Notes: generated by a model not told the origin, from the letters alone. A DNA stretch of 64,000 nucleotides from Octopus vulgaris (GCA_951406725.2 OX597826.1:35836001-35900000); one strand, 5' to 3'; shown: positions 1 to 64,000, counted from the stretch's first letter. A program made the numbers and translations.

Positions 1-1123
1 GATTGTTTGTGACTGTGTATTTTAGTCTCTTTCTCGTGCAGCTTGCACTGATTATAAACAAATGTCACAAGAAATTTATGCATTTCATATTCCTCATTAT
101 AAATTCTAATAGCCGTTTTCCAAACAGCCTCCTTTAACCTTCATTCAGCTTCACTTTCGTACAAAAATAATGACTTTTCAGTTAGAATATTTTAAAGAAT
201 GAATTGTATACAAAATTAGAACCACGTCAACCAAATGACGACATTTTGCTTCATAGGAAATTATGCTAAGATCTACTACTGTCTTTGAAAAAAACGAAAA
301 TGAAAGAAAAATCTGCATATATTAATTGTCTATTAAATGACAATAATATACCACTTAGGTTTATATTTGTTTTCAAAATGTCCACAATATTTCATTGAAT
401 AAATCCTGCTTCAGCAAAATGGAAACATGGCAAATTTTTTTAAAGAGATTCAAAACTAAATGTTTGGATTTTGTCAGAAGTTGGTAATGGGAAGATAAAG
501 AATAATTTGCTAGGAATTCTAAAGAAATGACCCAATGATATAATAATTCATTGCCATTTAAGATCCTGCTTTCTCTTTTTATCCACAATTTTACTGTAAC
601 AGAGAAAATTTATGGCTATTCTTTAATTACTTTGGAATTTTAACTAACGATTTAGAATTTTAATGTAGCTATCAGCAGTGTAGAGTGAATAAATTACAAT
701 ATGATAGCAGGAGGTAGTTTCAAGACTGAAAATATAATGTGAGTTTCTAAAACTGTTAATCCTGGCAGCTTCCACCACCACTAAAAACTAAGAAAATTAA
801 ATAAATAAAAATATAAATTAAATAAATAACTATTAAAAAAAATTCATTTATTTGTAGATCCACTTTTCCATACTACCATGGGTTGTATGCAAATATTGTT
901 AAGGTATTTTTTACAGCCTGATGCCCTGCCTGTTATTAACCTTTAACTGTTTCTCAACTAAAACATATCTTATTCTACACATCTTTCCAAATGTGAATCG
1001 AGTGCACTAATTTTTGACAGAAGAAACAATAACAACAACAACATTCATAGGTCATCACATTTGAAGGCTGCAAATACAAGCAAACATTCAAACCTACGCA
1101 TATGAATTCATATATATAAATAT

Positions 1124-1189
1124 GTGTGTGTGTGTGTATCTATCTATTTATCTATCTGTCTATCTATCTATCTGACTGCCTATTCTGCA

Positions 1190-1246
<57 letters not shown>

Positions 1247-1489
1247 CTGCCTGTTTATCTGTCTATCTATCTGTCTATCACTCTGCCTGTCTCTCTGTCT
1301 GTCTACCTCTCTAACTATCTATCTGTCTATCTATCTGTCTGTCTATCTATCTGTCTGTCTGTCTGCCTATCTATTTATCTGTCTGTCTGTCTGTCTGACT
1401 ATCTATCTATCTGTCTGTCTATTTATCTGTTTATCCATCCATCCATTCATCCATCCATCATTCCATATATATATATATATATATATATA
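1124..1489. repeat. Compound (TG)n/(TATC)n/(TCTG)n/(TCCA)n/(TA)n microsatellite
   Basis: Direct inspection; explains ORFs 1124..1558 and 1126..1314. Confidence 0.95.
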
Positions 1490-1640
1490 GTGAGAATTTA
1501 CAAAAAAACAAAAAACAAAAGATGGGTGTGTAAACAACAAACAGATGTATTAGTTTAGCACTCAACAGAAAGGAACACAGAAATAAACAGGGAGAGAAGC
1601 TAGAAAAGGTTTAGTGGCTAGCAATCTATCATGGTGACAA
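1490..1640 (-). mobile_element. Internally deleted fragment of a Penelope-like terminal repeat (same family as 41280-41487)
   Basis: Reverse complement resembles 41340-41487 (gtgtgtaaacaacaaacagatgtattagttt ... caacagaaaggaacacag); abuts (TA)n; hammerhead segment deleted. Confidence 0.5.
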
Positions 1641-1794
1641 TAGGAAAACACAGAAAGTACAAAAAAGTTTAGAAAAGTTTAAAAGGTTCAAACGTTATGG
1701 TATATTGGAGCAATTTCTCATCAAAGGAAGAGTCCAGTGTAATCCATAGGTAGTAGAGGTGCAGCCAAAATATAGGAGTCCTACATCTAGAGTA

Positions 1795-1945
1795 TTTGAG
1801 TAGTCCTAAGCAGTGCTGTTTTCTGCAAGTGCTCCACCCTTATTTGTTTCATGTACTTCTCAAGATTTTTACTCACTGTTCCCAGGGCTCCAACAGTTAT
1901 TGGTACTACTACCACCTTTTTCAGTGACCACAACTGCTTAATCAT
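1795..1945 (-). mobile_element. R4/Dong-like non-LTR retrotransposon 3' fragment (restriction-like endonuclease C-terminus)
   Basis: Minus-strand translation IKQLWSLKKVVVVPITVGALGTVSKNLEKYMKQIRVEHLQKTALL, typical of the REL-domain tail; abuts an ATT repeat. Confidence 0.7.
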
Positions 1946-1959
1946 CATTATTATTATTG

Positions 1960-2290
1960 CCTTTGCACAGCTTCTAACACTGAAGATGTACTACGAGTGA
2001 ACTAAGGTAACACCTCTTATTTTTCGAGCACCTTCCGGAGTATCTGAGCGGTTCCAAGCAGATTGCAGCCCCTATTTGTTCTATGTACTTGTTGAAATTT
2101 TTACTCACTGTTTCCAGGGCTCCAACAATTATTGGTACTACTACCACCTTTTTCATCGACTACTACTGCTTAACCTCCTAAGCTAACTTGTCATATCTAT
2201 CGACTTTTCTTTCTTCCTTTTCACATACCTTGTTGTCAGCTGGGCATGCTATATCTATGATCCAGCATAGTTTGTTTTCTTTCTCAATTT
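1960..2290 (-). mobile_element. R4/Dong-like non-LTR retrotransposon 3' fragment, second copy
   Basis: Translation IEKENKLCWIIDIACPADNKVCEKEERKVDRYDKLA*EVKQ...KKVVVVPIIVGALETVSKNFNKY, with stops; fused to a long (TAA)n tract. Confidence 0.75.
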
Positions 2291-2360
2291 ATTATTATAA
2301 TTATTATTATTATTATTACTATTATTATTATTATTATTATTACTATTATTATTACTATTA

Positions 2361-2412
<52 letters not shown>

Positions 2413-2480
2413 TACTATTATTATTATTATTAGTAGTAGTAGTATTATTCATCATCATTATCATTATTATTATTATTTCT
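2288..2480. repeat. (TTA)n/(TAG)n trinucleotide microsatellite
   Basis: Direct inspection. Confidence 0.95.
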
Positions 2481-3074
2481 ACTATATCCATAACTCTTAT
2501 TCGCATCTTCAGCTTGACACAATAAAACAACACATTTTACAAATAGGAGAACCACTTTAAATCATGGAATTCAATGCCAGGATTCTTTACTTGATAATGT
2601 TGTAATTGCCATTCACAGAATGAATGAAGAATAAGCAAGGCTTGTCTACTATAAAAATTCTTATCAATAGTTAAATTTACAAGTTTTATGCAACATTTTA
2701 CTGATACCAAATAGTTTTCGAAAATCATTATTACAATCTTAGTCAGGGCTTTTGAGAAAACGCGATAAATATATACAATTTGCATAATGGGAAAATAGTT
2801 TTGGTAAGCCATATGGAAGCAAATAATAATAGTGTTGTTTGCTTTGATATTTTACATACATGGCGAACTCTTGTAAAAGCATTGTGGAATCGTATAGAAA
2901 TTGCAAATAATATTGTGCAAATGAGAAAAGAACAAGATGAAATGTGCTTATTAATGTTTCGTTTGCAGTTTACAGCAGAGATAAGCATTTTTTTTTTCCA
3001 ATTTTTAATAATTTTTAATATCTTGACAAACAATGCAAACATTTGTACAATCAAGTATAATGTGATATATTGTA

Positions 3075-3165
3075 TGTGTTTGTGTGTGTGTGTGTGTGTA
3101 CATGCCTGCTTGTGTACATGTTTGTAAGGATGTGTGTGTATATGGGACTCGTTTTCTTTCTCTTT

Positions 3166-3237
<72 letters not shown>

Positions 3238-3620
3238 TTATATATATATATAATATATAATACATACATGTGTATTTACATATATATGTATATATATATA
3301 TATGTGTGTGTGTGTAAATATATATATATATATATATATATGGGTATGTGTATATATATATTGGTATGTATATATATATAAACACACACACACACACACA
3401 TATATATATACATACATATATATCATGTATATACACTTACATATATATGTATATCCATACACATGTTCAATTATGTATACACAACATATATATATATGGT
3501 GTATGATATATTGCTCTATAATAGTGAGTGATATTTGTATGTATACAAACACACACATACATGCATATGCACCTGCAAACACACACGTGCATGTGTGTGA
3601 ATGTGTTTGTATGTATTAAG
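3075..3620. repeat. (TG)n/(TC)n/(TA)n/(CA)n compound microsatellite region
   Basis: Direct inspection. Confidence 0.9.
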
Positions 3621-4084
3621 ATGAAATCCATTTATCTAGAAATATCAAAGACTATTAACTGTTATCATGCTGCTAAAGCAATTGTACGATTGAATATATT
3701 GAAATGACTTCATGAAATAACACACACACATACGCGCACACACACACATACACACACATACATACACATGCACACAACTGCAACTGCACACACGGCCGTA
3801 AAAGAAAGTACATCGACGCATCTTATCACTATGTAACAATTATGACAAACCATATCTGAGTGTTAGCAAAGAGTCTAACAAAACAATTACAGTGTGTAAA
3901 TATATATATGTGTGTGTACATCTTGCTGACTAATCAAGCATGCACTGAAACAGACTCACGAGGAAAGTAGTCACTTGGAAAACATTATATCGGTTAAATT
4001 GAAATGTATATTCATTATACATACATATTTTATTTTTCATACTGTGTCTCAAAACAGACATGCATACATATAAGTGTAGGTTTA

Positions 4085-4343
<259 letters not shown>

Positions 4344-4559
4344 TTAATGACTGTTCTCCATGCCAACATTGGTTGAACTGTTTGGCAGGTGCTGGCAAGG
4401 TCAGGAGCCAAACCAGGTTCCATTGTCTGTTCTGGTACGGTTTCTACAGCTCTTCCTAATGCTAACCCCTCCACTGTCTATTGGGCGCCTTTTATGTGGC
4501 ACCAATATTAATTCTACTGAGGTAGATGTGTCTTCTTGAGCACAGTACTGCACTAAATA

Positions 4560-4927
4560 TCTTGGTCCTTCATAAGGCTGAGTATCTTGAGATCAGCCTT
4601 CAGTACTTTGTCCCATATCCTCCTGGGTCCTCACTTTTCAACAATTGCTATCCACTTTAAGTGATTGGCACTTCTGTTTGGTCATGTATTATGCATAACA
4701 CATGACCAAACCAATGCAGTCTTCTCTCTGTGCACACTGCATCTGATTCCTTTTCCCTTAATACGTCAGTGCTCTGTTGCACATGCAAACTGGCATTGCA
4801 CATCCAGCAGAGCATAGTAGCTTCATTCCTCTCTAGCCTTCACATATCTTCTGCATTCAGGGCCCATTTCTCACTACCATGTAGCATTGCTGTTCGTATA
4901 CATGCATCATACTGTCTTCCCTTCACT

Positions 4928-4961
<34 letters not shown>

Positions 4962-5095
4962 AAGAGAGAGACCTTTGGTTGCCAAGCTCTTTGAATTTTC
5001 TCTATCCTATCCTTATTCTAGCGATTTCACTTTGTGTGCATCCTCCCACACAGCTAATTAGGTCCCCTGGGTTGCAGATACTGTCCCACTACCAC
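4560..5095 (-). mobile_element. RTE-clade LINE reverse transcriptase C-terminal fragment (degenerate)
   Basis: Minus-strand translation VKGRQYDACIRTAMLHGSEKWALNAEDM*RLERNEATMLCWMC...RRLHWFGHV...GPRRIWDKVLKADL; interrupted by (GA)n. Confidence 0.75.
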
Positions 5096-5600
5096 TAAGG
5101 AGACTTCAGGGCATTTAAGAAAATTGATTCCCTGGGTATCTGTAGGTTTTTCGCTCTTGTGCTTCTTCCACAAGCAAACACTACTGTCTCTGACAACCCT
5201 CTTATTATTCCACTGCACTTCTTGTGTGTTAATAACTTGTAATGAGTATAATTATTCATTGATTTATGTGTTTGTTTGTTTATTTATTTATACAAATGGT
5301 TGAGAATTTAAGAATTTCACTAAGCAACCACAAAGCTTCATGGTCAGTTCCACTTTATTGCACTGTTGATGTCAGTGCACCAGGGTGGATGGATGAGCCA
5401 TTGTGCCAGCTGATTACACCAAAAGTCTATGGGGTTGGTGCACCTGTCGATTCCAGCCTGTCTAGCTAAGCAGTAGTTGACAAAAGCAAGCAACAAATCT
5501 GTATGTCTATGTTCAAGTCACATGAATATATCAACAGGAGACATTAGCTGAACGCTAATCCACTCTTAATTATTAAACATTTTAATAATAATAATATCAG

Positions 5601-6275
5601 TACATTATTTACAGTGGATGGATAGGTGTTGTCATCTTGTTTGTTGTTACCACAACGTTTTAAATGATGTACTCTCCAGCCTTCATCAGGTGTTCTGGTG
5701 GAATTTCAAACCCAACCCTTTATTTGACTAATGGGGTATAGCCAATCTTGTATAGCAAAATGGAGACCACCTCCAGCTGTGGAATGAAGTTAAAATAATC
5801 AACAGAGAACACCATTGGAAAATATGAAAATTAAAAGAGGTTCTGCATATGCTAGGACACTATAACCTCCTAAGCAGGTCTAGTGCAGATATAAATATAA
5901 TATGGGAGGGAACCAGTATTAAGAAGAGGTAAAATACTAGGTTTATAAGCTCTAAAATTCACTCTATAATTGCCTGTGGGCATGTAGAGTAGTGGATAAG
6001 AGCGCAGGCTACTAACCCTCAGATCTTAAGTTCAATCGCAGACAGAGACTTGAAAAATAATACCAACAGAAAAATAACAGCAGCAACACACCTTAGAAAT
6101 GAGAACAGTGTACCCTGTTAGTCAAATAAAGGGTTGGGTTCGAAATTACACCAGAACACCTGATGAAGGCTGAAGAGTATACCAGCCGAAACGTGATTAC
6201 AACAAACAAGATGAGGAAGATATATATCTGTCTATTGTAAATAATGTACAGAATTCTTCATCCCCCAAAATACAG
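5601..6275 (+). mobile_element. Non-autonomous Penelope-like element: inverted 5' tail copy, tRNA-like head, hammerhead-bearing tail
   Basis: Inverted arms ~5601-5738 / 6111-6249; tRNA-like segment ~5985-6050; flanking duplication aataat(a/g)atatcagta at 5587-5602 and 6276-6291; homologous to 28105-28564. Confidence 0.7.
6155..6198 (+). ncRNA. Minimal type I hammerhead ribozyme motif (cleavage-site region degenerate)
   Basis: AACAC-CTGATGA-A-GGCTG(10 nt)CAGCC-GAAAC-GTG; sister copies have AAAC-GTT-GTG, giving a palindromic stem III and a CAC/GTG stem I. Confidence 0.6.
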
Positions 6276-6309
6276 AATAATGATATCAGTAACACTATTA
6301 TTATTAAAC

Positions 6310-6533
6310 CTTTCTACTCCAGGCACAAGGCCAGCAATTTTGAGGGATTAATCAATTCTTCATCCCCCAAAATACATCAACCCCACTTCTGAACTGATTC
6401 TTATTTAATCAATCCTGAAAGGGTAAAAAGTAAAGTTGGCCTTGCCAGGATTTGAACTCAGAACATAAAGATGAACAGAATGTTGCTAAGCCTTTTGCCT
6501 GACCTGCTAACAATTCAGCCAATTCACTGCCTT
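6310..6533 (-). mobile_element. tRNA-derived SINE with Meta-like central domain (family A)
   Basis: Reverse complement resembles 11394-11610 and 48387-48610. Confidence 0.7.
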
Positions 6534-6559
6534 AGTAACTCTAATTATAATAATACTAA

Positions 6560-6760
6560 TTCCAAATTTTGATACAAAGCTAGCAAATTCGGGGGAGGGA
6601 CTAAGTCTATTACATCGACCCCAGTGTTTTACTGGTATTTATTTTATCGACCCCAGAAGGATGAAAGGCAAAGTCGATCTCGGCAGAATTTGAACTCAGA
6701 ACATAAAGACAGACAAAATGCCACTAAGCATGCTAACAATTCTGGCCACTCACTGCCTTT
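6560..6760 (-). mobile_element. tRNA-derived SINE family A
   Basis: Contains gaccccagaaggatgaaaggcaaagtcga...gaatttgaactcagaac (reverse B-box plus central domain). Confidence 0.8.
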
Positions 6761-7419
6761 GGTAAATCCATTTCTGATAATATTAAGAATCATCATTTCT
6801 GACATAGGTGCAAAGTCAGAAAATTGAGACTGGAACAGTCAGTTTTATGACACTGCACCACCTTAAGACATGAGCCCACAGAGCAGCTGTCTGCCAACTC
6901 CACGGACTCTGGAGCCTCACAGATTGATGAAACCCACAGGTCGTGGTGCTCAATGAGAATTTATATATGCTTTGGTTGTGTATGTAGTGACCCTCACTGC
7001 ATTGCTTTCTGAAGGGCCTATAATATTTTAAAGACAGCTCTGTATTTACTACCCCTTTCTTACCGACTTCATTTACTGGTTGATGCTTATTTGATCAAAC
7101 TTAGAAGGAACAGAAAGTCAGAGTCAACCCCAATGCAGTTTGAATTCAGGCCATAGAAGAGCTTTTGTCGAATGCTCCAATGAATTTGTCAATTTTAATC
7201 ACCATCATTTCACCGTCCGCTTTGCCATGCTTGCATTAGTCAGATTTTCCAAGCCTTTCCTGTCTGCAACCCTCACCTGTTTCTAAGCGGAGGTAATATT
7301 TCCCTATGACCAGACATGTTTTCATAGAAGACTAGAAATGATTGACACTGCTTATATAACAATGAAATTCATTTACAACTGTCATGCAATGACAGGACAA
7401 AGGTAGTCCCACACACACA

Positions 7420-7580
7420 TACAACAGGCTGTGTCAGTCTCCATCGACCATATCCATCCACAAATCTTTTGATGGACTGGGGCGATCTAGAGAACATTTG
7501 TCCAGGGTTCCATGCAGTGGGGTTGAACCTAAAACCATGTTGTTTGGAAGCAAACTCCTTAACTACACAGCTAATCCATG
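7420..7580 (-). mobile_element. tRNA-derived SINE family B, 5' part (degenerate)
   Basis: Similar to the reverse complement of 21158-21320. Confidence 0.6.
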
Positions 7581-8089
7581 TATTTGCACAACAGTAAAGA
7601 GAATAATAATGAAAAGAAAAAAACTTAGCCTTTTCCATGCTTGTAGAGGAGTGAGCAATCAATTTAAATGAACTGGATAATTAGTCTAACGCTAAAGGGT
7701 TTACAAGTTAAACCAGAAATGAACACCACTAATAACTACAAGGCACTTTGAAACATTACACTTCTGATTTTGCTAGACACCATATTCTTCATCTTCTACT
7801 ACTACTACTTATAATAATAAAAATAATAATAATAATAACAACAACAAGGTATCAAAATGTTTAAAATTTGGAGTTTGAATTAATTTTGTTTCCAAAACGT
7901 ATTTTTTGAACCCAATTATTTTTGTTTATTGAAATTCATTTTGTTGGAGGCGTGAATTTAATTTTTGACACTAAAATGTAAAGTTGAAACTTCAAAAAAC
8001 GTTCAGGAAAAGTTTAGAAACTTATTAAATGCAAGTGAATTAATTAGTATTTGTATCAAAGGGATGAAACTCTAATAAGTGCCCATGTG

Positions 8090-9000
<911 letters not shown>

Positions 9001-9539
9001 GTATGTATATATGGATGATTGTGTGCATTGCTTGAGGCAGAAATCACATTATTAGCCAACGAAATATAAGCTTCTAAAATATTCCTATAAAGTTTGCATA
9101 AAAATACACTGCCATACACATCCATACACACATCTACACATGCACACACATATGGTATTTATATAAATACACATGAGTGTATATAAATGTGTGCATAAAT
9201 ATATATATATGTGTTTATATTTTTATATGCATATGAATATCAACTCATACATATATGTATGCACACGCACACACCTATATATATATCTACACATATACAT
9301 GCATGCATATGTATGTATACTACACTCAAATACATATGCATAGATATAACTTATTGTAAACAAATGAGGGAAAATGAACTCAATAGATGCAGTGGAGTAT
9401 AGTTATTTGTTCAAAGGTGATATTCCATTGCATCACTATATGCAACGTGTTGCCATGTAGGATGCTTCATGCAACTAAAAGATGATAGGGTAACAGATGA
9501 AGTGTTACTGCACTGATTCCAAATTGAACATGCAGTGAT

Positions 9540-10200
9540 CTTTCTCCAGCTGTCTATTTAAGGCTATATGTGGTTATGGTGCAGCCACACTTGGAATTTG
9601 CATTACCAGTGTGGAACCCCTATCTTGCTCTGGACATTGACCTCCTGGAAACTGTTCAGAGATGTGCTACCAAGCGAATACCCTCCATCAGGCATTTACC
9701 GTACTCTGAAACCCTTGCTTCCCAGGGCATAGATACATTAAAGCTCTGATGTCTGGCAACTGACTTGGTGATACCCACAAAATTATTGACCGTTGTGCCA
9801 ACAACCACCCTGAGCACCTTTTTGAGCGCTACATGTCTAACACACATGCGCATGTCTACAAAGTCAGAAAACAGCACAGTCCCCATGACTTTCGGAAACA
9901 TTTTGTCACACTCAGAGTTGCTAAAGCATGGAACAAACTACCTGCATCAGTTGTTAGCTGCTGAGACATTGCATCCCATAAAACCTTCATTCTTCCTGAA
10001 ATTCACCAACACTACACCTGATATCCCCGCCTCCATACTCATGCACACATGTATATCCTGACTGTTACACTGTTCACTTTCCTGACTTTTGTACATAATT
10101 CTATGTTCTGTACATGCACCTTTGATGAGTTGTAGTGCACCTGAGCACTATACACAATAATTTCATTATTACTATCATTGTTATTATTATTATTATTATG
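9540..10200 (+). mobile_element. CR1-group LINE 3' fragment with (ATT)n tail
   Basis: Translation SPAVYLRLYVVMVQPHLEFALPVWNPYLALDIDLLETVQRCATKRIPSIRHLPYSE, matching the CR1 RT C-terminal VRPHLEY..VW.P...D...LE.VQRRATK motif. Confidence 0.85.
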
Positions 10201-11099
10201 TGTAATTGAATATCGATGGTTGCAGACCAAGTCAGCCTTCATGCTATTTATCTGTTTAAACATTACACAAGGTTCATAATATTGTAAAAAAACTGTTCTG
10301 TGAGTCTTATATGGTTATACAAAATATAACCCTATATATGTGTTTAGCCTTATTCTGTTTATATCATTTCATTTTGTTTGTATGTCTACATTCCATCATG
10401 TTTGTTTTCCTCCTTGTCCCTTGTCAGTTCATTACTCGTCTCATCTTAAATATTATTTTATTTGTATATTGTATACCACATATTTTTTCATGTTTGTATG
10501 TTCACTCCCTGTCATGTTTGGGTCCCCTGTTCTTTCCAGCTGCTTCTCATCACTGACATTACCAAAGTGAAGGAATATTATAATTAAAGGTATGAAATGG
10601 CTGCTATCCTTTGGTCGATAACTCACGAGGATTTGACAGCATTCTGTGTATGTTTTTTGTTTGTTCTGTTTGTTTATGCTTATATATAGTATGTGCTTTT
10701 TCAACATGTATATACGTAAGTATGTATGTATGTATGTATGTATGTATATTTATGTTTGTATATCTATGTATGTATATCTATGTATGTATATCTATGTATG
10801 TATTGAATATTGTAAAAATTCAGCTGAGCATCACACTACATTTTTTTTATCTTCCCAAGTGTATAAGTGCTAAGGATTTCAATTACTAGTGTCTTCTTAT
10901 TTTTTAGGGTTACGGTAGCAGTCAAATCATGAAAATAGGAGCGCAACCATTTCACTGAAAATAAAATATGTGGGTATGTTTGTATAATAAAGTGATAGCA
11001 ATGCATAATGGTTTTTTAAGAGATTCTAAAGAATTATGTTCACATATGGATAGTGTTTCCTTTAAATGGATGTCAAGTTTGGTTCTGGCTGTAATAATA

Positions 11100-11300
11100 T
11101 TTTAATATCGGCAATATATTAGCGATATTTTGTCTAATTATTGGAATGGTATGATTTGGTGCTTAATTTTACGAGAGAATTATTAGGGATAAAAACTTTT
11201 ATGTGTGATATATAGGGAATTAAAACATAATACATGATATTGACAATTACTTTGTGTTCATAAGGTGGATTTTAAACAAAACAAATAATAATGATTGCTA
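11100..11300 (-). pseudogene. Possible highly degenerate Penelope-like ORF fragment
   Basis: Minus-strand NPPYEHKVIVNI resembles the WFNPPY...V.TNIG motif of PLE proteins; weak, single motif only. Confidence 0.25.
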
Positions 11301-11393
11301 TTTTTTTATGAGGTAGAAATGACAGTGTTTAAGAGGTAGGGAATGGAATGAAGAGGGGCTGCTAGGCTTAGCTGTATCAATATTTGTTTTCTG

Positions 11394-11610
11394 AAAGCAG
11401 CGAGCTGGCAGAAACATCAGCACGCCAGGTAAAATGCTTAGCGGTATTTCATGTCTTTATGTTCTGAGTTCAAATTACACCAAAGTCAACGTTGCCTTTC
11501 ATCCTTTTGGGGTCAATAAATTAAATACCAGTTGCATGTTGGGGTTGATCTAATCGACTACCCCCATTCCCCCAAAATTTTGAGCCTTGTGCCTAGAGTG
11601 GAAAAGAATA
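11394..11610 (+). mobile_element. tRNA-derived SINE family A, near full length
   Basis: A-box-like gagctggcagaa, B-box gagttcaaatt, central gcctttcatccttttggggtcaataaa, end gcctagagtggaaaagaata. Confidence 0.85.
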
Positions 11611-11721
11611 TTTGTTTATGTGAACATTTACCCCATCTTCCCATCTCTTGTTCTCACCTGTTTTGAGATCAGGTAAAGTACACACATTCACACATGTATG
11701 TATGTGGGTGTATATGTAGAT

Positions 11722-11875
11722 GCTGGCATGGCTGTGTGGTAAGAAGCTTGCTCCCCAACCACATGGTCTTGGGTCCAATCCCATTATGTGGTAACTTGGG
11801 CAAGTGTCTTCTACTATAGCCCTCAGTTTGGCCAAAACCTTGTTAGTAGATTTGATAGGCAGAAACTAAAAGTAT
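11722..11875 (+). mobile_element. tRNA-derived SINE family B, 5' part
   Basis: tggctgtgtggtaagaagcttgct...ttgggcaagtgtcttctactatagcc. Confidence 0.75.
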
Positions 11876-11925
11876 CTGTACATACATATGTGTGTGTGTG
11901 CGTGTGTATTCACACACACGCATAG

Positions 11926-11961
<36 letters not shown>

Positions 11962-12377
11962 TTGAGTAATTGAATGAATTATCTTATTAAGGATAATTCG
12001 AAAGATAACCGATACCTGGGTAGCAAATTCACATCAGAAAGAACACGGTTGAAGCTATGTCCCTAGGGCATAGACTACGTGTCTTCGTGTGGAAATTTGT
12101 ATGTTTATTTTAAAATTATAAGTATATGAAAGAATGGAGTTGAACGACTAGTTAACAAATATCCTTTATTCTCGACATATGTTTCGAAGGCTGCATATTC
12201 CTATTTCCGAAGGAATAAGGAGTACATTATGCAGATTTCTCATCAGGAAAATCAAGGAACTTATGTCGACCTTCGGAATTAGGAATATGCAGCCTTCGAA
12301 ACATATGTCGAGAATAAAGGATATTTGTTAACTAGTCGTTCAACTCCATTCTTTCATATACTTATAATTTTAAAATA
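11962..12377 (-). mobile_element. Young Penelope-like terminal fragment with 108-bp inverted repeat, inserted in (TA)n
   Basis: 12106-12213 and 12270-12377 are reverse complements with one mismatch seen; hairpin-rich segment 11975-12100; (TA)n on both sides. Confidence 0.75.
12163..12257 (-). ncRNA. Type I hammerhead ribozyme, apparently intact
   Basis: Minus strand: CCTTGATTTTC-CTGATGA-GAAATCTGCATA...TATGCAGCCTTC-GAAAC-ATAT-GTC-GAGAATAAAGG. Stem I pairs at 10 of 11 positions, the core is complete, the triplet is GUC, and stem III is palindromic (ACATATGT). Confidence 0.85.
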
Positions 12378-12427
12378 TATATATATATATATATAAATTA
12401 TGTTGTCTCACATGAAATGTATTTTAA

Positions 12428-12580
12428 ATGGGTTGGCGTTAGGAAGGGCATCCAGCTGTAGAAACTCTGCCAAATCAAGATTGGAGCCTGGTGCAACCAT
12501 CTGGTTCACCAGCCTTCAGTCAAAATCGTCCAACCCATGCTAGCATGGAAAGCGGACGTTAAACGATGATAATGATGATA
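12428..12580 (+). mobile_element. SINE family C / RTE-related 3' end with (GAT)n tail
   Basis: gggttggcgttaggaagggcatccagctgtagaaac...gcggacgttaaacgatgat, repeated at 41088-41257. Confidence 0.8.
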
Positions 12581-13045
12581 TATATACATATATATGAGGA
12601 TGTGTCAGTAAACATATATGTGTGTGGGTGTGATATATGCATGTGTGTTAGTTTGTATGTTTTTTTGTGGGTGGGTTGGTGTATATGTGTGAGTGTGCAT
12701 GCACATATACATGTGTGTATCGTATATTCAATCATATATATTTTGTTTTATCATATAGTCTTCAAAAGGTTTTCATTATCTCTTTGTTAAATTTAAAAGT
12801 AAATTAAATTTATATTTGACCAAAATATGTTTATTAATTTGTGGTGGTACATTAAATATAGTTCTTGACAAATTATTTTATTTTAATATTTTATTAATAT
12901 TGAATCTATATTTTGCATCATCATCATCATCATCATTTAATGTCCATGTTTCCATGGCTCAGACAGAATTCCTCAAGATGAATATTCTACATCTATATGC
13001 CCTTCCTGTCAACAACCATCACATATTTTCAAGCAACATAATATC

Positions 13046-13082
<37 letters not shown>

Positions 13083-13099
13083 GTGTCTATCTTATGTCT

Positions 13100-13322
13100 T
13101 TACTGCCCAAATGGGCTACACACGGAGGGGACAAACAAGAACAGACAAAAGCATTAAGTCAATTATATTGAGCCAAGTGTGTAACTGGTACTTGTTTAAT
13201 CAACCCTGAAAAGATGAAAGGCAAAGTCGACCTCGGCGGAATTTGAACTCATAACATAAAGACAAACAAAATACCACTAAGCATTTCATCCCACATGCTT
13301 ATGTTTCTGCCAGCTCGCCACC
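13100..13322 (-). mobile_element. tRNA-derived SINE family A variant
   Basis: gatgaaaggcaaagtcgacctcggcggaatttgaactc...tctgccagctcgcc. Confidence 0.75.
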
Positions 13323-13451
13323 TTCTATCTGTGTCTATCTGTCTGTCTGTCTTTCAATCTGTGTGTCTATCGGTGTCTATCTATCTGTCTGTCTATCTAT
13401 CAATCTATCTGTCTATCTATTTATCTCTCTCTCTCTCTCTATCTATCTGTC

Positions 13452-13494
<43 letters not shown>

Positions 13495-14314
13495 TAATAA
13501 ATAGAATATATGCATACATACATACATATATGTACGTACCGACATCTACATGTATATATACATGCATATATGAATATATATATGTGAGTACAAGACACCA
13601 CAAATAGACGTAGAACTCAACGAAAAACGGGGAATTTTCCTTGTATTGTTTGTCTTGTACACTATTTTTTCGTTGTTAAAAAAGACCGTTTCCATGTTTG
13701 TTTGTACGTTTTCGTTTCTCGTTGAGTTCTACGTCTATTTGTGGTGTCCTGTACTCACATATATATATTTATATATGCATGTGTATATACATGTAGATGT
13801 AGGTACGTACATATATGTATGCATATATTTTATATCTTAATTTATTGCATGACTGAGCGCCCTCGCGTCGTTTCGTTTCTTTTCTGTTCTCCAAGTAAGT
13901 TTTTATATATAATTATGACGCGAAACTCTGTAACCCTGTCTGTCTTCCTCTTTGCCTGTCTCTCTCCTTCCTAATTTTCACCCTTTCTGGTTTCCTTTCC
14001 TCTCTATCTCTCACTCCTCCTCCTCTCTCACACAGCCGAGTCGACCACTTCCTTTCGCTGGCGGCCTCCTACAAGTGAACATGTTTTTTTCCTGTGCTCT
14101 TGAATTTTTCCATCGTCTAGGCTAAAAAAAGGCCCTCACTGTTTGTTTCCTTGTCCTGTTTTTATTCATCGTGGCGTTGTGTACTGTGAGTTGCTGTTTA
14201 TTAATTGAGTGTTCATTTTATTGTTGAACGTTTTGTTGTACGGTTTTTTGGTGGTTGTCTGTCTGTGTTGAGACAGACAAGGAAGAAGTGGACTACCCCT
14301 CCCTAACGGGAGAG

Positions 14315-15617
14315 ATGGCCAGACGAAGTATGTTCGAAAGTGTGTCGGATTTATCGACTTCTGAAGAAGAGCTTGAGAAGGCAATAAAAAAGATGGACAA
14401 ACAATTAGGAAACACTAATGCAGGAGTGAAAAAAAAAACGGAGGATAAAGAAATAGACTTGGCCAAACTGCCAAGCTACCGGGAATTCATTAAAAAGGAC
14501 GGCGGTGAAGTGGAGTTGTCACCGCCACCAAAACGAAGAGAGTGGTATGAACGAAGGACCATCACATACCGGGTTTATGCCAATGGAAAGAAGAAAATTG
14601 AAATAGTCAGTATGGAATTAATAGAAGAAGCACTGAAGAGAACGGAGGAAGATATAATATTCTTAGCAAGAGGCATGGATTTCGGTACTGTGGTGGTCCA
14701 GTTCAGGAACGATAGTGAGGCGAAGAAAATGGCTGCCAGAGCGGTGAGACAGATAAGAGTTCCTTCTGCCCTCATATCTGAATAGGAAAACTACCCGGAT
14801 CAGGGTGGAGGAAATACCCCCAAATGTTGATGGAGAATGGATAGTGGCAGCCATAATCAGCGGATGTGAGGAAGAGCTGGACATCCTCCATGCTATTATG
14901 AAGGATGAAGGCTGGAGGGGTGCAGTGCTGGATTTAAACGTGCAAGCGGAGGCTGAAACGTTGGAAAAATTAAGGGAGAACATCAGAATGGGAGGTGTCA
15001 TTATGAGAGTGTGGGTGGAGGGAAGAGCTCCACGCTGTTACAAGTGTGGCCTGAGAGGTCACATAAGAGCTTACTGCCCTCCTCCATCAAAGGAAATTGA
15101 TATGGAACCTCAAAGAAGAGGAACAGAAACCATCGGAGAAAGAAACAACGGAAGAGGAGGAGGTTCAAAAGGAATGGGAAGAAGGCAGAAAAAGGAGGAA
15201 GAAAAGGAGAAAATTAAATAGTGTTGAACCCCAATCCACCCCAACACCACCCGCACCCACTGCATCCCACCATTCCCCTGCAGACAGTGAACCCACCCAC
15301 TCCCCACCAACAAGAAAACAAAAAAAAGAAGCAAACAGTCAAGATACCACAAAAAAAAAACTAGGCCCAATTTTTTAGGTATTTCAAGGAGAAATGACAT
15401 AAAAAAAATAATGAAGGACTACCAATGGTGTAAAAAGGGCTGTAGTAGGTATGCGGTAATTTCGGAAGAGCGAATAGGTGAGTTCGTGGAAAGGTGCGAA
15501 AAGAAGAACTGTGAAATGTATAGAGTGGAAATAAATAACGAGACAAGAACGGAAATGGAAAAGAAATTCGAGAGGAAAATAGAAAGCAAGGTGTATTACA
15601 TTGAGGATAAAGTTTGA
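14315..15617 (+). pseudogene. Frameshifted gag/ORF1-like nucleic-acid-binding protein (RRM-like region plus CCHC zinc knuckle)
   Basis: Joining ORFs 14255.., 14805.., 15097.. and 15411.. needs about 3 frameshifts; contains RIRVEEIPPNVDGEWIVAAI and VEGRAPRCYKCGLRGHIRAYC (CX2CX4HX4C), as in L1/Tx1-type ORF1 proteins. Confidence 0.75.
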
Positions 15618-15938
15618 AGGACAGGTAAGTGATGCTAGCGGAGGATGCCGTTAGTATCACTTTCATCTATCATTTTCATATTTCATTACCCATATTTATG
15701 TAATTGTGATGTTTTATGTCCCCAATGTTTGTATTGTCCCCTCTGTGTAGCCCTTTATGGGTTATAAAGAATCATGTCCTGTTTTTATTCTTTACTTGTA
15801 CTGTATTTTTTTGTATTTGTTTTTTTATTTGTATTGTTTTTACGTCCTGTTTTTGTCACATTTTTTATTTCCTTGTTTTTACCCCTCTGCAAAGGAATTT
15901 TATTTAATTCTTTCGCAGGAAGAGTTAGTTCGACGAGT

Positions 15939-16000
15939 CGTGTTCTGTCCTTACCTTCGAAACACGCATGGAGTCAAACTAGGGACAGCTGATGAAGGGG
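15939..16000 (+). ncRNA. Non-circularly permuted hammerhead ribozyme candidate
   Basis: CGTGT-T-CTGTCCTTA | CCTTC-GAAA-CACG | 13 nt | TAGGGACAG-CTGATGA-AGGGG; all three helices can form, but the GAAA strand precedes the CUGAUGA strand. Confidence 0.6.
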
Positions 16001-16259
16001 AATCTTCCTTTTATTGTTTGTCTTCTACTCTGTTTTTTCGTTGTTAAAAAAAGTCCGTTTCCATGTTTGTTTTTACGTTTTCGTTTCTCGTTGAGTTCTA
16101 CGTCTATTTGTGGTGTCCTGTACTCACATATATATATTTATATATGTATGTATGCATATATTTTATTTATTAATTTATTGCATGACTGAGCGCCCTCGCG
16201 TCGTTTTGTTTCTTTTCTGTTCTCCAAGTAAGTTATATATATATATATGTGTGTGTGTG

Positions 16260-16520
16260 TGGAGGTGCAATGGCCCAGTGGTTAGGGCAGTGGACTCGCG
16301 GTTTCGATTCCCAGACCGGGTGTTGTGTGTGTTTATTGAGCGAAAACACCGAAAAAGCTCCACGACGCTCCGGCAGGGGGGGGGGGGGTGATCCCTGCTG
16401 TACTCTTTCACCACTCCTCCTCTAAATCTTTCTTCCGTTGGCCTGCTCGCTTAGCCAGCGGGGTGGCATCATTCGAAGGCTAAAACAATGCGAACGCATT
16501 GTGACCAGCGATGTGTAGCT
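16260..16520 (+). mobile_element. tRNA-derived SINE (family D)
   Basis: A-box tggcccagtgg and B-box gtttcgattcc at the 5' end, followed by a GC-richer non-tRNA body. Confidence 0.7.
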
Positions 16521-17018
16521 TCACTAAGGTGGAGGTAATAATAATAATAATAAAAATATTAATAATAATAACAACAATCATTTCTACTATCGGTACAAGG
16601 CCTGAACCTTTGAGAGGAGGTGGGTAGTTGATTGCATATACACGACTGGTACTTATTATTTCAACCCTGAAAATATAAAAGGCTACATCAACCTTTGCAG
16701 AAATCAAATTCTGAACAAATCTTACCAAAGTCAGTGATAAAAGACTGTGAATTGACCTCAAATCTCAGCCTGTACCTATTAAGTACAAATTGTCCTTTAA
16801 TCAAAGCCACGAGGAAAAAGAGAGACAAATAGAAACCTTGTGAGATTTGAACTTAAAACATCAATAAATGCCACCACATTCTGTAAAATATAAACCCTTT
16901 TCCAGTTCTTACCATTCCACTGGTCTTCATTGCCTCTATATTCATTATTAACCATTGCTAGAAGCCATCAAAGTGCCTTCTATGTGGTTCACTGACCAGC
17001 AAGAAATAGTAAGATATA

Positions 17019-17226
17019 CTTTTCTTCTCTAGGCACAAGTCCCAAAATTTTTAGGGAGGGAGCTAGTTGATTAGATCGACCCCAGTATGCAACAGGTACT
17101 TAATTTATTGACCCCCAAAAGGATGAAAGGCGAAGTCGACCTCATGTGAACTCAGAACATAGACAGACGAAGTACTGCTAAGCATTTCACACAGTGTGCT
17201 AATGTTTCTGCCAGCTCGCCACCTTG
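17019..17226 (-). mobile_element. tRNA-derived SINE family A with target-site duplication
   Basis: Full family A sequence flanked by the direct repeat agaaatagtaagatata. Confidence 0.85.
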
Positions 17227-17248
17227 AGAAATAGTAAGATATAGATAA

Positions 17249-17593
17249 AGGCATGGTTGTGGGGTTAACAAGTTTTTTTTGCAGTCATGAAGTTTCAGGT
17301 TCAATCCCTCAGCAGGAAACCTTGTCTTCTAGAACAGGCCTAAGCCAAGCAATGCCTTGTGAGTAAATTTGGGAGATGGAAACTGTGGAAGCCTGTGTGT
17401 TTTCCTGTTTGTCCCCCACCCCCACCAGTGCTTTACAACTGATGTCTGTTTGTTTACATCCCCGTAACTTAGCAGATTGGCAAAAGAGATGGAAAATAAA
17501 ATCATAAGTACTGGAGTTGATTTATTTGATGAAACCCTTCAAAGAGTTGCTCCAGCATGGTTGCAGTCCAATGACTGATAAAGTAAAAGAATA
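17249..17593 (+). mobile_element. tRNA-derived SINE family B (degenerate, full length)
   Basis: Collinear with 21158-21551. Confidence 0.7.
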
Positions 17594-19029
17594 ACGTATA
17601 ATAGATAAGATAAATATAGGAAGGCAAGATGGAATGGTCGCATCTGGAATGTCTTTGATCTTAATTCTACAGACCAAGGGTTGATATATAGGTTACACAA
17701 CAACAACAACCTTCATTTATGTAAGCCATCATAGTGACGCAGGGTCTACATCTATGATTACGGTCAATTGAATTTATTCAAATACATGTTTCATCCATAT
17801 TGTATTGACATCTAGAAGTCAAGAACCAAATTAAACACCAGCCAAGTTTGATCACAGAATGCAAGGGGAGTTGAAATGAAATACTTTAAAGTGTTTAGAC
17901 AGACTCAGCCGTCTGCGGCTCTTGAATTACCAAAAGACATCATCATAGATACAAGACAGACCAAACTTTAGCAAGACTTGATTATAAGGAAGACTTGGTA
18001 TTCATACTTGCATAACAGCCAAGTTAGCCGGTTCGTTTGGGAGGAAATTGAATTTCCAAATTGTTCAAATGTACACCATAAATATTGTATAAGAAGTCAA
18101 TATCTAAATTTAATAAAACTTATAAATGGAGTTAAAGATTTAGACTACATGACTGCAAGAAATATGTAGCTGGACAAATTAAATCATAATTAGGTGTTTT
18201 CCTCTACTTCTTCTTCGTCTCCTTCTTTGAATCTAATATTATACAAGAAGGAGGAAGATCAGCCAAACCTTTCAATTTTAATTCATTCAGTATCAACACA
18301 CACACAAATATGCACACACACACCACACACACACACATATGCATATAAATATTCATTTATCTATAGACACACATATGAATATATATATGTACAGCAATCT
18401 GTCTATCAATCTATTTATCTAATATATATATATGAAATGTATGTATGTATAATATATATAATAGCTGAAACAAATTGGGTATATGGTTGTCTGTAACATA
18501 CTGTGTATGTAGTTTAGTATATATCTATACATGTGTATGTATATATGTACATGTGTATATATATATATATGTGTGTGTATATATGTATATATCTCTGTCT
18601 ACAATATCTATCTATTAATTGATCTCTCTCTTATCCTCTGTCTTACTATCTCATTATATATATATATATAAATACACACACACACACACATACATGCGTG
18701 TGTGTGTGTGTGTGTGTACATAAATATTTCCATCTTTCCATCAACACACACAGAGGAATGTATAATATAGTGATATCACCGAATATAATGGTTATCATTG
18801 GACATTTTGCATGCTATATTCAATAGTGGCAACTATGTATGTGAATGTGCATATGTGTGTGTTTATACATACATATATATGTATTTACATCTATCTATCT
18901 TTCTACTGGACCTGACCTGGATGAAGAATTTGGAGTTCAAGTTCTAATTCATTTGAACACTACTTTATGCTTTTGATACCAAGCATATCTAGTTCACCAC
19001 CATCTTCTATCTATGTGTGTGTGTGTCTC

Positions 19030-19595
19030 TCTCTTACTCCTTTCTTTCTCTTTTTCTCTCTCTCATTGCTCACATGTGACCATCGTCCATCTTCCTTTAC
19101 CTCATGTGACAATCTCTCTTTTCCTACATGGAAGTTCAAAAGACTGGCCACTTTTGCTCTTTCTTTTTTCTTTTCTCTTTTCACTATTTTCCTCTCGTTC
19201 TGGTCTAATGACCCTGCATGTTTGTTTTCGTTGGGTTTCCTTGTACATCCCCCCTTTCCTGTTTTTGTACTCCCCAACTTTGACACTCCATAAATCCTAA
19301 ATTTTATTTTAGATTTTATGGGAGCAACTGTCTTTGAAAACTCATATTGTCATTGAATGCTTGAAATGAAGAGTAGCTAGACAGCGACAACTGATGAAAG
19401 GTCCTTTCTCTATGTTTACTTGTCCTGTTTTCCATTTTTCTTGTGTTGTTTGCATATTTAACTCGTTTGTGTACATATTTCATGTTGTTTGCACAGTTGG
19501 TGATATATTTATGTGTGTATGTATGTATATATATATATTATTTATTATTATTATTATTTAGTTGAATGCCACACATCCATTTCCAAGTAAGTTTA
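19030..19595 (+). mobile_element. Degenerate non-coding relative of the 13.5-16.2 kb element
   Basis: Pyrimidine-rich leader, permuted hammerhead motif at 19342-19400, T-rich tail, and the same terminus ccaagtaagtt before (TA)n. Confidence 0.55.
19342..19400 (+). ncRNA. Non-circularly permuted hammerhead ribozyme candidate, second variant
   Basis: TCAT-A-TTGTCATTG | ..CTT-GAAA-TGA | 12 nt | CAGCGACAA-CTGATGA-AAG; same topology as 15939-16000 with different paired bases. Confidence 0.5.
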
Positions 19596-20020
19596 TATAT
19601 ATATATATATATACATACATACACAGATACACAGGTACACATATACAAACATACATACACATATGCATACACACACACACACTATATATATATGCATTTG
19701 TTCTTTACTCATTTATTATTGTTCTCATTTTAACTCTTGTCCATTGTCTGGAAATCTTTCATCACACATCTGTGACCTCTTCAGTGACACTTTTCATCTT
19801 TGTGTGTGCTCTTGCTCCACTCATTTCATAAATATATATTTATATATATAATCAAAATAAGCAACAAGAATATCTTCAGTAATTTGGTACGATCGTTTCA
19901 CGCTACATCATTTTATTAAACATTGTAAGTATTACAACAGTTTTAAACAGATAACACCATACAAAATTCTGGTGCATCTGACTTAAGTACCATATACATT
20001 TGAATTTAAATTTTGCTGAA

Positions 20021-20059
<39 letters not shown>

Positions 20060-20169
20060 ATGTATATATATATATATATGTATATGTATATATATGTATA
20101 CATGCATATCCAGGACATCAAAAATGTTGACAAACTACTAAATTCTTTGAGAAGAATCTGTACAAGACA

Positions 20170-20664
20170 TGCAATAATGCCTCATATTTTTGAGGTTACT
20201 ATTTTAAGTGATTGTTTTTTGGGGGGCAGAAGATGCATTTACACCCAGAATATTCTTGATTCCATTGCAGAAATACTTTTTGCATTCAAAACCCTACAGT
20301 TTCCTGTAGAACTGAGTTCTTACAATGTCTTTAAGTAAATGTCAGGAACAAATTTGATCTATTATTGAGCTACAACTCAAAGAATATTGTTTTTCTCTCG
20401 TGGGTAACTGTATATTACATGTACAAGAGTAGGAAGTTCACATGTTGTTTTTCATTCATGCTCCTTCTGGAAAAACACACGTAACATTGTTTATGAGGAA
20501 GTTCTGCCTTTATACTAAATAGTAAAAAAGAGGAACAAATAACACAATTAGGAGTTGAAGGTGACATGGTACTGTAAAATGGGAAACCTACAAATGAAAT
20601 GCAAAAATGTATGTAGCAAAAGCAAAACCGTTTTCTACAGGCTGTTGCCCAAGCAACACTAAGC

Positions 20665-20672
<8 letters not shown>
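20170..20672 (+). mobile_element. Helitron 3' remnant (PIF1-type helicase C-terminus plus degenerate terminal hairpin)
   Basis: Frameshifted translation MPHIFEVTIL...EDAFTPRIFLIP...FAFKTLQFPVELS...MSLSKCQEQ...CFS.RG*LYITCTRVGS; ends gttgcccaagcaacactaagcaac. Confidence 0.8.
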
Positions 20673-20711
<39 letters not shown>

Positions 20712-20759
20712 TTATATCTATTTATATATATATTTATATATTTATATCTATTTATATAG

Positions 20760-20800
<41 letters not shown>

Positions 20801-20813
20801 CTATTTATATAGA

Positions 20814-20854
<41 letters not shown>

Positions 20855-21057
20855 CTATTTATATAGATATTATATATATATATATGTATATATATATATT
20901 TATATCTATTTATATAGATATATATTATATATATATTTATATATATATTTATATCTATATATAGATATTTATATATATATATATATTTATATATTTATAT
21001 ATATATATATATATTTATATCTATTTATATAGATATTTATATATATATATATATTTA

Positions 21058-21090
<33 letters not shown>

Positions 21091-21140
21091 TTATAGATAT
21101 GTATATATATAAATTTATATATTTATATATATATATATAT
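20672..21140. repeat. (TA)n-derived minisatellite with recurring tttatatctatttatatagata unit
   Basis: Direct inspection. Confidence 0.9.
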
Positions 21141-21157
21141 GTGTGTGTATTCATATA

Positions 21158-21551
21158 GGGGCAGGAGTGGCTGTGTGGTAAGTAGCTTACTTACCAACCA
21201 TATGGTTTCAGGTTCAGTCCCACTGTGTGGCACCTTGGGCAGATGTTTTCTACTACAGCCTCAGGCGCTGGCCAAAATCTTGTGAGTGGATTTGGTTGAT
21301 GGAAACTGACAGAAGCCTATCATATGTATGTGTGTGTGTGTTTATGTGTCTATGTTTGTCCCCCCAACATCGCTTGACAACTGATGATGGCATGTTTACG
21401 TCGCTCTAACTTAGCAGTTCGGCAAATGAGACCAGTAAGATAAGTACTAGGCTTACAAAGAATAAGTCTTGGGGTTGATTTGTTCGAATAAAAGCGGTGC
21501 TCCTGCAGGGCCTCAGTCAAATGACTAAAACAAGTAAAAGAATAAAAGAAC
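21158..21551 (+). mobile_element. tRNA-derived SINE family B, full length
   Basis: ggcaggagtggctgtgtggtaagtagc...ggttcagtcccactg, internal (TG)n, tail aagtaaaagaataaaaga. Confidence 0.85.
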
Positions 21552-21579
21552 ATATATAGAGTGAGAGAAAGAGAGGGAC

Positions 21580-22072
21580 TGGGGTGGCAGTGTGGTAAGA
21601 AGTTTGCTTCCCAACCACATGGTTATGGGTTCAGGCCCACTGCATGGCATCTTGGACAAATGTCTTTTACAGTAGCTTTGAGTTGACCAAAGCCTTGTGA
21701 GTGGATTTGGTGAACAGAAACTAAAGGAAGCCCATCATATATAGCTATGAGTTACTCTGGCCATGCTAGAGCACTGCCTTGAAGAATTTCGGTCAAATGA
21801 ATCAACCCCAGGACTTTTTTTTCTTAAGCTCGGTACTTATTATATTTGCTTCTTTTCCTGAGTTGCTAATTTACAGGGATGTAAACACACCATCAGCGGT
21901 TGTGAAGTGATGGTGGGCACCTAACACAGTCACAAAGATACACACATACACACACACACACATATATATATATGCATATGACACATTTCTTTCAATTTTT
22001 GTTTACCAAATCCACTCACAAGGCTTTGGTTGGCCTGAGGCTATAGTAGGAGACACTTGCCCAAGGTGCCAC
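21580..22072. mobile_element. Two partial family B SINEs in opposite orientation
   Basis: 21580-21740 is a plus-strand head; 21755-22072 is a minus-strand body. Confidence 0.7.
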
Positions 22073-22729
22073 ATTGGCAAGTGTAATATTTTCCCATGGC
22101 TGCACATCAGTGCTGTATGGTGGTTGTTGTATTGAGGCTGCTGTCACACCCAATGCTACCAAATTTCAAGCAGGGGTTTATCGAAAGTTTCCTGTAAAGA
22201 TTTACAATTAAATTAACGAACATTCCATTTTCAATGAGTGTGCAGTGCACACAGAACACACATGGAATAGCCACCCTTGCTGCCCTTGGGTTTTCTCAGA
22301 AGATAGGAAATGAATGTCACCACATGTTTGACAGTGATGTTTGCTTACAGCTATCACATGATATCAACACCCGGGTACGAACACATGCATTCACACACGC
22401 ACACACACACACACACACACACCCATGCTCACACACATATTTATATATACAATAACCTTCTTCCAGTTTCGGTCAAACAAATATGTTCACAAGTTTTTGG
22501 TTGGTCAGGGGCTCTAGTGGACAGCACTTGACCATAGTGCTGCACCATAGGACTGAACTCAAAGCCACATCTTATGGAAGCAAGTTTCTTAACTATACAA
22601 CAGCTCTATATGAACATATCCAGTGTGTGTGTGTGTCATTAAAAGAAGTTATAATTAAAATTGTTTTGTGTTTTATTTACATGTTACTGCAATCTGTAGC
22701 AACCCACCCTTCAAAAAAAATTATTTGTT

Positions 22730-23145
22730 TCAATATTTTAGCACAATGCCAGCAATTTCGAAGGGGTTGGGTAAATCGATTACACCAACACCAATATTCA
22801 ACTGGTACACATTTTATCGACCCCTACAAGGGTGGCAGGCAAAATTGACTCCGTTGGCATTTGAACCTTCAACATGTAAAGTCAGGAGAAATGCTGTTAA
22901 GCATTTTGTTCAACATGGTAACAGCTCTGCCAGTTCTCTATCTTCACCTCAACAAAATATTTGTTTCTACTCTAGGCACAAGGCCTGAAATTTTTGGAGA
23001 AGGGGCCAGTCGATTAGATCGACCCCAGTATGCAACTGGTACTTAATTTACCGACCCCGAAAGGATGAAAGGCAATGTCAACCTCGGCAGAATTTGAACT
23101 CAGAACATAAAGACAGACGAAATACCACTAAGTATTTCACCCAGT
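22730..23145 (-). mobile_element. Two tandem family A SINEs
   Basis: Degenerate copy ~22730-22935 and better-preserved copy ~22963-23145. Confidence 0.75.
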
Positions 23146-23494
23146 GGGATGTCCCCACCAGCACCAGCACCACCACCACTACCACTGAGTATGCAGACCA
23201 ACTCCACAAGAACTGATTTCCATTATATTTCTTTTCTACAATCAAAAACTTCTTTAACAAAATTCTAATCTATTCAGACAGCCGATGGGGGTGTCCTGTG
23301 CCACCCTGCGTCTCCACCCTCACTTTACTGCAGATTCTTTACACAGGATGTACCCAGTCCTCCTAGATTAAATTATACACATTATGTATCATTCTAACTC
23401 CCCCCACACACACACACGCATGTTCTGCAAATTCTACAGATAAAATCACCAACCATCTTCTTTGTTGTCAAACAAAACGGTTTCTAAAGAGCAT

Positions 23495-25560
23495 ACCTCT
23501 CTCTCCTCCTCCTCCTTTGCTACCTCTCTCCTCCTCCTCTCTCTTCCTTTGCTGCCTCTCTCCTCCTTTCTTCCTTTGCTACCTCTCTCTCCTCTCCTCT
23601 CTCCTTCTCCTTCTCCCCTTTCATTGCCATCTTCATTTTCTTTGTCACCAAATATACTGAAGCTTCTCCCAATATCAGAATTGGTCACTTTCGTCCCCCC
23701 ACCCCACCACCAGTCTCACCACCATCATCATCTCAAAAGTGATACTCTTTCCCTTCATCCTGATCTTTTCCTTTTCCTCTTCCTCTTTCCCCTCTTTCTT
23801 CTCCTCTCCACATTTTCATCATCATCACAATCACCACCATCATCATCAATATCACTCTTCCACCACTACCACTGCCACCATCACCACCACCATCATCATC
23901 ATCATCACCCCTTCCCCACCATCACTGCCACCACTGTTGCCACCACCATCACCACTACCAGTACAACCAGCAGCAGCATCACCCCCACATACATCACCAT
24001 CATGACAACCACCACCATAACCATCACTATTGATGCCACCACCATCATCATCATCATCATCATCATTGATGTCCATGTCGTCACAACAACCAATCTTGTT
24101 AGGACTGTTAACAACAGAAATAATTATGGTTAACGAACCAATGACATTTCACCTCCACACAGTCATGTGACATGCAACCAATCACAGAGAAGTGTCTTAA
24201 AATTTAAAAAGAAAGTAAATAAATAAAACACAAATGACTTATAATTAGTGGGATGGTCCTGTTTGGAATGTTTTTATTGTAGATTTGCTGGTTATGAACT
24301 GATTGATGGCTTAGACAGTAACCATGACAACTGCAGGCCCAACTTTACTGTTAAGATACTAAACTCACTAAAACTTCCTTCCATTGTTGTTGTTGTTGTT
24401 TAACACCAGGTCAACCCTGGTCATACAGACCTGCAAGATCTGCTCATGGTTTTGAATATGATCATCTCATTTTTCTTTCAGGCATTGTCTATCTTGGACT
24501 GCATGATCCAATGGCCTCACTTCTTCTAGATGGGAGCAGATGGTCTGAGGGAAATTTGGCTGTGGTTTCTAGGCTCAAGTACATTAACGTTGAGAGGGAC
24601 AAAAAGGAGGAGGAGGATTGCGATGGTGGTGGTGATAGTGATGATGATGATGGGATAATGATGACAATGATGATGATGGTGATGACAACAATGACAAATA
24701 TGACGATGATGATGATGATGGATGATGATGAGAATATAATTTATGATGCGAAAGCTCATCATAAGGTTTATCATCATCATTATCATCATCATCATGCCAT
24801 CTTACCAACTTACCTAGCTACGTCCCCACCCACATTTGCTATTATATTCATCTGCATTATATGCACCAGTTTACAACTGCACACACACCAAGACCTCCAC
24901 CACCACCACCACCACCACCACAAAACTACACGGAAACCACTATTCTATGCCACACTCTTTTTCACATCACATTGCCACAACACGCCAACACTACTACTCT
25001 CTACTACTACCCATGCCACTGCACCTCACCCCAGGCCACTGCTACACTGCTACCCTCTCACAACATCACTTCACATCATTCCACCATCTTGCTCCATCTC
25101 AACACATTGCCTCACCACGACCATAGACCATTGCTACACACCACCGCATTATACCACACAGGCTCATTCCTACCCTACCCCCACCATCCCGTATCAGTAT
25201 CACCACTCTTGCTACCCTCCAGCCCCAGCCGGCACTCTGCATCTCCTTGCCATTCTAGCTTACCAATGCTACACACCACTGCTACCAAACACTATACCCC
25301 CCCCCCCCCCCCCGCATCCCACATCGCTACCCCATTCCACCTCTATATCACCCCACCCCCATCACTACCCTGTTCCACCCCTATATCACCTCCACCCCCA
25401 TCGCTACTCCATTCCACCCCTATATCACACACACACCCACCCCACTGGCCGCTGTTGCTCACAACCACTTATACAGTCCCCGTACACCTATCCCCACCCT
25501 GCCCTACCTTTGTACCACCCTACCCCATCCTGCTGCAAATGTCCATCTCAGCCTCTGTCA
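23495..25560. repeat. Low-complexity CT-, CAC-, CAT- and GAT-rich tracts
   Basis: Direct inspection; explains ORFs 23462..24133 and 24511..25614. Confidence 0.85.
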
Positions 25561-25759
25561 ATGATTTCTAAAGACATCAATTATATTTATTCTTTTTTTG
25601 CATTCTTCGTGTAGAATAGTCTAGTTAGAAATAATATACACTCATGCAATGCTTAAATGCCCTTACATGTGCACTCACACGCACATACGTACGCATAGAT
25701 AGTTAAATATGTACATATATAAATACATATGAAAATGTACTCACTCGCAAATATGTGTG

Positions 25760-25964
25760 TGGATATAGATAGATTGATAGACAAATAGACAGAAAGGCAG
25801 ACATAAACAGATAGAGTGAAAGAGAGAAAGAGAGAGGGAAAGAGGGAGAGAATGACAGAGATAGAAAGATAGATATATAGGTAGATAAATAGGCACAACT
25901 GACTAACTGACTGATAGATAGACAGACAGACAGACAAATAGATAGACAAATATATACATACACA

Positions 25965-26009
<45 letters not shown>

Positions 26010-26799
26010 ACATATATATATAAATATATACATACATATATATATACATACATACATATTTATACATACATATATATATATATATATACATACATACATA
26101 CATATATATATATATAGAGAGAGAGAGAGATGTGTGTGTGTGTGTGCACATGTTAAACAAAATCAATGAAATATGAAGAAATATGGAATTTGGAATGAAA
26201 GTAAAGAAAATTTGGTGATGCCATTATAATATTTACAGTCAATATGACTAGGGTTCATGTGAGTGCATATACTTGTCAAAATTCTTCAGATTTTCTCTCA
26301 ACAACAACAACAACAGCAACATGATTGCTTCACAATGGAATCACCATTTTCTTTGCTTTGGCTTCTTCATTTAATCTTCATACAACTTCTCATCATTCCT
26401 CCTAACTTTTCCATCTGCATCTCTTTCCTTCATCTTGTTCTCCTTCACCATTCTGCTTCTTATTTTTCATGTTCTCATCCTTCTCTAGTTTTCTTCTTCT
26501 TCCTCATTCATTCTACTTCTTCCTCATTCATTCTTCTTCTTCTTCTTCTTCTTCTTCTTCTTCTTTTTTTTCTTCTTCCTCATTCATTCTTCTTTTTCTT
26601 CTTTTTCTTTTTCTTCTTCCTCTTCATTCTTCTTCTTCTTGTTCTTCTTCTTCTTCTCCTCCTCCTTCTCCCCCTCCTCCTCCTCCTCCTGCTCCAACTT
26701 TATCTTCTTTTTCTGCATAATCTTTATTTTTATTCATTTTATGCTTTTCTGTATTATTATGTCATATATATGTATAAATGTATGTATGTATGCATGCAT

Positions 26800-26843
<44 letters not shown>

Positions 26844-26860
26844 ATATGCATGAGTATGTA
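25760..26860. repeat. (GATA)n, (TA)n, (CTT)n and (CCT)n microsatellites
   Basis: Direct inspection. Confidence 0.85.
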
Positions 26861-28034
26861 TGTAGTATGTGTGTGGAAGTGTTTAGTTGCGTGTCTGAAT
26901 GTGTCTACATATATGCATGTGTCTATATACACCCATACCAGAGTGTGTTTAATGAGGTGTTTTGTATTAGTTCAGTCTGTCCTTTATTCCCGACTCCCAG
27001 ACCTTTCTTCAACCCTGGAATGGTTGTTAACAAAAGATATTATGGAGCATTCTTTATTCACAATCTTCAGTTATGCTCATATGAAGACCTGCTCATAACA
27101 GACACACTGGGGGTATGTGGGGTGTTTGTGTATGCACGAGCATGACCACACACACACACACATATACACGGTATTATTGTAGTCTACTTGACTATATATG
27201 TACCCTGTCTTGTATGCATGTATGTGTAAAGAGAGAAAGGAAGAGGTATTAATGTAGTCAGTTAGATATATTGTGAATGATATGAAGAGAGATATGCAGA
27301 TGGATAGATAGATTGATAGATACATAAACAGATTTACATGCGTGCATACATGTATGTCTGCATGCATCCATCCTTACATACACACACTCATATGTACACA
27401 CATATATACACAGACAAGGAGCTAGCTGTCAGACAGATGAACTTGAGATGGGCAGTACTATCCATATAAATGCAATTGTAGTAGAAGAGCATCTCGGGTA
27501 TGTAATCATGGTATTGACAAAGCCATCAGATGTTGTTATACATCGCTTGTCACAATGCACTTTACAGTGTTTTAGTTTTTGAATGACATCATCCCATTGG
27601 CTTGTGAGCAGAAACAACATTTCCTCTGTTCAGGAGGCTAGTCCTTTGCAGAGTGACCCGTTTTATAGCTGAGTAGACTGGAGCAATGTGAAATAATGTG
27701 TTTTGCTCAAGAACACAACATGCAGCCTGGCCTGGAAATCGAACCCATGATATAGCTATCATGAGCACAACACTCTAACCATCAAGCCATGTACCTTCAC
27801 AAGTCATGTAATATAATATTTGAAACTTAGATTAACTGCGATTTCCATAACTATTAGTAGACAAAAACTCCCTTTCAAAGCTGTTGAATGATAATCTTGG
27901 TTAGCATCTATTGTCAGTTAAAGTTTTTAAGTTTTTCTACAGATTTTCAATAGAATTTAGAGCCAGCACTGCTAAGACAAAAGTAGGACACAATACTGAC
28001 TTATAAACCGCCAATAAACTTGGTAGTATATGGG

Positions 28035-28730
28035 TGGTGAGCTCTCAGAATTGTTAGCATTCTGGGCAAAATGCTCAACAGTGTTTCGTCTTATTTACAT
28101 TAGGTACATTATTTACATTTGATGGATATTTGTCCTCATCTTGTTTGTTGTTAACAGTGTTTTGGCTGATATACCCCCAGCCTTCATTAGGTGTCTTGGT
28201 GAAATTTCGAACCTGGGTTCTCATTCCTAAGGTATTCCACTGCCTGGAATCAAACTTGGAATCTTGGGGTTAGTAGCCCACAAGCAAATGGCATAGTGGC
28301 TAAGAGTGTGGGCTACAAACTCCAAGATTCCAAGATTGATTCCAGGCAGTGACCTGAATAATAATAATAATGATAATAATAATAATAACATTGAAAAATA
28401 CCTTAGGAATGAGAACCCAGGTTCGAAATTTTTCTAAGACAGCTGACGAACGCTGGAGGGTATATCAACCAAAATGTTGTGTGTTAACAACAAGCAAGAT
28501 GAGGACAAATATCTGTCAAATGTAAATAATATACATAATTCCTCATCTCTTAAATATAGAACTGCAGTGTTTTGTCTGTCTTCACATTCTGAATTCAAGT
28601 TCAGCTGAGGTCAACTTTGCTTTTCATCCCTTCAGGGTTGATAAAATAAGTACCAGTGGAGTGCTGGGGTCGATGTAATTGATTTGCCCCTCCCTCGAAA
28701 TTGCTGGCCTTGAGCTCAAATTTGAAATCA
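28035..28730 (+). mobile_element. Family A SINE interrupted by a Penelope-like insertion
   Basis: Head 28035-28091 continues at 28565-28730; duplication cagtgttt(c/t)gtct at both junctions. Confidence 0.7.
28105..28564 (+). mobile_element. Non-autonomous Penelope-like element with tRNA-like head, (AAT)n linker, degenerate hammerhead tail and inverted 5' copy
   Basis: Inverted arms 28105-28236 / ~28397-28533 and 28238-28281 / ~28307-28351; head tggcatagtggctaagag...gattccaggcagtg; homologous to 5601-6275. Confidence 0.75.
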
Positions 28731-28846
28731 ATATACTTGGTAGCATATTACGGTTGCACGACAAAAAACTATGACCTGACCAGTAATTATTTCAACTCAC
28801 AATATTACATAATTAAAAACTGCACTTTTATTTCATATGCAGTTTA

Positions 28847-28894
<48 letters not shown>

Positions 28895-29239
28895 GAGGTG
28901 TTTCCTCCCTGTGTTGTTATTTATAAATATATAAACCAGTGCACATCTAATGCAACATCGATAATATCTTTGGCAAAAACAGCAGGAACACAAGACTGGA
29001 ACATTTCGGTAACTTCAATAACATTGTCTCAAAACACTCAGATAACCCCATATAAATGTCTGCTACAAAAGGAAGCACAACAATAATAGAAAAGAGAAAG
29101 ATGAAAGCACTTCATCTTAAACCACCTTGATAAACTTAGACAACAACAAAAACCTCTCAAGCAATGTGTGAGCAGTGTTTTCTGATATACAAAGTTTTCT
29201 GATCAAAATCTATAACCAAAAGAAGACAGGTCAATTTAA

Positions 29240-29459
29240 CCCTTTCGTTATCAACCCGGCTGAAACCGGCTCTGGCACTGAGTATAAATGTCTTGTTTTC
29301 ATAAATTTTCAATTAAAATCTTCCACCAAACCTTAGCCACAATTTATGTTCCTAACACTAGCTTAATGATATCTAAGTTATTTTACTAAATTCTTTGTTA
29401 TATTTAAAGTAATTGAAAGAAAAATAGAGCATCTCAAAATAAATGCAGTAACGAAAGGG
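29240..29459. mobile_element. piggyBac-type MITE
   Basis: TTAA-CCCTTTCGTTA ... TAACGAAAGGG-TTA(C): 11-bp TIR with CCC terminus and TTAA-like target duplication. Confidence 0.8.
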
Positions 29460-29849
29460 TTACACCAGGGACCCAAAATTCTATGTGAAATGCAGCAGAA
29501 TTTGGAAAGATAACAATGTTTAAGTGTTGACCCTATATATATTTGCCCTGATATACCACACGAATTAGTATGGCAGAAAATACATTATGTATGTCTTTAC
29601 ATAGAGTTCCTTCATGAGTTTTACCATTTTCTCTGGACTCTCTATCCTCAAGACCTTTTACCAATTTCCTTGTCATTTACTCTCTTCGTGTCATTTATTA
29701 ACATTCACTGTACCTAGGACTCAATCATTCAATATGCTCTTTAAAAAAATGTAATGTGATTTAAAGGAATTTGGTTGTTATTTCTAGCATATCACTTGAC
29801 TACATAGAGGCTTCCTCTGTTAATATGTACAAAAATTGGCAGAGGCGTT

Positions 29850-30585
29850 GGCAGTGGTTGTGGTGGTGGTGTAGTTCTAAGATAGCAGTATGGTACTGGT
29901 GCCTGGTGGTGACGATGGTGTTAGGGATGGTAGTACAAAGGTGGTGGTGGTGGTGGTGGTGGTAGTGGATGAGGTGGTGATGGTGCAGTGGTGGGATGGT
30001 TGGATGGTATTGACGTGCAGCAGGGTAATGATGTTTATGAGGATGATGGTGATGATGATGATAATAAAATGCTTATGATGGTGGTGGAGGATGGTGGCAC
30101 GGTGGTGGGGCATGTATGATGGTGGGTGTGTTGGTGATTCTGGTAACGGTGGTAGAAAGGTAAGAATGGTGGGGGGATGTGGTATGGAAATGGTGGTGGT
30201 GGTGGTGGTTTAATGACATGACTTTCCCATTAAACAGTGAATGGTGAGTGATGCTTCATGACAAATCGATAATTACAATGGTGTGGGTGGGACTGATGGG
30301 AGTATGGGGGGGTGCAATGTCACAGATAATAATAACAACAACAACATGTGGGTGTAGGTGTACTTTTGATTGTTGTTGGTATTTGTGCTGGTGGTGGTGG
30401 CTATGTGGAGTGGTGCTGAATCAACATTGAAACTGATGGTTGTTATGATGATGTTGATGCTGATGACGATAATGATGATGATGATGATGGTGATAGAATT
30501 ATATATGATTGAAGTTGTAATGGTTGTGGTATGGGGGAGTTGTGGTGTGGTAGTGGTGGTGGACACAGCAACATTGGTGGTGCTG

Positions 30586-30616
<31 letters not shown>

Positions 30617-30644
30617 CAGCAGCAGCAGCAGTAGCAGTAGCAAC

Positions 30645-30679
<35 letters not shown>

Positions 30680-30740
30680 CAGCAGCAGCAGTAGCAACAG
30701 TAGTAGTAGTAGTAGTGTTGGTGATAGTGGTGGTGCTAGC
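29850..30740. repeat. (GGT)n/(GAT)n/(TAG)n/(CAG)n low-complexity tracts
   Basis: Direct inspection. Confidence 0.85.
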
Positions 30741-30933
30741 ACTTAATATATTAGTGAGTTTTTTTCAGCAGAAATGTGCCATTCTACCCAATGTGACACA
30801 TTGTACCCTACCCTCTAGTGTACCCCCATGTCATACATGTTACAGTACCCAATGGAGTATTTACTGAAATGCATAGTGTTACACTGTATCATGCCTTGTT
30901 TCATGATAGGTGTGCGCCTGGTGTTCATATGTA

Positions 30934-31416
30934 CGAGGGAGAGTCAAAAAGTAATGCCATTTTGTTTAGGACAGGTATAATTACCAACACAGGAACATGT
31001 ATTATACATCAAAATGAAGCTGGTCCTCTGTGGATCACATCCCTACTTCTCAACATAGTCACCATTTCTCTCAATATCAATGTTCCACTTTTGAATGAGA
31101 GCATGTATCCCTGCCCCGTAAAATTCTTCAGACTATCATCTCTTCGACACCACGAAAGAGGGCTTGAGAGGCAAACGTTATTCCAGTGACAAGGAAGTGG
31201 AAACTGTAGTGAAGGAGTGGCTCAAAGAACAGTCAACAGAATTTTACAGGGCAGGGATACATGCTCTCATTTGAAGGTAGAACATTGCTATTGAGAAAAA
31301 CAGTGACTATGTTGAGAAGTAAAGATGTGATCCACAGAGGACCAGCTTCATTTTAATGTATGATACATGTTCCTGTGTTGGTAATTATACTCATACTAAA
31401 CAAAATGGTATTATTT
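30934..31416 (+). mobile_element. Mariner-derived fold-back element with ~180-bp inverted arms
   Basis: Starts TA-CGAGGG; 30947-31127 pairs with 31238-31416; 31131-31322 encodes a mariner C-terminus DYHLFDTTKEGLRGKRYSSDKEVETVVKEWLKEQSTEFYRAGIHALI...DYVEK. Confidence 0.8.
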
Positions 31417-31616
31417 AGTTGTTCCATTTTTCTGCATCTGCCGTAGTTTTTGAGAATATAATCAGATTGGCTGCTTCATTCCCTGGATTTGGTCAAATTG
31501 ATGTTGATGCTTCTCGTCAGAATCCAATAATATGTGGAAATCAGTTTAAGTTATTCTATTTTTTCCTTCAATCTACAAAGAAACAGCTAAATTGATCCAT
31601 ATTATATAGATACAAC

Positions 31617-32880
31617 CAGGTCATTAAGACCAAAATGTCTGATTTTCTTATGCACCAAGTTTGACAGTCATTAATTCTTATGTTTCATCCTGATAGTTCT
31701 TTGTTTTACAACATTGAAGAGTTACATCATCATTTTACGAAATGCAATTCATGGTGGCTGATTATAATGTAAGTTTTTTCTCTTGTAAATCAATTTTTGT
31801 GAACCCATGGAGAGATCAAAAAATTTGTGTTGCTTATGAATATGAGTTCCATCATGGAACCAAAGCATCCCAGACAGCTCGAAACCACAATGAGGTGTTT
31901 GGTGAAGATATGTTGAATGAGTGAACTGTACGTCGATGGTTTGAGAGATTCCGGTCTGGTTATGTTACTCTTGAAAATTGGTCCCATGGTAGACCTGAGG
32001 CCAAGGGGGATAATGATGAGCTGGAAACAGTAGTGGAAGTGGATACATCTCAAACTATGCATGAGTTAGCAGCAAGGTTTGATGTTTTGATTCCATCTGT
32101 ATTGGACCACCTGAAAGTCAGCAAAGTAAAGAAGCTGGACAAGAGGGTACCACACGAATTGAACGAGCATCAAGTGACACGCCATCTTGAAATTTGCTGT
32201 TCTTTGCTGTCATGGCATTAAAGCAAATCATTATTGCATCGTATTGTTATGTGTGATGAAAAATGGATTCTTTTCAACAATAGCAAGTGTTCTGCATGGT
32301 GGTTGGATACAGACGATATGCCAAATCACAATCCAAAACTGAATATTCACCAAAAAAAGCTAATGGTATCTGCTTGGTGGTCCAGTACTGGTGTCATCCA
32401 CTACAGCTTCATGAGACCTGGTAAGTCAATTACAGCAGATGTATACATCAACCAGTTGGATGAAATGATGAGTGAACTTGCATTTAAACAACCGAGATTA
32501 GTCAATAGAGACAGGCCAATTCTCTTACAAGACAATGCTTGACCACATTTTACACAAAGAACGCTGCTCAAGTTACAAGAAGTGAACTTGGAAGTACTGT
32601 GTCGTCCACCATATTCATCAGACCTTGTACCAACTGACTATCATGTTTTCCAGGCATGAGATGACGTTTTGCAAGGAAAAAAACATGAAATCTGAAGAAG
32701 ATGCAAAAACAGCCTTTCATGATTTCATGAATTCTTCGCTGCCAGCATAAATAAGCTTCCGATAAAATGGTAAAATTGTGTTGATAATTTAGGTGCATAC
32801 TTTAACTGCATTGCTTTTTGTTGAGATAAAGTAAAATCAACTTTCGGTTCAAAATCGGACATTTCATTCTTAATGACCTG
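31617..32880 (+). mobile_element. Mariner DNA transposon (DD34D, cecropia/Hsmar1-like), full length but dead
   Basis: ~30-bp TIRs CAGGTCATTAAGA...GATTTT / AAAATC...TCTTAATGACCTG, about 1.26 kb apart. Confidence 0.9.
31807..32810 (+). pseudogene. Mariner transposase pseudogene
   Basis: Motifs TVRRWFERFRSG, VPHEL, IVMCDEKW, LQDNA*PH and PPYSSDLVPTDY (34 residues between the Ds), with several stops and frameshifts. Confidence 0.9.
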
Positions 32881-33137
32881 ATATATAGGCTACACACATA
32901 TATGTATGTGTACGCATATACTCACACACATACAGAGAGAAAGTTGTAGGATATTTCATAAGTTAAAATCTGAAAATATTAATTGGAAATAATTTCATTA
33001 CAAGTTCCATTATTGACAGTAACTTCAAAGTTTTGCAACTAGTTAACCTCATAAATTGTTATATACTTCACAACAGTATGAGCATATTGTTATACATATT
33101 TAAATGTTCCTCCTACATTGCATATAAAAATGTATAA

Positions 33138-33365
33138 AGGTGAGGCTGAGTGGTAAGACATTTGCTTCCCAATCATATCATTGTGGGTTCTGTTCCACTG
33201 CGTGTCACATTGAGCAAGTGTCTTCTACTATAGCCTGAGGCCAACCAAAGCTTTGTGAGTGAATTTAGATGATGGAAACTGAAAGAATTTCACCGTATGT
33301 GTGTGTGTGTGCATGCATGTGTGTGTGTTTCTCTGTGTGTATGTGTTTGTCCCCTACCACCGTTT
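33138..33365 (+). mobile_element. tRNA-derived SINE family B, partial
   Basis: Collinear with 21158-21380. Confidence 0.7.
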
Positions 33366-33621
33366 GTCATGGTGGGAAGATCAACAAATAGCAATTTAGC
33401 CATTTGCTAATCTTGCCACTTTGACAAACGAGGCTGCTATAACAGAGTAATGTGTATATGCATCCTCTACAGGTACAGTCCTTGAATTATTGAATACTCC
33501 ATGTGCCCATTATGAACATAACAACTATTGCATAATCCAGGAACAGGAAACTCTGAGTAACAGTTCTGAGTAATATTTTGCAGCTTGGATAATAAAGCAT
33601 ATATATACATATATATATATA

Positions 33622-33990
33622 TCATCATCATCATCATTGCTTAACATCCGTTTTCCATGCTCGCATGGGTTGGACGGTTTGACTAGGGACTAGCAAGTCA
33701 GGAGGCTGCACCAGGCTCCAGTCTGATCTGGCAAAGTTTCTACAGCTGGTTGTCCTTCCTAACGCCTACTACTCCCAGAGTGTAGTGGATGCTTTTTACG
33801 TACCACCGGCACAGGAACCAGTGAAGCAGCACTGGCATCGACCCCATTCAGATGGTGCTTTTTATGTGCCACCGACAAGGGGAGCCAGTCAGGCGGCACT
33901 GGCATCGACCCATGCTTGAACGGTGCTTCTTACATGTCACCAGCACAGGTGCCAGTCAGGCTGCACTGGCATCAGTCACAACTACAATTT
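33622..33990 (-). mobile_element. SINE family C with internal tandem units and (GAT)n tail
   Basis: Reverse complement of 40912-41257-like sequence. Confidence 0.8.
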
Positions 33991-34139
33991 TCATTTTGAT
34001 TTCAATCTTGATTCAACACCAGGGTAAGGATTCATATTTCATTTTGATTGAGTCGGTACTTTGCTACTCTGAATTTCAACTGTATACATATACACATGCA
34101 TATATGTATGTATGTGTGTGTATATATACACACACACAT

Positions 34140-34237
34140 GAGAAAGAGAGAAACTGATAGATAGATACGAATATATAGATGTACATACATAAGTATATGT
34201 ATGAATGTACATATATATACATATATACATATATGAG

Positions 34238-34320
<83 letters not shown>

Positions 34321-34401
34321 GAAAGAGAGAAACTGATAAATAGATATGAATATATAGATATACATACATAGGTATATGTATATTTGTATGCATATATATA
34401 T

Positions 34402-34464
<63 letters not shown>

Positions 34465-34530
34465 AGAGAAAGAGAGAAACTGATAAATAGATAGATATGA
34501 ATATATAGATGTGCATACATAAGTATATGT
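34140..34530. repeat. Three copies of a ~60-bp unit separated by (TA)n
   Basis: gaaagagagaaactgata(g/a)atagata...atatatagat..acatacata at ~34140, ~34320 and ~34467. Confidence 0.8.
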
Positions 34531-35576
34531 GTACTTGTATGTATATATATATTACCTTTAAATGTAATCAGTTTTTATATTAAGAATATATGGCATCAAG
34601 CAAACTTGAAGTATCTCGATGCAATAAAAATGAGAATAAATACTAAATATAACAAACTGAAACTGATTCAATACAGTACACAAAATTTTAGTATGTGCAT
34701 GTAGCCTGGTGTTAGGAGGCCATACACACATACATAACAAACATGCATATGTACATACGCATGTATGTATACACACACACATACACACACACATACACAC
34801 ACATACACACACACATATATATGCATATATATCTATATTTTAACTTATTTGTAAATTTTTTTTACCTAACCTTTTATATTCTAAGTTGTATTTCCAAACA
34901 ACAGAAGTCTTTTACGCTATGTTTCCTGTTATTTTAACTTACAATTTCTCTTTTGTATATATATCTTCTTATTTTCTTCCTAGTCTTTTAAACAGCTTAG
35001 GCTAAGAACGTTGGCCATTTTTTTAAAATACATATGCATAAACCAGCATTAAATACCTCCATGTTCCATATGCTGCAAAAGCGAATACTGCACACTTCTC
35101 TTTGCTATTATTTTGAATTACATCGATTGCATTGTTCACTGTCAGTTACTCTCACCTACAGAGATGTACTTATTTCTGTGTGCAGAAAAATACATACATA
35201 CATACATACATACACACAGTCATGCATCCATATGTATGTATATATGTATGTACATGTATATGTACAACTGTTTTGAAACCTTCAACTTCTATATCCAGAA
35301 TACAGCTTTACATTTAGACCAATAATGATTGGCACACTTGGATTTGTAAGCAAATGCCTAATTGACAGTCTGAATAAGCTAGGGTTTTCAGAAAAAGAAA
35401 ATCAACCAACTAATTTACACATTACAATTACAGTTTGTAACGGGAACAATAAAAATATGCAAGACTTTACTCAAGTTCAAAAGGTGACATTGTTTCTAAT
35501 GATGGAGCTTTGTATCTTTGTTAGAAATAAATTCTTCTTCAGTGAAAGAATTTGAATAATTAAAACGGCAGAGAAC

Positions 35577-35619
<43 letters not shown>

Positions 35620-35622
<3 letters not shown>

Positions 35623-36045
35623 CTTTATTCATTTGCTCGTTTCAATCATGGATTGTAACCATATTAGGGAACCACTTTGAACATTTTAGGGTAAGAAATG
35701 TCCCCTGATACTTATTTGTTTCTTTTAAAGTCTAGTACTCAAAATATTGATCACCTTTGCTAAACTGCTAAGTTACTGGGATGTTAACAAACCAATGCTG
35801 GTTGTCAAGTGCATGGAAACAAACATGAAAACATATCCCATCCCCCTACAAACACACAAACAAACAAACAACAAACAAGTAGACACGGTAGGCTTCCACT
35901 CACAATGCATTTATCAAATTCACTCACAATCAACTGGTTGGCTTGGAGCAGCTGAAGAAGACCCTTGCTGAAGTTGCTGTGTACTGCGATTGAACCTGAA
36001 ACCATGTGAGAGCAAAATGAACTTCTTATTCATACACCCAACCCA
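35620..36045 (-). mobile_element. tRNA-derived SINE family B, degenerate
   Basis: Collinear with 36466-36849. Confidence 0.65.
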
Positions 36046-36465
36046 ACATCTGTATAGTCATCTTTATGTGAGTGTGTGTAAAAAACATTAGAAAGGGCAT
36101 CCAGCAGTATGAACCATGTTGAAGAAGACATTGGAGTCTGATGCAATCCTTCAACTCATCAGATGCTATCAAACCATCAAAACCATGCCAACAGAGAATG
36201 TGCACATTAAATGATTATGATGATGGTGATGGTGATGATGATGATGATATATATAACTATCATTCCATTGGTTGTTCACATTGCTATTTGCTGGTTGTCA
36301 GTCATGCATTCTAGCACAGATGGGTCTCTGATGTTTTCGGTGACATGGCAGGATTTGTACTTAGAACACTCTCTCTTTCTCTCTACCTACCTATTCATCC
36401 GTCCATCCGTCTGTCCATCCATCCATCCATCCATCCATCCATATATATATATATAATATATATAC

Positions 36466-36849
36466 TTTTACTCTTTTACTTGTTTCAGTCATTTGACTGT
36501 GGCCATGCTGGAACACTGTCCTTAGTCGAGCCAATCGACCCCAGGACTTATTCTTTGTAAGCCTAGTACTTATTCTATCGGTCTCTTTTGCCAAACTGCT
36601 AAGTTACGGGGACATAAACACACCAGCACAAGTGTGGTGGACAAACACAAACACACAAACACACACACATATATATACATATATACGACGGGCTTCTTTC
36701 AGCTTCCGTCTACCAAATCCACTCACAAGGCCTTAGTCGAACCGAGGCTATAGTAGAAGACACTTGCCCAAGGTGCCATGCAGTGGGACTGAACCCAGAA
36801 CCATGTGGTTGGTAAGCAAGCTACTTTCCACACAGCTACTCCTGCACCT
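36466..36849 (-). mobile_element. tRNA-derived SINE family B, full length
   Basis: Reverse complement of 21158-21551, well preserved. Confidence 0.85.
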
Positions 36850-37634
36850 ATACACATATATATATCTGTCTATTTATCTCTCTCTTTCCTGCATTCATAT
36901 ACAAATTATTCTCCATAATGACCCTACAAATCAAAATCTTTGACAGTTTTCAACCTTTTCAGGTCTCATCCACTATAACCATACACCTCTTGAGTTGGTG
37001 TAGTCGTTACTGAGAAACACTTCATCTTCCTTCATGCTTCCATTATCAATTATTTTACATGTTCCACATTTATACACAGTTACTGCATAACCATAAACTC
37101 GTCTTTCATTACGTTACTCAAGATCCACCAAAATGTTTCTGCATTGTCAGGTTTTTTTTCCCACTCCCCATGTAATATCTTTTCTTGCAAACTGTTTCTA
37201 GTTAATGTATATTGATAACAAAATAAATTACATTAGATTTTAAAATTATTAAAGAAACTTTTTTTTGTTTTATGCAATTTTCAGTTTAATGGATTTAACA
37301 TTTAAACGATTATAATACGCAAACTTCAATATTTAGTAGGTAATTCAATGTTAAATCTCATTTAAATGTATATTGTGAATTAAATCGTGGATTTGAATCT
37401 AATAAAAATTTAATTAAAGTTATAATGAATTGAATTCTTTGTAATAGTATACGTATCACAGTTAATATTTTTTTAATCTACTATCTCGAGTGATTTTATA
37501 TTAAATTAATTCAATAGTGGTGTATAAATATATAAATATATAAACATACATTCGTACATACATGGTTATGCATATATAGGTGTATATATTCATACATAAG
37601 TATGGAATGTAAGTATTAATACATTTATGTAAAT

Positions 37635-38403
<769 letters not shown>

Positions 38404-38405
<2 letters not shown>

Positions 38406-38962
38406 AATGAAAGAGCAGTGCATGCCGTCAAAGTGACACTAGGGTAAAATATAGGAAGCCCAGTATACCCATCATGACTACCCATCTTATAATGGTACAC
38501 CAGGCACATGCATCACAACCATGTGTGCATGAAATGGTGCTCTGATATCAAGATTAACAGTGCATGACCTTGCAGGTGGTGTCTAGTTAGAATTTTCTTC
38601 AGGTCAAGTAGTCCATCCTGCTCAAATTGTCCCTGAATAAGGGTTGTTTAAGGATTTTGAATGAAACAACCATGTTTCCAGAGATTAGTTATCTAAACCC
38701 CAAAGAATCCCTCTCAACACACAGCTATGATGCTTCCTCACTTCTTCTGCTCGTGATCAGAGGTGTACATATCGTCAGCCACTAAGGGACATGCTCAACT
38801 GGTTAAGGTCAAGCAACTGACAAACAAATCTGTGGTATTGAGCAGAATATTTACTGTAGCCCATCTTTTATACCAAGACAAAACAATGTACCTGATAACA
38901 CTTCCAATCAGTTAAGATCAGAAGCCATGAGAGCCACTGCCTGGTACTGCATCAGGGCATTT
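38404..38962. mobile_element. Unclassified ~560-bp non-coding insertion between trinucleotide tracts
   Basis: Sharp-edged complex sequence between (ATT)n and (ATC)n; no coding motif recognised. Confidence 0.4.
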
Positions 38963-38993
<31 letters not shown>

Positions 38994-39999
38994 GTATCAT
39001 TATTATTATCATTATTGCTACTGCAGCTGCTGCTGTTGTTGTTGTTGTAGTTGCTGTTGCTGTTGTTGTTTTCGACCTCATCATAATGGAATAAAAATCC
39101 AAATCTAGTTTATATTTTAGTATATCATAGTCAAGACATTAATGGAATAGTAATGTTTTCTCTGCTCAAGGCAATATTTTTTTTTTTTTGTTATTCTTAT
39201 TATTGGGGGGAGGTCTGTACAAAAATATAAATGTATAACATGAGAACAAAAATAAATAGATAAAATATTAAGTAGGTAATAGCTTTAAAAAAGAAAAGCA
39301 ACACAAATTGGAATTTCGCTGTTAAATATCTAATATTATAATATTATCAGAATATTATCCTTAATTTAATGATTCCAGCAGTTATTTCTCCTTTTCCAAA
39401 TTCTTCATAAATAACACCATCACAGTGGTATTTATACCACATAGTTTATTTCTAAAATTTCATTTTACATCATTTAACTCTATATTGTTAAAGCATGAGA
39501 CCTACTTGTGAATTGCCAGCAATTCTGCACAATATTAATGCCTTGAGGAATTATTAAATAGAATACAGATATGGAACCATAATTTTTCTAATCTTCCAAT
39601 CATCTAAGGTGCCTTTTCAGGTGTGAATGGTTTGAGAGTAACTGGTTATTTACAAACTAATTGTCAATTAGATTTTATAAAGTTAGCAGAGGTACCAATT
39701 GACAGAATTAATACCTGCCAATAGAGAGGGTGTAGCTTACAGTTTGTTCTGTCGTTGTGCTTTTCTCCTAAGATGTATTATTCTGAAAGTATTCAGGACC
39801 AGGAAAAGATCTAGTCGGTTGTAGAAAGACTTGAACATGCTTTCACTATGGTTGTAGCATGGACAGTATGTTGATAATTAAATAACAGCTTTTGCTTTGG
39901 ATTAACAGGTCGGACATTTTAGTCGATATTTCATTTTATAAGACACGTCATGCTAAGTAAAATCACGGTCTTCCATAGATGCAGACTTGTCTTCTACTG

Positions 40000-40258
40000 G
40001 TGCTGGTGCACTTAAAATGCACTGGTGGCACTGCTGCATAAATCCACCTGTGCCAGTGGCACGTAAAAGACACCCAGCACACTCTGTAATGTGGTTGGCA
40101 TAAAGAAGGGCATCCAGCTGTAGGAACCATATGTCAAAACAGACAATTGGAGTCTGGGCGGTTCCACGTCTGGCCAGCTTCTGTCGAACCATCCAACTCA
40201 TGCCAGCATAGAAAACAGATGTTAAGTGATGCTGTTGATGATGATGATGATGATGAAT
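40000..40258 (+). mobile_element. SINE family C, degenerate
   Basis: Collinear with 41000-41257. Confidence 0.7.
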
Positions 40259-40911
40259 GATATTTCCCAAATGGTGTACATTGAGGAAATCTCTTTTATC
40301 TAACAGAGACATAAAAAGTGGGTATTTGTTAATGATATTGTTGCATTTTGTAGGTTGTGGCTGATGTGTGGCAGTGACGGGTTGAATTGGTGAATGAAAA
40401 TGGGATTTCTTGGGCTGCAGGAAGAAGTAAATGAACAACAACCACAAATTTTTAATGGAAGAGTTTATCATTGCACCCAAAGTCAAACTGCATTGGTCTT
40501 TTACAAATACCAGCAACAATAATTACATCCTGTGAGAGAGATGAAGCATGGAGTTTACAGCAAGAGATTGATAGAGCAGCATGCGTCTTATCCAACATAA
40601 CAGGAAACAATGGTGCCATATTCGTGGTGATGGAGGTTCCTGTCATTTATAGGTACATTTGTCTTAGCCATCTTCTTGGGTTGTCTGACTGCTAAAAATG
40701 CACACCAAACGGTTTTTATAGGGGACCAGGAGTCAAATTCTAGAATGTTTGAGAAGACCTGTCCATACCATCACTTCATGCTAATTAGTCAATAGTCAAA
40801 CCACATGACACTGTGGAGGTTTGCTCATGGTGTCTGACAAGGGATTCTAGGGATTTGGTTTCAAATCCCTACTACAATAATGTGTGCATATGTACAAGGC
40901 AGTGGGGATAT

Positions 40912-41218
40912 TTCTGTGCCGGTGGCACATAAAAAGTACCATCCGAGCGTGACCAATGCCAGTGCCGCCTTGACTGGCTTCCTTGCCGGTGGCACGTTAA
41001 AAGCACCAACCAATCGTGGCCACTGCCAGACTCCCCTGGCACCTGTGCCGGTGGAACGTAAAAAGCACCCACTACACTCACGGAGTGGTTGGCGTTAGGA
41101 AGGGCATCCAGCTGTAGAAACACTGCCAGATCAGACTGGAGCCTGGTGCAGCCTCCTGGCTTCCCAGACCCCAGTCGAACCGTCCAACCCATGCTAGCGC
41201 AGAAAACGGATGTTAAAC

Positions 41219-41257
<39 letters not shown>
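40912..41257 (+). mobile_element. SINE family C with internal tgccggtggcacgtaaaaagcacc repeats and (GAT)n tail
   Basis: Three internal units, then ggttggcgttaggaagggcatccagc...gttaaacgatgatgat. Confidence 0.85.
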
Positions 41258-41279
41258 ATATATATATATATATATATAT

Positions 41280-41482
41280 CCTTTTCTCAACCAGTTTCCA
41301 TGATTGACTGCTAAATCCACAAGTTTCTTTTATTCTCTCTCTGTTTATTTCTTCCTGTTCATTTCTGTTGAAAAGCTTAGGCTTGAAATGTAAACAACTT
41401 TCTCACCTTCCCGAGTGTCAAACTAATACACATACTTGTTATTTATACACCTGTCTTCACCTTTTGTTTCTCTGTAAATTTC

Positions 41483-41487
<5 letters not shown>
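41280..41487 (+). mobile_element. Penelope-like terminal fragment with degenerate minimal hammerhead, within (TA)n
   Basis: tttctgttgaaaagcttaggcttgaaatgtaaa resembles CTGN2GAAGAGC..GCTCGAAACGTA; related to 1490-1640 and 54955-55390. Confidence 0.5.
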
Positions 41488-41513
<26 letters not shown>

Positions 41514-41516
<3 letters not shown>

Positions 41517-42525
41517 GGGTTATGCAAAATAATGGAAATACCTACCACCATAGCATAATTCTGAAATATCTATAAAACCGTCAAAAGCTTGTTTATTTTT
41601 ATGTTTTTTGATTTATTATTAGTGTTGCTTAATATGTTTTGCTAAAATTGCAAATTGTTAGAAAGAATCACAAAAGTACAGCTCCCAAAATTACTGCAGA
41701 GATTAATGACTACTTCGAGAACCCAGTTTCCACAAAACTGTTTGCCGGGAGCTGCACAAAGCCAGATTTTACTGGAAGGTTGCAATCAGAAAACTACTAC
41801 ATTCAAAAACAAATGTCGCAAAGCATTTAGAGTGGAGTAAAAAACCTACAGAATTGGTTCCTAGAGCAATGGAAGAATGTTATTTTCTCAAACAATTCAT
41901 CCTTTACCCTATTGCCAACAACTGGCAGAATATACGTGTGGAGACAGCCAAAAGAAGCATTTGACCCAGACTGCCTTCTTCCAACTGTTAAACATGGAGG
42001 AGGATCTTTGATAATTGGGGCAGGCAGGGTCTATATTTTGGAAATCCACTGGCCCAATGGTTTCCCTTTATGGCAGAATTAACAGTCAAGACTATACATT
42101 TTATCTGATCAAATTCATCCTATTGTTGTGGAACTGTTTCTGGAGGGAAACACAATCTTTCAGGATGATAATGCACCAATTCGCACAGCTAAAGTTGTTA
42201 TGGAATGGCATGAGGAACATTCTAGTAAAGTTGAACATCTTATCTGGCCACCACAGTCCCCAGATCTCAATATTATTGAACATTTATAGTGCATTTTAGA
42301 AAAACAAGTAAGGAGTCGATATCCTCCACCATCATCACTACAACAACTGGAGGCTGTTTTAGCTGAAGAATGGACAAAATTCCTTTGGAAACAATTCAAA
42401 CTTTGTATGAGTTTTAATACCTCACAGAATTCAAACTGTAATTACTGCCAAAGGCTGTCCTACCCCATATTAAAATAAATTTGTTTGAAATTTTAAGGTG
42501 TTTCCATTATTTTGCCCAAGCCCTG
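41514..42525 (+). mobile_element. Tc1-like DNA transposon (DD36E spacing), internally deleted
   Basis: TA-flanked ~28-bp TIRs CAGGG...GCAAAATAATGGAAA; fragments WKNVIFS, PTVKHGGGS, FQDDNAP...WPPQSPDLNIIEHL. Confidence 0.88.
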
Positions 42526-43775
42526 TATATACACACACATATGAAAGTAAAACAACTGTATTTATGTGATAAAAAGAGCCAAGCCAGTTATTTGCTATGG
42601 TAATATTAGCGATTCCTGAAACAAACCATGATACTGGAAGTAATTCCATGAAAGATTGCAAATGAAATTTACCGAAATACTCCATGCCATTTTTTTACAT
42701 ATTAGCAATGGCAAGTCCCAAAGTCTTAGAAACTGCTTAGGAAAAAACCCCACAGTTCATTCTTAGATTGGGTTCTATGGTCCATACACAAACAAAAAAG
42801 ATGACTGCTGCTACTACTGCCACTGCTGCTAATTCTGTTGCTGCTGCTGCTACTACAATTACTATATGCTGAAAAATGTTTAATACCTGCATGATTACTC
42901 ATGCCAACACAAAAGCACATACCATTATTATCATTCTCATTACCCTCCTCCTCCTCCTCCTTCTGATTATCATCATCATTGGTGAATCCATTTTTCCATG
43001 TTAGCATCGATTGATTAGGATTTTGGTCACCTCTTCCAGAACGCATTCATATGGTGCACCTATTCTAAAAACTAAGATATACAGTATTGAACATTATAAG
43101 CAAACCGATTCTGTTTCAACACATGCTGTCAATGTAATCCCAATAGTGTGAATCTGTAAACAAAATAATCAAAATTGCCGCATTCATTTGTTTAAAGCAT
43201 GATATTGAGACTTCTAGAATGTTGGCATTAACAAGAATGCAAACTTGTTTTTAGGTCAAGTATGTTTGAAACATATTCAAACCTGTAAGAAAGTCATTCA
43301 CGTTATTTTGACATAGGAGAAAATTTCTTGGTGTCACCTAAACAGACTGTGGGCTGCATGCATCTCAGCATGGTTATCTCCTCTTCAGCAGCAGACACCA
43401 GAAAGGCAGACGCAAGAATATTTCCACAGCCTACAGAGATCACAGGACAAGGGTCACTCTCCAATTTTACTTCTTGATTTGATTAAAAAGCATTGACATA
43501 TTCTATATATTCTATAAGACAATTATTAGAATTTGAGTACTTGTTATTAATCAGAATACGTAATATGTGAGAAAAACTTTGTTTGATTTAATTATTTCCA
43601 ATGTTCAGCTATTTTTATCTCATTATATAATAGCTGTTTCTTAGTACCCTAGTCTTTAGTTACATTAAAGCTGTTATTATACACAAAATGTAACAACAAA
43701 GGATGTCAGTGACCGAGAGGAGCTATTATATATGCTGCTGTGAAACTAGAAGTACACGAGAAACAGAATACATAT

Positions 43776-43827
<52 letters not shown>

Positions 43828-44084
43828 TGAGTGTGTGTGTATGCATATTATTTTGCAAGGGAAAATGCAACAGTAAACATATAATGAATGCTTTACTTTT
43901 AGTAATGTATTGAGTAATCCTTCAATTAGGATTTGACATATATATATATAACTAAATTTAAACACACACACACAAATAGAGTAAGAGAGAGAAAGAGAGA
44001 GATACATTATTTGTGTACACATGCAAGTTTGTCATAGCAGTTCATGTGTGTGGAGGGAGGGTGAGTGTGTGTTTATTTGGCATT

Positions 44085-45105
44085 GATAATGATGGTGGTG
44101 ATGATGATGATGACTAGAAGTCAGTGGCTATTGACAGTCAAGGTGATTTATATGGCAGAGATAATAAATTTGATAATGATTATATTGGGGGGACAGGGTG
44201 GGGAGGTGTTGATGCAAATGACAGAGTTGACAACTATGACATTGATTATTACAGTGGGACGACAAGGAAATGACGAACAGTAATTATTCTGATAACGAGG
44301 GTTGTGATCCACCCATGATGACGATGATGATGGTGGTGGTGTGGAGAGGGGTAATGATGATGGTAGTGGTGATGATGGTTGTAGTGATGATGATGATCAT
44401 TATCATCATGGAGATGATGATGATAATAATGATGATGATGATGTTGTTGGTAATAATGATGACAGTGATGATGATGATGGTGAAAAGTTTAAAAGCAATT
44501 ATTTTTATGATCAGGATGCTGATATGGGATTGGTGATGGGGAAAGATGATGATGATGATGATGAATAGTCTTGTTAAAGTATTGGTCATATTCACTGTAA
44601 ATGTGTTTAAATGAAAGATCAATGTAACACCATTAACATTTGATTGATTAATTGGTCAATTTGGTGACCTTTAACCTCTTATAGGTCATTAGGAATGTTC
44701 TAATGAGATGCTTCTAACATCTACAGCTACAGGCGGCTGCAGACCAATTCCTTGAGTTGGGGATTTATTGCCAACATCTGGATATTTTTCAAGAAAGCAA
44801 CAATTGAGGAAAAAGAATTTTCATGATCATCATCATCGTCAATATTATTGTCATTATCATCATCACCATCACCAACATCACAACTACCACCACCACCACC
44901 ATGACAACTACGCCCCCCCCAGAGACTATCATCATCATCAGCATTGTCACCATCAACAGCAGCAGCAGCAGTGACACCACCACCACGAAATACCATTGCA
45001 ATCACCACCATCACCATCTTCATCATCACCATCTTCATCATCATCATCATTATTGTCAATAGCACTGCTGCTACCACCACCCACAACTCTACCACCTGCA
45101 CTTAC

Positions 45106-45136
<31 letters not shown>

Positions 45137-45140
45137 AATA
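44085..45140. repeat. (GAT)n/(CAT)n/(CAC)n low-complexity tracts
   Basis: Direct inspection. Confidence 0.85.
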
Positions 45141-45904
45141 CATTCACTTTTCCCTAGTGGATGTGTCCTGACACTCTCAGAGACAATTTTGGTTCAAGCT
45201 TTTTCATTCCCAGATGGGTCACAGACCACATCTTACATGTGTATTCCATTTTTTGGCATCTTTCCCTGAGCATGATGATGGATGTCCTTCCTATTAGCAA
45301 CCATTACACGGATTGTTATGGCTACATTTCATCTTGCTACCAACTCAAGTCTTCCCCCCTTGGTGGACATAAAAGCTTCTCTCTAATCTGTGTCAAGTCC
45401 ATTAGCTCACTGGCAGGAGAGAAATTGACCCTGACATCATTAAAGAGAGATCCTCTGCCTTGCCATTTTCCATTAATTTGTTCCTTTTTCTCCTCACAAA
45501 TGTTTGCATAGAAAAAGAAATTAATGGATGGAATTGGAAAACCAATGGCGAAAGTGAATGAAGAGGCGAAAAGCATTTCATGTAAAAATGTTCAAAATAA
45601 TTTGGTGAATTAAATAAAATCCAAAATCTGATCATGTTGACAGCATGTGCATTAATAAAAGCTAACCCCAAGTTAATTTGCTATGAGCATTGAAAACGCC
45701 AGTATTTTCTACACCTGTCCTTCTTTAGAAGTTAAAAATTGTGGCCAGTATTGAGGTTCCTAGGAAAGAAATGAGATAGAATGGGGGAAAGTGGGAAGAA
45801 AGGACAGGGAAAGGAGAGTGGGAAGTGATTTAGGTAGAGGTATGAGTGGGGTGGAATGAGGAAAGATAGTCATAGGTCCTTTATTAGTAGGATTAGTTTA
45901 TTTA

Positions 45905-46165
45905 AACAGCTTGGTCTGTTTGCAGCTGGAGCAGTCCAGTTAGCAACAGGATCCAGTCAGTTAGCAACAGGATCTGGTCGGTTAGTGACAAAGTCCAGCA
46001 ACAGTTAGAAGCTCGATTATTTAATAGTAAGACTAGATTAGTCAGTGAGAGGATTAGGCCAATTAGCAACAAATCCAAGTCAGTTTGCAATTGGATTGAA
46101 CGCAACAGCAAAGCCGTGTGGTTAGCAAGTAAACCCAACCAACTTATGACAAGATTAGGTTTGAT
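45905..46165. repeat. Degenerate 21-bp-period minisatellite
   Basis: Units such as cagttagcaacaggatccagt and cagttagcaacaggatctggt. Confidence 0.6.
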
Positions 46166-47389
46166 AGTTTGAATAAATATGAAAGAACTGTTTATGGATG
46201 ACTTAAGCAATGTTTCTCAATTAGTTATCAATGACCTGTGATAATTCCAGTGAGAGTCACCTGACTGAGGATGTGATCCTCCTATTGTGCACTGAGATGA
46301 GAATTGAGGAAAGCAATTATCTGTTGATGCTAGTCACATGTGTCCTTGCTCTAGCGGTGATAGATCCAACCGGTATTTTGAAGAAGGATTTCATCAACAA
46401 CATTGAAATAAAGATAGTTGAAATGATGGTCAAAGTGACCACCCATTCATAGTTGTTGTGCTAAATTGATTTCCACTGTTGTCCAGGGTAAAGGTGCTGG
46501 GTAGAAGAATAGATTAATCACAAAAAATTAATAAATAAAAATTATTCCTTGATATTGGGATAAATAAGTCCTGTAATTTCAGAATTAATATTAGAGTTAG
46601 AAACAGTGATCTAAGATGGTGATAATCATATTTTTACTAAATTCCTATTGAAGATTTGTCTAAAATACATCTTAATACAAAAAAACTAATTTTATGATTT
46701 CTAATCTTCCCACATTTCAACATTTTTCATCACTTATCGAAAATTTTTCTAAATGATAAAAAAAATGTGAATTAAATGTTTATCTTGTTTATTTCTGGGA
46801 TAAGCAGAACTTCGTTAGACTTTTCTTGATCAGAGGTAAATATTAATCGTTAATGAAAACTCTGGAGTTTTACTGATATGAATTTTGCTTGTAAATATTC
46901 ACCCGTCCATCCAATCTTATTTATAGGAATTTCCTTTCACTCACCAATCTCTTTAGATACCAGACTTGTATTTCAGTTTATCTTGACATCAAAAGATTTG
47001 GGTTTGTTCAATTATTTTTCCCAGATTTCATCAGAAGTTGTTAGTCTTGCTTAGTTTTCTAAAACACATCTTCAGTCTTAACACCAAAACTCTAATCAGG
47101 ACTGAGGTTTTTTACTGTATCACTCCCATCTTTCATGTTTCCTTTTTTCTTCACCAAATTTTGATCATAAACTTTATATAAAATAATGCAACAAGAACTA
47201 GAACAAAATGCCATTTAGATAAACTTTCTTTCAAAATACCATTTCTATCCAAAATACAATCATTTTTCTAAATGCTACATACACAATCCTTCTCTATCCA
47301 AACATTTCATTTTCTTTGCTATATCTTAGGCAAACTCTGACCCTACAGCATCATTTTTGGCTTGTGTCTCATCTTTTCTTATTCCTCTC

Positions 47390-47555
47390 TCTTTGGCAGA
47401 ACCATCAGCATGTTTAGCAGAATGACTTTGGGATCTGTATGTTTTGAGTTCAAATTCTGTCATGGTTGACTTTGCCTTTTGCCATTTCAGGGTTGATAAA
47501 ATAAGTACCAGTTGAAAACTGGGGTCACTCTAATTAACGTATCCCCTCCCTCAAG
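47390..47555 (+). mobile_element. tRNA-derived SINE family A, degenerate
   Basis: gagttcaaattctg...gactttgcctttt..ggttgataaaataagtaccagt. Confidence 0.7.
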
Positions 47556-47805
47556 GGGATTAGCCAATATCATATAATAGTTGTAAATGAGTGTCATTGT
47601 TACACAAGCAGTGTCATTTATTTCCAGTATTCTTCAGAAAGAAACCTGGCTATGAGAAAATCTTACCATCTTTGGAAACAGATGAGTGTTGGCTACAGGA
47701 AGAGTATCCAACCAGAGAAAATCTGCCTCCCTAAAACTCATCCGACCCATGCATCCATGGAATGGTGGATGTAAAAATGATGATGATTGCAAGGATATCC
47801 TTCAT

Positions 47806-48237
47806 ATTTTACTTGTTTCACTCATTAGACTGGCCATGCTGGAGCAGCACTGCCTTGCAGGATTTTTAGTTGAATGAATCAACCCCAGTACTTAATTTGT
47901 TTTGAGCCTGAGACTTGTTCTGTTAGTAACTTTTGACAAACTGCTAAGTTACAGGGATGTAAACACACCAACACCAGTTGTTATGGTGCATGACAAATGC
48001 AAGCGCAAAGACACACCAACACACACACACACACACATACATATATATGTATATATATATATATATATAAATATGACAAGCTTCTTTTAGTTTCCATCTA
48101 CCAAATCTAGTCACAAGGCTTTGGTTGGCACCAGGCTATAGTAGAAGACACTTGCTCAATGTGCCTTGCAGTGGAACTGAACCCAGAGCTACATGGTTGG
48201 GGAGCAAACTTCTTACCACACAGCCACAGCTGCACCT
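47806..48237 (-). mobile_element. tRNA-derived SINE family B, full length
   Basis: Collinear with 36466-36849. Confidence 0.85.
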
Positions 48238-48386
48238 TGTCCTTTGTTTTGTGAGCTGGTTTCTGGTTTCTCTCATGATGTAGAAGTGCAAGTCACAGTA
48301 AAAGTACAAAGTGTATAGTACAAGGTGTTATACTGAGCACGGAAGTACGTGGAGGAAGTGTTATTGTATTTAGACAATATAAAGAG

Positions 48387-48610
48387 AAGGCAGTGAGCTG
48401 GCAGAAGCATTAGCATGCTGGGCAAAATGCTTAGTGGTATTTCGTCTGTCTTTATGTTCTGAGTTCAAATTCCACCGAGGTCGACTTTGCTTTTCATCCT
48501 TTCGGGGTCGATAAATTAAGTACCAGTTACATACTGGGGGTCGATCTAATTGACTGGCCCCCCACCTCTCACCGGAATGTTGGGCCTTGTGCCTAGAGTG
48601 GAAAAGAATA
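48387..48610 (+). mobile_element. tRNA-derived SINE family A, full length
   Basis: Near-consensus copy including cttttcatcctttcggggtcgataaattaagtaccag. Confidence 0.88.
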
Positions 48611-49025
48611 TAAATAGAAAGTATAACAGGAGTAACTGTACCATTTTATGGAATGATTCACCACCAATAAGAGAAAGAGAGGCAGAAAGAAAAAGATGAG
48701 GTTTAGTCTACCCTCTCCCCCCCTCCACACCCACCACCGCCGATATACTGTATCCTGAGCAATAAATCATGTCTGCTGTTGCATTAAATCACTTGGCAAA
48801 AAATTAAAAGTTTTCGTAACAAAACTCTATCAACATCTAAATTCTTATGTTCTTGCTATATTATTTGCTATTAATTTTATGATTATAAGTTGTTAATCAG
48901 AAGTTATTGTTTGTTAATAAGTAGGAGTAATTGATTTTTTAAATTTAGTATCTCGTTACATACATCATCTACTTTCTGTTTATATGTTCATTTGTAAGGT
49001 TTCTTTCTTTCTTTCTTTCTTTCTG

Positions 49026-49060
<35 letters not shown>

Positions 49061-50199
49061 ATTTTTTTCTGATATTGTCAGTGTTTATTTCAGTAAAAGT
49101 AATTTTAGTTCCGTGGTTTTTTACTTTTTTTTCTTTTTTTTCTTTTTTTTCTTTTTAAAAAAAAAAACAAAGCATAAAGTACCACTCTTTACCTCAAAAT
49201 TCTCTTCAGTGCTGGTTTTCACTTTTAGCAAGCAAGAAAGATGACCTAGATGGTATTTTTCTGCAGTTCTTGTTGCATTCTTTTTATATAAAGTTTATTA
49301 TCAAAAATTAATAAACAGACGTAAAATTTCTCTGTTTATAATTAATATCTCCTTACACATATCGTCTAGTTTTTGTTTATTCAATTTTAATAGTTCTTAT
49401 TCTTTATTAAAGAAATATTCTTACTGTTTGCTTTCATATTCTCTTCAATGTAAATATTTGTAACTTAGTCTTGACTTTTATGAAGAAACTCCTACCAACC
49501 GACATTCTCTGGGCCTGATTCCTCACAGCCTATACCACACTTTTCGCATCTCTTATTCACTGCAACCATACAAAGGAAAGATCTGGGCGAAGGCAGTGGG
49601 GGTTGGCATAGGGAAAAGGAAGTTGGTCAAAGAGTATGAAACTTAGTGGTATGTGATGTAAAGTCTTCAACTATTTAACTGCTAATTGCAAGGCAAACAG
49701 GCAAACAAGTTTCCAGTTACCGAGTAAAGGGGCAGATAAATGAGGAAAACAAGTAGAAGAAGGGAAAGTGTCACATAAACTGGAGAAAACAAGACATGCT
49801 GCAAAGTGACAACAGGAAACAGAAGGAAGTTAAGAAAGTTTCGATACTAATAACTAGAAGAAAACAAAATAAAATATTTAAAAAATCAACGTCAAGGCTT
49901 GGAAATGAAATAAGAAAACCTCAAAAAGTGTAAAATGAAAATGCTGAAGAAGAAGAATAAAAGAAGTTTAATTAATAAAGATAAATACAGGTTTCATATT
50001 TGCACCTGAAATTGAAGAACATAGCATCAAAACAAGACAAGAAATGCAAATACAAGAGAAACACAAAAGTTTGAAATAATTAAATCAGCAAAACTTTTGG
50101 AAAAGAAAATTTATTGTTATTTAAGTGAGTCTAAGAATATCGCTTGTAATACCAAACATTTCTAATAAGAGAATCCCTTGCATGTTAAGTTCAATAATG

Positions 50200-51815
50200 T
50201 TGAAATGAATATGAAATCATTGCCTTACCAAAGAGAAACACTACCAAATATTTGCAATATAATAAACAACTTAAGGTACTTTAATTACAGATATTTCAAA
50301 GACAGTATTAGATCTTATAAACTGGTATTTTCCCCTGCTTCTCTGAAAGTTCAGATATTTCAGGAATCAGGTCATGGGTAAAATTGTTATCACATTCATA
50401 AATAAATCTTTCATCCTACAAGCAATATGTGCATCCAGCTTGGGGAATATCACAATTTACCAAACATTACATGGTTGATTCCAAAACGGTTATCACTGAT
50501 ATTGGCACTAATTAAATTTCAGAATTAGAATAATGAAAGATATATTCTTCAAAATATGACTACACTAGATCAGATCAGCAGAGTAAACACTTGTGATTTC
50601 ATTTATAAATTGACAGGAGAATGAAAGAAATATTCCTATGATAGGAGTGAATAAGGTATTCAAAATATCCCAATATGATAATTTCTCTGCTGAAAATGGG
50701 TTTTAGTGATATTAATGGTGAATACTTCATTTTGTGGATGTGGCTTACATTTTTTTCATCTAATTCAATAAACTCCTCTCGTTAATTGAAATATGCTAAT
50801 CTTAAATCTTGATCCCAGGATGGCAACCAAGAATGAGCAATAATCCTGAATTGATTAAGAACCATAAACTGATCAACCCATTTTAGTAGGTCATGACATT
50901 AATTTGTTCAAACCACAGGGAAAGAAGATTCTGATCCTTTTCAGTATGGACAGAAAATCTTTTCCAAAATGGTTTGCCGACTCTCATCTTCAAGTTGAGA
51001 CAAATAATTTGAATTATGTAAGATATTCGCAATGCCATGTCAGAGCTTAACATTTGCAAAGACTTACAAATCATCTAATTACTGTTGCTAGTTGTGACAT
51101 ACACTTATTTTGCCATAAATATTCTAAAGATCTCCAAGGAACATGTGAAAATGCTTCCTTGATGCTATGACTATTATAAGAAAATTTGGAAAGATAGATT
51201 TATTTACTAGCATGATTCAATCCTTCTTCAGTTGAAATCAGAGATAATCTTTTTCTTCGAAAATTCCCTTCAGACAGACTAGATATTGTAGTAAGGGTGT
51301 TTAAGATAAAATTGACGTATTTATTGAGCAATAAACCGAACAATAATATTTGGGGAAATGCTAGGTCATATTGCTACCCTATCAAATTCCAGAAACCAGG
51401 ATTACCTCATACTTGTATTCTCATAATTTTAGATGAAGTAAATAAATTTAATGACCCAGGTAAAGTAGACAAAGCAGTGAGCAGAGAAATACCCTAAACT
51501 ATACACTGAGTAAACACATGAGGAAACTATTAAGAAATGCATGATTCACGCTCCCCTTGGCAATCTAAATCATGATGTGCCATGCATGGAGAATAATAAA
51601 TGTAGCAAAGACTTCTCTAAGGAATTCAGAAGCATGCTTAAGCAAATTTTGATGGATATTCAATGCATGGAAGATGACCAAATAGCTCTGTGCAAATTGG
51701 CAATAATAGAGTGGATAGCAGATATGTTATTCCTCACAGAAACTATCTCATCTCCATGTTTAAATGCCATATAAATGTAACAGTAGGTTCTTCAATGAAA
51801 TCAGGTAAATATGGC

Positions 51816-51850
<35 letters not shown>

Positions 51851-52150
51851 AAGGGTGGTTCTGATTTCTTGAATGTTCAAATTGATGGAACTAATAACAT
51901 CTAAAGAATTGTTCATGATGAAGGTTTGTGATACATAACTGCAAGATACACTAGTTTTTGTGAAGGAGCCTGTTTTCTCTTAGAATAAAATGTGCAGGAG
52001 AAATAACACTCATTTGTAAGGATGATAGTTTATTCAGGAAAATAACAGAGTATGTTTTTCACTGAAGCAAATGAAAGGCAAATTTTAGAAGCTGCTAATT
52101 GAAAAAAAAAATCCACATTGAAGGCATGGTTCTTCTGGGATCAACAAGAG
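50200..52150 (+). pseudogene. Helitron Rep (HUH endonuclease) pseudogene remnant
   Basis: Fragments FKDSIRSY, DRLDIVVRVFKIKL, IKFQKPGLPHTCIL (cf. IEFQKRGLPHAHIL), MIHAPLG...PCMENNKCSK and CHINV...KY..Y(TA)nKG. Confidence 0.85.
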
Positions 52151-54340
52151 ATGCTAGAGTGAAACACTATTCCATCATTCTATATCAATGTTTATTGATG
52201 GTGCAGCAGTATTAAAGGATTCAGGAAAGCTCAAGATTTTGAAATAAAAAAGCATGCCAATTAATGTTTTATAACAAACAGATGAGTTATGTATTTCTGA
52301 TCATCTGTAAAAAGAAACAATTTAAGACAAAGAGGTGCCTTATTTGGACACCTTCAGCTATTGCATAAACCTTTTCTTTTATGATACAATAATTTAACTC
52401 TGTGTTGTTTTGCGGGCAACAACAAACTGCTACCAACCTACTATTTTGTTTAAGAGCATTTTGCTTTGATTGTCAACAGCACCATATTCATTTAACCTAC
52501 TTTTCTTTTATCCAGTGTGTCTTTCTTTGATTAGCAGATGATTAAAAATAATAATTGATCAAACTTGTTATATAAAGCAACAAGCATTAAGTAGAGTTAA
52601 CTGTGAGAAGGAGAGGAATCAAATTTGTTGGGAATAATTTGATAACCAAGATTGCAAATAAACTCAGTTGAAAATTTACATCTATCATAATTCAGTGTTA
52701 TGTTACATTTACAAATAAGTTTCAAGAATTTAAATGTATATTTGTTCTATTCTTCATTAGTTACACCACATAAGATGACGTCATCTAAACAGGCAAGTTT
52801 TTACAAATAAGATTATCGAAAATTTGTTGTAAATATACAACACAGCTTGTTGCACAGAAACTAAGATGTCTGCACCAAAAGCAATATTACGTTTAGCTCA
52901 AAAATGACAAATACGTTTTCATAGCAGCTAAACCTGTTGTTAAAATCAATTGAGGTTTGAAGGTGTCTCTCAACAAATATCTTTATCTTGTGATTCTATA
53001 CTTACTGCCACCTTTTTGATGTTCTGAATACAAGTCTTTGATTGAGCGTTGGCAGTCCAGAGACCATTTCTACCAACTTTGGCTGCTTTGCTTTCACAGT
53101 TGAAGCAAGAATAGCATCTTCATAATTTAACCATTCTTGATGGCTTTTGTTTGTCAGAGAAACAAGGAAGAGCTTTAGCTATGTTGAAATCTGTGATATG
53201 AAACAATTATTGTCTTGCATTGATAATTACCAGGTTTTGTGCTGTGTTTTCTACGATTCCAGAGCCTCTGCCACATCTTCTTTCAGGGTCACTTTTCCAT
53301 TCCCACCGCCATCTTCCATGTGGCCGGCAGACTTAGTAAAAGACTTGATTTTGATCTGACTCAGAACTATTTTGGAGGTTACTTTCAATCAAAGCATTTG
53401 GTGGTCTATAATTACTTCTCAAAGAAAAAAAGCACTACAAGGTATGTAGCCTTCTGCCTACTTATAAGTAGTCCAAGACATTCCAATGCTTCTAGCAGTG
53501 ATATATCCAGGTTACTAGCCATTCTTTCTTCCTTTCTTCTATATATTCATTAGCATTAGAAGACGGTGTCTAGATATCAAAGCTATGATCTGCTATGTGC
53601 ACTACTAACAAATGTTCTGGTATTAATATATTACGCAGTTGAATGTTGGATGGTGGGTGAATAAATGATGTGTGCTGCTGGTAGAGGGGATCCATGAAAG
53701 AGGATCTCAAAGAATGCATTGGGAGAAGTGATTATATGATATCACATGCTGTTAAACCTCAGTCAAGAGATGAGATGAAAGATTGTGACAACAATAGGAA
53801 ATATACTGTGGCCAACCTGTCCAACCCATCCAAACCAGTTATCTCTGTAAAGCCTACTTTAAAATAGCAATGAGGATTGCAATGACAATGGGATTACAAT
53901 GGACATGAGGGATAGAAGTAGTATTTATGCTATTTAAGAATTCTTAACTAAAATTTATCTGTTAGTTTATTCCTTCATATGTCCTTGATTTGCTTGCAAA
54001 ATATGACAGCTATTGTCAACACTTAAAGAAAAGGGACTTTTGGGATAAGAAGTTCTTTCATTGTATATGTATTCTGTATGTTTTCGTATTACAAAATGGC
54101 AATCAGAGGATTCTGGTGGAATGAGGCAAAATATAAGAAATAGGATAATTCTTTATGAAATTCCATTTGAGAAATTTAAGATTAAATTCTTAGTCAATCG
54201 ATAATAACATGAAATATTTCCTATCTTTTTGTTTAAGAATTTTACTTTCAGATATTTTCTAATATTTTGTTCTAATTCTAGGGAAGGTTTAATACTTAAG
54301 TGGTAATTTGCTCTAGGGACCTGTAAATACTTTAATATAT

Positions 54341-54371
<31 letters not shown>

Positions 54372-54954
54372 CTTGTGTATATATGTATGTATGTATATAT
54401 GTATGTATATGTATGTATATGTATATATATATATATGTATATATGTATATATGTATGTATATGTATATATATAATATATATAATATCATATATATATAGA
54501 TAGATAGAGAGAGATTCCTGTACATATGTATATATGCACAAACAAACAACTATGCATTCATATACATGGACAAACATTTGCATATGCATAAATTGGTGTG
54601 TATATATACACACATGCACATTCATATGCACATGCTCACACAGATACATATATCTCCACAGCTACATCATAGCTATAAACACCTAACTAGCGAAATATCC
54701 GATATGCTTGTACAATAATCTGCAAATGTACGTTGCCGGATTCATTTTTGTAAAAGTGAAAGATTTATGATAATTTGGAATATTTGTTTAACCTAATTAA
54801 GAAAAAACATTCTAGAAGAGTGCTTTAGATGTGGTGTTATTTTGTGGGCAAAATCTGTGAAAACGTATTGCAAATATTAATGGCACATTATAGCAGTTTA
54901 GTTGTACGTAATACAACATATTTATGTATGGATGTACATATGTATATATATGCG

Positions 54955-55121
54955 TGCCATTGGTGATTTCTTTTCTATCTTTGGATTTTTTCCTTTCTCC
55001 TTTCCGTCAAAGAGCTATGCTCAAAATGTCAAGCTTTCTCCTTTCACCAAGCGTCAAGCTAATACATTTCTTGTGCACGTCCTTACATTCGTTTTTTTTC
55101 AGATATACATACATACATACG

Positions 55122-55159
<38 letters not shown>

Positions 55160-55390
55160 TATATGATTAATCAAAACAAATAATGAAGAAAATTCACAAG
55201 AAGAAGAAAAATATAACGCGAGGATGTGGTACATGCAAAGTATTAACAGATGCTCAGGGAAGGAAAAAAAGGTAGTTTTATGTTTCAAGCAAAGCTCTTC
55301 TTCAGAAACAGGAGACGGAGGAAAGTCCAATAGAAAAGGAAGATAGAGGAAAAAAAATCACCAGCAATCCACATGTAGTTACATTTTGAA
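54955..55390. mobile_element. Inverted pair of diverged Penelope-like terminal fragments with degenerate minimal hammerheads
   Basis: Plus strand ~55001 tttccgtcaaagagctatgctcaaaatgtc; minus strand ~55278-55310 tttCTGAAGAagagctttgcttGAAACata; (TA)n in between. Confidence 0.5.
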
Positions 55391-55423
55391 AAAATATATA
55401 TTACATATAAATATATATATATA

Positions 55424-55470
<47 letters not shown>

Positions 55471-55656
55471 ATGTGTTATAATATTATTCCACAGCCATAC
55501 CAACAATCCAACTTACCTCCATCATCAGTTGCCCCATGGCATATATATATATGCATGTGTGTATGTATACACACTGTCATCTGGCATATATATATGAGAC
55601 TTAAAGCAAGGTAATCATTGCCTTTACAGAAAGCCAAATGTCATAATACTGAAATC

Positions 55657-56175
55657 CAATAACCCTTCAATTATCACAGTTGTTACTTTCCAATGCCCTC
55701 ATGACCGGTGAAAATCCACGAAATAGAAACAGTACTATACTGTATATATTTTTTATTATTTTTATAATTTGTATATACTTATATTGTTATAAATGCAAAA
55801 CAAGGTCACACACTCACCTCCTTAGTTTCGTTTACCATACAGTATAAGCAATTCTTAGGTTACTCATCTATGGTACACTACATATTTTCTTTAATTAATG
55901 TGTTATATAGTGCATGTATTTTTATTTATTAATTTATTAATTTTTAAGCATGAAAATGCTGATTTTACCACAGAAATAATTAAAATCTAAAAAATATAAA
56001 TACCTATCAGCCACAGAAACCTGCAATATACTAAGGAGTCCATGATATAAATTTACATATATTAGCCAGAAAAATCCGTGATGTACTGAGTGCATGATAG
56101 GCAAACCATGATATGGCAAGGGATTACTATAATGACGGCATGAGAGGTGAACCGCAATATGGCAAATGATTACTG
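55657..56175. mobile_element. Tigger/pogo-like non-autonomous element(s), degenerate
   Basis: Two tandem right ends gtgaaccgcaatatggc...attactg-TA and a matching degenerate left end. Confidence 0.4.
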
Positions 56176-57356
56176 TATATTAAACATTCCTTTAGTCAGC
56201 CTGTTGTAATCATGAAGAATTTTGTAAATAAGATTAGAAGCTGCATTTCTAATATTTAATCTGATGAAGAAACTTTTAATCATGCATTACCTTACGACAA
56301 TAACGGCTTAAAACAGAGTGATTGTACAAGAAGATATATCCCATTGTGTATAACCAAAGACATAAAACGTCACACATATGTAGCATTAGCCCCTACAAAG
56401 GCACAATTTACCCTAGATGGAGTACCCTATGCCAAAAGAACTTTCGTAAATCTCATTTTGTAGTAGTTTTGAATTTGTCATATATTAATATATCACAAAA
56501 TCATAAGAACTGCTTGAATTTCAGATACAGCTCTACTAGACAGTTTTGAAATATAATTTCTGGCTTTAAGAGACTTCAAAACCAAGAACGACCTTCAGTA
56601 AAATAATAAGTCCTGTGCAACTGTACCAGCATTAATTAACATCCACTTAATGACAAATGTTCCAGCAAATAAAAGGTATATGATGTTAATGTGAATTTGA
56701 CAGCGATATAATATTCTTATAAAAGGATCAACGAAGTATACCTTTAAGAAAGGATACACACAACACACTTGCTCTTTTGTGCATTGGAGTAAAGGTTCAC
56801 CACCTCTCTTTCATGGAAGATCAGGAGAATAAAAGATGAAATTATCACAATCTTTAAGATACAAAGGTCAGTGGTCTAATTCGCAAAACCATATTCTGGA
56901 AAATCTGGATCATGCTACTTCTGCACCTGTGAAAAATCCTCTGTATTGATGTCTCTTCTTTACTTGTATTTTAGAACCGAACTTACTTCAGAAGGTCACC
57001 ATCAAAACAAGTACATTCTTTGAAATTTCATTGCATTCCTATAGGCTGAATATACTGCAATATTATAACCAAAATTACTTTGAAATTCTTCAATCGTTTT
57101 TGGAAGTTTATTGAAGTATTATATATATCAAACAGATATTTAGTTTCTCATTCCTGACCCGCATTTTTATATCAAAGACTGAATATTAACTAAATGTTCA
57201 AAGATATTTCACATGAGAACTGCATACTATTGATAAACTGACCTCTCTTTATATCAATATTAGAAAAAGAACTGGAATCTCGTTTTCTTTTTGAATATGT
57301 ACATCATATCACTTTACTTTATTTAAATATGATCAGCTGTTCTCCCTAGACTGGCA

Positions 57357-58346
<990 letters not shown>

Positions 58347-58813
58347 TCTTGTTACCTTTTTCTATTTATACCTATATTTTTTCTCACAGTTTTATTACTC
58401 TATCATTCTCTATTTCTATGTCTTACCTGATATCCAATTACGTTTTGAACATCAAATTCTAAATACTTATATCTTACATTATACATGTCGTTGGGTTAAT
58501 ATGGGTTAATATGATAGAAAGAATCAAGGAAAATTAAAGATGGTGGAAATTTTGCCAATCTTATCTAGCGCCAAGGTGAAAAAAATGGAAATATATTGAT
58601 GTAAACTCTGTTTCTTCATTAATAAAGTAACACAAACAAAAAATATAATTAACTAATAGCTTGGTTGGGGATGTGGCTATTATCAATGAAATGACCACTG
58701 AGTCAGCCTATACTTCACTGAAAAGGTTTAATAAAACTGAAACATGTTTGGAATTAGAAAATTACTATTTGTAAATCTTACAGTGAGAGATATTCTGCAA
58801 CAGTACTTTGAAC

Positions 58814-58971
58814 TAAAGATTATTTGCCAACAACATGGCAGTCCTTGTTCAAAAATATAAGGACACAGACCATGTCGTATAGCCAGCTGGTGATGATGTC
58901 TCCTGAGGCTAAATTACAGCAACATTCGTCCTAAACCAGGACTGCCATGTTATGTTGGCAAATAATCTTTA
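58814..58971. mobile_element. MITE with ~36-bp TIRs
   Basis: taaagattatttgccaacaacatggcagtcct / aggactgccatgttatgttggcaaataatcttta. Confidence 0.7.
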
Positions 58972-59559
58972 CTCCATGTTTGGAATTGTCTGAATGCTAA
59001 ATATCAATCTCACTCTCTACTGTATACTTTTGAATAATTTGGAATTCCAGAACTGTCTCCCTTAACTTTCTTGACAATATTAAATCACCATTACTATAGA
59101 ATAAATTAATTTTAAAATCTTCCATATTATCTCTTTTGCGATTCTGTGGTCACTCCTTTATACATATGCACTTATATCTAGAATAACGGCCGTTATACTA
59201 TCTGGTGCGGGAACTCGGTTTTAAGTTTTGAAACTGTCATATTACTTTCAGTGAGTGTTCCGTTTATGAATAAATTGTTGATGTTGCTTTTACAGATGGA
59301 TACCAGTAATTACTCATGTTTTATGGTTTAAAGAGGATCGTTTAGTATCGTAATTGATTCATCCTGGCATTATATTATGATGTAAGACTCAGAAGCAAAA
59401 CAGAACCAAAACTTTATCAGAGTTAGTTTTAATTCTTCTACTCTGAGGTCTTTCATGGAGAATCCTTCCTCAAATAACCTTCAACGTTTCTTCTTCAGTT
59501 AATAATACTTCAGAAACATGCAGTTTGCCCTGACAGCTGAGGAGGTGTATCACAGATGT

Positions 59560-59706
59560 ACCCACTTGGCACTCAACTGTTATTTATTTTATCAACTCCG
59601 AAAGACAATATCAATCTGAAAACCATTTGAAGACAGAATGTGAAGCTAGAAGAAATGCTGCTAAGCAATTTGTCCAGCATGGTAACAATTCTGCCAGTAT
59701 GCTGCC
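59560..59706 (-). mobile_element. tRNA-derived SINE family A, degenerate
   Basis: gaaatgctgctaagcaatttgtccagcatggtaacaattctgccag. Confidence 0.55.
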
Positions 59707-60266
59707 CTGACAAATAATAATAATGTTTCTCACATTGACTCATAAATGCAAATACATCACTTTATACACAAATGCAGTGTGCTAAGTATCTTTTTTTAAT
59801 ACTTTTTATTATAATTTTCATATTTGTCTTTTTGTCTTGACATCACACAATGTTTATAAATTAAAGTCATTATCATAAGCAATGTCCTTCATCCTTCAAT
59901 ACCAATCTGTCCTGAAAACATGTCAAGTCATAGGGATATATTACCTTGCTTGGAAACAAGTAATCGTTGGCAACAGGAAGGGCAACATGCAATAGAAAAT
60001 CTACGTCAATAAATTCTGTTGGGTCCATAAAAGCATAAAAAGTGCATGCTAAACCAATGACAATATATATCTGTAAATATGTGTGTGCTAATCTATGTTG
60101 GCTCCATTCAATAACTTCTGCAGATGACAAACATGTTCATGCTATTATATTGAAACCAATAGGTAATATAAATCCACCTTAAAAAGTTATTCATAATCTT
60201 TATATCCCTCTCTTTCAATCCATTTCTCTTAATTCTCTCTCTCACACATGTTATTCATACATATAA

Positions 60267-60314
60267 ATGAATTATGTGTATATGTGTGAGTACATGTGTG
60301 TCACTATACACTGC

Positions 60315-60349
<35 letters not shown>

Positions 60350-60399
60350 CATATATATATATATATATATATAGTGACATGTGTGTCACTATACACTGC

Positions 60400-60437
<38 letters not shown>

Positions 60438-60485
60438 GCAGTGTATAGTGACACACATGTACTCACACATATACACATAATTCAT
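60267..60485. repeat. 54-bp inverted repeat around (TA)n with an extra internal partial copy
   Basis: 60267-60320 is the reverse complement of 60432-60485; partial direct copy at ~60378-60405. Confidence 0.85.
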
Positions 60486-61131
60486 GTATATATATATATA
60501 TATATATATGCATGTGCACATAGACAATCTTATATGAATGTAGGTGAGACTTACAATAAGCAAATATATACTCCTATGCATTCTTAGCAAAATATTAATT
60601 TAAAAATATAATTATTGACGAGCGGAAGGGTTTAAGATAAAATTCAAAAACATTAAGTAAAACTTAAAACCAAGAAATCTTGATATAATTTTATGATCTT
60701 GGTTGTATATAGGGAGCAAACGATGCAGAAAACACACACTTTGAAGATACACTTCAAATGTTATCATGACATATAAATATATATACACAACAATATTTAT
60801 ATGCACAAACACATTTTTGTAGGGGCAATCATGCACACGCTTGCACAGTAGCAGATATTAAGAGCTGTACTCTACTTCGATATAACATATTTATCATCAT
60901 CTTTCTTTTACCATTTTATAACCCTTTTCACTGGTGGCTTGAGTTGGACACTTCGATAGGTTTCAAGGGGTCATAAGACAACATCTGTTTGTGTGTGAGT
61001 CTATATGTGCACGTGTGTGTGTGTGTGCGTAATTAAATACATATGTGCAAGTGTGTACATGTATATTCATATTAAATGTATAATATGCATTCAGACATAG
61101 ATAGACAGACAGATGGATAGATAGATAGATT

Positions 61132-61166
<35 letters not shown>

Positions 61167-61419
61167 GGGTACAAAGTGTGCAATTTCTTCATTGACAGGT
61201 TCAGCAAAATGTATTGAAGTTCTGACAAACTCTTGAAGGAGAATCAAGCCATTAACATATAAAAGAGCCTCGAAGACAACCAAATCTGAATATTTGAATT
61301 AAAGCCGTAGCAAATAGAGTGAACAGGATGGGGCTAAAAGCAGAACCGTGCCAAGTGCCTACAAAGAACCTCAATTTCTCTGTAAAGTTGTTTAAAATAC
61401 CATAAGATGTTGCTTCAGT

Positions 61420-61580
61420 GGTGAGCTGAGAGAATTTCTTCTGGCTCCCTATGTTCTGAGTTCAAATCCTGCTGTGGTTCGACTTTGCCTTTCATCTTTT
61501 CAGTATCAATAAAATAAAGTACCTGTGAAGTACAGAAGTTGATGCAATTGGCTTGTCCTCTCTCTTCAAAACTTGTTCGT
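61420..61580 (+). mobile_element. tRNA-derived SINE family A, degenerate
   Basis: atgttctgagttcaaatcc...gactttgcctttcatc. Confidence 0.65.
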
Positions 61581-61729
61581 TTTGAGTCCTGTAATAGATT
61601 GGTGCCCACTTCATTGAGGACTGTTGTGACCTTGGTCACTTCAATGCTATGGAAACAGGGTAACCAGCTTCATCGGTCTTTGGGCTAAAGGTGAAAAAGA
61701 AAAATGCAGATTAAATTGCTCTAACAAGT

Positions 61730-62078
61730 ACACCTGTGCTGGTGCCATTCAAAAATTACCCAGTCCACACACTGTAAAATGGTTGGCTTTAGGGAGAGCA
61801 TCCAGCCACAGGAACCATGCCAAAACGGACAATTGGCACCTGGTGCAGCTCTCCAGCAAGCCTGCCCCTTTCCCCTTTCAAACCATCCAAGCCATACCAG
61901 CATGGAGAACAGACTTAAATGATGATGATGATGATCATCATCATCATCATGATGGTGATGATGATGATGATGATGATGACCATGATGATGATCATGATCA
62001 TGATGATCATGATGATCATGATGATCATGATAATGATGATGATGGTGACGGTGGTGATGATGATAACGATGATGATGA
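61730..62078 (+). mobile_element. SINE family C 3' part with expanded (GAT)n tail
   Basis: ggttggctttagggagagcatccagcc...agcatggagaacagacttaaatgatgat. Confidence 0.7.
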
Positions 62079-62359
62079 AGTCATTTATATACTTAATGAT
62101 TCCACAGGAGCCACTGGATTCCATGAAATATAATCGTTTTGATTAACCAATTTGAGCCAGTTTGTCTCAGCTTTGCTCTAATTTTCAAATAACAAAACAC
62201 TATCTTACCAAACCAAATTCTACGTTTCAACTATCACTGTAGTATAAGTTTGCAATTACTCCGAGAATTGGTCAGTGATGTGGGGTGGGGGTAGTAGGAG
62301 CTTGAAATTGTCATGCCCTGGTTCATCTCAAAGACATTTATAACAGTCAACAATAGTGA

Positions 62360-64000
<1,641 letters not shown>

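What the first reader, a model, noticed from the sequence alone, without database searches (positions are those of the whole stretch)
13490..16234. RT-less Penelope-architecture element carrying a gag/ORF1-like zinc-knuckle gene
Seen: ~240-270-bp direct terminal repeats (13629-13902, 15997-16234), an inverted partial copy at the 5' end (13490-13629), (TA)n flanks, no TG..CA LTR ends, no poly(A), no RT, and one frameshifted ~430-codon ORF with an RRM-like segment and CX2CX4HX4C. Established: partial-tandem pLTRs with an inverted 5' piece and hammerheads are hallmarks of Penelope-like elements, which normally encode RT with or without GIY-YIG, whereas CCHC ORF1 proteins are typical of LINE/LTR elements. 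Inference: a non-autonomous, ribozyme-processed retroelement that encodes only an RNA-binding protein and borrows a PLE RT, or one half of a bipartite system.
Basis: partly seen in the sequence, partly recalled or inferred. Interest (0 to 1): 0.8.

Follow-up and report, generated by a model that had tools for sequence, protein, structure and literature searches.

The report
Penelope-like element with rearranged hammerhead RNA
A broken copy of an abundant jumping-gene family, likely from an octopus, has no copying enzyme of its own, encodes only a predicted RNA-binding protein, and carries a rearranged, predicted self-cutting RNA fold that also appears in published Naiad elements, which likely supply the missing enzyme.

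Summary
The anatomy is real: direct repeats (96% alike), an inverted 5' piece, (TA)n flanks, no RT, and a broken ~434-codon ORF. The ORF belongs to a large octopod family with two predicted RRMs and one CCHC knuckle (LINE type-I ORF1-like, not retroviral gag) and shows purifying selection among copies. New here: there is no canonical hammerhead. A permuted hammerhead-like motif (15919-15995; cleavage block, then GAAA, then CUGAUGA, with the stem II partner upstream) sits behind a predicted intron. It recurs with compensatory changes in a second, ORF-less family member in the window (19020-19594) and, by eye, in published Naiad consensus sequences, including two from Octopus. Read contigs restore the one stem II pair this copy has lost (~99% of depth, 4 of 4 runs). 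ORF-less forms exist and the 3' end is far more abundant than the ORF. Best reading: a non-autonomous Naiad-type Penelope-like element with an ORF1 module, likely mobilised in trans. Main rival: an ORF1-only LINE derivative nested in a non-coding element with a 16-nt target duplication. Cleavage, splicing, expression and the partner RT are untested; no genome was available.

The parts
13457..13490 (.). (TA)n target, left flank
   Evidence: sequence
13489..13629 (-). inverted, truncated copy of the terminal repeat, lacking its last 57 nt
13629..13901 (+). 5' pseudo-LTR (3' end of an upstream, 5'-truncated copy); starts just after the CUGAUGA box, so it holds no whole ribozyme motif
13895..14035 (+). 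predicted intron 1 (GTAAGT ... 85% pyrimidine tract ... CAG) across the repeat/body boundary
   Evidence: same layout as Chlamys-3_cRei and Penelope (PMC8557442); splicing untested
14036..14167 (+). decayed paralog of the ribozyme segment and its T-rich downstream motif (module A head)
   Evidence: 83% over 35 nt to 19397-19431, E 9e-5; alignment
14152..14167 (+). first copy of a 16-nt exact repeat (second at 15775-15790); junction of ORF-less forms
14315..15617 (+). broken ORF1-like gene: RRM1 (in P0001), RRM2 + CCHC (in P0002), low-complexity linker, small C-terminal region (P0003); may extend to TGA at 15630-15632
15625..15918 (+). predicted intron 2: donor at the ORF end, overlapping a strong hairpin (15625-15662, z -5.5); second hairpin and AATAAA-like word at 15742-15774 (z -3.5); T-rich tract; acceptor CAG
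   Evidence: splicing untested
15919..15995 (+). permuted hammerhead-like motif: stem II partner 15919-15923, stem III 15939-15943/15962-15966, predicted cut after 15944, stem I 15945-15953/15980-15988, GAAA 15959-15962, CUGAUGA 15989-15995
   Evidence: 15923 G in ~99% of depth; cleavage untested
15997..16234 (+). 3' pseudo-LTR ending in TCCAAGTAAGTT, followed by (TA)n
19020..19594 (+). second, diverged ORF-less family member with the same end word, (TA)n flank and the same motif (19322-19397) with compensatory changes

Best explanation
This is a decayed copy of an RT-less Penelope-like element, likely of the Naiad type, made of two related modules (predicted intron, permuted hammerhead-like motif, body), one of which carries a LINE-type ORF1 gene; it would be copied by a Naiad RT/GIY-YIG protein acting in trans. 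Steps: (shown) partial tandem repeats, inverted 5' piece, (TA)n flanks, no RT, ORF1-like gene under selection among copies, conserved permuted RNA fold; (inferred) transcription starts in the upstream repeat, intron 1 is spliced, the RRM-RRM-CCHC protein is made and coats the element's RNA; (inferred) longer, unspliced RNA that runs through the 3' motif is the template for target-primed reverse transcription into (TA)n, which gives the tandem and inverted ends; (predicted, untested) the motif cuts the RNA after 15944 in intact copies; (inferred) ORF-less forms arise by deletion between copies of a recurring T-rich family motif.
For: PLE layout as described in PMC8557442 section 6 is met. Donor/acceptor pairs frame both modules. 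Stems I+III in exact register: 0 of 5000 shuffles for copy 1, 90 of 5000 for copy 2; a four-strand descriptor finds just these two places in 64 kb, both strands, against a single hit in 3 of 200 shuffled windows (descriptor written after seeing them). Compensatory changes between the two copies in stems I, II and III. The upstream stem II pair missing here is G in 56449 of 57045 (X1), 50820 of 51381 (X3), 3996 of 4031 (X10) and 673 of 673 (X15) depth units. By eye, 7 of 35 DNA passages with CTGATGA in the Craig 2021 supplement show the same four-strand order, among them the ends of Naiad_Ovul and of the entry before it (Naiad_Obim by file order); these two also have a GTAAGT donor after the RT stop and an AG just before the motif. 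Both are listed with (TA)n preference. ORF variants: 20 of 34 at third positions, 17 synonymous against 8.9 expected, 27 of 10000. Other ORF ends abut the same 15617+ segment (loose ends in X10, X15). No RT or endonuclease domain in 30 longer hits of 150. pLTRs can mobilise unrelated intron-bearing genes in trans (PMC3846280).
Against: No autonomous partner was identified by sequence; the link to Naiad is by RNA architecture read by eye, and Craig et al. say cephalopod Naiads are long inactive remnants. No listed contig piece spans ORF and terminal repeat together, so co-occurrence in other copies is not shown. A 16-nt exact repeat brackets the ORF cassette and empty-site joints exist, as a nested insertion would give. 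This copy has U at position 17 and the module A motif is decayed. In an anole PLE, hammerhead cleavage was not needed for insertion in vitro (PMC11167929). The minimum-energy fold does not give the motif (z -0.89; it cannot draw pseudoknots).
Confidence: 0.6

Rival explanations
1. Nested composite: an ORF1-only derivative of an L1/Tx1-type LINE (HAL1-like, 14168-15774) inserted into a non-coding Naiad-type element and made a 16-nt target-site duplication; the ORF is a passenger of the Penelope-like shell.
For: 16-nt exact repeat, reached by 1 of 2000 and 4 of 2000 shuffles. Joint 14151 to 15775 with 16 letters fitting both sides in X3 (depth 941) and X15, a matching loose end in X10, and three similar diverged joints in X1 and X3. 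Depth steps up 5-8 fold at 15775 in X3 and X15 and about 4-fold in X10. Hairpin plus AATAAA-like word just before the second 16-mer; one X3 loose end continues differently after it. RRM+CCHC is the type I ORF1 of L1/Tx1 (PMC5203782); HAL1 encodes only ORF1 (PMC5753468).
Against: The core of the 16-mer (TCCTGTTTT) occurs 5 times in 64 kb, all inside the two family members, so it is a recurring family word and the shuffles overstate its rarity. No poly(A). The donor at the ORF end pairs with an acceptor outside the cassette, and octopus Naiads have the same donor-tract-acceptor-motif order after their RT stop (by eye). No depth step at 15775 in X1.
Confidence: 0.22
2. Deletion product, or detached first half, of a two-gene autonomous PLE in which this ORF1 lies upstream of an EN-RT gene reached through the donor at the ORF end.
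For: Perfect donor over the ORF end; 2 of 9 homologs with long C-termini end in GK, as a GGTAAG donor would give (5 of 123 overall). Chlamys-2_cBra has an upstream zf-CCHC ORF (PMC8557442).
Against: No RT-fused homolog among 30 longer hits or in two weak searches of longer proteins. Contigs bearing five unnamed family proteins or their clusters are 1.7-2.2 kb, too short for an RT gene, though they may be cut. The parts of the Naiad_Ovul consensus read showed no such gene by eye.
Confidence: 0.13
3. LTR-retrotransposon or DIRS remnant with a gag gene; the hammerhead-like words are chance.
For: CCHC knuckles occur in gag; direct repeats flank the ORF.
Against: No TG..CA ends; the predicted fold is tandem RRM, not capsid; repeats differ at their 5' start as truncation gives; motif covaries and is restored by family variants.
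Confidence: 0.05

Closest known systems
Naiad clade of Penelope-like elements (Craig et al. 2021, PMC8557442; passages, section 6, supplement parts seen)
   Same: Partial tandem with inverted 5' piece and tail, (TA)n target, no canonical hammerhead, GAAA 30 nt before CUGAUGA ('HHR_half_core' in Naiad_Ovul), donor-tract-acceptor before the motif
   Different: No GIY-YIG/RT ORF; carries an ORF1-like gene instead; no long sequence match to a Naiad was tested
Type-SGC (non-circularly permuted) hammerhead ribozymes (Eckert et al. 2023, PMC10085705; parts 3-5 of 8 and passages read)
   Same: Order cleavage block, GAAA block, CUGAUGA block; stem I joined to stem II by a very short linker
   Different: There stem II is completed by the letters after CUGAnGA; here the better supported partner lies 24-25 nt upstream of the cut. 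They found none in genomes of known organisms; this one is in an animal retroelement. Theirs were shown to cut; this one is untested
Pseudoknot-containing hammerhead (Zhan et al. 2024, PMC11300833; part 1 of 6 read)
   Same: Helix II is made with a remote strand
   Different: Pistol-like connectivity with a stem-loop supplying the pseudoknot; not the S-G-C order
Chlamys-2_cBra (PMC8557442, passage)
   Same: PLE with a zinc-knuckle ORF
   Different: Autonomous, alga, canonical type I hammerhead
pLTR-framed host genes in Adineta vaga (PMC3846280, passages) and Terminons (PMC6431247, passages)
   Same: Non-RT genes with introns carried between PLE repeats; hammerhead-marked modules
   Different: Single events or telomeric EN-less giants; here a multi-copy family with a retroelement-type ORF1 under selection
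HAL1 half-L1 elements (PMC5753468, passage); Drosophila HeT-A (recalled, no call)
   Same: Non-autonomous retroelements that encode only ORF1/gag-like protein
   Different: LINE-mobilised, poly(A)-tailed, no pseudo-LTR with inverted piece, no hammerhead-like motif
Non-LTR retrozymes (bioRxiv 10.64898/2026.07.22.740005, part 1 of 5 read)
   Same: Non-autonomous PLE derivatives with hammerheads
   Different: Non-coding tandem units with type I hammerheads

Membership tests
Penelope-like elements | PLE-clade RT, with or without GIY-YIG | tested here: not met
   no RT or GIY-YIG word in six frames; so at most a non-autonomous member
Penelope-like elements | partial tandem pseudo-LTRs | tested here: met
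Penelope-like elements | inverted 5'-truncated copy and one-sided tail | tested here: met
   13489-13629, 57 nt short of the end; published tails are 30-40 nt
Penelope-like elements | retained intron across the repeat/body boundary | tested here: inconclusive
   signals present; no raw RNA reads to show splicing
Penelope-like elements | type I or minimal hammerhead in the repeat | tested here: not met
Naiad clade | N-terminal GIY-YIG, CxC, RT with IFD | tested here: not met
   no such ORF
Naiad clade | (TA)n target | tested here: met
Naiad clade | 3' end shared in sequence with an autonomous Naiad | tested here: inconclusive
   same RNA architecture and splice layout by eye; only short words shared; no alignment could be run
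type-SGC hammerhead | blocks in order S, G, C with CUGAnGA, GAAA, stems I and III in register | tested here: met
type-SGC hammerhead | stem II completed by the letters right after CUGAnGA | tested here: inconclusive
   4 weak pairs possible in both copies; upstream partner gives 4-5 pairs and is favoured by family variants
type-SGC hammerhead | cleavage triplet NUH with H = A or C | tested here: inconclusive
   GUU in copy 1, AUA in copy 2; family letter at 15944 not among the rows shown
type-SGC hammerhead | fourth helix joining stems I and II | tested here: inconclusive
   several 6-7 pair candidates, none clearly shared
type-SGC hammerhead | site-specific self-cleavage | not testable with these tools
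   needs in vitro transcription
type I ORF1 of non-LTR elements | RRM(s) followed by CCHC | tested here: met
   model of homolog P0009, pLDDT ~90 over residues 70-290, top matches tandem RRM proteins; Atlas neighbours include ZCCHC3 RBD1/RBD2 + zf-CCHC at 0.90
HAL1-like half-LINE | ORF1 only | tested here: met
HAL1-like half-LINE | poly(A) tail | tested here: not met
HAL1-like half-LINE | target-site duplication at varied sites | tested here: inconclusive
   16-nt repeat and empty site, but the word recurs in the family
non-LTR retrozymes | non-coding tandem units with type I hammerhead | tested here: not met
LTR retrotransposons | TG..CA ends, capsid-type gag, pol | tested here: not met

The most novel reading that the evidence does not exclude
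Naiad-type Penelope elements, reported to lack hammerheads, use a new four-strand, non-circularly permuted hammerhead, and in octopods the lineage has split into a bipartite system: RT/endonuclease Naiads plus a high-copy satellite that supplies a captured LINE ORF1 RNA chaperone under selection, with ORF-less satellites riding on both.
Probability: 0.3. Interest if true: 0.85.

Novelty: new variant of a known kind. Interest (0 to 1): 0.66.

Why it matters
It offers a testable answer to an open point in the Naiad paper (why these very successful elements seem to lack hammerheads, and what the 'half-core' words are), and would place a non-circularly permuted hammerhead, so far reported from metatranscriptomes only, in thousands of animal genomic copies where covariation and cleavage are easy to test. 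It also shows a PLE-type shell carrying a LINE-type ORF1 that stayed under selection without its own RT, which bears on how retroelements exchange modules and on the many 'CCHC-type domain' gene models in octopus annotations that are probably transposon ORFs.

Tried and rejected
No genome is held for this window, so copies could not be collected. Rfam: only AT-rich hairpin microRNA models below their thresholds in 12500-17500 and nothing at gathering score in 64 kb. Word-index protein searches for longer forms found nothing (weak by the tool's own note) and a region search found 2 proteins. Metagenome scans with P0002 (599 pattern matches, none confirmed) and with a motif-plus-end pattern (0), and a prokaryote genome scan (0) gave no loci. 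No RNA holder on record was listed; X15 is RNA only by guess, so nothing is said on expression. Depth is summed contig depth and no copy number; the bin 16165-16234 was skipped by the tool, so tandem junctions were not seen. The C-terminal piece folded poorly alone (pLDDT 49.5) and the Atlas gave only leads under 0.9 for the matching part of P0006. Type II reading of the motif rejected (no stem I). My first idea that the 16-mer is surely a target duplication was weakened. Literature: ten searches showed no paper joining Naiad or octopus PLEs with a permuted hammerhead, or describing an ORF1-only PLE family; Repbase, Dfam and most subscription papers could not be seen, nor bioRxiv supplements or the supplements of Eckert 2023, which may bear on this. 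Look-ups of earlier findings by sequence and place were empty.

Full report
Observation. The direct repeats are 13629-13901 and 15997-16234 (227 of 237 aligned letters identical, about 36 nt missing in the 3' copy), the inverted piece 13489-13629 matches 13713-13844 (124 of 132) and stops 57 nt before the repeat's end, and (TA)n lies on both sides. This is the arrangement that Craig et al. 2021 describe for PLEs: partial tandem, inverted truncated copy, one-sided tail (PMC8557442, section 6). No RT or GIY-YIG word occurs in six frames. No genome is held.

The protein. The ORF (14315-15617, 434 codons) is in pieces. A frameshift at about 14746-14763 is clear from homologs; a stop at 15219-15221 and shifts near 15205 and 15330-15375 are read by eye against P0005. 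The middle piece finds 171 proteins at E up to 0.001, 150 listed, some of them unrelated multi-knuckle proteins. Of 20 looked up, 9 carry a species name, all octopods (Octopus sinensis, O. vulgaris, O. bimaculoides, Argonauta hians), so the host is likely an octopus. A model of the natural homolog P0009 has pLDDT near 90 over residues 70-290 and matches tandem RRM proteins; the Atlas lists CCHC clusters and ZCCHC3 RBD1/RBD2 at 0.90-0.92. RRM plus CCHC is the type I ORF1 of L1/Tx1-type LINEs (PMC5203782, passages), not a capsid-type gag. None of 30 hits picked for length has an RT or endonuclease domain. Of the 40 variant rows shown (397 more hidden), 34 fall in the ORF pieces: 20 at third positions (p 0.002), 17 synonymous against 8.9 expected (27 of 10000; one place lies in a piece of doubtful frame). 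The gene was therefore under purifying selection among copies.

The family. Twenty of 24 listed runs hold part of the stretch, under four organism codes. In four laid runs contigs that match the locus letter for letter have depth 71-84 in X1, the ORF mostly 200-4300, the knuckle far more, 15619-15852 about 17000-22000 and 15853-16164 130000-420000. Depth is no copy number, but the 3' end is clearly a very abundant repeat and the ORF has several close and many distant relatives. Joints 14151 to 15775 (X3, X15), 14123 to 15822 and 14154 to 15798 (X1), 14163 to 15820 (X3) and a loose end in X10 show ORF-less forms. Loose ends at 15617 show other ORF ends joined to the same downstream segment. No listed piece spans ORF and repeat, so their linkage in other copies is inferred, not seen.

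Splice-like signals. The repeat ends in GTAAGT; an 85% pyrimidine tract and CAG follow at 14035. A second perfect donor lies over the ORF end (15625), inside a strong hairpin (z -5.5), with an acceptor at 15918. An intron across the repeat/body boundary is known from Penelope and Chlamys-3_cRei, and in D. virilis the intron ends at the hammerhead (PMC4209133, parts 1-2 of 4). Splicing was not tested.

The RNA motif. Rfam finds no ribozyme and no type I, II or III junction exists in the element. A scan that allowed any strand order found a junction in the order cleavage block, GAAA, CUGAUGA: stem I 9 pairs, stem III 5 pairs, both in exact register (19 of 3000 loose shuffles, 0 of 5000 strict shuffles). 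This order is the type-SGC hammerhead that Eckert et al. 2023 showed to cut and found in no genome of a known organism (PMC10085705). A second, diverged, ORF-less member at 19020-19594 has the same end word and (TA)n flank and the same junction with changed pairs in stems I and III and an AUA site (alone it is weak, 90 of 5000). Reading the Naiad consensus DNA in the Craig supplement by eye, 7 of the 35 DNA passages with CTGATGA shown (three of them near-identical entries) have this order, and in all seven the strand before GAAA pairs over 6 letters with a strand 21-29 nt upstream of the cut rather than with the letters after CUGAUGA. That made a prediction for the window: CCTTC before GAAA should pair with 15919-15923. 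It does for 4 pairs, and the fifth is broken by A15923; the read contigs have G there in about 99% of depth in all four runs. Copy 2 has 5 such pairs with three changed on both sides. A remote helix II partner has a precedent in the pseudoknot hammerhead (PMC11300833). The two octopus Naiad entries also show RT stop, GTAAGT donor, T-rich tract, AG, motif, about 70 nt, end, the order seen here after the ORF1. The segment 14036-14167 is a decayed paralog of the motif region. Against activity in this copy: U at position 17, the lost pair, only one whole motif, and the report that hammerhead cleavage is not needed by an anole PLE in vitro (PMC11167929).

Mechanism. The unit reads as two related modules, each a predicted intron, motif and body; one body is the ORF1 gene, the other the non-coding end. 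The best reading is a non-autonomous Naiad-type element whose RNA would be reverse-transcribed into (TA)n by a Naiad protein in trans, as pLTRs of Adineta mobilise unrelated genes (PMC3846280), with the ORF1 protein as RNA chaperone. The main rival is a half-LINE nested in a non-coding shell: a 16-nt exact repeat brackets 14168-15774 (1 and 4 of 2000 shuffles) and the empty form exists. But the core of that word occurs five times in 64 kb, always inside the two family members, there is no poly(A), and the donor inside the cassette matches an acceptor outside it in the Naiad manner. A two-gene autonomous parent is a third option (Chlamys-2_cBra precedent).

Earlier notes. After this reading was formed, one search showed unchecked AI notes from other genomes on a Naiad with an L1-ORF1-like gene and a rearranged hammerhead, on twisters in other Naiads, and one that doubts hammerhead-like words in a moss element. 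They are leads, not support.

Verdict. Non-autonomous PLEs, ORF1-only retroelements, PLE cargo genes and type-SGC hammerheads are each known; their union in an abundant octopod family, and a four-strand permuted motif shared with Naiads, I did not find in ten searches, with Repbase and Dfam unseen. New variant of a known kind; interest 0.66.

Noticed in passing
window 12095-12388: 119-nt arms, 96% complementary, around a type I hammerhead-like junction on the - strand at 12246: a different, canonical PLE remnant
   Followed up: partly
window 5597-6277, 28099-28561: further palindromic PLE-type remnants with CTGATGAAGG ... CCGAAAC words
   Followed up: no
window 16257-16520: tRNA-like head with A- and B-box-like words right behind the element, probably a SINE (read by eye)
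   Followed up: no
window 13155-13326, 17014-17231 and at least six other places: an abundant short interspersed repeat of about 130-230 nt
   Followed up: no
window 15291-15617 and P0006 295-386: small C-terminal alpha/beta region of the ORF family with no named family; Atlas model aligns weakly to ferredoxin-like folds, under the bar
   Followed up: partly
window 19571-19581: ACATCCATTT shortly before the end of copy 2 also stands shortly before the end of the Naiad_Ovul consensus (by eye); may be chance
   Followed up: no
P0133, P0134: gene models that fuse this ORF with a Helitron helicase or an SNF2 helicase, probably mis-joined insertions
   Followed up: no
window 30949-31416: another long palindrome of unknown kind
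   Followed up: no
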